53,353 bases of DNA from Folioceros fuciformis (lineage: Eukaryota): contig JBNGIO010006169.1 of NCBI GenBank assembly GCA_049999805.1, forward strand, positions 1 through 53,353, in the 5' to 3' direction. Each line of letters opens with the position of its first letter. Positions within the stretch are counted from its first letter, which is position 1. The notes below the pieces were generated by a model that saw only the letters and a list, made by a program, of their open reading frames with translations, did not search any database and was not told where the DNA came from. The translations under genes were made by a program, and so were the position numbers. Positions 1 through 53,353 of this stretch are shown here, piece by piece.

Positions 1-135
1 TTGTACGTGCGTCCTCCACATGCCTGCAATCCGGCTGGTGGCCCTCGTCCCTCGCCTCGTCCTTCACATAATACGCCATGCCACAAACCTGCAGCCTACC
101 CACAAACAACTACCACCATGGAGGTAAGTAAGTAA

Positions 136-522
<387 letters not shown>

Positions 523-1825
523 TGAAGGAGATGGATGAAATGACGATAGGGCTGGGTGGCTGGCTCGTTGCTGGGACGAGAGAGTGCGCGGATCAATCAT
601 GTCCTGCAGGGCCCCCGGGCCGGGCCTTCCACCCACCGACTGCCCAAATGGGGCGGCCTGGCGCTGGCCCCCACCAACCCGACAAAGCTAGCGCTCATGA
701 CAACCCACGGCCGCGGAGAAGCGGCGCGAAACGCGAGGATCGAAACGCGGCTCCAAAGAAACGGCACCACAAATGAATCGTTCATTTGTGGGTGCGGGAT
801 GGGACGAAAGAAGCGGGTGCATTGAGGTGTAGTGTCTCTAGTGCGGCGGGTGAACATGTGTCATGTGAGCGCAAGGGCACTCACACACGTGCCGGTGGGG
901 CTGCCTCGGGAGACGGTCCCACGTCGGCCCCACGATGCGTGTTGTGGTGGGCCCGGGGGACCCGGCCAAGGCCGGGCCCGGGCGGATGGCATCTTTCTGT
1001 TTGCATGGCTGGGCACGCATGGCATCTGGCGCGGGAACGGGACGGGACGGGGCCCGGTGGGCAAAGTGATAAAGTAACGGAACGGGAGTAGGAAACGTAA
1101 CGGAACGGAAAGGAGGCGGCGCGTTGAAGGAAAAGGGAAACGAAAGGAAGGAATCCCGGCGGCTGGTGTCAGAGGCTCGTGGATGGCATGCCGCGCAGGC
1201 AAGTGGTTAAACAAAGCAAGAGCAGGGCCGCCGATGATGGCGGCAACAAGGTAGGCTTGGCTTGGATCGTGGAGACAAGGGGGCACAGCACAGGCATAGG
1301 CATAGGGAACGAAGCGACGTTCTCTTCCTTCCTTGAGTTTCGCAGTCGGCATGGTTGCTCAAATCCCGTTCCCACAGGGCCCAGCTCCAGATCCCAGCTC
1401 CCAGCCCACGGCCAGGAACAGACACAAGCAGCGCCAAGCTAATTTTGCTCAATGGCGAGCGGGCGGCCCTGATGTCATGGGCACGTTGCTTCACCGCGCA
1501 CCACATGCGATGACATGCAAGAGAGCAACACCGACTCGTCGGGAGACACAGTGGGTGGCTCACCTCATGTGCCTGACGTGCTCGGCCGGCCCTTCTCCCA
1601 TCTCCCAGCCGCCCAGCGAGATGCTGAGGAATCGCGCTGATGTGACATAACTCGGACCAGCCAAGCTTGCAATGGCCACCCCAACTTCTAGCACTAGCGC
1701 CACCTCGTTGTGGGCGACACAACGGCAGGGTGGTGTGAAAGCGCCATAATCTGTGCTGGCCTGTCACCTGTGCCTCCGTCCTGATGCTGATACATCACTG
1801 ACCGCCGCTGTGGCCACTGATTACA

Positions 1826-1995
1826 GTCATTTGCAGTCAGCCAGATTGGTACCTCCACGCCGTGCTTGACATTCAAGCCACAGCCGTCCAACGCTGTGAT
1901 GACTTGAGTACATTCACTCGCAGTCAGCCAGCCAGATCGGTACTCTTACACGCCTGTGATTGGTATTCAAGCCAGCCGTTTCAAATCACCTGAGA
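1826..1995. repeat. Imperfect direct repeat, 2 copies of about 85-90 bp
   Basis: GCAGTCAGCCAGAT(T/C)GGTAC...ATTCAAGCCA(CA)GCCGT occurs at ~1833 and again at ~1920. Confidence 0.65.
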
Positions 1996-2304
1996 AGGTC
2001 GACTCCTATCGCACCTTGTCAGCATGCAACGTCCACGCTGCCCCACTCACCCATGGAATGCACTGTACCGTATCACGCTTCAAGCAACCCTTTTTTACAG
2101 CACCCAACCCTGCACTTATCCTCCTCACCACCTTGCTCACCTCTCCTGTGTCTCGCGTCTAGTGCCTGTCTCCCATGCCCCCAATTGCACATTTGAAGGA
2201 CCCATATGTACATATTCACTTCAGTCAAATAGAGTAGGAGACTCGGAGGTTTTAGAAGAAACATTATACCAAGCTAATCAATGGACGGTGTCAGTCTTTA
2301 TGTC

Positions 2305-2671
2305 ATATGTGTGGGTGGGTGAGGGCTTCAGTACTACTATGTCGATATGTGTGGGTGGGTGAGGGTTTCAGTACAACTCCATCGATACATGTGGGTGGGT
2401 GAGGGTTTCAGTACAACTATGTCGACAATAGATGAGTTGTTGGTCGATGAGCTGTTGGTCGATGAGCTGTAGCGCGATGAGCCATTGAACGATGAGATCT
2501 CTTAAACGATGAGTTGGTGGATGAGCTGTTCGGCCATCAATTGTTGCTATGAAAAATGTACACATGTCTCTGGAGTTCTACAGGTACAATGAGTTGTTGT
2601 TGAGAAAGGGTACACATGTCTGTCTAGAGTTCAACAGGTACAATGAGTTGTTGTTGAGAAAGGGTACACAT
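2305..2671. repeat. Compound tandem repeats: 3x 40 bp, ~6x 15 bp, 2x ~53 bp
   Basis: ATGTGTGGGTGGGTGAGGG(C/T)TTCAGTAC... at 2307, 2347 and 2387; GATGAGCTGTTGGTC-like units at 2431-2535; GTACACATGTCT...GTACAATGAGTTGTTGTTGAGAAAGG at 2558 and 2610. Confidence 0.9.
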
Positions 2672-3007
2672 CTTTTTGGAGTTCCAAAGGTACAATATAA
2701 ATGTTGCATGGAAGTCGAAACAAAGTACAGACATGTGAAACCTAAGAAATGGAAACCTTTAGGAAGGGACAATCCAGCTCCTACATAGAAACTTAAGTTG
2801 ACATTGAAACCTTCATTGCTTCATTAGAGCATGGAAGAGGAGGTGTTGCTTCTTATGCTTGTTTGCATTTTACATATATATTGTAGATGCTAGGCTTAGT
2901 GCACAAGCATCAAGGGACCCATACTTCACTACATGCCTACTTTGTAGGTGTGTGAAATGAATGAAACAAGTACAATCATTTGATGTCAAACCATATGACT
3001 CGTACAC

Positions 3008-3105
3008 ATAGGTGGATGATGCAACACTTGGGTTGATGTCAGTAGATGGTTGGGTACAAATAATAATGGATGTTGCAACACTTGGGTTGATGTCGGTAGA
3101 TGGTT
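3008..3105. repeat. Direct duplication with ~53 bp period
   Basis: TGGATG(A/T)TGCAACACTTGGGTTGATGTC(A/G)GTAGATGGTT occurs twice. Confidence 0.85.
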
Positions 3106-3199
3106 ATAATAATGCAGTGCTTGCATTGCGTTGGTGTTGGTAGATGAAGCGTACAAAACTACAGGTGTCAGCAAGATATGCAAATCAAAGTTGGCGTGG

Positions 3200-4160
3200 A
3201 TCAACCTAGATGGCAGATCGATACTTGACCAATAAGGGTCACCTCTGGCTGCACACCAACCTACAAGTCGAATCAAGGCCTGACACTTATCTCTGACTAC
3301 ACACCAACCAAGATGGCAGATCAATGTCTGACCAATANNNNNNNNNNACACATGACAAATCAATGCATGACCAGTAAGGCAGCTCTGACTACACGCCTAC
3401 CCAGATGGCAGATTAATGCCTGACTTGTAAGTGACCAGTAGGTCACCTCTCATGACACACTAACTTGTAAGTGACTAGTAAGCCACCTATGATGACACAC
3501 CAACCCTGATGGCAGATTAATGCCTGACTTGTAAGTGACTAGTAAGTCACCTCTACACACCAATATGGATGGTAGATCAATGCGTGACCTACTTAAGTCA
3601 TGAACTTCTGCACGCCAACCCATATGGCAGATTAATGCCTGACATGTAAGTTATCTCTACACTTCAATACGAATGGTAGATTAGTGCGTGACCTACTTAA
3701 GTCATGTCCTTCTATATGCACCAACCCAACTGGCAGATTAATGCCTGACCACTAAGTCACAACACCAAGTTAGATGGCAGATCAATGTCTAACCGCTACA
3801 TCACCTCTACACACCATTGCAACAGATATGGAAGATATGGTAGATCAATGCCTGACTCCTACGTCACCTCTACACACCACTATAACAGATTTGGTAGATC
3901 AATTCCTGACTAGTAAGTAACCTTCACACACCAATACGCATGGCAGATCAATGCGTCACTAGGAAGTCGTGTACTTCTACACACCAACCCAAATGACAAA
4001 TCCACTCGTGACCACTACGTCACCTCTACACAGCCTGCAGATATGGAAGATATGGAAGATCAATGCATGATTCGCGTACCATTGCACATGGCAGATCAAT
4101 GCGTGACCATTAAGTTACTTCTACACATCAACTCAAATGGCTAATCAATCTATGACCAAA
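3200..4160. repeat. Degenerate minisatellite array, ~45-60 bp units
   Basis: Recurring ATGG(C/T)AGAT(C/T)AATGCCTGAC...TAAGTCACCTCTACACACCAACC, roughly 15-18 copies. The array contains an assembly gap. Confidence 0.85.
3338..3347. other. Assembly gap (10 N)
   Basis: Run of N inside the minisatellite, so the true array length is unknown. Confidence 0.99.
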
Positions 4161-4847
4161 CCAGAAAAGTACTTACAAGGTCAGGTTGCATACTGATGAC
4201 TGAGATTGATGACCAAACAAAGTAGGTGAGAAGAATAGACCATTGTACGCACTTAGCAATCAATTCTTCGGTGTAAGTCATGTGATTGGTGTAATTGTTA
4301 CACGTTTTGCTGTCACTAGACATAATTATCTTCATGCATGCTTAGGTACAATTGCGTGCCAAATTTCAATCGGTGGGAGTTGTTGTACTTATGGTACTCG
4401 TTTCTAGAACTTGTGCATCAACTAAGAGTGACATGTGAAAGGAATAGGAGTATGTGGTATTTTTGTACTCTTTTACTCTTTTTACATTTGGGTTTACATA
4501 AAGAAAAGGAAACTCAGGTGCCATATGAAAGTTCTCCATGGATCCACTCATCTATAAAGCAACATTAAGTACCTGATATATGTATGAAATAATAAACCAT
4601 ATAGGTATATATAACCCTAGCCTCTAAGCGAGTGAACTGGGCCCAAAATAATGCATTAAACATTGTGCCGGCGTGCCAGTGACATCATAATTGCTAAAGC
4701 CCGAATCAAACTTTCTACAAATTCCCTGCCGAGAAGCTGGGCCTCTCAAATAGGTCCCAGATTTCATTGAGTCTTGTTTTCCGGAACTTGTCCCTAACGT
4801 TTGCCGTGTCCCCGCCGTTACGACTCATATCCAGCTCCAGCCACCAG

Positions 4848-5041
4848 CACCGTCATGTCGCCACAATCTTCGGGGCTATGATATCGCCATCCTCAAATGT
4901 CAACACATTCTTCGGGGCCATGTTGTCAGCACCGTCTGTGTCGCCACATCCTTTGCGGCCATGTTGTCAGCACCGCCTTTGTCACCGCCTCCTTTGCGAC
5001 AATGCTGACAGCCGCGTCTAAGACCCCTTTGCGGCAATGCC
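4848..5041. repeat. GC-rich ~40 bp degenerate tandem repeat (~5 copies)
   Basis: Repeated TGTCGCCACA..TC(T/C)TT(C/T)G(G/C)GGC(C/T)ATG(T)TGTCAGCACCG units. Confidence 0.7.
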
Positions 5042-5650
5042 TGGCGTGCATGTTCCATTTCGCGGTTACAAATTAATTAGGAACCTGCCAGCAAACAAGT
5101 CAGTGGATATAGATGCATCAATCACGGTGCTGCACTGTTCTGCCAGATTCCAACTTGGCGGCTGATACACAAAGGGCATATACAGAAATGTGAGAATCTG
5201 ATAAGGCACGAAGGCATAAAAAAGGCGACCATCTGCTAATGCACAGAGGGCAGGCACAAAAACGGGAGCATCAGCTACTGCAAAGGGCAGATGCAAGAAA
5301 AGTGGGCATCCGCCTTCATTCCTGACCTACGCATCTCATGGTAGAGTTTGTCTGGTGCGTAGTTGTGCAGATATCCAAGGAAGTGAGCTGCTCACCAATC
5401 CAAGCTGCCTTCAACTTGTGGCCACGTGCCTCTGCTCCTGGCAACGAGCATAGCTAGAAAACCCGTCCCTACCCGCACAGAAGATATCTCTGTAATTCCT
5501 GGTTGATGGACGCAGGCAGATGCTTTAAACCCTAACCCTAAGCCGCAAACCCTGTCTTGTTGCTGGCCTTGATGGCCAGCTTAAGGTTTACTCGTCATGA
5601 CTGCTGTTCAATCACGCCAGTGTTTACCGACAAGCCCCCTGTAGAGGCTT

Positions 5651-8600
5651 TCACATGGCCAGGGGAGGGTAAGGCGCCCCATCCTCTTTCTCCCAGCCTG
5701 CCTCAGGCAATGCTGAGGTTATATGGTTCAACAGTCTGTAAACATTTTCCGGACATCTTCGGTCCCCCACCAGAAACGTCTGCACCTTTTGTTCAAATTC
5801 TATCCAGCTCCGACCAGGTTTCTTCCATGCCCTTGCGCGTAATCTCAACTCATCCACTTCCTTGACGGAGTCCCACATGCCTGCCTGAGCATACAACGTT
5901 CCCATGAGCACATAGGCAGAAGGGTGTTGAGGTTCCAGAGCCCTTGCGCAATCGAACATACACTTGCCCAGCTGCACATTGTTATGTTTTCGGCAAGCAC
6001 CCAACAGCGACAGCCAGACATGTAAGGTGGCAGCCAACGGCATGGTCGAGATCAAGGCTTGTGCCTTCGTCAGGAGTCCAGCACGGCCAAGCAGATCAAT
6101 CACACAGACATAGTGCTCCACTTCTGCACTGATGCCATTATCTCTGCTCATGCTTTCGAAGCACTCCAGGCCTTCATCTACCATGCCTGCATGACTGCAT
6201 GCTGACAGGACAGCCAGAAATGTGACTCTGCTTGGCTTCACCTCCGTCGCACACATTTCGTGATACCGCTGCACACACGTCTTGTAGTCTCCTTGTCTAG
6301 CATAGCCAGCCATCAGTGCGTTCCAAGATACGACGTCAGGCTCCGGCAGAGAGTCGAACGTGTTCTGGGCATCGACCGTGCTCCCACATTTACCATATGC
6401 ATGAATCAGGCAGTTTGCCACAGGAAGACTGCACTCCAAGCCATTCCTCACAATGAGTTGATGAATGTGCACACACGTCTCCAGGGCTCCTGTGTTGCTG
6501 CAGGCCTCCAACGCAGAGAGAAACGTGGCCTGGGTGGGTGGTATCCCTTCTCCTAACATCAACTCCAAGATTTGCAGCGTCTTCTCTCCTTGGTCCTGCT
6601 GGGCATAAGCTGCGATCATCGCATTCCATGTGACAACATCACGATTGCGTAGTTGATCGAACACCCTTCTCGCATCCATGAGGCAGCCACACCTTGCATA
6701 CATGCTCACCAAAGAATTGCTGACAAACACGTCTGATTCAAATCCCCTTGAGGCGGCTTCGCTGTGAATTTCCTTCCCTTTCCGCCGGGACTCCACTTTG
6801 ACACTTTGCCCCTGGATAAGGGTGCCTTCCTCCTTTTCAGCAAGGGAGGCACATGCTTGGAGTGCACTGGCAAATGTCCAAGCATCAGGCCTGATGCCTT
6901 TCATCCGCATTTCAGAATAGAGAAGCAAAGCGTGGTAGCCTTGCTCCTGTTGAGCGTATGCTGCGATCATAGTATTCCATGATACTAAATCGCGGTGACG
7001 AAGTCCAGCAAACACTTTGTGTGCATCCCTGAGGCTTCCACATTTTGAGTACATGCTCACCAGAGTGTTTGCTACGTAAGTATTCGACATCAAGCCACTT
7101 GCAGCAGCTTCCGCATGTATGTCACGTCCCTTTTGCAGAGACATCACCTTGACATTTTGCCCATGGACCAAACAACTTTCCTCCTTTTCGGCTAGGGTGC
7201 CACATGCTTGAAGAGCGCTGGCAAAGGTCCAAGTATCTGGTCTGATGCCTTCCGCCTGCATTCTCCGATAAAGTTCTAGTGACTTTTCCCCCTGGTCGTG
7301 CTGGGCATATGCTGTGATCATTGCAGTCCACAATACCAAGTTCCGGTTGGAGATTCTATCAAAAACTTGCTCCGCATCCCTGAGGCTGCCACACTTTGCA
7401 TACATACTAACCAATGCACTACCTACAAATACTGATGAGTCCAGTGACCTCTCAATAATCTCAGCGTGTATTTCCTTTCCCTTCTGAAGGGCCGCCAATC
7501 TAAACTTATGTCCCTGTACAACTATGCTCTCCTCCTGCTCTGCAAGAATTGCACATGCCTGGAGAGCACCAACAAACGTCCGATCATTTGGCCTGATCTT
7601 TTCTCTCTGCATTCTAAAAAAAATCTGCAATGCCTTGGAACCTTGTCCATGCTGGGAATATGCAGCAATCATTGCATTCCATGGGACCACATCCTGCTGG
7701 GACATTGTTCCCAACACCTGCTCTGCATCCCAATGGCTCCCACATCTTGAATACATGCTAACCAACGTGCTACCAACAAAGACGTCCTTCTCAAACCCGC
7801 ACAGAGAAGCTTCATAGTGTAATTTCTTGCCCGTTTGCAACGATGCCAGTTTGACATTTTGGCCCTCCAGAAATGTACTTGGCTCCTTTCCTGCAAGAGT
7901 ACCACATGCCTGGAGAACACTAACGAAAGTTCTATCATCCGGCGGAACTCCATCGTCTTGCATTTTAGCATAAATTTGCAGGGCCTCACGTCCTTTATCC
8001 TGCTGGGCGTATGCTGCAATGAGAGCATTCCATGACACCACATCACGCTGAGAGAGCGCGGCAAACACGTGCTGGGCATCCGTGAGGCTACCACATTTAG
8101 CATACATGCTAACCAGAGTATTGCCAAGGAAAACATCTGAGTCGAACCCATATTTGCGCACATCGGCATGAATCCGCTTTCCCTCCTGCACGTCCTCCAG
8201 ACTGCTGCATGCCTTCAGCAAGCTGACAAGCGTATATTTGTCAGGCTGCACACCTTCGTCTTGCATCCGCTCATAGCATGCAATAGCCTCTCGATACTGT
8301 CCAGAGTTCCTATACCCAGAAATGATGGCTGTCCAAGAGAAGACACTTCGGTGCTGCAATCTTCCAAACAGCTGCAGCCCATCTGCCAATGTTCCACCAT
8401 TGACATATGCAGCAACCAGGAGCTCGCCCAAATTCCTGTTCAGATCCAATCCATGTTTGGCCAAAAGGGCATGCACTTTCTTGGCATAGATTGAGGCCTT
8501 CTTCTTCATGCAAGCCTGCAACAGCTTCTTACACGTCTGCACAGAAGGTGCAGTCCCGTCCTGGTCCATGTGCAGAAGGGTCTCCAGAACCTTGTCCACC

Positions 8601-9295
8601 TGCCCATCCTTGCACAATTTCTCCACCTCCAAGGCGGTTCCCTGAGTAACCTGCACCCTACAAGGGCCATAGCATTAGACGAAAGCACCGCGGTAGCCTA
8701 CTAGAGCTCGTCTGCTATGGCATCAGAGTGGAGATACCTGTCATGAGTGGGAGTCAACGCACCAACGCATCCATGCCGGCCCATCATCCCATCTGACAGT
8801 CGACTGGCGACCATCGTCGGATGTGGTGCAGCGGTCCACAACTTATTAAGCCACCAAAGGTCCATCGACCTGACGTCACGGTGGCATAGACATGGCTGCA
8901 GGCAAGAAGGCCCAGCCCTCAGAACCAGGGCTGATCCTCCTGGTCATTGATCCACCAAACCTCTGGAAACGACCCATTCCCGTCCACGATGCTCAGCACG
9001 TAATGTGGCACTGATCTGCCATGAGCCAAGCCAAATCGAGCGTGCCTAGTAGCACTTCTTAATGCCTGCATGTAAGAAACATTCATGTCCCACTTCCTCC
9101 GAATTCCTATCATGGCCCAAGCTCCCTACAGGACAGTCCAGAAAAATATAAGCACTTAAAGCCCCCACCTTCCTAAAGCACATGCAGTCACCACACGACC
9201 CAGAAAACGATGTCCATCAGTACCTGCAGGGGAAGCTGCGAATGTAGCAACAGCCCTCTTCCCAGGGACTTAGCTAGCACAACCGAATTCTCCAT
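5651..9295 (-). CDS. PLS-class pentatricopeptide repeat protein, E/E+ type (organellar RNA editing factor); exons 9295-9224, 9065-8961, 8895-8738, 8657-5651
   Basis: The ~1000-aa last exon has P-L-S triplets (VFxGxxLVSMYxKCGSLxDA, DVVSWNAxIAAY, TFxSxLxAC) followed by E1/E2 (EHYVCVIDLLGRAG, WLSLLGACRKH, KKPGRSWIE). It stops before a DYW domain. Three upstream GT-AG exons keep the frame and add MENSVVLAKSLGRGLLLHSQLPLQALRSATRHARF, which resembles a targeting peptide. Confidence 0.95.
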
Positions 9296-10097
9296 GAACC
9301 CAGGAAAAACAAGAACCTGGCTTGAAAATTGCCGAAATCCGAGCTCCCGAAGATTGAGCTCACATGCGCTCCCAACAGTATCGACTCATCATCACAACAG
9401 TGCACGCACCTTCGTAGGCCAGGTGGAACGTCAATGCGAGCTCTTCCCCTTTCTTTGTACTACGTTTCTGTCCAAAGTGTTCACCATGCTTCTGGAGACG
9501 GAGTTGGCTGGTGCTCTCTACCACGGCAACAAGCCCGGCAGGCTCGACACCCGTTGTAGTTAGGTCTCCTTTTTCCCCAATCAAGACGCTCTTGGAGCGT
9601 TAGATACCTTCGGCATCGACATACGAGGGAACTAGCCCTCTTAGTCTTCCGCTTTCGTTTGGATCCTGCCCATCAGCCCGGAGCGATTGACTTTCGATCC
9701 AGTCTGTTCCATCCAGTCTGCAGAGCATTCCAGTCTTATGTGAAAAGCATTACGAGGCCTCAAATTTGACCCCGTCGTCCCGGCCTGTGAATGACTCTTT
9801 TCATGCTGAGGTTACCCTTGAGTTTCAGTGCTTGCTTGCTCCGAACAAGCAAGAGATGCAGACGGTGTGTTGTGAAGCAAAATGCTTCTCAAGACAGATT
9901 TCTATCTCGCGGAATAGAAAGTAAATTACGTTGCCGGAAGAAAAATGTTCTGTACACGGTGCTCTTCACCCCACAGGTCGCAGAGTTTGTCACTCGACAC
10001 TCTACAGACAGTCGAGACTCTGATCACAAGGAGGGAGAAGCTGACCTGGGACTACATGATGTACAATAAAAGAATCTGGGCAGAAAGCTACTACAAT

Positions 10098-13000
10098 TTA
10101 CGATCCACAAGAGATACAGTCCTCTTTGTTCTCCAGTGAGCAAACCATTTGTGCCATCTTCACTTGAAGAGCCTCGGTTTCCATCTCGGAGATCTTCACT
10201 TGCAGAGACTCGGTGTCCATATCAGATATCTTCACTTGCAGGGACTCGGTGCTGTCTACTGGTTTCGCCTTTGGTTTCTCCACTGTCTGATATTCAAGGG
10301 CGGCACACCACACACTCAGTGCCTCGGCACCTACACAATCCCAGGGAGGAGACACTACACTTTACCACTTACCTTCACAGCGGTAGTATCCACGGTGAAC
10401 TTGATGGCATCTGCAGCAGCCCGAGACCGCAAGTAGTACATGCCTGTCTTCAAACCCTGCGCGTGGAGAGGGAACAGTTATAGCCTACACCACAAACACT
10501 TCTTTGCGCAATAGGATCTCTTCAGGATCAGAGTGAGGGATCACCTTCTTCCAGGTGTAGAAATGTAGGGATGTTAATTTTCCAAAATTTGGCTGCTCCA
10601 TGTGGATATTTAGACTCTGACTTTGATCGATGAAAGCACCTCGGGCGGCAGCCATATCAACAAGGCTACGTTGCTTGATCTCCCACACAGTTCTGTGACC
10701 ATGACAAACTTCAGACCATGCAGGTACACACCCACAAACTCAATCCCTTCAATAAGGGTCACTCCGAGTCAGCACCTGTAGATGGCCTTCATGTCGTTTG
10801 GAATAGAACTGATCTGTTGGATAGATCCGTTATGGAAAATGACTTCATTCTTCAGATCACGAGTCCAGAGTCCCATGTCCGTCAGGTCGTGCAGGAGATG
10901 TTTGTTAACCACGACAAACTCCCCACTGCAAAGCAGCGCACACAGTGTTAGTCGTCCCGATGTAAAAGCAGATCAGACCACATCCAAGATACCAACATGT
11001 ACGCGTACCTGAGTACTCTCCTGCTGTAAATGTTGGAAGTGTACGGTTCGAAACATTCATTGTTGCCCAGTATCTGACTGGTTGATGCTGTTGGCATTGG
11101 AGCCACAAGAAGAGAGTTCCGCAACCCATGCTTAGCAATGGATTCGCGCAGGCCTGTCCAGTCCCATCGGCTAGAGGGTTTCACGTCCCACAGATCTGGT
11201 TGCAAGAGACCCTGAGGTAGAAGGAAAGGTGATTACATCAATTTCAATAAGCACTTGTGCTCAGCACATGGAAGGGCTACTTAGCAGGAGCCTCTGGCCT
11301 TGTAGATGAGCTGAGCAGGCGGCATGTTTACCTTGCTTGCTGGGCTGCCTTCGAATGACGAGTAAGGACCCTCTGACACTGCAAGCTCACACGATGTTTT
11401 CAAAGCGTGGAAGTATATCGTCTCAAAAATGTCCTGGTTTAGTTTTTGAGCCTGCCACGAAATGCATTCTAATGTTAGCGAATCTCATGAAACATTCTTC
11501 CGCAATCCAGCTCTGTATAAGATGGCAGGGAGAGTGACATCACCTCATCGGCATCAAAGGACATGCCTAGAAGGATGAAAGCATCAGCTAGACCCTGGAC
11601 ACCAATTCCAATTGGTCTGTGCCTCATGTTGGAAACCTTGGCCGTTTCCACAGGGTAGTGGTTCACATCAATGATCCTGTTCAGATTCCGAGTCACTATG
11701 GCTGTGATCTGTTGCAAGCAACAGAACGTTGGTCAGTGCACAAGGTCTCGCCATCGTTCCCCAGAGAATGAAGAGTAGAATCTATGCCACAGACTCGTAC
11801 CTCTCCAAGCTTTTCTAAGTCAAAATAACGATTCTTGTGGCCTCTGCTGCCAACCATTTTGGTGGGGTGAGCTTCCAGAGGAACTCCCTGTAGTAGGAGA
11901 GGCCCATGAGTCAAGGGAGAACATGTACAGGAGTAGAGGACGACGTTTGAACTAGTGACTAACCCGTTCACGAACAAAACGAGGCAGGGCTATAGAAGCC
12001 AGGTTGCAAACTGCTGTCTCTTCTGCGCTTGTGTACTCCAGGATCTCAGTACACAAGTTGGAGGACTTGATTGTACCGAGATTCTGTTGATTGCTTTTCC
12101 TGTTACAAGCATCCTGAGCAATGATTTACTGTTAGTAAACCATATCTCATGTATGGAGCCAACCATACAAGCGAAGGAACGGGCAACTCTTCACCTTGTA
12201 CAACATGTACGGATTCCCCGTTTCAACTTGAGCTTCCAGTATTGAGAACCACAGCTTCTGAGCTGGGACACTCCTCTTCGCCTTACCCTGGATGAGAACC
12301 GACAATGAGAACAAAACTGGAGGAAACACCTTCAGATGAAAAGCGGAAGTGAGGTCCACAATACCTCTGCCTCGTACTTTTCGTAGAGCTTTTCAAATTC
12401 AGAACCCCAGCAATCGGCGAGCCCAGGTGCCTCGTTAGGACAGAACAGCGACCAGTCCTTACCGGTTTCCACCCTCTCCATGAAAAGGTCAGGAATCCAC
12501 AGGCCATAGAACAGATCTCGTGCCCTGTTTTCCTCCTGCGGATATGAAGATTAAAACAAAAAAGCTTAACAAGTGTGAGGTTGCAGATCTAGCTTTCCCT
12601 GCCCACATACTCCACAGTTCTCCCAAAGACAAATTCAATCAAAATGGACAAGGGCAGGTACGAACCTTCCCATGGTTCTTCCGGAGGTCCAGCCAGTCAA
12701 AGACATCCGCATGCCATGGTTCTAAATATATCGCAAACGCACCTGGTCATTGGCACACACATTCTAGTATAATAAGACGACCAGGATTGCTATGAGGCGA
12801 ACGGAAGCAGATCACCATGACATTCACAGTAGGCACCTTTGCGCTTCCCACCACCCTGGTCAACATATCGGGCGGTGTCATTGAAGACACGCAACATAGG
12901 AACGATACCATTGGATGTCCCATTTGTTCCACGAATGTAGCTATTGGTAGCTCGAATGTTATGGACCGAAACCCCAATGCCCCCCGCAGACTTGCTGATG

Positions 13001-14259
13001 ACGGCACATTCTTTCAGAGTGTCATAAATGCCTTCGATGCTGTCATCCTTCATGCAGACTAAGAAGCAGCTACTCAGCTGCACAACCACACCAGGTCAGA
13101 AAACCATAGCGTAACTCATCTGCATGGCCAAGAGCAAATGCACATGGCAGAGGCCACATTGATTCAAAACCTATCACTCAGGCAGGTGGATAGGTCGAAC
13201 CTGAGGCCTCTGGGTTCCAGCATTAAAAAGTGTGGGTGATGCATGGGTAAACCAACGCTGCGACATCATGTGATAGGTTTTGATGGCTGACTCGATGTCT
13301 TCTTTGTGGATTCCGACAGCCACACGCATCAGCATGTGCTGCGGCCTCTCAACAACTTTACCATTCACCTTCAACAGGTAAGACCGCTCCAAAGTCTTGA
13401 AACCAAAGTAATCATAATCAAAGTCCCTGTCGTAGATGACTTCGCTGTCCAGCCGGTCTTTGTTCTGACAGAGAAAGCCCTCAGAATTCAAAACTCCAGT
13501 CATCCCACCAATGGCCATAAATCAACAAACAAGCATAGCCTTCTCGCATACCGCTTTGATAATCTGGTACACATCATCCCCAATCAAGGGGGCCTTCTTC
13601 CCAGACTTGAGATCCACATGATTATACATAACTTCGACACTGGAATAAATCACGACCACCATGAATTGCTTGCACTGCCATCTCTGCACTGAACATAATG
13701 GTACTACACGAACAAGCCAGCAAGGCAACGACACACCACTTACGTCGCGGAAAACGACTTCATCGTATTCTTGTGCAGATTGGAAACCGCAATCCGAGCA
13801 GCAAGCTGCAAAACCTCCCAACAGTCAGCAGATTGGCCACAGGGGTGAGAGCGGCAGCAGCTGCCAACCAGGAGACTGAATGCAGATCCCACCCACACCC
13901 CACCCCTTCCCTAACACTACCACACTGGGCCGTGAATTCACAACACTAAACCAACAATTACAAGCCCGCGTCCGCGAAATGCATCGTCCCCAAACCGAAA
14001 CCCACAAAGTACAGCAGAGAACCGGTACTACCAGGGCATAGTCCGGATGCGAAGCCGTCATGGCGGCAGCGGTCTCGGCTGCGAGCTCGTCCAGCTGGCT
14101 GGTGTGCACCCCTGCGTACACTCCAGCACAGACCTTCATGGTGACCACAACGGGGTCACAGTAGTCCGGGTTGAGGCCATAGCTCAGCTTCTTCAGCCGT
14201 GCTGTGATCTTGTCGAAATGCACAGCCTCCTGCCGCCCATCACGCTTGATGACATACAT
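10098..14259 (-). CDS. RNR1: Ribonucleoside-diphosphate reductase large subunit (about 17 coding exons)
   Basis: ATP-cone N-terminus [79 protein letters not shown]-terminal CISCGS*. All junctions traced as GT-AG. Confidence 0.97.
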
Positions 14260-14450
14260 CTTCTCAGAATTCACAGAAGCCCCAGAAACCGCGCTGCGAA
14301 AAAGCGGCAGCACACGCTGGGTTGTGAACGCAGCACGGAGAGCTCTAAGCGAGCTTCAATCCGCACGTATTTGTACCCTCAAGGTCTGCCGCTCTCGCGG
14401 CTGTGCCCGGGCTAGGGCTGCCCGTGATCCCAGGGCCTATTTGAAGCACC

Positions 14451-14680
14451 TGGCGGGAGCCACAGTGCCTGCTGCTCATCTGCACCCGGGCTGAAGCTTC
14501 CCCGACACATCGATGCCCCACCCTTGAAGCCGGGGCGGTGCTAAGGATGGCTGCCGACCTGCAACAGGTCTTTGCCTTCCTGAACCCGCAGAGCGGGATT
14601 CTGGTGGCAGTTAGTCCTGCCGCCGGGAAGCTCCAAGTTTCGACTTCGCGTGGCGGGAAATCTTGCAGAGGCGGGAAGTT
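14451..14680 (-). promoter_or_regulatory. Cluster of E2F-type sites upstream of RNR1
   Basis: TGGCGGGAAA at 14651-14660 (TTTCCCGCCA on minus) plus near matches at 14451, 14591, 14620 and 14670. Plant RNR genes are established E2F targets. Confidence 0.7.
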
Positions 14681-14823
14681 GGAAGAGTGGCGCCCACGGC
14701 ATGATCCCGGGTGCGTTGGGCTGGGCTGTCTGTGGTTCCGTTGACCCGGCCGTGATTCCCGTCTCTGCCATCAGCCTCGCCAGATCTGGGATGTGATGGT
14801 GTGTGGGCTGGTGTGATGGGTTG

Positions 14824-15430
14824 CCCTTCTGCACGCAGACTATGAGGGACTGTGCCTTCTGTGCAGTCAAGTACAAGTTATTGTTGGCCTGCATGAAGAA
14901 GAAGGCCCCAGGCTGTACCAAGAAATGGCAAGGCATGGGTTGGATCTGAACAGGAGTTTTGCGAGATCCTGACTACGTTACTGCACATGTCAAATAGTGG
15001 AAGATGGGCAAATGGACTGCAGCTGTTTGAAAGTCTACAGCGCCGAACTGCCTTCTCTCTCTGGTTGTAGAAACGCTGGACTGTGTGGAGGGGATGCAAG
15101 ACGAATGTGTGCAGCCTGACAAATATACTCTTATCAGCGCGATGTGGTGTCATGGAATGCCCTGACAGTGGAACATGTGTAGCAAGGTGAAGGACGTAGG
15201 GCCCTGCAGGTTCATGCCGAAATGCAAGGCGAAGGGATTCACCAAGTGATAGAACTTTTGTTAAGAGTTCTCCAGGCATGTGCTATCTTTGACCAGAAGG
15301 AGTCAAGCAAATTTCTTCAGGGCCGAAATGTGAAACTGGCACCGGTTCAAACATGCCATCAATCATAGTATGAAGGTTATCTGTGCTGTTTTGAAAAGGA
15401 CGTTTTTGTTGGTAGCACGTTGGTTAGCAT
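14824..15430 (+). pseudogene. Decayed inverted copy of the 5' part of the PPR gene (source ~8580-7754)
   Basis: Shared blocks GCATGAAGAAGAAGGCC, TTGGATCTGAACAGGA, GATGCAAGACGAA.GTGTGCAGCCTGACAAATATAC, GATGTGGTGTCATGGAATGC and TTTGTTGGTAGCACGTTGGTTAGCATG, with many deletions and frameshifts. Confidence 0.9.
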
Positions 15431-15435
15431 GCATG

Positions 15436-15708
15436 CAAGCTTGGAGAGCATGGTCGCTGTTTCCTGTCCCAGAGGCTAGAGGGTTTCACATCTCACGTGT
15501 CTGGCTGCAAAACGCAATGAGTTCAAGGAAGAGAGGTGACCAGACAACTTCCACCGAGCTCGGCACTTTTGCACCTAACTTAAAAGGGCTACTGTACAGG
15601 AGCCTCTGGCATACACGGTGCACATGCTTGAAGAGCACCAACAAATGACCGATCATTTGGCCTGATCCTTGGGACGACACCCTGCTGGGACATTGCCCCC
15701 AACACCTG
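15436..15708 (-). pseudogene. Internally inverted block: RNR1 fragment (source ~11130-11300) joined to PPR fragment (source ~7551-7720)
   Basis: GGCTAGAGGGTTTCAC and AAGGGCTACT...CAGGAGCCTCTGGC match 11169-11298. GCACATGC...AGAGCACCAACAAA...CCGATCATTTGGCCTGATC and CCTGCTGGGACATTG..CCCAACACCTG match 7551-7720. Both are in the same orientation as their sources. Confidence 0.85.
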
Positions 15709-16290
15709 AGGACATGGAGGCGATCTGCATGTAATTATTCGGTGTAACAAGATTGTAGCGATGGAATCATGCTCTGATGTAAGGATGGTGTTGGGTCAAA
15801 GAACTGTGTGGGAGATGAAGCAACGAATTATTGTGGAATGCCAAAGGTGTGTTCTCGACAATGTGCACATAGACCTGCCATCTTTGGGAAATCAACATCC
15901 CTGCATTTGTACTCCAGGCGGGGTGTGATTCCTCACTCCTGATTCGTAAGAGCTTGTGTTTGCTCAAGAACACTGTGGTTCGGGCTGTAACTGTCTGTTA
16001 CATGTACAAGGTCTGGAGAGGGTTATGAATCATTTGCCCTCTTGGGTTGCTGAGATGCGATCAACTGTAGAGCCGAATAGTTCAAAGTGGTCACATGTAG
16101 TGCCTCAATTTGGGATCGCCTCGGCGCCTAGGCACAGAGTGTGGAGTATGACGTGATTGAATGTCAGGAAGGGGAGAAACCAAAATTGAAATCAGTAGAC
16201 AGCACCGAACCTCAGCACATGCAGATGTTACAACTGGTTTGCTTGCAGGAGAGAAAGGATAACTGTGTAGCTTGCAGGTCTTTTGTGCAT
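15709..16290 (+). pseudogene. Decayed inverted copy of the RNR1 3' end with introns (source ~10800-10100)
   Basis: AGAACTGTGTGGGAGAT.AAGCAACG, AACATCCCT.CATTT.TAC.CC and GGAGAAACCAAA...CAGTAGACAGCACCGA are shared. The translation EKPKLKSVDSTE...LVCLQERKDNCVAC matches RNR1 [12 protein letters not shown]...[14 protein letters not shown]. Confidence 0.88.
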
Positions 16291-18228
16291 TATTTTTGTG
16301 TCAGCGATGTCACCTTCACCGTGACCCTCCTTCTGCCTGGAGTGTCGAAGCTGTCGATTTCCAGGGTCTATAGAGCAGTCGCACGTAGGCAGCGGACACG
16401 GGAGTTTCAAGGGTTTAAGCTGTCTCGTAGTTCTGGAGTGTCTGAGGACAACCTCTGAGCACCAGTTGCATGAAGGGCCAACCATTCTTTCTGCACAAAC
16501 CGGCAGCTGAATTCTCTTCCCATCCTTTTCTCAGAGCATGTGGGACTTTCGTCAAGGTGATGTTTCCGTGTGGCTTTGTAAGAGTCGTCGACTGGAGCAA
16601 GCATGACCGACCAAAATCTGCCGTGCACGTTTCTCAAACCCAGCGGAGCGACTCTCATTCGTCATCTGGTGGGCCGGGCTGGTATCCCCTTCAAACTCCA
16701 TGCACATGGAAGGCAGGGAATGAAGCCGTCTGAATTCCGTGACGGGAGATCAACGAACTCCTCTGTAGCACGGAATTTCCATGGATTAGAGCCTAGGGAA
16801 AGTATCCCGGTCAGAAGGAATGGGGGCCAAGGTCACCGTCATGCTGTGAGCGTTGCTCTCCTGCTTCAGTGAGGACATTGGAAGGCAAGAAAGCAGGTAT
16901 GAAGAATCTGAGAGGCACATTCGATCGTTCTCCACCGCAAGATCCGTGAGTAAGTTAGCGGTGGGCTTCTTTCTCCTCATATCCTGACGATGGTTTCCTT
17001 CCTCCTGTGTATCGCTGACTGCACGATGACGGCAGTTCCAGCCTTGTTCGTCCCCGACTCCACTCGAGTTACCAGAGCCTACCAAGATCAAGGCCGTTGT
17101 TCGTGGAACATTCGGGAGGCCTCCCGGACATACAGACACAAAAGCGGCAAATGATCACGCCTGTCCCAGCTCCATCTGTCAAATTTCTGTCGCTGTTAGG
17201 GACCACACATTTCAAACTGTGGACCCACGGAGAAGCGGATAGAAATGGGGGGCAACTGTCCTTCCCTGTACAGTACGTAGAATGCTCCTCTACGCACTGT
17301 GTAATGCAGCATGGCATGTGCTCAGCGTGCGCATAATGTGAGATTGGAATCACTAAACAGAAGGCAGACTGGGAAACCGTTGGGGGAAGAAAGGACTCGG
17401 TCTGAAGGTGGGGACAAGATTGGAGGTTAAACTTTGTTGGGCCCATAGTAAGACTCCACGTTGCACAGCAGAGCCCGTAGAGAAGTTCCACACGGTGACG
17501 CCGGGCATGGGCACCATTTCTTTACCCAGGTTAAATCCTGATCTGCGCATGCTGTGCGGCCACGTCCACCATTGGCTCCAGCGGAACTGGGTGCCGATTT
17601 ATCAGCAGGATTATCACCAACGAGGATGAGATGCTTTGAGCCCTCCAAATTCTGGGATGCCAGCCAGCTGCAGCAGCAGCGGTGCAGAAGCGGGAGAGCC
17701 AGGTGAGGTGTAGGTGGCGGAAGAGCCCCCAGGCTATGCTTTGCCACGCCTGCCTTCCCCCTGCCTCTCAAATTCCTGCAGGTGCATTTCTTTGTTGCTG
17801 CCCGGCCTCTTGCTGCCTCCAGGCTCCAGCATTTTCTCTTCCGCCTTCCCTGGCCTGCGCTTTCCGTCCAAGCATTTTCCGGTCGAGGAGTTTGGGATTC
17901 TGAACATCCTAAGCATTTTTGCTTCCTGAAGTCGAGGTGGGTGTTGCTGCAGGAAAGGAGCAGGGCGGTTGCAGCTGCCTGAGCTTTCTGAGCATGGGAG
18001 CAAGTGTGGAGAGCAGTATGGGAGCGTAGACTCCGGGGCTGGTTTTGGGTTTAGGCTGCTTGGGGCCTGCCTGTGTAAGAGAGCCTGGAGGATAGGTGCT
18101 GTGCCTATGTCGCTGTCTGGAAGTCTCAGAGGCTGGAAGTTCGGGAAGTGCCATTGCTGAATGCCCGAGTGTGAATCAGCTCTTGCACTGCTTGCGGAGA
18201 GCGGATTCGTTTGTTTGGTTTGGGAAGA

Positions 18229-19811
18229 ATGGAAGTGGTGAGATTCCGACTTGCGCCAGGCCATTCCTGTGCTGCACTGGTGCCTGCTTCAGACGGTGCG
18301 CATTGCCGGCTGCCGCTTCCTCCTCTGCCTCAGTTCGCTGTATCGAGGCGGCGGAGCAGGGTCCTGGGTCACTCGCACCGGGTTCTGTCCTGGATTCACG
18401 TCTCGCAGCCGAGAAGAAGAGATGCTGCCGTCTGTATGGTGCTGAGCAAGGACGAGCACGAGGCCCCTTCGTCTGCGGAGGAGGAGGAGGAGGAAACTCT
18501 GGACGTGGGTGTGAATGGGAATGCGGAACCTGTAGCCTCTTCCTCCTCTGCCTTTCAACTGGCTGCCTCGGTCGCATCGTCTGTGGATGACGAGAAGGCG
18601 GTAAGCGATAAGAAACGGATAGACAGGGCAATGCGGAGGGAGGCCCAGAGGTCTGCGTACCTGTGGGCTGCCATTGTTTCCAGTATTGGGTTCACCACTC
18701 TTGCTGCTGGAGCTGTATACTACCGATTTGTGTGGCAATTAGAGGTCAGAATGCTTGTCACATGCCTGCTGCACTTCGGATGATTTTCCCTCTTGGATGC
18801 TGCTGATGAAGTGGTGCTTGAGCAGGGAACCGGAGAAGTTCCATTTGCCGAGGTGCTGGGAACCTTCTCTCTTGCAGTCGGAGCTGCAGTAAGTCTTCCC
18901 AACGGTTCTTTGTGCCTCGCCACAAAACGCAGTTTGTTGCTAACACTGGAAGAGTCCATTTGACAGTTGCCGTGTGGTGTGAACAGGTAGGGATGGAATT
19001 CTGGGCACGTTGGGCTCACAAGGCTTTGTGGCATGCGTCTCTCTGGAGTATGCATGAGGTGAGCTGAGCCTCAGCTCATTCCCCTCCTCCAAAGAACCAT
19101 ACACTACCTTGCACGAGTACTCTAACGTACCTCCCTTCTTGCTTTCCAGTCTCACCACCGTCCTCGTGAAGGCCCGTTCGAACTCAACGACGTCTTTGCT
19201 ATCATAAACGCGGTCCCTGCTATTGCCCTGATGGCATACGGATTCTTCAAACCCGGTCTTGTACCTGGTCTCTGTTTCGGAGCAGTAAGCATTCCCCACC
19301 ATCATCCGCACTGCCCACACCCGAAATTCTTGTTCCTCCCGGGAGCCAACCAGTGGCTGTTGTCTCTGCAGGGATTAGGCATCACCATGTTCGGCATGGC
19401 CTACATGTTCATCCACGATGGACTTGTCCACCGTCGTTTCCCAGTAGGACCACTTGCAGATGTCCCCTACTTCAAGAAAGTGGCAGCTGCTCATCAGGTA
19501 TGTCCCCCTCAAGCACCCCTTGTTACCTTGCTGGCCACCCTTATCGCCTCCCTGACAGGTCTCTTCCTTGTGTATGCAGCTACACCACGCCGATCTGTTT
19601 CAAGGAGTTCCATACGGCTTGTTCCTGGGCCCCAAGGTAACGAATCACCCAACCCTAGAGTGTCAACGAACGCTCGATACATGACACTCATGTCTAACTC
19701 TCCTCTCGTCAACAGGAGCTGGAGATGGTCGGAGGACTCCCCGAGCTCGAAGCCCTGATGGAATCGAAGAAGAGATTCGCCAAACAATCACAACAACCCA
19801 GATCCAATTGA
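18229..19811 (+). CDS. BCH: Beta-carotene 3-hydroxylase (non-heme di-iron, BCH/CHY), 7 exons
   Basis: Transit-peptide-like N-terminus, then AVYYRF, VGMEFWARWAHKALWH, MHESHHRPREGPFELND, FIHDGLVHRRFPVGP and HQLHH..FQGVPYGLFLGPKE. Confidence 0.95.
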
Positions 19812-20414
19812 TTCTTCTCACCTCCTCCTCCCTCACCGTTCCCCTTCAGCCGTTAGCATCCGACACGCCTAATTCAGCAAGGCCGTTTGTGTGGATGAGG
19901 AGCTGAGCTGGTCGTACCACAGCTCAACACATTTTTTGTTCTCTGCAACACCTTCAATACAAAAGCTCGAGCTCACCTAACCGGCAGCTCCGGAAGCATC
20001 TTCCGTGTCACCTGCTATACCGGCCTCTTGCCACGTGTCTTTCCACCATCTGGTGAACGCGGAGCTCCCGCTCCGTGCCGCCGCGAACTGTGGCGATTTG
20101 TGCCTGAAGGGAGGCTTCGAGAAAAGCGCACGGATTGGTTTGGGCAAAGCGCGTCTCTCTCAGCGGAGAGCAAGTGTTCTTTTGCGACAGGGAGTGCAGT
20201 GTGCAGTCGGGAAGGCATCTTTTAGGGTGGACTCACTGCACGGTTCTTGATGCGCGGAGTCTCGGTATGCGCGACCTTTGATGATCATATGGTCAGGACG
20301 ATGAAGGCGTGCTACTCGAACGCGGATGCGGAGGACATCTGCTGTACCCGCTGCTGAGGATTGGCCTACCGACGGCGTGTATTTCATGTTTGCCGGAAAT
20401 CGGGCACCACGAGG

Positions 20415-20989
20415 ATGTGTGCGGCAGTGCTGGCTAGGGCGGGCAGACAGGCTCCGGGAGCCCGCCGCCAAGCCCTTACTCTTACGGCAGCCGCAGCGGA
20501 GAGGATCAGCCATCTGTTGAAGTTGAGGCAGAAAGAATATCTGAGGCTGGGAGTGAAAGTGCGCGGCTGCAATGGCCTCACCTACACCCTCGATTACGCT
20601 GGTTAGTCACTCGTTCCACTCCTTCCTGCCCGTCCCATTGTGTCTGGCCTGCATCGCCGCTCTGACGCCTTAGGTTTTGAGATTTGGCTGCAGATGCGCA
20701 GGGAAAGTTTGACGAGATTGTGGAAGACAAGGGAGTGAAGGTGCTCATCGATCCAAGGGCCTTGATGCATGTCATCGGCACTAAGATGGACTTCGTGGAA
20801 GATCGGTTGAAGTAAGCACTGCCTCCGTCTTCATCGAGCGTTTGGAACATGGAATCTGCTTACATGGGTTGCGAGACCTTGCGATGCATCTCTGACGGTG
20901 CCGTTGTGTTGTGCAGGCAGGAGTTTGTGTTCATAAACCCTAATTCTAAAGGGGAGTGCGGTTGTGGAGAGTCCTTCACCACGAGCTAG
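20415..20989 (+). CDS. ISCA1: Mitochondrial A-type Fe-S cluster assembly protein (IscA/ISA1-like), 3 exons
   Basis: [46 protein letters not shown] and [18 protein letters not shown]. Confidence 0.93.
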
Positions 20990-21396
20990 TTCATTCATTG
21001 TCGTCTCAGTTCATAGAACTGATCACCGAGAGCATGCCAGCATCTTCGTTTACGTACATCCAATGGCTTCGTTTCATTCAACAATCCATTCTTAAGCCTT
21101 ACTTACCCCCACTATCAGTCAGACAGGGAGTAAAGACTCGCCTGGATTAGACGAGGAGGAGGAGCCTCTTGGATCTGTAGAGAGCTCGATAGTCCTCGTT
21201 ATGTAACATTTTTGTGTATGTTACAGATGTATCACATATATATTCGGTGGCGTGGGGTGGACCTAACATTCTCTGCCTGAAGCGTACACCGAGGGGAAAA
21301 TAGCAGTGTGTACGTACCCTTTTAGCTCCGGAATTCGCAGTCAGGTTGCGGATGTGTCAGTCTGCCCTAACCATCTTTTTTGTTCACAACTGAAAA

Positions 21397-21446
21397 GGGA
21401 GCGCTAGCGATTGGCGGAGGGAGCGCTAGCGATTGGCGGCGGGAGC
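21397..21446 (+). repeat. 22-bp direct tandem duplication in the RACK1 5' leader
   Basis: GGGAGCGCTAGCGATTGGCGG(A/C) twice, followed by GGGAGC. Confidence 0.9.
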
Positions 21447-21460
21447 TTCTTCGAGCAGTC

Positions 21461-22500
21461 ATGGCGGAGACGTTGGTGCCGCGGGGCACGCTCAAGGGTC
21501 ACTCCGGCTGGGTGACGGCCATCGCCTGCCCCATCGACAATCCCGACGTGATCCTGTCGTCTTCCAGGGACAAGTCTGTAATCGTGTGGAGACTGACGAG
21601 GGATGGGGAGAAGTACGGAGTTCCCAGGCGCCGTCTCACGGGACATGGCCACTTTGTGCAGGATGTTGTGATTTCTTCCGATGGGATGTTTGCCCTATCC
21701 GGGTCTTGGGATGGGACTTTGCGGCTGTGGGATTTGAATACCGGGCTGACCACCAAGAGGTTCGTGGGGCACACCAAGGATGTTCTTAGCGTGGCGTTCT
21801 CGGCAGATAACAGGCAGATTGTGTCAGGGTCTCGGGACAAGACAATCAAGCTGTGGAACACCCTAGGGGAGTGCAAGTACACTATCCAGGACGCAGATGC
21901 GCACACGGGATGGGTGAGCTGCGTTCGTTTCTCCCCCGTGAACAACAATCCTATCATCGCATCTGGGGGCTGGGACAAGTCTGTGAAGGTCTGGAATCTC
22001 ACCAATTGCAAGCTCCGCACCGCCTTGCATGGGCACACAGGTTATATCAACACGGTGACTGTGTCCCCTGACGGTTCGCTCTGCGCTAGCGGCGGCAAGG
22101 ATGGAGTGGCCATGTTATGGGACCTGTCGGAGGGAAAGCGCCTCTACTCTTTGGATGCTGGTGATATCATCCATGCGCTTTGCTTCAGCCCTAACAGGTA
22201 CTGGCTCTGCGCTGCTACTCAGCACAGCATTAAGATCTGGGACTTGGAGAGCAAGAGTGTTGTGGACGAGCAGCGCCCGGAAGCTACAAAGAATTCTCAG
22301 GTGCTGTTTCTCTTACAGCCGTCATGTTTGCTTTTTCGGGGTTTTGGGTGAAGTTCTATGGTTGGGTCTGTTGTGACAGTTTTGTTGCTGTGTTCCAGAT
22401 CCCTCATTGCATCAGCCTTTGCTGGAGTGCGGACGGCAGTACTCTCTACGGTGGCTTCACGGACGGTGACATTCGAGTTTGGGGAGTTGGTCGTAGCTAG
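21461..22500 (+). CDS. RACK1: Receptor for activated C kinase 1 (ribosome-associated WD40 protein), 2 exons (intron 22301-22398)
   Basis: [22 protein letters not shown]...[34 protein letters not shown]; the last exon encodes [20 protein letters not shown]. Confidence 0.97.
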
Positions 22501-23383
22501 ATGAGTATCCCACTGTTTTCCAGTTCACTGGAGACGCTGCCGAATTTTGTATCCCTCACCAGGTGAAGGACGGCACAATGGGCATGCCTCGTTGCTCATT
22601 CCGGCTATATGGAGGTTAGGAGGAAAAGAGAGCGAATTTGAGGCCAATCTTTTTGTTGGAAGAGATGTAGGACTCATCTAGACCTGGATCGAGCTGGGCA
22701 TGTTTTGCCTGCTTCGGAACAGTCGCATAGGACAAATCTTTTTGCCATGCAACTCCCTTGTACGAAAGAGTCGAAACAAGTCAATTTTGTTGAGTGTTTG
22801 CAAACCTCACCCATGTCATTCCCGTGGGATGAAAGGGCCGCACGTACTCACCTTACAGCCCGGAGATGTCCCAACTGTGTAGGCCAAGCTGTGTGAAGTC
22901 ACCCGCAGACGGGTTGTTACGAGGAAGTCCATTCCCCCACCTCCCCACCTCCACCTGCGTAACTAGAGAAGCTCCCAACGTTTCACACTGGCAGGGTCGG
23001 GGATTAGAAAGTCGGTTGAGTCTTAGAGTCCTCTCCACTGAAAGTCGTTCAACCTGCCCAGTGCCCACCAGCGTGAATGGATTGGCACTGCCTTGTTGCT
23101 TCGCCATCGGCTCCGTCACACGAACGTCTTGTCGGGTTTCTGCTTTGATCTTGCATTGCCCGAGCGGAGGAGAGGGGGCATCCTACGTGCTGAGGAGGAG
23201 CGGGAGGAGCGGGAGGAGCGACGGTGCAACATGGTTCACAGAAGTAGCTAGCTGGCTGCTGTGCTGCAGATCCCACCTGAAGTCTACAGGGGTCTGATGG
23301 ATGGAGCTGGAATTAGCTCAGTGCAGGCGTTGGGCTTTCAATCAATGATTTGAGTGGACGCATTGCCAGGCAGGGGCGCTATC

Positions 23384-26048
23384 ATGCCCCGAACGCACTC
23401 TCCATTGGCGTCAGATGATAGTTTGCAGACTATGGATGCCCACGACTGTGAGGAGTCGATATGCCTCTCATCTCCCGTATCCATGCCCATCAGCTGGGAC
23501 GCGGTGGGAAACGAGGCGTCTCCCCTCGTGATCAACGTCCCCACTTTCTGCGTTGAAGGGACCGAAAGTGGAGGAACGGAAGTGTGGAGCAGGGGCAAAG
23601 TGCAGAAATGGTGGGCGGGTTTGGTTCTGTTTTGCTTGATGGCAGCCGGGGGTAGCATCGGAATCGTAGAGCTTGTCAGACATGTTTCTTCAAACTCGTC
23701 TGATCCGGGGTTTGAGGAATCCTCTTGGCCTGCACCTGTGTCGGCATCGGGACAGACCAGTGAACCTGCCGACATGTTTTCTGCTAAGGAGGATTACTAT
23801 AGGACAGCCTTCCATTTCCAGCCCTCCAAGAATTGGATGAACGGTTGGTCCCCACTTGGAGCTTGAGGCCTCAATGCTGTGATGTTACAGTAGGGAGATG
23901 CTTGAGACGATGGGGTAACGAGGACTAACTCTTCTGTTCGGAATTGTGGTGTTGGTGGCTGGACGGATGCAGATCCAAATGGTCAGTGCCTGTACTCGGT
24001 CACCTCGTGCATGCACTAGTTTCTTCCCCTATTCTTGTTCCTTGGATGCTGGCGTGGGCATGGGGTATTGACAGTTGGGAATTGGCAACTCGTGGCCTGC
24101 AGGCCCTTTGTACTACAATGGATATTACCACCTGTTCTATCAGTACAACCCCCGTGACGTAGTGTGGGGCAACATCGTCTGGGGTCATGCTGTGTCCACT
24201 GATCTCATACACTGGCGGATTCTGGATGCCGCACTGCTGCCTGACAAGTGGTATGACATCAAGGGAGTATGGTCGGGATCAGCCACGTTCCTGAAGGATG
24301 GAACGCCAGTGTTGATGTACACGGGCGACTCTTCCGTTGGACAGCTTCAGAACAAAGCTGTTCCAGTAGACCCGACCGATCCTCTGTTGCTCAAATGGGA
24401 GAAGGTGACGGACAATCCCCTCATCCTCACTCCGCCTGGTACCAATGCCTCCTACTTCAGGGACCCGACGACTGGATGGATTGGTGACGACGGGAAGTGG
24501 AGGATACTGGTTGGCTCAGCAAAATTCGATCTGCCAGACCCAAAGAACAAAACTGGGCTGGCACTGCTGTATACCAGCTCCGATTTCCTCACTTGGACTG
24601 AATCCGGGCATCCCTTGCACTCGGTGGAGCGCACAGGCATGTGGGAATGCCCTGACTTTTACCCTGTTCCAGTCACAGGAAGCGGAGGTGTCGATACTTC
24701 GGTGAATGGGCCTTCTGTGAAACACGTCTTGAAAGTGAGCTTGGAAATAACCAAGCATGACTACTACACTGTGGGCACCTACGACGGAGTGAGCGATACA
24801 TTTGTTCCTGTGCTCGATGCCATCGATGCCGGACTTGGACTGCGGTATGATTATGGCAAATTCTATGCTTCCAAGACCTTCTTCGACCAGAAGAGGCAGA
24901 GACGCATTCTCTGGGGCTGGGCCAACGAGTCCGACACAGTGCCAGACGACTACAGGAAGGGATGGTCATCTGTGCAGGTCAGCCAAAGCTCTAAAATCCC
25001 AGCTCACCATTCTGTCAGTCTCGCCGGGAAGGAAAGGAAATTGGCCTCTCACATGTACTAGGGACGTAACTCCCTGCTCTCAGGCAATTCCAAGGAAGAT
25101 ATGGCTGGACAACACCACAGGGACCCATCTCATCCAGTGGCCTGTCGAAGAAATCGAAGCTTTTCGGCAGAGCAGCGTGAGCCAGAGCAATTTCACCTTG
25201 AAAGCTGGTGGACTGAAGAAAATCGGAAAGCTTCGCGGGCCTCAGGTGGGTTTGTCTTGTTCAATGCTCGCTCTTCTGGGATGCTGCAGAGCCTATGCTT
25301 TCCCTCATCTTCCTGGAGTCTGAAATTTGAACTTCCTGCCAATGTATGGCATGTGCAGCTAGACATCGAGGTACTGTTCGACGTACCAGATGTGGCAAGA
25401 GCCAACGAGCTGTTCGTGCCCACAGATGTCTTAGCACTGGAGGCTCAACGCCTGTGCGGGCAGGGCTCTGGAGCTGGAACAATTCTTGGGCCATTCGGGG
25501 TTTTGGTTCTGGCAGCCCACGCGTTGCAGGAATACACTGCGGTGTTCTTTAGCTTGGTGCAGACCGCGGACGGCACTTTGAAAGTCCTGGTCTGCAACGA
25601 TCAAAGCAGGTCCGGTCCTGGGCCCTCCTTCCTGCCACCCCTGCACCTTGCCATCCAGGGCTTCGTCTTCGTCCTCTGATATTCCTCCACCTCTTCCACC
25701 ACTTTGCAGGTCCTCTCTTGCGGCGGATATGGACAAGACTGTGTACGGAAGCTTCCTGCACCGAACTGAAGGGTCGGAGATGCAGCAGCTGTCTTTGAGA
25801 ATTCTGGTGCCGCCCGCTTGTCTGATTCTTGTGCCGAGCAGAATTCTCCGTGTTCCAGACTGACCATAGCTTGGGTGCAGGTGGACCACTCCATCGTGGA
25901 AACGTTTGCTCAAGGAGGAAAAGTTAGCATCACCTCCCGCGTCTACCCTACGTTAGCCCTGGAAAACAAAGCCCGCGTCTATCTCTTCAACAACGGCAGC
26001 ACTCCAATTAGCGTACTCAAGTTTGGTGGCTGGCAGTTGAATGTCTAG
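23384..26048 (+). CDS. GH32 acid beta-fructofuranosidase (invertase) with N-terminal membrane anchor
   Basis: [77 protein letters not shown] and SRVYP. Hydrophobic segment WWAGLVLFCLMAAGGSIGIV. Confidence 0.95.
23973..23981 (+). other. 9-nt mini-exon encoding the DPN of the invertase beta-fructosidase motif
   Basis: AG|ATCCAAATG|GT. Splicing gives ATG AAC G-AT CCA AAT G-GC CCT = MNDPNGP. This mini-exon is well known in plant acid invertases. Confidence 0.92.
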
Positions 26049-28615
26049 CATATACATCTCTACGCCGTGCACTGAATGTGATTCCAGTGCCTGAAATACT
26101 GGCAGACCCAGTTGCGCATTTGCTCGCACAGCCGGTGTTTGATGTACCGGGAGAGGTTTCATCCCGCGCAGCGCAACATGCGCATCTGTCCGCCTGATCC
26201 AGAGATCGAGATTATCGGATACCTGGATTTCTCCACTATCAGCCCACAATAATGAAAGTCCGCAGAGTCGGTACTGCAGAGTTTGCCAAAATTTAAATTT
26301 GATTTCGTTGAATGAGTTGCAAAGCCCAGTTCGGTGTACCGGTAGCCAGTGCGAGGCCCCGATTGGAGGGGCTAGCCTTGTGAGCTTGACATCCTTTTCA
26401 GTTCCCTGCCTGAATGTGTGAGAGGACTGATCGAAGACGCTCTCCGTGGCGTCCAACCACCTGCATGCTCTTCAACAACTTCACATCATAGCTGTCAGAT
26501 TGCAGCTACTTATACGCAAGAATTGCAAAGGCTGCATCTGCCCATACACTGGCAACACTCTGCAATCGCCATGGAAATGAATGCACATTATGCATCCTTG
26601 ACAGGAAGGAAGGGCGACCGTCAATCATCCCGCTCCTGTCGCTCCCTGTAAAGCGCGCAACTAACCTGCCTGGCTGGCGAGGCGAACTGGCCCTGTAATG
26701 AATCCCAACAAATGGCCATGTCAGTCTGACAGGATTCAACAAATTCATCCTGCGAATGTACGAGTCCTCAGAGTGGCCTCCTACCCGGTGCCATCAACCC
26801 AGCTCCAGGCATCGCAGATATCATCAAAGCCTTCTTTACTACCCAGCGCCCGTGCAGAAACAAACGCCGAAAGTGAAGTAGGCAGAACTGGTCAGACTGG
26901 GGTGCCTGATTTTGCACAGTATGGAAATCACATAGTCTGTGTTTCACACGCTCCGTGAGCGATAAAGCTAAAAGCCTGGTCACACAGAACCAGCTGTTGT
27001 GAGAGCAGTTTCCGAGAACCTTCTGTCCAGAGCGAATCTTGATGAGAGGAGGAAATGAAGCAGGGATACACTGCTCTCTGCAAACCAACAAATGGCAGAC
27101 GGTGTGAACACCTCGGGAAAGCCTGGGATAAAGATGATCGTACAACTTTAGAGAGTCCTTTATCAATTTGGGCACAACGGGACTCGGGAGTACCTCATCT
27201 CGTGTTTGCTTGAACGAATGTTCCGACCAATCGCAACATCAAGGGGTCAAGTCAAGCACCGTCCACTTCTGGGCTTGCAACTTGCTCCCACGAGAGAAAT
27301 AGTTCCCAAAAGCTTGGCCCTCACTGATTTCAGGCTGCTCCCGCCTGTGAGTCGTTGCAGGGAGCCATTCCCCAGGGACGAATTGAAAAAGCGAGTGAGT
27401 TGAAGCAGCACGTGTGTTCTCTGCGAAGAGTAACACCGCTAGTCGTACTAAGGAGAGTCCGGAGCAACTTTGAGCTACATACATACAAACCAGGGCACGC
27501 AGGTAAGACGAAGGAGGAAGGTGCCTCTGAACATACTAACGAATGCCGGATTCAATTTAACCCGTTCCCAAGTCCATTGTCAACTGTAAGAGTACGTAAC
27601 ATAGCTCAAAAGCATTAAGTCCTGGAGGATTACAGTGCTAACTAAGTGCAGCAAGAGTCCGGACACCAACCTTCACTTCCTGCATCCCGATGAGCTGGTG
27701 AAAGGAAGCACAGGCGACGGTGGGGCCGAAGTGATAGGACTTCCTTCAAAGAGCAAGGGGCTACTTCATGGCGAACGGTGAGCGGGCCCAGAACCTTCGG
27801 CTGCCACTCTCGTGTCGTTCACTTCATTTGTTTTGCTCCGAGCAGTACCGAAGTGATGATCTCTTGCTGAGGCCATGTGATACAAGGCTTGTCTGCTGGA
27901 CAACAACGCGATTCTCCACGATCCTTGTCTCTTTCGGAGACAGCAGCATTTGTGAGGCATATTGCCACCAGTTCCGCTGGGAGGCTCATCGTGGGCACCT
28001 CTTCACCTGCTTTGCTTGTAGCATCAGCTCTCTTGAGTCTTTCGTAATTACTACAGAATCAGAATCGTGCAGCGGTTGCCCCCCATTGTCCTACGTATCT
28101 CCAACGGAACAGGCCCCTATCCTCCCGCATGTCTTGAATCACGCTGCTGTGCCAATGAGCATCAACAATTCATGCTTAGTCTGTATGTAAAGTAACCTGT
28201 CTGGAATGCAACACACGCGGCCTTTCTCTCCTGCAACACGCAAGCACAACCAGATTGAAGTTGAGCACAAATTGAAAGCAAGCTTCCCACATACGCAAGG
28301 CATGTGTGGACCCTGATGTTCGCTGCCAGCGACAAATCAGCGGGTGTTCTTTCTGTTGTGATCTTCGGTCTGACAGAGATCCCCAAACTGGCGCTCGGCG
28401 GCTCAGCTTTGCCAATGGCTTGCCACATTTCAACCTGGTTTGGGGATGTGTCAGACAGATGCATTAACTACTATACTAGAGTCAACCCTAGTTTCCCGAA
28501 ATACTTGCTTTCGCACCCCAACATTCCCCCACCATCCGCCGGCATCCTATAGACCCATCACACATGCCCGTTTCCCCCATCAAACTCACATCAAAGCATC
28601 AAGCTCGAGAAAGAT

Positions 28616-28632
28616 CACACACACACACACAC
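28616..28632. repeat. (CA)n microsatellite
   Basis: CACACACACACACACAC. Confidence 0.85.
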
Positions 28633-30669
28633 AAATACTGTATACAGGCCCATCACAATTAGTGAACCAAACCTTTCTCCTCCATCATCACAAGCTTCTC
28701 ATTAAACTCAACACAATCCTAGCTAATGTCTTGATGGGATCTACATGAGCCTGGAGAAGTAACGTAAAGTCCCCGCAGACAGGAAACGCTAATCATCTCT
28801 CGACAAGCTCTTGTTCGCAAACTCCCTTGCACACCGTGGTACCAGTACACCAATGTAACATCATGAGCAAGATAATAAAGCTCAAGACGATCTTGAAACT
28901 CGTCCCCCTCTTCTTCGGATGGGGCGAAACCCGGTGATAAGATAAGCAAAACGACGTATCAATGAAAATGCTTTCTCCGCACCACTTGTCGGCACTGACA
29001 ATGCCGCTGGCTGGCGCATTCACCAGTGTGCAGGACGAGCCAGCTTGCCCGAGTTGCGATGAAAGACATAATAGTGGAGCACATGTTGTGCAGGCGGTAC
29101 AAAACAATGTCGTTCACGTCCCAGACCCCAGAGTCAGGCGCTTCATCCATAGATTTCGAGACGGATCCATGTGAAACCTCCCGCACTGGAGTACATGCAA
29201 CACAAGACAACGCAAACACACACATCGAAACGGGCGCCGTTACAGATAACGCAAGTGATGATCATGCAGGAAAGGGAAGTTTGAACGGATTATTGACTTC
29301 AACACAAGGCATGGGAACAGGCTTGCTAGCCTGCTTGCTTTCTTGCTGCAGCTGCCGCTCCTGCTCCTGTTCCTGCGGTTGCATTCCCTGCTGCCTGCAA
29401 AAAAAAACTGCATGCCACATGCCGTGTCCTTGCATGCCCCGGTACGCCTGGCGTGACCTGGCCTGCGCAGTTGCAGCGCAACCATTGCTGGAAGCCGTCG
29501 CACGCAATGCAACGCAGCGGACGCGGCAAACCACTGAACGCACTGGAACCAAGGCTCCTAGTACCGGCAGGAGCGGGCGGGCCTGGCCGCAGCTCCGCCA
29601 TGGCCGTGGCCACAGGAGGGTGCGCGAGACAATGCGGCGAAACCTGGCGCATTCAATGTGGCGAAACCGTTGAAAACGGCCGGCGTTAAGGGCAGGGCAA
29701 CGCGGCCCCACAGCCGCTTTAATGCCGCAGCCACTACGTGGATATACGTATCGCCTCGCATTTACTGGCTGTACACTGCAAGTACTGTGTGTAACTACGC
29801 GCTTGACATTCCCAATAATGATGCCCGCTGTGGGCCGTGAGCTTCATCGTCCTTCGCCCACCCGAGACGATTTGCCCCGGATTTACCCCAAATACGACCG
29901 CGACTATACATACGCAGGTAACACTAATACTGTGTGGGCCCGTTCCGTTGGACGGTGGGTAGTGTCTTTGCAGAACCAGGTTACCAGAAGCCTGCGTCTG
30001 CCGGCCTGCCCGCTCGTGACACTTGATTGCATCTCTCCCAGACATTGCGCACTGTTGCTTTTGCGAAGCAACGGCCCGCCAGCCTAGACACTGCGCCGGC
30101 GGCCTGTTTCGGGCCTTGGCAGCGCCCTGTTTGGCCGGGAATGCCCTCCTCTCTTGGGGCTGGGCCCAACGGAACGGGGCTTGTTGTGTACTGGGCCGAC
30201 CAACCATCTGTCATGGCCTCGTCATTACGCCTCCTTGTCGGCTCTTCCTCCCACCAACCAATATTTTTTTTTCTCTGTGCTGTCCACGAATCGAGTACGG
30301 TGTGAGGGACTGCAAATATCATCGTCCCTTTTCAAACCACGACTGACAAGATTTCATTTGCTTAGGTACACCACATAATGGTGTTTATTGAGCCTCGTGT
30401 AAGTAGTTGGTGCTACCAGAATCCGACCCATTGTTTGTTGAGGTAGTAGAACATTCGCTCTCCTATTTTGAGTGATTGGTAAGATGGACTCTTCCAATGA
30501 GACCCACATATAAGCTACTTTATAAAGTGTACGAGACTTAGTCCAAGGTTGTCCTCAAGCCCATTTTGTGATTCCATGGTACCACATTTATGAGGAAACT
30601 GGGCTGAGAAGTTATGTTATGTGTTAGAGTTCTTTGTGTACAGCTCATTGTAGAAAGATCAATGAAGAA

Positions 30670-31140
30670 AGTGTCTTTGAAAGACATTAGGAATTTGAAA
30701 GGACATTTGTGTCTTTGAAAGACATTAGGGATTCCAAAGGACATCCGTGTATTCCAAAGACATTAGGGATTGGAAAGGACGTGTGTGTCTTCAAGAGACT
30801 TTAGAGTTTCAAAAGGATGTTGGTGTGGTCAAAAGACATTAGGGATTCAAAAGGACATTCATGTCTTCTAAAGACATTAGGGATTGGAAAGGACATGTGT
30901 GTCTTTGAAAGACATTAGGGATTGGAAAGGATGTTTGTGTCTTCGAAAGATATTAGGGATTCGAAAGGACGTTCATGTCTTCGAAAGACATTAAGGATTG
31001 GAAAGGACGTGTGTGTCTTTGAAAAACATTAGGGATTCAAAAGGACATTCGTGTCTTCGAAAGACATTATGGATTGGACATTACGGATTGGAAAGGATGT
31101 GTGTGTCTTCAAAAGACTTTAGGGATTCAAAAGGACATGC
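30670..31140. repeat. 38-bp tandem satellite, about 12 copies
   Basis: AAAGACATTAGGGATT(GG/CA)AAAGGAC..(T/C)GTGTCTT units start at 30680, 30718, 30756 and onward. Confidence 0.92.
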
Positions 31141-31612
31141 AAAACATCAATGAAGAAAGACGTCTCATTCAAAAAGCTTTGAAGAATCGAAAGGACGCAA
31201 TTTACTTCGAGGAGGAAAGGGTGTCCTTTTCAAAAGCTTTGGAGATTCGAAAGGACATATGATGAAGAAAGAGTGTCTTTTCAAAAGACTTTGGAGACTT
31301 TGGAGGGACATGTGATGAAGATTCGAAAGGACGTGTGATGAAGAAAGAATGTCCTTTCAAACAAACTTTGCAAATTTGAAAGGACATGCAAGAGATTGAT
31401 GAAGAAAGAGCTTCTCGTTCGAAAAGCTTTGTAGATTTGAAAGGACATGCTTCACTTCACGAAACTATAGGACATCGTCTCCTTGGCTCACAAAGACTTT
31501 GCAGATTTGAAAGGACATGCAAGAGATTGATGAAGAAAGAGCTTCTCTTTCGAAAAGCTTTGTGGATTTGAAAGGACATGCTTTACTTCACGGAACTATA
31601 GGACATCGTCTC
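31140..31612. repeat. Derived longer-unit repeats, including a ~131-bp duplication (31370 and 31501)
   Basis: GATGAAGAAAGAG...AAAAGCTTTG..GATTTGAAAGGACATG units; two near-identical copies end in AACTATAGGACATCGTCTCC. Confidence 0.85.
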
Positions 31613-33288
31613 CATCGCCATCAATAGGTGGGATTAGGTATTAGAGGAATCTACAAGCTACATGAAAGTCCTTACACTTGACTTTGTGGGTGGTTGAGGA
31701 TGAATTCATGTGCATGTATATTCTTCTTAGCACTAATGTTGGTCATTGTTTTTTTTGGGTTACGTGTGAAACAACTTATGGAACATGATTGGTCACATTC
31801 TTTGAGCACACACAATAGGTAACATGTAGGCTTGAGAACACGGTCCTCTAGGCTGAATATTCTCTCATGGGTGGTTTGATGTACTTGTGTGTAGAAAAGA
31901 GTCAAACATGTATCCCAATCACCCACAAAAACCACTTCGTAAAATGATAAAGTTTTGTTGTTTTTTGGGCGCCGAGCTGCACCCACAAAGCTTGATCCAC
32001 ATCTGGCAAACCTCGTGACAAGCAAATCACGTAAGGAAATTCCGGATGTTTGGGCTGATTGAGACAAAGGTGAGCAAGCATAGACAGAAAAAAGGGAGAC
32101 AAAAGAGAAAGCACAAAGTGCTGGGGAGCCTGGTGTATGAAACGAGGATGTCAGAACATCTCTAGGCCATCGGTTAAACCGGGGGTGTAGTAAACATGGT
32201 TCAACGTTGACTAGGAGGGGCAGCTGCAATGGGAACAGAATGATGATTACCTGGGCTGGCGAACGTGGGTATGATCGATTTTGTCTGAAGCCTGATCGCG
32301 GGTAGAGGGGTCGGGGAGGCCGGTGGGGCCCGTTCTGGCCTCAGGTTTCGCCACGCCAGACGTACACTACTCAAACGGATGCTGTCAGAAACAGAGGCTG
32401 TACCAGGAAGGAGAGGAGCTTGGCCACCACTTAAACGGGGCTCCAAATTTGGAGGCGGGTTTCGGGGTAGAAGGCGGGGGGCTGTGGGAAAGCGGGCTCC
32501 TGCTGCTGCTGCCGCTGCCAGTGGCTGGGCCAATCATGGGTGGCTTTTGGCGGGAGCTCTAGAGAGAGGAGAGAGGAGAGAAGAGAGAGAATGAGCTGCG
32601 GTGGCGAGGCTCCCTGCCTGCCGGGATGGCGAACTCGGAAGGCAAGCCTGGCCACAGCAGCTGGATGGATGGACCATGGATGGACGATTGCTCACCTCAT
32701 TCATTGCAGTAAAGAAGTTCTAGAACGTGCCTGCAGCAGAGGAAGAAAGGGACGCTGGAGCAAGCGGTTGCGGGAAGTGATGAAGAGAGTAGAAGAGGAG
32801 AAGGATGGTTGAGCGGGTTTGGTCATTTCTCGCTCGCAGAGCTCGCGTTGCTCCGTTTTCAGGCGCTTGCAGTGCTGTGGATGAGCGTCTTGGCTGCTTT
32901 CCATGCTGCGGATTGGGAATTTCTGAGACTTGATTGTCAATTGGCTCCTCTGGAGTGAAACAAGTTGTCGAGATTGTCGTTTTTGTTCCCCGAGGCCGAG
33001 AAGAAGGAATTGGAGGACTAGTATGGTTGTTCTCGACATTTGGCCAGGCTAGGGGGTTGCTGGTTGTCTATTTTGTTATCAGGAAGAGCAGGTTTTGAGC
33101 TTTATGTTCTTGTAGGAGGCAGACAGCTTGTGTTTGTTGCCTGTCTTTGAGCTGGGAAAGATTTCGCTGCTGGAAGCCAGAGCGTTCGCAGTTGTGTTTG
33201 TTTTCCTTGTCATAGTCTTGGTGTTGGTCTGCAGTAGCTGTTGGCGTTGTGCATTTCGTATTTGGTGGTGAGGAAGAAAGTGCTGGCC

Positions 33289-34932
33289 ATGTCGAGCTAC
33301 AGCGCAGCGGAAGAGGTTGGCGTGTCTCATAGCCACGATTTCTTCCTTGAGCTTGCGTTGCTGTGTTCGAGATTCTTTGCGGAGGCGGTTCCGCTCGGCT
33401 GGTGCCTGGCGGCCGTGGCGGGGGCTGCGGCGCTGCCCCTTCTCTACGTGTGGTGGCGGGATCACCCTGCATACGGCCGCAATGTCGGGCCTAAGGTGTT
33501 CCCGCTCCTCGGCTCCCTCCCGGCCATTCTCAAGAACAAGCACCGGATACTGGAGTGGACGACGGAGGAGATGAGCAGAGCTCCGTTCCACACCATCCGC
33601 AACGTCATTCCCCCGGGGCTGGCCTTCATCGACACGGCGCACCCGGCCGTCGTGGAGCACTTCGTGAAGCAGAAATTCGACGTGTACCAGAAAGGCCCTG
33701 CTTGCCACGACGTGTTCGCAGATTTGCTTGGAAACGGAATCTTCAATGTGGACGGGGAGGAGTGGAGGCAGCAGCGGAAGGTTGTGGCGCACGAGTTCTC
33801 CACCAGCTCGCTGCGGGAGCTGCTCATGGAGCGGGTAGAGACGGAGCTCCGAGAGCGCCTGCTTCCCATCCTAAACCAAGCTCGTCGGGAGTCATCTTCG
33901 GTGGACCTCCAGGACCTCTTCATCCGCTTCAGCTTCGACAACATCTGCAACCTCGCCTTCGGCATGGATCCCGCGTCCCTGGATCCGTCTCTCCCGACGA
34001 TTCCATTCGAGCAGGCGTTCAACAACGCGGCCCTCATCTGCTTCTCGCGCTTCTTCACTCCGCCTCTGGTTTGGAAGTTCAAGCGTGCCTTCAACATCGG
34101 CTCGGAGCGGCGGCTGCGAGAAAACCTCAAGATCATCGACGACCAGGCCATCGCCGTCATCCGAGCCCGCCGCGAGGAGCTGGAGAAGCAGCAGCAGGAG
34201 TTCATGCCCGATCCTCCCCGGGACCTGCTGTCGCGCTACATCGCGGGATCGGACTGTTCCGACGCCTTCCTCAGGGACGTAGTGGTGAGCTTCATGATAG
34301 CTGGGAAGGATTCCACTCCCTCGGTGCTGGCGTGGTTCTTCTGGCTCTTGTCGCGGCACCCGGAGGTGGAGGCGGAGTGCTACAAGGAAGTGGCTGGCGT
34401 GGTTGGAGATCATTCCCGTCTCACCGGGGACGCATGCTTCAACTTCTCACACGAGCAGCTGCGCCAAATGCACTTCCTCCACGCGGCCCTGAGTGAGACG
34501 CTAAGGCTCTACCCTTCTGCCCCCGCGGGAGTGAGATGCGCCATGCGCGACGACGTGCTACCCGACGGCACGCTCGTCCCCAAGGGCTCCAGCATGGGAT
34601 TCAACTCATACGCCATGGGCCGCATGAGGAGCGTGTGGGGAGAAGACTGCCTGGAGTTCCGCCCCACCCGCTGGCTGGGCTCCAACGGGGAATTCCGGCC
34701 CGAGAGCCCTTACAAGTTTGCGGCCTTCCATGCCGGGCCTAGGATGTGTCCCGGCCGCGAAGTCGCCTTCATCCAGATGAAGTTCATCGCGGCCTCCCTC
34801 ATCCCCCGATTCAGCTTTGTGGTGCAGGCGGGGTATGAGCCGGAGGAGCAGATATCGCTGGTCATGCGCCTTAAGGGCGGCCTGCCAGTCAGTGTTCGCG
34901 TTAGGGATCACTCCATCATGCCTCGTGCTTGA
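33289..34932 (+). CDS. Cytochrome P450, CYP86 clan (CYP94-like fatty-acid hydroxylase), intronless
   Basis: DLLGNGIFNVDGEEWRQQRK, VDLQDLFIRFSFDNIC, I-helix AGKDST, ETLRLYP, EFRPTRW and heme motif FHAGPRMCPG. Confidence 0.95.
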   Translation: MSSYSAAEEVGVSHSHDFFLELALLCSRFFAEAVPLGWCLAAVAGAAALPLLYVWWRDHPAYGRNVGPKVFPLLGSLPAILKNKHRILEWTTEEMSRAPFHTIRNVIPPGLAFIDTAHPAVVEHFVKQKFDVYQKGPACHDVFADLLGNGIFNVDGEEWRQQRKVVAHEFSTSSLRELLMERVETELRERLLPILNQARRESSSVDLQDLFIRFSFDNICNLAFGMDPASLDPSLPTIPFEQAFNNAALICFSRFFTPPLVWKFKRAFNIGSERRLRENLKIIDDQAIAVIRARREELEKQQQEFMPDPPRDLLSRYIAGSDCSDAFLRDVVVSFMIAGKDSTPSVLAWFFWLLSRHPEVEAECYKEVAGVVGDHSRLTGDACFNFSHEQLRQMHFLHAALSETLRLYPSAPAGVRCAMRDDVLPDGTLVPKGSSMGFNSYAMGRMRSVWGEDCLEFRPTRWLGSNGEFRPESPYKFAAFHAGPRMCPGREVAFIQMKFIAASLIPRFSFVVQAGYEPEEQISLVMRLKGGLPVSVRVRDHSIMPRA

Positions 34933-35027
34933 ACTCCAGTGGGAGAGCAGCAGATGCAGAGCACAATTTTCATTTTCCTCTCCCGCAATCGTCATCACTT
35001 CCAAGCTGGCCATTCGTTTGATTCCGT

Positions 35028-35050
35028 TTATGTATGTATGTATGTATGTA
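35028..35050. repeat. (TATG)n microsatellite in the CYP 3' region
   Basis: TATGTATGTATGTATGTATGTA. Confidence 0.85.
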
Positions 35051-36640
35051 CCTACTCAGGAAGCGCTGTAGCTGGCTTGTATGTGCCTGCTGCTGCCTTG
35101 CAGTAAGGAATCTTATCTCGGCGAAGAAACTGTTTTTCCCACCGGTAAAAGGGCCCCCATCTGTGTTTGCTGTTTCCAGTTGAATGCATACTCGTCCATG
35201 ACAGATTACGATCAAGAACTGAAGACAACAAGTGTGACATGTTGTTCGTGTCCCTTGCCAGTTGCTTCACCTTTCTGGTCCTTATCCTCGGGTGGCAGAG
35301 GCAGAAACCCAGGCCCAGGCCCAGTCCCAGGTCCGTCCTGTTTCTAAGAGCTTTTCGGCATTTTCTGCGTGTGTAACAGGTCGGTGTAAAGAGCATATTG
35401 GGCTACATCCTGCTTCTGAGCGTACAGTAAGCGTGAGCATGTGACGACAACCTGAACACTAGATGCAGAACATCTGTGACGACGGACACCGTCTTCCTAG
35501 GCCCACATCCTTGGACAAACAAGGCAGCAGTATCCTGTCCAAAGTCTGCATCTCTGACAAGAACGATCTGCCTGCTTGCGCTCCAACTCCTGAGTCTCAC
35601 TTACAAAATGTTCGTCATGTGTTCAGTTCCTCCGCATCTTCCAGGACGTTTCAAAGCTTTCTATCTCCTGGACGAGGCACGCCATCAACTCTGCACCAAG
35701 GTTCGAGCTGCCCCTTCCCGGGCATTCCCTTTGGGTTCTCAGAACTGCCTCGTTTTAACGGGCATCTGAAATTAATGTACAGGGAACATCGGAGCCAGAC
35801 CCGGGCTGCCGCTCACTTACCATTTTCTAGACGACTGTACTGCAAGCATGTCGAAGCCAATTCTTTATTCTTTGCTGGCCTAGCCACCGTGCAGCAATAA
35901 CAATTCGGACCACATTGGAGTCCGGCTATGCAGATTGGACAACTTTCCATCGTACAAGCTTATGTCACTAATGGACCCCAGGGTGGGAAGAGGGGCTTGA
36001 GGATCCCGTCACAAAAGCCTGAAGATCCCGTTATTCTGTCAACAGCGGGCCTCCAATTGACTTTATTATTATTTGATTCCCAAAGAATCAAGCCAAGGGG
36101 ACTTGCACCTTCGACGCCCACATTTTCTATTCCAAATGGGTTTGCCCAAGATCTGCCTTGGAGTATGCGTTCTTTCCCACAGCGACCATTTGGCCCAGAT
36201 TTCGCACATCGCTCTGTGTGGCTTTTTCTTTTTCAACTTTTTCTCTCCCAAAGCAGTATCTAGCCGGAGCACACAGGACACCCTTCGTTGTGACTTCATC
36301 AAGGCCAGATAGCCAGGATAATAAAATTTTAACCCCCTAAAGGACAAACTTACTCAAAAAATTCAGTGACTTGTAGTTGTGAGACATTTTTGGCCCGATT
36401 GTTCATGGAACTCCATCAAAGCTCATGACTTTATGTTTTCTTCGTTGTAAGAGAGTCACTTAGCTAACATGTTTGCATATTAATGTATTTGAAAGCTAAT
36501 AAAGACCTTAAAATCTACCCAAAATGACACCACGCCATTCCCCAAGGCATCCTTCTCTAGGACGGTCCGGGATGTGATGTGAAAGGGTAGCGTTACCGCT
36601 ATGCACAAGCTGGGTAAGCTTTCATGAAATTGAAAAGCTT

Positions 36641-39600
36641 TCAAAATTGGGACAAGGACTTGAAATAACCACGGGCCTTGGCATCGTGGAGAAGACATCG
36701 CCAGAGCGAATGTCTTTCCAGAGTTCGAGCATGGCCCACGATGATCAGAGCATGTTTAGCTCTGGTGAGGGCCACACACAATCGGCGAGGATCTGTCAAA
36801 AACCCCATGCCACCTCCAGCTCCAACTCCAGCTCGAACACAAGACAAGATGATGACATCCTTCTCCCGACCTTGGAATCCATCCACTGTATCCACCTCAC
36901 ATGTCATCCTGTCCTTCAGTCGAATTTTAGCTAGTTCTTCGGTGATGGTTCTCTTCTGTGCAGCATACGGTGTGATGACTCCCAAACTGGCCTTCACACC
37001 GTGCGTCAACCCATTCATGACACCTCCAGCAATGCCTGCCACTACAGAGGCTTCTTCCCTGTTGAGCAAAGAGGCGCTGCCGCAATCTTTCTGCTGGGTT
37101 CCCCAGTTCACGTCCAGAAAGCAAAGTCGACCCAACTCGAAGTTATAACCACATGAAGACATCCGTTGGTGCCTTGTTTCCCATCTGAAAATGCTTTTCA
37201 TCCTATGCACTTCCTCTGCATTCTCCAGCAAGTTGTCGTAAAACTGGCTGGAAGGAAACTGAGAGATATCAGGATGCATCCTGTACTGCATTCTCAACAA
37301 CTGGACAGGAACCCCTGCATCTTGCATTCTCTCGAAGAGGCTCCTTGAAAAGGGAAAGGCTGCGTGCACCCATGGGGCTTTGGTAAGAAGCAACCTTGAG
37401 CAGTAGTGAAAGCCGATCACAGTGCATAAGGACCCTTACCAGGCTGCTGCATGACCGTGGCAGGCAGTTGCCGTGGATCACCGACAAGGATGCAACGACC
37501 TGCAACTTTCTTCAAGGCTATGATGACTTCGGGCTCAGCAGCTTGGGCAGCCTCATCTGCCAAGCAAGGCTCACCTGTTAGCATGGCCACAAATATGCTA
37601 CGAGCAACATCGGATCCTGTATGCGTGACATAAAGACAGGTTGATCCACCCACCAATAATGGCCAAGTTGAACTTGTGTTTCAGTTCATCAAGTTGTGCG
37701 TGCCCACTCCCGCTCAGCGTTGAGCAAACCACAGATGCATTCTTCAAGGTACACTCAATAGCAAGAGCTCTAGAACGAGCATCTTTCTGAAGAAGCAGAA
37801 CATGGTCCAAGTACACATCTAAGCAGTCCTTCCGCACTTTAGCCTTCGGGCCAACACGCACAACAACTCCTGGCGCTGGTGACTGCAGCTTGCCAGATCG
37901 GTCCACCATTTCATGCATAAGTCGTGAAACTACTTCATCCAGAGCTTGATTTGAGCTCGCACAGATCAATATTCTAGCGCTGCAACAGTCACCAAGTATG
38001 AGAGGGAGTGTTGCCCATCGCTTGAGAGCAGAACACAATCAACAAAACTTCTTACCCTGGTTCTTTGATTAGGAAAGCTGAAACCATTCCTGTTAACAAG
38101 ACAATAACCCCACACGACCATTTAGAGAGAATTCACAAAAAGGCATCATGAAGAAAAATACTGACAGATGCGCTTGAAAAGTTACATACCGACTATGGTT
38201 GTTGTCTGCACAATGCAAACACATTACCAAAAGTTCAGACAAATCTCGTTAAGCTGTGATATACTAATGTGAATACAATTGTACCGAGTTGATGTTTGAA
38301 CAAACCTTCCCAGTTCCAGGTGGACCTGTAGAGAGCAAATTGGCGAGTGAGTACTGCATTCATCCAAGATAGTTTATTAAGACAAAGAGAAATGTCACAG
38401 AATCAAACCTTGAACAAGAAAGAAGCCCTCCTGCAAATTCAACGCAGTTGTGATAGCTGACAGCTGGAATTCGTTGAAGATTCCTCTGTCCTCCCAGTCT
38501 TTTAGGAAAGAGACAGGAGAAGATACGATGTTGAAATAACGGGGACATAAAATTTGATTATATAGCGATCGATGTAATACTGGCAGAGATGAAACAGCCA
38601 CAAACATCCGCTTCATGGTGACCATATTGTTAACCTTCAAGACCAGACACTGCGCAGCAATGAGTTCAGTTAGTGTTGCCTCCAATAAACAGGTCAATGG
38701 CCGACAAGAAAAATAACATCCAACCTGTGGAGGACAATTTGCCCATGGTTCTCTTGTCCGTATCAATGGATTTTTGTCAAATAAGCTCTGCACAATGGCC
38801 ACTCCCTTAATCTCCAGCGTCTGCTGACTTGCCAGGAGCACTATCTCACAAGTCTCAGGAGGCGGGCTCGAGCAAATGTGCCCCTGGATAGTGCAGAAAG
38901 GGCCTTCTTCGTATGGCACGTGTTCAAGGGTCCATGAACTTGAACAGCTCTTCGCCCTCCTAAGAGCTGGAAGAAACTCAACCGTTCAAATAAAATACAT
39001 CAGAAACAATTCACAATGAAGAGTCAAGAAATAGACTGATATATACGAGGGTATACTCACAAGGTAGACGATACGAGGAAGACTGATTCAAATCCAACTC
39101 TTTCCTCAATTTCTCCCAATCATTCCCAAATATACCAGCGCACTCTTCCAGAACCAAGGGTTGGAAAGCAGCCCCATAATGAGAGCCATTGTGAAAAGTG
39201 AGAGGCAACGATGTTGACCCAGAATTATGCTGCTTCACAAATCTGTTGGGCCAGAGTAGCGAACTGAAGATACCGAGCACCAACCAATCGAAACGATCCT
39301 CCAAACTGGCATCAGGTGGTAGAGTCGGAGCTGCCTTCCGAACTGGCCGTCTCTGATTGACTAGTCTTTTCGGCAAACGATCTTCTTGCTTCTTTTGTAC
39401 TTCATTTTCCTCCTCTCCCTACATGAAGTCCACATACCAGTCCTCACGACAGCAGACAACTAAGGACAGCAGACAACCCTAAAGGACACAACCTTAAGGA
39501 CTCAGCACATATCTTTACCTCGTTGCCACTGACAGCACCAGATGTAGACTCTCCAGAGCTAGAACTACTGGAACAAGAAGGTCTAGCCTTCGGACGCCAT

Positions 39601-41175
39601 GTCACAACAGGTTCTTCACAAACGTTAGAATTCAAAACACAGCTAATACTCGAAACATCCCCTCCTTCTCGATCTGTCAAAGCTCCCCCTCGAGTAGTTG
39701 GCTGCTCAAACTCCTGTGCAGGCGTAGGAACTCCTCTGTGCATCTTTATCTGTGAGGGCAAACCAGGAGTCGGCCTAGAGGTCAAAGGTCTCAAACCATG
39801 GTCTTCTCCATTGTCATCACTAACTTCACAATGCTCCGTTGCATTGCATCCCTGACTGCAAATGATATCTTTCTGACAGGCTATCTGTTTCGACTTCGGC
39901 CGTGCCACCACATCAGCTGTGAGTGAACGAGTTCTGATGTCCTTGAAACGAAGGGAGTCATGACGATCCTTGTGATTCTCGCTTTGCCCTTCCTTCGAAG
40001 TATTGCCAGACCTGTAAAACTCCGAAGGTTCATCCCTCTTAACAGGACATGAAGCGACCCGAGGACTTGTGCCACTGTTCTGATCCACAACCTTCAGTCC
40101 ATTTGATTTTGCTGCTGCATCTTTAGTGTCTGGACGGTGTACACCAGAAGCACCAGGAACTGCACCACAATTCTCAGCAACCTTACCCCCTATCGACATG
40201 GCCATTCCAGACCTAGTAGATTCCAAAACCTTAACCTTCTCAGCAGGGCATGAAGCAACCCGAGGAGGCCTCATGCTACTGTACCGATCCACAACCTTCA
40301 CTTTCTCTGATTCTGCTAAAGAATTGTCAGAGTCTCGAGCGTGTAGACCAGTAGCACCTGGAACAATACCACAATCCTGGACGACGTTCTCCCATTTCGA
40401 TGTAACCATTTTAGACCTGTTAAATCCCAAGACCTCATCCTTCTCAACGGGGGATGAAGCAATCCGAGGCCCCATGCTACTAGACTGATCCACAACCTTC
40501 AGTGTCTCTAAATCTTCCCCAGCACTGCGAGCGTCCATCGGTTGTAGATCAACGGCAGTGGGAACAATATCACAATCCTGAACAACATTCTCCCCTTTCG
40601 ATGTCACCCTCACACATTTGTTGTGTGCAAAATCCTTGTCCTTGAAGAAGGAATCAAGAGTTCTCTGCCTCGGCTGTGGAAAGGGCGTAAACTGTCTTTT
40701 TCCCGCTACAATTGGCTCAAGAGTCTCTTTCTCGGAAGGCGTGACACCTTCATCTACACTGTTCCTAGATCTCTTCTTCCCGATCAAACCAGTAGCCGCT
40801 GCAACAGTAGGCACGAGCTCCCCCACCCGTACATCCGCATACTGAAACTGGACCTGCTCAGCCGAAGAGGACGCTGGAGCTTTCTTCGACGTTTCATCAT
40901 CCAGAGCCGTAGGATCATACCCTGCAAGGACGGAAGACATACTAAGATGATGCCTTCCTCATCTGGCATTCACAATACACATGATCAGGATGGAGGTGCA
41001 AGATACCAGCGGGAAAGGCTGGCACAGAAGAATACGCCTGCATCAGAGTCTGAACATGATCTTCCAATGTTGCAATCGCATGTTCCAAACTCTTCACCTT
41101 CTCTTCCCGGACCCTCACTAACTCCTCCAGCGCTTGCCGAGCCGCACTCCTCATCTCTTCATCATCGGAGCTCAT
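36641..41175 (-). CDS. SEN1/senataxin-like Upf1-family (SF1B) RNA/DNA helicase, multi-exon
   Basis: Spliced motifs FFLVQGPPGTGKTTT, ILICASSNQALDE, VVCSTLSGSG, IIDEAAQAAEPE, LVGDPRQLPATV, SLFERM, QYRMHPDIS, GVITPYAAQ, TVDGFQGREKDVIILSCVRA and RRLCVALTRAK. In-frame exons run back to ATG 41175; the true start may lie further upstream. Confidence 0.9.
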
Positions 41176-42297
41176 CTTCCAAGAAAATCCAGGACCCCTA
41201 AACCTGCCACAAAATCACTCCAACTCCAGCTGAACCCACGGCCAAGCCATGTCCAGTACTCTGACCTGCCATCCTCTCAGCCTGCAATGCAGCACATTCA
41301 GTAAACAGAGACACCACTCACCACGACAACTCAACAGAGCTCCACTACGCTGCACGCCATCATGCAAAAGGGTGGGAATGAATTGTCCCCATCCAGGTCC
41401 ACCAACAGAGGAAATAATTTCTTCCAGATCCACAGCTCCAGGCTCTCTACTTCAGGTTTCCTTCTTCCATTCCGAATCCCATGTCACTCTCAACCTGCAC
41501 CAGTCCCACAGTTCAGTGATCCGACCGAAGTCCTCACCGCCACCAGCCTGAAGCTTTCACAAGCAGCAGCCAGGCACGAAAATCCACCACCTGCTCCAAG
41601 ATTCCTGCAATCTTCCTAACCACAAGAACAAAGTCCAGGAGAAAACACCCCTTCCATGCAAACAGCATTGCAGTTCAGCACATCCAGACAGCACAAAGAT
41701 CGCGCACCGATGCAGCTCACCAGAGCAGCTCTCCGCCGCTGCAACATGTGAAGGCAGAGAAATGGCCGACAGCGCAACGGAGTACACCTCGTTCCAGACG
41801 CGAGATCCAGAGCCAGAGATGTTGCACCGTTTTCCGCCTCATTCAGACGTTCGCGATCCAGACTCATCCCAGCAAAAGGGCGGGAACCCATATGGAAGGA
41901 AACGCCCAAGTGCCAGGTGGGGCCTGCTCCACCTTAAACCTGGTGACCACTAACCGTTGACGGTTAATTGTAACCACAGTTAGCGCTCGGGCTGACGCAA
42001 AAGCCAGGCAGGCAGGCGTGAGATCAGGAAGCGACGCGCAACCAGGGCAGGCGGTCGCTTGCTGGCGGCCACTGCCCTGTTGCTGCCCTTTGTTGTCGAG
42101 TTTGTGATAAAACACAAAAACTCGCAGGAAGGAAACTCATACACTGAAACTGTCACACATTGCAAGGCTGCAGGTTCGATCCATCACGATCCTTGAGCAA
42201 ACTAGCTTCGAATTCTTCTTCTCCAACTTCTTCCTCTTCAACTCTTGTTTGTAAGCAATGTTTGGTACTAGAACATGCAAACTTGGTTCTTGCAGAG

Positions 42298-42973
42298 ATG
42301 GTGAAAGCAAGGTCTTCCAGGAGCAGGTCTACAAGTAGGGGAAGGTCCAAGGGCAAGAGCAAGGCCTTGGGTGTGAGAAGGATAGGAGGAGCCCCTAAAG
42401 CCCGCACCAGGCAAACAAAGGGGGCTACTCGAGGCAAACCTAAAAGGCCAATGGGCCCTTACATGTTCTTTGTGAAAGAGAATAGGGCAGATCTGAAAAG
42501 GCGTCATCCCAATGTTTCCTTTGGGCAACTGGGTCGCATGCTAGGGCATCAATGGAGTAGATTGACGGACAAGGAAAAGAAGGTGCTGCATTTGACCTTT
42601 ATATTTCTAGTGCCTACATTCTTGTCTCTTCTTCCATCTATTGTCATGTCCTATCTTATCCACCTATTCTTCCATAAGAGATACTCCAACTAAGACCTTA
42701 TTGATGTGTATATGCAGCCCTACGTTGCTGCAGCAGAGAGAGACCGCAAAAAGTAAGATTTCAAGCCTTGTGTTACTTAATAGGGTTTGATCAAGGGATT
42801 GAAAAACTGACATGTCTTTCACAAATTTTCATAGAGGAAAGACTGGAGGACGATCTAGAACCACTACAGCTGCTCCAGCATCTTCAAGCGATGAGTCCTT
42901 GTCTATATCAGGTTCTCCTTCAGGATCAAGAGGATCCGCTTCTGGATCTGCATCGGGATCAGCTTCTGAATAA
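42298..42973 (+). CDS. Single HMG-box chromatin protein (NHP6/HMGB-like); exons 42298-42582, 42718-42752, 42835-42973
   Basis: PKRPMGPYMFFVKENRADLKRRHPNVSFGQLGRMLGHQWSRLTDKEKK|PYVAAAERDRK, with an Arg/Lys/Ser-rich N-terminus and a Ser/Gly tail. Confidence 0.85.
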
Positions 42974-43189
42974 ACATATCTTCACATGTCAAGTGATTGG
43001 AGCTTAGTTAAGTGTTTAACGTTCACTCAACGTTGGAAGATTGATGAGCACAACTCCTTGATGTCACTAACTATGTATTACTCTTGGCTCTCTAACACCA
43101 AGTAGGGTCAAAGGCTTAAAGTATAGTAGTTTGTTTGTCATCTAGATCAATTTTAGAATTCTTGTAGCAACAATTATTATTTTGTCACA

Positions 43190-43640
43190 TGCACATTCAT
43201 TACATATAGGAAGTGCCTATTTTTTTCATTGAAAGAATAAGTAAGATTCTACTACATTCAAAAAGTAGACATGCAATCTTTTATTGTCAAATTTGAAGCA
43301 TTCTATCACATGCATAATGTGTTTTAATTTTTTTTACTTAAAAAAAAATTCTAAAGACTATATCATATAAAGATGCTTTGTATATTAATATCATACAGTA
43401 GTTTTTATATAATATAAAATAATAACATATTTAATATGATTTATTATTAGAGATATTTTATATAATTATATAACATATTTAACACACTTGTAAATATAAA
43501 AGAAATAAATACTCACAAAGGTCTGAAATTAGCTGTTCCAATGACATTTAAAAGTCCTTGGATTTTGTTTTGTGATTAACATATTAAACTAATATCAATA
43601 AAAATTAATATTTATAAATGATATCTATGAAGAATAACTT
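43190..43640. other. Strongly AT-rich intergenic tract
   Basis: Long A/T runs contrasting with the ~50% GC surroundings. Confidence 0.8.
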
Positions 43641-43954
43641 ATAATTGAAATCCGACAAATATGGGCTATTAATCTCTCTCCCCCCATCCATGACGTCTCC
43701 GTTCGATTTGCAGGAAGAAAGAGGAAAATAATTTGCAAATACAGATGGTAATAATCTGGGAACTGGAAGCCAGTGTGAGGTAAGGATTTCTGAATCGCTC
43801 GAGGTGGTGAGACGAGCATTCATGATCCACTGGGCTAATGGCAGGGCATCCGAGGCCACACTCCCAAGAACTGGGTGCAAACGACAGGACAAACAAAATT
43901 GTGGATAGCATGTTATGTAACAAGAATGCCGGAAGACCTCAAGTGAGGTTGCCT

Positions 43955-45478
43955 TCAGAAACGTTTTTTCACATACGAGACTAGCCCATGGACGTTGCCC
44001 TCTACCTGGGCAGCACCAGTCCGTACTTCCAGTCTGATTTCATCACAGTACAGCTGACGGTGAGCATCCTGGACAGTCTTGATTCCCATATCCTGGAATC
44101 CTTGCTTCACTGCATGTAAAGTATAGGGTATCAATCTCATCACCGAACCCTTGTCAGCCACTGCTCCTGAAACCCCCTGGGCAACCTTTAGACGAGACTT
44201 GTCCCCAAAGTAACGAGCATCGCTCCCTTTAGCTTGAGCCTCCAAGGAGCCCATTCCCCTGTAGGCCTTGAGTCGGGCACCGTCCTGGTAGAAATACTCA
44301 CCAGGAGCTTCTTCAGTTCCCGCAAGAAAACTACCCATCATGACAGTGGAAGCCCCAAACACAAGGGCCTTCACGATGTGCCCTGAATTGGAGATGCCAC
44401 CATCGGCAATGACTGGGACTCCTGATTTGCTGGCTGCCCGTGAAGTCTTGTACACTGCTGTAGCTTGCCCCCTTCCCACTGCACACACTTCCTGAGTTGT
44501 ACAGATGGAGCCAGACCCCATGCCAACTCGGAGTCCATCAGCCCCAGCTGCAATTAGGTTTGCAGCCTGGGATGCAGTCACTACATTCCCCCCGATGACG
44601 TCGATGCCAGGATGAGCTTTCTTCACATACTTCAGCATTTCAGCCTGGTAGATGGAATCTCCTTGAGAGCTGTCCAAGATGATGACATTCACACCTGCCT
44701 CCACCAACAACTGCAGCCTTTCCTTATCAGCCTCCCTGGTCCCGATCGCCGCCCCAACCAGGAGCTTCCCATCAGCTCCCAAAGACGGGCTCCCCATCCC
44801 CGGGTTGGCCAAGCTCCTCTTCAGGTCCGTTCTACATAGCAACTCTACCACCTCCCCCTTCTCGTTCACCAGGGGTAGCAAACTCTTCTTACTCTTCACT
44901 AGGATGGCAGAAGCTTCCTCCAGCGAGCTTCCTGCAGGAGCAGTGACCAAATCCCGTGACATCACTTCGCCCAGCTCAGTAAGCCTATCGCCCACAAAAT
45001 CTGTGTCCCTGCTAGTCACGACTCCAAGCAACCTGGACCCAACATTCCCGCTCTCCGTCACCAGCACCGACGAAAAACCCCTCAACTGCTTCACCATATC
45101 CACATCCTTCACAGTATCGGAAGCCTTGAGGCAAACAGGGTCCGACACAAACCCAGCCCTCTGATTCTTCGCCCGCCTGATGAACTCCGCCTGCTCCCGA
45201 GGCAGATTGTTGTAGTGCACAAACCCGATACCTCCAGCAGCAGCCATAGCCGCTGCCATGGACCATTCCGTCACGGTGTCCATGGGCGAAGAGATGCATG
45301 GCGCCCGCAAGGAGATGTTCCTCGTCAGCTTGGAGGATAATTCCACATCGTCTGTGGGAAAATCCACGTACTTGGGGTGGAAGATCACGTCGTCGTACGT
45401 GTAAGTGAAGCCCTGATTGAAGAGGCGAGAAGCAGGGTACCCGTCGTCCTCCACGTGCACCCCGTTAGCGCCAGCCAT
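43955..45478 (-). CDS. IMPDH: Inosine-5'-monophosphate dehydrogenase, intronless
   Basis: YTYDDVIFHP, SSPMDTVTE, CBS pair, LDSSQGDS, GGNVVT, catalytic loop GMGSGSICTTQEV, IADGGI, YRGMGS and VAQGVSG. Confidence 0.97.
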   Translation of the reverse strand: MAGANGVHVEDDGYPASRLFNQGFTYTYDDVIFHPKYVDFPTDDVELSSKLTRNISLRAPCISSPMDTVTEWSMAAAMAAAGGIGFVHYNNLPREQAEFIRRAKNQRAGFVSDPVCLKASDTVKDVDMVKQLRGFSSVLVTESGNVGSRLLGVVTSRDTDFVGDRLTELGEVMSRDLVTAPAGSSLEEASAILVKSKKSLLPLVNEKGEVVELLCRTDLKRSLANPGMGSPSLGADGKLLVGAAIGTREADKERLQLLVEAGVNVIILDSSQGDSIYQAEMLKYVKKAHPGIDVIGGNVVTASQAANLIAAGADGLRVGMGSGSICTTQEVCAVGRGQATAVYKTSRAASKSGVPVIADGGISNSGHIVKALVFGASTVMMGSFLAGTEEAPGEYFYQDGARLKAYRGMGSLEAQAKGSDARYFGDKSRLKVAQGVSGAVADKGSVMRLIPYTLHAVKQGFQDMGIKTVQDAHRQLYCDEIRLEVRTGAAQVEGNVHGLVSYVKKRF

Positions 45479-45645
45479 GGCTGCGGGGCAGATCAGAGCA
45501 TCACTGGAACCGCTCGACGAGTTTCATACAAGCTTCCTCCACAACTCCAGTGCCCTGGGTAAAACTTCCATAGGTTTTATAATTCGTCTTTTGGATCCTT
45601 CAAGTCTTCTTTTAGAAGCAGGAGCCCGAGCTACGGGGAGCCTAC

Positions 45646-47589
45646 ATGAATACCGCCGTGGCAGCCAGCAACAGCAACAAACTTCGACAGGCCTTCTCCT
45701 ACTGTGTGGAACAAGTCAGGTAGCTGGATAATCTGTGTGTGACCCGACCTTCCCCGGGTTGGAATCTGAATTCTACATCTGTCAGGATTTTCATTGTGTC
45801 CGATCTTTGCTTGGTTGGAGGCTGACTGCCGGGTGGATTTGCAGAAAGTATGACTACGCCAACTATCTTTGTCTGTTGCACTTGCCACCAGAGGTTCGAT
45901 CTGCCGGGTTCGCTCTCCGGGCTTTCAATGTGGAGACTGCCAAAGTAAGTCGGCGAGCTCATCCTTTGGGGATATTCCGAAGGCTTGCTGTCGTAGGACT
46001 CAAAGCTTCGGATGTGTGTAGGTCGGTGAAGTCAGAGAGGCAAATTTGGCTCTGATACGCATGGTGTTCTGGCGTGATGCTGTCGAAGCACTGTACAAGG
46101 TGAGACTGTGGTTCTGTGTGGGTTTGGGGATGCTGAATGTATAGCTGAGCTCAACATCTGATACGAGTACATGTCGTCTTGCCAGCACAAGACTGTTGAG
46201 CATCCTGTGGTTAGGGCTCTTGATTCGGTCATCCATGACCGACGTCTTAGCAAACATTGGTTCAACCGGTTCCTGGAAGCACGGGTGAGGTTTCTTGTTG
46301 CTTATCTTTCCAGCAAATCTTGACTCTCTGTCTCTCTGTGTCTTGGACTTGCTTGAGCTGAGTGTTGTGAATGGATTGGCAGGTGAGTGATTTGGAAACT
46401 ACAGCACCCCCAAGGAACGTTGACGATATTGAGCAGTGAGTATGCTAAGCTTTGGCTTGGGTGGAACTCTTGGAGAGGACGACTATGCCACCGCCATTTG
46501 TTGCTTTGTTTTGTACTGCGGATCTGCCTTCTAGTGAAGCTGTTTTCTTTGGAACTTGGTAGGTATGCAGAAAACACAGCATCTGTACTCCTGTACCTGA
46601 CATTGGAAGCTGCTGGGATACGAACCACGGCCGCGGACCATGCTGCCTCTCACATAGGTGCGTTTCATCTCAACGTTGGGGACCATGGTGGCAGCTGCTT
46701 CTGTAGAAATCCAGGACATCCTGGAGAACTGAGATTTGAGTGTGCAATAGGTAGATTGAGTGTTCAACAAATTGATTGTATTCTACGTATGTCTTCGAAG
46801 ATGTGAGACAGAAGGACCATAGTTCGAGGTTAGGTTCACCTTCTTGTTGCTGCATGTTGCCAGGAACTGGGGATGAACAGTAATATTTGAAAGGGTTGGT
46901 GAGCAGGGAAGGCAGCAGGCCTCGCACTGCTGCTTCGTTCATTGCCATGGCACGCTGCGCGCCGACGGACCTATATTCCTACTGACGTTGCGGCCAGGGT
47001 AATCCTTTTTACCACACGAATTCTGCTGCTGGTATCTCGATCTGTGATTTGTCCATGCAAGTTCTTGCTCACCATGGGGCATGCAATATAGCATGGGTTG
47101 TCCCAGGAAGAGATATACCGTGGTCAAAATCCAGAAGCCATGGCAAATGCTGTGCATGAGGTAACCACAAGTCCGTCCCTGTGTCAAATTCTGCTGATTG
47201 ATTCATCACAAACATGTTGCCTCATTTTCGGCATCACTTTATCACCCCCCATCCTGTTTGTCTGGGCTGTTGCAGGTCGCTTCAGTTGCCAATGCCCACC
47301 TGGAAAAAGCGCGTGTTCTATCAGAAAAGCTATCTGCAGAGGCCAAAGCTGTGCTACTACCTGCGGTATTGCTCTTCTTTGCATGTGTTATCCTTAGGAT
47401 GGAGCTGCCAGGTGATATCCTCTTGAGTCCGTTGCTCCTTCGCAGGTGCCAACAGGAGTGATGCTAGACTCATTTGAGAAGGCCAATTTCAATGTGTATG
47501 ATCCTAAAGTGATCAACGGTGTCTCCGGCGTCTCACCTCTTTGGATGCAACTTCTGTTGAAGTGGAACCATTTCCGGAAAACCTACTAG
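45646..47589 (+). CDS. NDUFAF6: Complex I assembly factor NDUFAF6 (squalene/phytoene synthase fold), about 10 exons
   Basis: Spliced product includes [89 protein letters not shown] and [14 protein letters not shown]. Confidence 0.88.
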
Positions 47590-48132
47590 AGAGGCCTCAA
47601 GGTTGCAAACCTTGAGGCCTTAGTTGCTTTGCAGAGCCAGAAGCAGCAGCAGTACAAAGGATTGGACCACAGCAGATTGGTGGATGTGGTTAACATTCAC
47701 AAATTTCCTGTACGTTCATGAAGTTGGTTGCCAAGACAACGTTTGGCAGAATTCTGCCTCTTAGATCTCAATTCTTCTCCTTGGCAGCCCCTGTGTGCAA
47801 GCTTGTAAGCTGTTGGATTCCACCACCGACTTTGTTATCGCGTCAACGGAATCTCATCCACAAAAACGATTTTTCTTGGACAACATCAGTGTTTGCCTAA
47901 GGAGGTAGGGACCTCCGAGAGAAAAACTCGATATACAGCCAGCGGTCTGTTTGTTTAGAGGGAGCTATAGACTGTATGACCAGTAATAAAGAATATAGAC
48001 CTCGTTTCACACAGACACATTGCTCAGCGGGCTGCGAGCCGGATCTGAGCTCCCGGGACATTCCGTTGTGTTCATCAAGTTTGGTGTCTTGCCAGCTTGA
48101 AAGAACCGATCGACCTCGAGACGGAGGTGAAA

Positions 48133-50483
48133 ATGCAAGGCTCGCACACGAGCTCTTACGGGGTGAAGTATCAGGTAAAGCCTTGTTGCTGTTGGAAAGA
48201 CTCTGGCTGAGTAGGCCTTGGAAGGCATCTTCAGGACGGATTATTGGCTGGGAATCGCAAATCGAAGGCAATGCGGCTGTGTGCGAGGATTTGCCGAGAT
48301 TTTGATGCTGAAAGAAGGTTTGCGTCGGGGCGCAGGCCAGATGTTTAGTGGCTCAGGCTGCAGAACTGCAGCGTGCACGTTTTCTCGTCGGAACGCTGAG
48401 TTTGAGGGAAGAGAATGAGGTATGGGAGATCCGAATCCAGGGTTCTGGTTGCGTTGTGTCTGGGGAATGTGTTGTTCTGACATGTTAAGCTGCAGGTGCA
48501 TTTGATAGAATTCTCTGAAAATGGAGGGGATGTCACCTGTGAGGGATTGTATTCCCACCCGCCGGAGATATGGGACCTTGCTGCCTGTCCATTCGACGCG
48601 CAGCTCTTTTCTACTGTGTATGCTTCAGGTACGGATGTGTGTCCTTGCGCCTGACAGCGCGTCCTGATACCTGTTTGCTGATCCCTGTTTTGTGGATCTG
48701 TAGCTGGGGAGTTCGGTGCAAAGGTTTGGCGGATGCCTGACCGGCAGAAGAGTGTCAGCGGGAGCTCTCCTCCGTTGCAGTCGGTAGCTGCCCTTGATGG
48801 ACACAAGTCTATCGTGAAGTGGTGAGCTGTTAAGTAGGGGTTTGCTGGCTGTCTCATTTTCTGTGCAACCCTGGACTGTTCCACTTGTGGCTGGGTAAAG
48901 GAGTACGACCAACGAGTGCTTTGGATGCAGTACATTATGGTGGCCTGCGGGAAAGCACGCACAGTTGGTGAGCATAGATGCGGAGAACTTGTATTTGTGG
49001 GATTTGGATACGGTTCGCAACGTCTCGAAGGTGAATATGCATCTGATTGTTGAAGAGGCAGTTGAGCAAGGGGGCTTGTCCTGAATTTTCAAGGTGTCAC
49101 TCGTGAGTTTCACTTGCAGCTCAGCACCCAGGCATCGGTGGGAGATCTTCAGTATATGGCTGGTGGACGCTGGGATCCACATGATGTCAACCGAGTAGCT
49201 ACTTCGTGCGAGACATCCGTTCAGTTTTGGGATCTACGCTCTATGAAGTATAGACTTCTTCTGGAAGACCTTTGAAGGGTATTGTAGCTCTCCAGTGTTT
49301 GTCAGGCTAGCACCAGACTGACATTGGTGTAGGCGGGACGGCTGGTTTTTGTTTTCTGCTCGACTGTGTGATGCTGCTAGAAGTCATGTGGGTTGGTCTT
49401 CCCTTAGCGTCATTTAAGATCTTCAGTCTTTCTCCAAATTGTTTTCCTCAAGTTGTGTTACTCGTGTTCTCACTCCTTTGACTTCATTGAGGTATTGAAA
49501 TCCGTTTCAGGCAATCAGTGAAGGTCGATCAAGCTCATGCCATTCAAGTGCGGGACATCGACTTCAGCCCGAAGAAGGCCAACATCATTGTAAGGCCTTC
49601 TTAGTGCCTTCGTAGCACACTGTAACAACTGTTTAACGCTCTTGGGACTTATTCCAGGTTACAGCTGGAGATGATTCAAAAATACGTCTTTGGGACACGA
49701 AGATGCCTGGCATGCCCTTGCAGGAGCTTCCTGGACATTCCCATTGGTTGGTGCATGAATTTAGAATGATCTTTTGCGTTGCCAACTTGATGACGCTATG
49801 TCTTGGCATCCTGTTGGCCGGCCGGACTCACAACTCTTTGGACTTGCAGGACAGTCAGAGTTCGATACAACCCCAGCTATGACGAACTTGTTCTTGTAAG
49901 AATTTAGGCTGTCATCAAAAGCTGTAGTTCCAATCTACCATATCTGACTAAGAGCGCCTCCTTCGTCTTCAGAGTGGTGGTACAGATGCAGTAGTGAACC
50001 TGTGGCAAGTGGCAAGCCCATCAGGAGACTCAAAACCCAGAAGGTAAGTGTTGCTTGTCCCTGATGTGGATCATTCTAGCCTACAACAACACTAACCTGT
50101 GCCACCGCTCTGGCACAGTCCTGTGGCATCACCGAGAGGACCTCTTGAAGCTTTGATCCGTTCCCACACTGAACATGAAGACAGTGTCTATGGTGTGTTC
50201 ACTGTCCCTGTGCCTGTACCTCCGGGCTTCTGCAGTATCATATGCTCAAGCATCTGGCATCCTCAGATTATTCTTTTTCCATGTGCATGCAGGACTGGCA
50301 TGGAGTTGTAGAGATCCGTGGGTCTTCGCTTCTATATCCTATGACGGACGAGTAAGTGATTCTCCTGCTGCACACCAGCACACAGAGCAATACCTCTAGA
50401 AAGTCTTGACCGACGAAAATGCTGTGCTGCAGGTGGTAATCGACTCGGTTCCGAACAACATCAGAAAGAAGCTGAAACGGTGA
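48133..50483 (+). CDS. WD40 protein, DWA2/EIPR1(TSSC1)-like, multi-exon
   Basis: MQGSHTSSYGVKYQ|ARC...FLVGTLSLREENE|VHLI...CEGLYSHPPEIWDLAACPFD; later WDPHD, VRDIDFSPKK, TAGDDSKIRLWD, EHEDSVYG and WVFASISYDGRVV. Confidence 0.88.
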
Positions 50484-51026
50484 AACAGCAATTCGTGCTT
50501 CATTACCCCACTTTGGCCAGGTCACTTGAGAAAATAGACTAGCTTTTGATTTGGAGGACGAGGAACGGGCCAACCAACCCAGGAATGGTTGAACAAAGAA
50601 AGATCCTCATTTATGGCTTCGAAACTGCTTCCCCTCCTTTTGCTGTGTCGACGGAACGGTTTATCACTACGGTTGAAGGCAGTGTTTGACGTGACTGTCT
50701 GGTCTTAATCACAACTACGATTCGAACCATGAGATCCAGCCTGTTATCTGAGATGGCGTGACATGAGTCTGGGGAACCATTCCTGACCACTTACCCAGTT
50801 CAACTATTTTAAAACACCTTGTTCCCTAAATTTAATTCGTGAAAAGACAGGAAAAGCCAATAATTTTTCATACAGGGAAGGCAGCGAAGGAGTCCACGTC
50901 GAGTAGGCGAAGGAGAGGAGAAAAGCGAAGGCAAAGGTGGAGGAGGAAAGTGGGAGACGGAGCTACCAGAAACCAAGTGGCTGAGGGCCAAGTCCCGCAG
51001 CGACAGAAGGTGCAGCAGAAGTAGGC

Positions 51027-52814
51027 ATGGCGGGGCCGGTCAGAGAGGGCGCGGCCTCGGCGGGCCGAGCGCTTTCTCGGTTGCTCCGCGGGCGGATGCA
51101 GCAGCCCTCCGCCATCGCTCAGGTGAGGCTTTCTCGTCTTCGGAGCTTGCGCATCTCCTGCGCCGTCTCTAATTCATGCATTTTTCTTCACCCGGCTCGC
51201 AAGCTCTGCTCCCGGGCCGCCGGATTTGGAGCTCTGTCTGTTCTGCTTGTATGCCCTAATTCTGCGGGCGGGAGGAGAAACCGTATCCCAGATTCCTCCT
51301 AGATCTGTGGTTTGTGGCCCCGCTAGGGCTGTGGCGTTGTGGATCCTGTGCTGGTTGTGAATGTTGTGGTTTTGTGTCGTGTATGATGTTTGTGTCTGCA
51401 GTCTGCGCCTGTGGCGTCGGCGTTGGCGAGCAAGGGGCAGCAGGATGGCGGCGAATCCTGCGGTTTCAGGTCGCTCCGGGGGTTGGCGTTGGTGGGAGCC
51501 GGTGCCACGGGGTTGATTGGGCTGTCTGGATTGGCGTATGCTGACGAGGCGGAGCACGGGCTGGCGGCCCCGACTTATCCCTGGCCCCATTACGGGCTGC
51601 TCAGTTCGTATGATCACCCTTCGTAAGTGGCCTGAGCTGGGGGAATTCGGGCCTGGTTGGTGTCGTGGAGCGTAGTTTGGCAGTTGCTGAGGGTTTTGAG
51701 GTTCGGGATTTTGCAGGATCCGGCGAGGGCATCAGGTGTTTCAGTCCGTGTGTGCGTCGTGTCACAGCATGTCTCTGATCGCCTATCGGGATCTTGTGGG
51801 TGTTGCCTACACTGAGGATGAGGTGAAGGCGTTGGCTGCCGAGATCGAAGTTATGGATGGACCGAACGATGAAGGTGAAATGTATGCCCGACCGGGCAAG
51901 CTCAGTGATCGTTTTCAGCAGCCTTACCCGAATGAGCAAGCTGCTCGATTTGCAAACGGAGGTGCATATCCGCCAGATCTGAGCTTGATGACCAAGGTGG
52001 AGACGCAGACAACACCGCGTCATGTGGTTTGGCACGTCTGATTCAGGGTCTGAATGGCTCTGGCCTGTTGTTTTTTGCATCTGACCTGTCCCCTTGGTCT
52101 GGAGGCAGGCTCGTCACAATGGGGACAATTATGTGTTCTCGTTACTCACGGGCTACAGAGATCCTCCAGCTGGGGTTTCGGTAGGCCGTCCTTATCCTGG
52201 TTCCTATGTATGCACGTTTGGGATTCGCCGTATGATAAGCTATCTCAATAGTGAAAGGGGGACTGGCGGCATTCATGTTGTGGCAGGTTAGAGAGGGCTT
52301 GCACTACAATCCTTACTTCCCGGGAGGAGCTATTGCTATGCCTAAGATGCTTGTAACTGGTGGTGTTGAGTACGATGACGGCACGAAACCGTACGAATCG
52401 CAGGTGGGATACGGTCTCCTAAGTGGCCTTGCATGCAGTCTCAGTCTCGTCGACAGTCATTTCCTGACGTTTTGAACTCCCGCTCCCGTTGGTTTGCAGT
52501 TAGCGAAGGATGTCACCGAATTCTTATCATGGGCAGCTGAACCAGAAATGGAGGAGCGGAAGCTGGTGAGAATCTGTTTGACGTGGCTATTGTGCTGGTC
52601 TAGTCTACCATTCAAAGTTCAGAGTCTATTTCTTCGAACATCAGGACATCTTGATTATCTCGATTTGCAATTTTCTGATTCCCGTCTTTCGTTGCAGATG
52701 GGTATCAAGTGGATTTTCTGCTTGTCACTCATTTTGCTTCAAGCTGGTTACTTCAAAAGGTTCAAGTGGGCTCCCATTAAGTCACGGAGGCTGGTACTTG
52801 ACGTTGTGAATTAG
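51027..52814 (+). CDS. CYC1: Mitochondrial cytochrome c1 (complex III), about 7 exons
   Basis: Presequence, [31 protein letters not shown] (CxxCH), [49 protein letters not shown] and [19 protein letters not shown]. Confidence 0.96.
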
Positions 52815-53164
52815 CCAGGAACGTACCTGCCGCTCTCAAGTGATGAGATGAGGAAGTCCTGCTTTGTGTTGGGACGGCCAGCTGTCAAACCTTTCAGCGA
52901 CAGTGATCCATGGCGAAGCCCTACCAGGGACGATGCTCCGGTACTCGGATTTTTATTTGTTTTGAGAGCCGGAGTTTCGTTGAGCCAGAACTCGAATGTG
53001 CTATTGGTCTCACTCTGGAATAGTATTGGAGTCGAGATCCTATTCCGTTGTTATCGTTTCTGGAAAGATACATTAAATCAAATTTCCTTACTGGCCACAT
53101 TTACCGGTTACAGGTAGGAACGCCGTTGAGTGGAATAGGCCCGGCCTGAATTCCTGATGAGCGG

Positions 53165-53353
53165 TTAAATTACTTGCAGCGCAACAGATTTTGGCCATGT
53201 GTCCACATACTTATACCGATGAGCGCACAGTATGTAGAAGAGGAGATTAAGCGCGTTTACCGCCGCCAGCAGCCAGTAGAACCTGTCGAGGTGTGCTTTG
53301 TTGAGGTCGTCCTGAAGCCAGTTCGTGGATTTGGAGACAATGGAGGTAAAGCC
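53165..53353 (-). CDS. 3' end of an NRT1/PTR (NPF) family transporter, truncated by the window edge
   Basis: The minus strand reads ...NWLQDDLNKAHLDRFYWLLAAVNALNLLFYILCAHRYKY...*, the typical NPF C-terminal motif. It is absent from the ORF track because no start codon lies in the window. Confidence 0.85.
   Translation of the reverse strand, partial: GFTSIVSKSTNWLQDDLNKAHLDRFYWLLAAVNALNLLFYILCAHRYKYVDTWPKSVALQVI

Follow-up and report, generated by a model that had tools for sequence, protein, structure and literature searches.

A rotated mosaic of two neighbouring genes, PPR and RNR1, upstream of RNR1 in Folioceros fuciformis

The intergenic DNA upstream of the gene for the ribonucleotide reductase large subunit (RNR1) in Folioceros fuciformis holds a copy that is almost certainly an old, dead pseudogene, a mosaic duplicated at the DNA level and built only from two neighbouring genes. 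Within the 53,353-nt stretch of DNA that we analysed, hereafter the window, this copy spans positions 14824-16274, and weakly up to ~16480, and is made of four blocks (A to D), all of them derived from two genes on its left with 72-83% identity over aligned columns (Table 1). Once blocks B and C are turned back together, the copy becomes one co-oriented read that runs through the PPR gene from 8583 to 7550, crosses an 8-nt filler and continues through RNR1 from 11298 to ~9960; except for the filler, the preliminary description of this DNA had anticipated this read. The re-inverted copy is a rotation of the contiguous donor segment 7550-11298, which at the donor locus reads from 11298 to 7550. 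As a trace of DNA rearrangement the copy is genuine yet unremarkable, an old remnant of a dead pseudogene, and the mechanism behind it is not decidable from the locus alone.

Both donor genes are transcribed from the minus strand, RNR1 first and the PPR gene second. The PPR gene matches the Pfam families PPR_2 (6e-110), PPR (1e-94) and E_motif (1e-8), and RNA-like contigs cover it over 5500-8624, while RNR1 carries ATP-cone and Ribonuc_red_lgC domains. The exon map of RNR1 was drawn by tblastn with P0126, and a spliced contig of 2919 nt from run X4 maps in pieces to 14032-14372, 13201-13464, 12833-13077 and 9812-10286. The stretches that served as donors are 7550-8583 (or 8615) in the PPR gene and ~9960-11298, without 10796-11153, in RNR1. 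The copy itself lies 3.5 kb from the donor and ~450 bp upstream of the 5' end of the RNR1 transcript, which agrees with the earlier placement of the insertion beside the RNR1 promoter.

Table 1. Donor genes and parts of the copy (positions are those of the window)
Feature	Position	Strand or orientation	Donor positions	Remarks
Donor gene 1, PLS-class PPR gene with E motif	5651..8674	minus		1007-codon open frame
Donor gene 2, RNR1 (ribonucleotide reductase large subunit)	9812..14372	minus		multi-exon; ATG ~14259, stop ~10100
Block A, PPR 5' part	14824..15449	gene sense on plus	8583 to 7736	BLASTN
A-B junction	15450..15464			~13-15 nt assignable to neither donor in a column-by-column comparison with both
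Block B, RNR1	15465..15610	gene sense on minus (donor orientation)	~11150 to 11298	5' exon sequence and upstream intron
B-C junction filler	15611..15618			8 nt (ATACACGG); joins donor 11298 to donor 7550
Block C, PPR	15619..15709	gene sense on minus (donor orientation)	7550 to 7601 and 7678 to 7721	BLASTN
Block D, RNR1 3' part	15711..16274	gene sense on plus	10795 to 10108	BLASTN
Weak co-linear extension of D, RNR1 3' UTR	16422..16479	plus	10018 to 9960	local alignment, marginal

BLASTN recovered the four blocks in the orientations and with the donor gene order that had been proposed beforehand, the proposed coordinates being good to ~20 bp. A comparison of 14500-16900 with the whole window (word size 7, E<=1e-3) gave 10 non-self HSPs, all 10 in the claimed orientations and within 7550-8580 of the PPR gene or 10246-11298 of RNR1. 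In a more permissive search block A split into 14824-15138 (donor 8580 to 8222, E 1.4e-49) and 15134-15449 (8051 to 7736, E 1.7e-65), and block B appeared as 15462-15610 (11157 to 11298, E 2.5e-17). Block C is composed of 15619-15670 (7550 to 7601, 47/52 columns, 90%) and 15666-15708 (7678 to 7720, 38/43, 88%), and block D, with a z of 92 against 200 shuffles, of 15711-16226 (10795 to 10228, E 1.4e-49) and 16204-16274 (10178 to 10108). Block A is identical to its donor in 498 of 615 aligned columns; its homology may begin at ~14790 (donor ~8615), it has lost 177 bp internally (donor 8230-8053) along with smaller deletions, and it contains in-frame stops. Identity in block B amounts to 41/55 columns in the exon and 61/83 in the upstream intron, and in block D, where four partial or whole exons stand with their introns retained, to 248/336 in exons and 149/209 in introns. 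The extension into the 3' UTR scored 20, the maximum in 200 shuffles being 18 (z 5.2). In a self-BLAST of the whole window, 7 of the 52 listed repeat pairs join donor and copy, while the remaining 45 pair members of local tandem arrays, or repeats inside the PPR gene, at distances of no more than 1.5 kb; no other duplicated sequence of the window was found at the copy site. Alternative PPR repeat units match less well than the assigned ones (59-63% versus 78% for block A, 77-79% versus 90% for block C). Short stretches of 49-51 bp in the copy reach 92% identity; we do not read them as evidence of selection or gene conversion, since a rough binomial estimate places them within what ~30 windows at 80% would give. 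Nothing points to a present function of the copy.

The A-B junction (7731 to 11150) is the left breakpoint of an internal inversion and, together with the C-D junction (7721 to 10795), one of the two junctions of a single inverted interval; blocks C and A stop next to each other in the donor, at 7721 and 7731-7736. The ancestral form of the copy was, with near certainty, a ~2.4-kb sequence made of PPR 8583 (or 8615) to 7550, the 8-nt filler and RNR1 11298 to ~9960. It is likewise near certain that later deletions cut it to ~1.66 kb, and that its central 257 bp flipped, 358 bp of RNR1 (10796-11153) and ~10 bp of the PPR gene being lost at the breakpoints. We also considered one large inversion acting on a co-linear copy and rejected it, as it would give the order C-D-A-B instead of A-B-C-D and a rotation would thus still be required; a simple inversion alone leaves unexplained the 358 bp missing between re-inverted B and D. 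The retained introns, with 292 aligned non-coding columns in B and D of which 210 (72%) are identical, indicate that copying took place at the DNA level, in line with what had been claimed, and a retrocopy or processed pseudogene, whose introns would have been removed, does not fit. The PPR-RNR1 chimera that the preliminary description saw here stands at the level of the sequence but not as a reading frame: stops and frameshifts interrupt it, and no intact ORF is left.

Short-read contigs from X1, which may be the sample from which the window was assembled, cover 13909-15602 and 15604-18000 with 0 differences and bridge the left boundary as well as the A-B and C-D junctions. No listed contig spans the B-C junction with at least 31 nt on each side. 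The one-base gap at 15603 falls inside a 12/12 match to RNR1 (GGAGCCTCTGGC), and as this match crosses the gap the two X1 contigs must be truly adjacent. No RNA record was listed for 14400-16900 and cover by X4 is almost nil over most of the copy, which says nothing on expression. The same contigs bear on the question of whether the fragments came from a paralogous PPR-RNR1 locus elsewhere, or were captured by a Pack-MULE- or Helitron-type element, which we consider improbable. The genome has many PPR paralogues, X1 depth rises to 349 over the PPR gene versus ~12 for single-copy DNA, and one other contig (in X1, X2 and X4) aligns at 80% or more to a short part of block A, at ~14866-14889. However, block D and most of A are one contig deep in X1 at a likeness of at least 80%, with no closer relative seen; A and C adjoin each other in the local PPR gene and are partnered with pieces of the gene next door. 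Moreover, the local PPR protein outscores 120 database homologues, being the best match of the copy among the 121 tested (55% over 101 aa, 110 bits; runner-up 37%, 81.6 bits). Capture by a transposon is further opposed by the DNA around the copy: over 14300-17700 there was no TIR, LTR or TSD and no repeat pair flanking the copy (longest inverted pair 21 nt at 86%, longest direct pair 23 nt at 74%), the flanks are single-copy with an X1 depth of one contig (~12.5), and among the 20 flank and intergenic ORFs none had a Pfam match at or above the curated cut-off, so that neither a transposase nor another domain was found there (18 had no match at E<=1 and two had weak sub-threshold matches).

Tentatively, we attribute the copy to local break repair or to template switching in replication. 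A chromosome break or a stalled fork at the 14.8-kb site would have been repaired with sequence copied in cis from the neighbourhood, as in SDSA "filler" or MMBIR/FoSTeS: the copying end would have read the PPR gene downstream from ~8600 to 7550, jumped back upstream to intron position 11298 of RNR1 and read on to ~9960, the small inversion with its deletion may belong to the same event or to a later one, and the patch would afterwards have decayed as a pseudogene. Such a backward jump would create a rotated junction of the tandem-duplication type without any free circle. The templates are indeed in cis, all blocks coming from 3.5-7.3 kb away from the insertion site, two in each orientation, and outer ends that lie 1.35 kb apart in the donor are allowed by a copy-paste tract and are not predicted by a cut circle. 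With SDSA patches of double-strand breaks and with MMBIR/FoSTeS products the copy shares the mosaic of nearby sequences in both orientations, the short insertions at junctions and the absence of transposon hallmarks. The unassignable insertions measure 8 nt, ~13 nt and 1-2 nt, long homology is absent from the junctions, and the donor sites 11298 and 7550 joined at B-C share no sequence; at 20-30% divergence short insertions can be read and microhomology cannot. Templates for the 8-nt and 13-nt fillers were not found in the window, where the 13-mer of the A-B junction has no other occurrence and the 8-mer has none on the plus strand and one as its reverse complement, at 30745, about 1.6 occurrences of an 8-mer being expected by chance. 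Part of the maize literature documents filler DNA taken from nearby sites, sometimes mosaic, and the NHEJ fusion of adjacent co-oriented genes (PMC2686159), and gene-carrying SDSA filler has been described in another study (PMC3445842). Plant filler DNA in the cases documented there is mostly 8-131 bp, versus which a patch of ~2.4 kb stands at the large, upper end, and the copy is a candidate member of this class. Larger patches have reportedly been seen by Wicker et al. in 2010.

Pure template switching does not predict that the ends of A and C should be nearly contiguous, and an inversion step is needed. The two halves of the copy have also diverged unequally, which fits no single-event model neatly: at neutral-like sites the PPR-derived part is the less diverged, with 190/237 (80%) identical third codon positions against 82/127 (65%) in the RNR1-derived part, whose non-coding columns stand at 72%, these estimates depending for both halves on the alignment. 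This contrast would fit two independent insertions at one fragile site, the 3' fragment of RNR1 first and the 5' fragment of the PPR gene later, with a rotation that would be accidental. Yet codon positions 1 and 2 are alike in the two parts (393/474, 83%, for PPR versus 207/264, 78%, for RNR1; p = 0.14, no difference), only 8 nt separate the two pieces, the inversion spans both halves, and in the cases that Takahashi & Innan treat (PMC7188851) so exact an adjacency is deemed very unlikely for random insertions; with divergence estimates that shift with the alignment, we find two insertions very improbable. A single genome underlies our reading of which locus was donor and which recipient, and of how many events took place.

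A rotated order with a junction of this kind also recalls duplications that passed through extrachromosomal circular DNA. The preliminary description had proposed the reinsertion of a ~3.7-kb circle; in such a course, donor 7550-11298 would have been closed by NHEJ with the 8-nt filler into a 3.75-kb circle, cut between the PPR gene and RNR1 and put back in inverted orientation beside the RNR1 promoter 3.5 kb away, before the small inversion and decay. The rotated block order, the fusion of both ends of one contiguous segment through an NHEJ-like scar (donor 11298, 8 nt, donor 7550) and the DNA-level copy with its introns are what a circle would leave. Circular intermediates were inferred from the same signature for human duplications, in the cases presented by Takahashi & Innan 2020 (PMC7188851) and Chicote et al. 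2020 (PMC7450558), and the signature is likewise used there for cattle, whose colour-sidedness translocations are cited as circular-intermediate cases. With the duplications discussed in these two papers the copy shares the rotated two-block order, the fusion junction with few inserted bases and no homology, and the DNA-level copy that is not in tandem with its donor. However, the diagnostic of circle reinsertion given in those accounts places both outer ends of the copy at one donor point, and here they lie at ~8583-8615 and ~9960, although later erosion is possible. The missing 1.35 kb, or 36% of the circle, left no trace in either flank: donor parts 8600-9960, 10796-11153 and 11299-14372 were not found in the two flanks on either strand, except for the UTR extension, outside of which 8600-9960 gave z values of -0.8 to 2.6 (at most 2.6 in the left flank). 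That a free circle should land 3.5 kb from where it arose would be a coincidence, the caveat of Takahashi & Innan on same-chromosome cases (PMC7188851) applies, and the inversion with its 358-bp loss is still needed. In size, ~2.4 kb compares with 500 bp up to hundreds of kb among the eccDNA duplications reported in those texts; the extra internal inversion with a 358-bp loss sets the copy apart from them. The partial-inversion ("lariat", eltDNA) duplications in the account of Takahashi & Innan 2020 (PMC7188851) share the flip of part of the fragment but occur there without rotation, whereas in the present copy the fusion junction lies inside the flipped part and the flip is accompanied by the loss of 358 bp. 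The reinsertion of a circle is not established, and we hold it to be unlikely; a circle is allowed but not required, since a tandem-duplication junction and serial template switching would give the same junction, and the copy alone does not prove a circular DNA intermediate.

A tandem duplication at the donor, of segment 7550-11298 or of a larger RNR1-PPR unit that an NHEJ deletion then shortened, could have formed the PPR 5'-RNR1 3' junction between the genes; a spanning piece of 2.4 kb would then have been duplicated in inverted orientation upstream of RNR1, and the tandem duplication finally collapsed by unequal recombination. This route, possible though doubtful in our view, reads B-C as exactly the point where head and tail of one contiguous donor segment meet across a short filler, and leaves the outer ends unconstrained, which fits the 1.35-kb gap. 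Takahashi & Innan, where they treat false positives for eccDNA-type patterns (PMC7188851), name exactly such a route as the typical one, and NHEJ deletions with filler down to 8 bp merge adjacent co-oriented genes in the maize cases described in PMC2686159. However, at least four events are needed (duplication, inverted local copy, collapse and inversion), and the chimera sits upstream of RNR1 on the opposite strand, not between its parental genes as a tandem duplication would place it. No remnant of a tandem duplication at the donor and no extra flanking block was seen in the 53-kb window, although homologous recombination can collapse such a duplication without a scar. The p2/p1 chimera of maize, as far as Goettel & Messing 2009 present it (PMC2686159), likewise links the 5' portion of a gene to the 3' portion of its neighbour through an intron junction with short filler DNA; it is in place within a tandem array and expressed, whereas the PPR-RNR1 chimera is dead, lies away from its donors in inverted orientation, and has its genes in the "wrong" order for the locus as it now stands.

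Rotated, or "circularly permuted", duplicates are among the few footprints at the sequence level that can reveal circular DNA or tandem-junction intermediates, and catalogues of them exist for human and cattle but hardly for plants; the portions of the literature covered by our search contained no plant case of an eccDNA-type permuted duplicate. We doubt that the patch is a germ-line footprint of the 3.75-kb circle, or of a donor that served replication as a circularised or looped template. If it were, a circle made of parts of two adjacent genes would have re-entered the chromosome beside its origin in a seed-free land plant, and plants would have a natural case to set beside the circular-intermediate duplications of cattle and human. 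Whatever its origin, the copy is a clean, small and fully resolved example in which every junction can be read, and it would become a test case once the genomes of relatives are compared.

Upstream of RNR1, the gene for the large subunit of ribonucleotide reductase, lies a mosaic duplicate (the copy, about 14824-16480) in which blocks A and C match the neighbouring PPR gene and blocks B and D match RNR1, B and C being inverted relative to A and D. A BLASTN search (word size 7) of 14500-16900 against the window returned 10 non-self HSPs, every one within PPR 7550-8580 or RNR1 10246-11298, in agreement with the four blocks of the preliminary description; the limits tabulated below were taken from a search with permissive scoring. 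Identity over aligned columns reached 81% in A (498/615), 74% in B, 74% in the exons of D and 71% in its introns, and other PPR repeat units fitted less well, giving 59-63% where A has 78% and 77-79% where C has 90%. When the whole window was compared with itself, donor and copy were linked by 7 of 52 repeat pairs, the other 45 being local tandem arrays or internal PPR repeats.

Blocks of the copy and the two donor genes (window coordinates)
Feature	Position	Strand	Donor match	Remark
Block A	14824-15449		PPR 8580->7736	
Block B	15462-15610		RNR1 11157->11298	
Block C	15619-15708		PPR 7550->7601 and 7678->7720	
Block D	15711-16274		RNR1 10795->10108	
Weak co-linear extension of D	16422-16479		10018->9960	z = 5.2
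PPR gene	8674->5651	minus		PLS-class, E motif; 1007-codon open frame
RNR1 gene	14259 to ~10100	minus		~14 exons; tblastn with fern RNR1 P0126

The window consists of land-plant nuclear DNA and also encodes a cytochrome P450, an IMP dehydrogenase, a GH32 hydrolase and a WD40 protein. Ferns and lycophytes supply the best named homologues of PPR and RNR1, with only 34-53% identity for PPR, and the plant is therefore probably seed-free. The exon map of RNR1 and its transcript ends (14372 and 9812, from a spliced 2919-nt contig of run X4) place the donors, along the transcribed strand, in the order RNR1, a spacer of about 1.1 kb, PPR. No ATG occurs close to the 5' end of the PPR frame, whose first Met lies at about codon 35, and an RNA-like contig of X4 spans 9223-9771, within the spacer and immediately past the 3' end of RNR1. 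An additional upstream exon or a 5' UTR may thus belong to the PPR gene, in which case the two genes would be separated by hardly any true intergenic DNA. Within the PPR ORF, 6570-8124 contains internal repeats, about 350 bp long, that correspond to PLS triplets; an unusual insert of the form …LAEKEE…VKV/L…LQKGK.IH…, about 25 aa in length, occurs in each and is shared by block A. The last exon of RNR1 carries a 36-bp tandem repeat within the C-terminal coding region (10156-10251, minus strand; 2.7 copies, 88% matches), coding for repeated 12-aa units that the fern RNR1 P0126 lacks; the alignment of the copy over this region shows an overlap or gap (16204-16226), so that unit number may differ between donor and copy. 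At 11039-11077, extra contigs of runs X1 and X2 match an RNR1 exon over these 38 bp alone and carry unrelated sequence on either side; they probably represent a contaminant or a motif conserved in another RNR-like gene. Elsewhere, a satellite-like array whose periods are 38 bp (10.7 copies) and 114 bp (30671-31613), after which come repeats of 53-131 bp, sits in an AT-richer stretch (GC 0.425 over 30001-32000); a cluster of 40-104-bp tandem repeats (2299-4146) surrounds a 10-N assembly gap at 3338-3347; and a CCAGTC microsatellite (271-477; about 35 copies, 79% matches) lies within GC-rich DNA (0.60) that has long open frames on both strands.

The junction between B and C, which the preliminary description had singled out for inspection, reads donor 11298, 8 nt, donor 7550: RNR1 homology runs up to …GGAGCCTCTGGC (within an intron), the filler is ATACACGG, and PPR begins at TGCACATGC (within the ORF). 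Between A and B, PPR homology stops at 7731-7736 and RNR1 homology starts from about 11150 after some 13-15 unassignable nucleotides, while between C and D the PPR match stops at 7721 and RNR1 resumes from 10795 after 1-2 nt. The ends of A and C are contiguous in the donor, as inversion of the stretch 15450/15465-15709 would predict, and the A/B and C/D junctions are, put another way, the pair produced when a single donor interval is inverted once. Between the end of re-inverted B, at about 11150, and the start of D, at 10795, RNR1 lacks 358 bp, none of which was found in 14373-17650. By this junction anatomy, the ancestral copy read PPR 8583(8615)->7550, filler, RNR1 11298->~9960, and the proposal that it is a rotation of donor segment 7550-11298 is upheld; later changes comprised the inversion and its accompanying deletion, the shortening of A by 177 bp (donor 8230-8053) and of C by 77 bp, and numerous small indels.

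Contigs of the short-read run X1, possibly the same sample from which the window was assembled, span 13909-15602 and 15604-18000 with 0 differences to the window, and those of X2 span 14888-15493, 15742-16201 and 16238-17625; the left boundary and the A/B and C/D junctions are thus bridged. Exactly one base (15603) is uncovered between the two X1 contigs, as expected from a single-base bubble in a k = 31 graph; it lies inside a 12/12 match to RNR1 that runs 7 nt into the second contig, and the two contigs must therefore be adjacent. None of the listed contig pieces crosses the B/C junction with at least 31 nt on both sides.

Introns are present in B and D (83 and 209 aligned intron columns; 292 non-coding columns in total, at 72% identity), which rules out a retrocopy and bears out the earlier view of a DNA-level event. 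The tblastn HSPs between the local PPR protein and the copy fall in several frames and each contain 2-4 in-frame stops, the RNR1 pieces are also spread across frames, and the longest ATG-initiated ORF on the gene-sense (+) strand of 14700-16600 has 92 codons. As read from its frames, the copy is dead; given the stops and frame splits, the announced PPR-RNR1 chimera holds as a sequence and not as a gene.

The genome contains very many PPR paralogues, and X1 depth over the PPR gene rises to 349 against about 12 for single-copy sequence. Among 120 database homologues and the local protein, the local PPR matched the copy best (55% over 101 aa, 110 bits; next best 37%, 81.6 bits). At a likeness of at least 80%, X1 covers D and most of A at the depth of a single contig (12.5-12.8), and no closer relative is seen in these stretches; extra depth (27.4) at 15091-15507 coincides with strongly conserved PPR motifs, and one other contig aligns with a short part of A near 14866-14889. 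The local genes are also favoured as donors by two further points: A and C are contiguous in the local PPR, and they are partnered with pieces of the gene next door. The copy bears no mobile-element signature: no repeats flank it within 14300-17700 (longest inverted pair 21 nt, longest direct pair 23 nt), none of 20 flank and intergenic ORFs reaches the Pfam cut-off (18 without a match at E<=1, two weak and sub-threshold), and its flanks are single-copy in X1.

Both halves are equally diverged at codon positions 1+2 (PPR 393/474 = 83%, RNR1 207/264 = 78%, p = 0.14), and at neutral-like sites the PPR half is closer to its donor (position 3, 190/237 = 80%) than the RNR1 half (position 3, 82/127 = 65%; non-coding, 210/292). 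This gap could stem from unequal age (two insertions), gene conversion within the PPR half or alignment noise, and counts slightly against all single-event models. Taken jointly, two insertions independent of each other, a donor at a distance and capture by a transposon seem the least probable of the readings. The divergence of 17-35%, on a scale uncalibrated for rate in this lineage, suggests that the copying event is old.

The rotated junction could be obtained by three routes: a free circle, the copying of a tandem-duplication junction, or a local repair or replication patch. The preliminary description had proposed that a free circle of 7550-11298 was reinserted, and its reasoning was sound; circles are inferred from exactly such rotation in the sections drawn on here of Takahashi & Innan (PMC7188851) and Chicote et al. 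(PMC7450558). The logic in those sections is that of a single opening point, which places the outer ends of a copy at one donor position; here they fall at about 8583-8615 and about 9960, and the 1.35 kb between them, 36% of the circle, is undetectable in either flank. The circle does not pass its most specific test. The donor is also just 3.5 kb away, and same-chromosome cases are flagged in the cited part of Takahashi & Innan as open to 'complex nested duplications' (PMC7188851). The circle is one of several explanations, and an unlikely one. Slightly less doubtful is the copying of a tandem-duplication junction from a donor whose duplication later collapsed, a route which the same part of that work treats as a typical false positive for circle patterns (PMC7188851), and which recalls maize, where NHEJ fusions of adjacent co-oriented genes with filler down to 8 bp are described in the portion consulted (PMC2686159); it takes about four events. 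We tentatively prefer a patch of local repair or replication, of the SDSA-filler or MMBIR/FoSTeS type, in which the copying end would have read PPR 8600->7550, jumped back to 11298 and continued to about 9960. One such event would cover the template proximity, mixed orientations, short junction insertions and unconstrained outer ends, while still requiring an inversion step; with the present data, this route cannot be told apart from Chicote's replicative version, in which the template switch takes place on a donor that is looped or circularised. Though well resolved, the copy is an ordinary scar left by local structural rearrangement, and it would gain interest mainly if comparative data made it a dated, polarised example.
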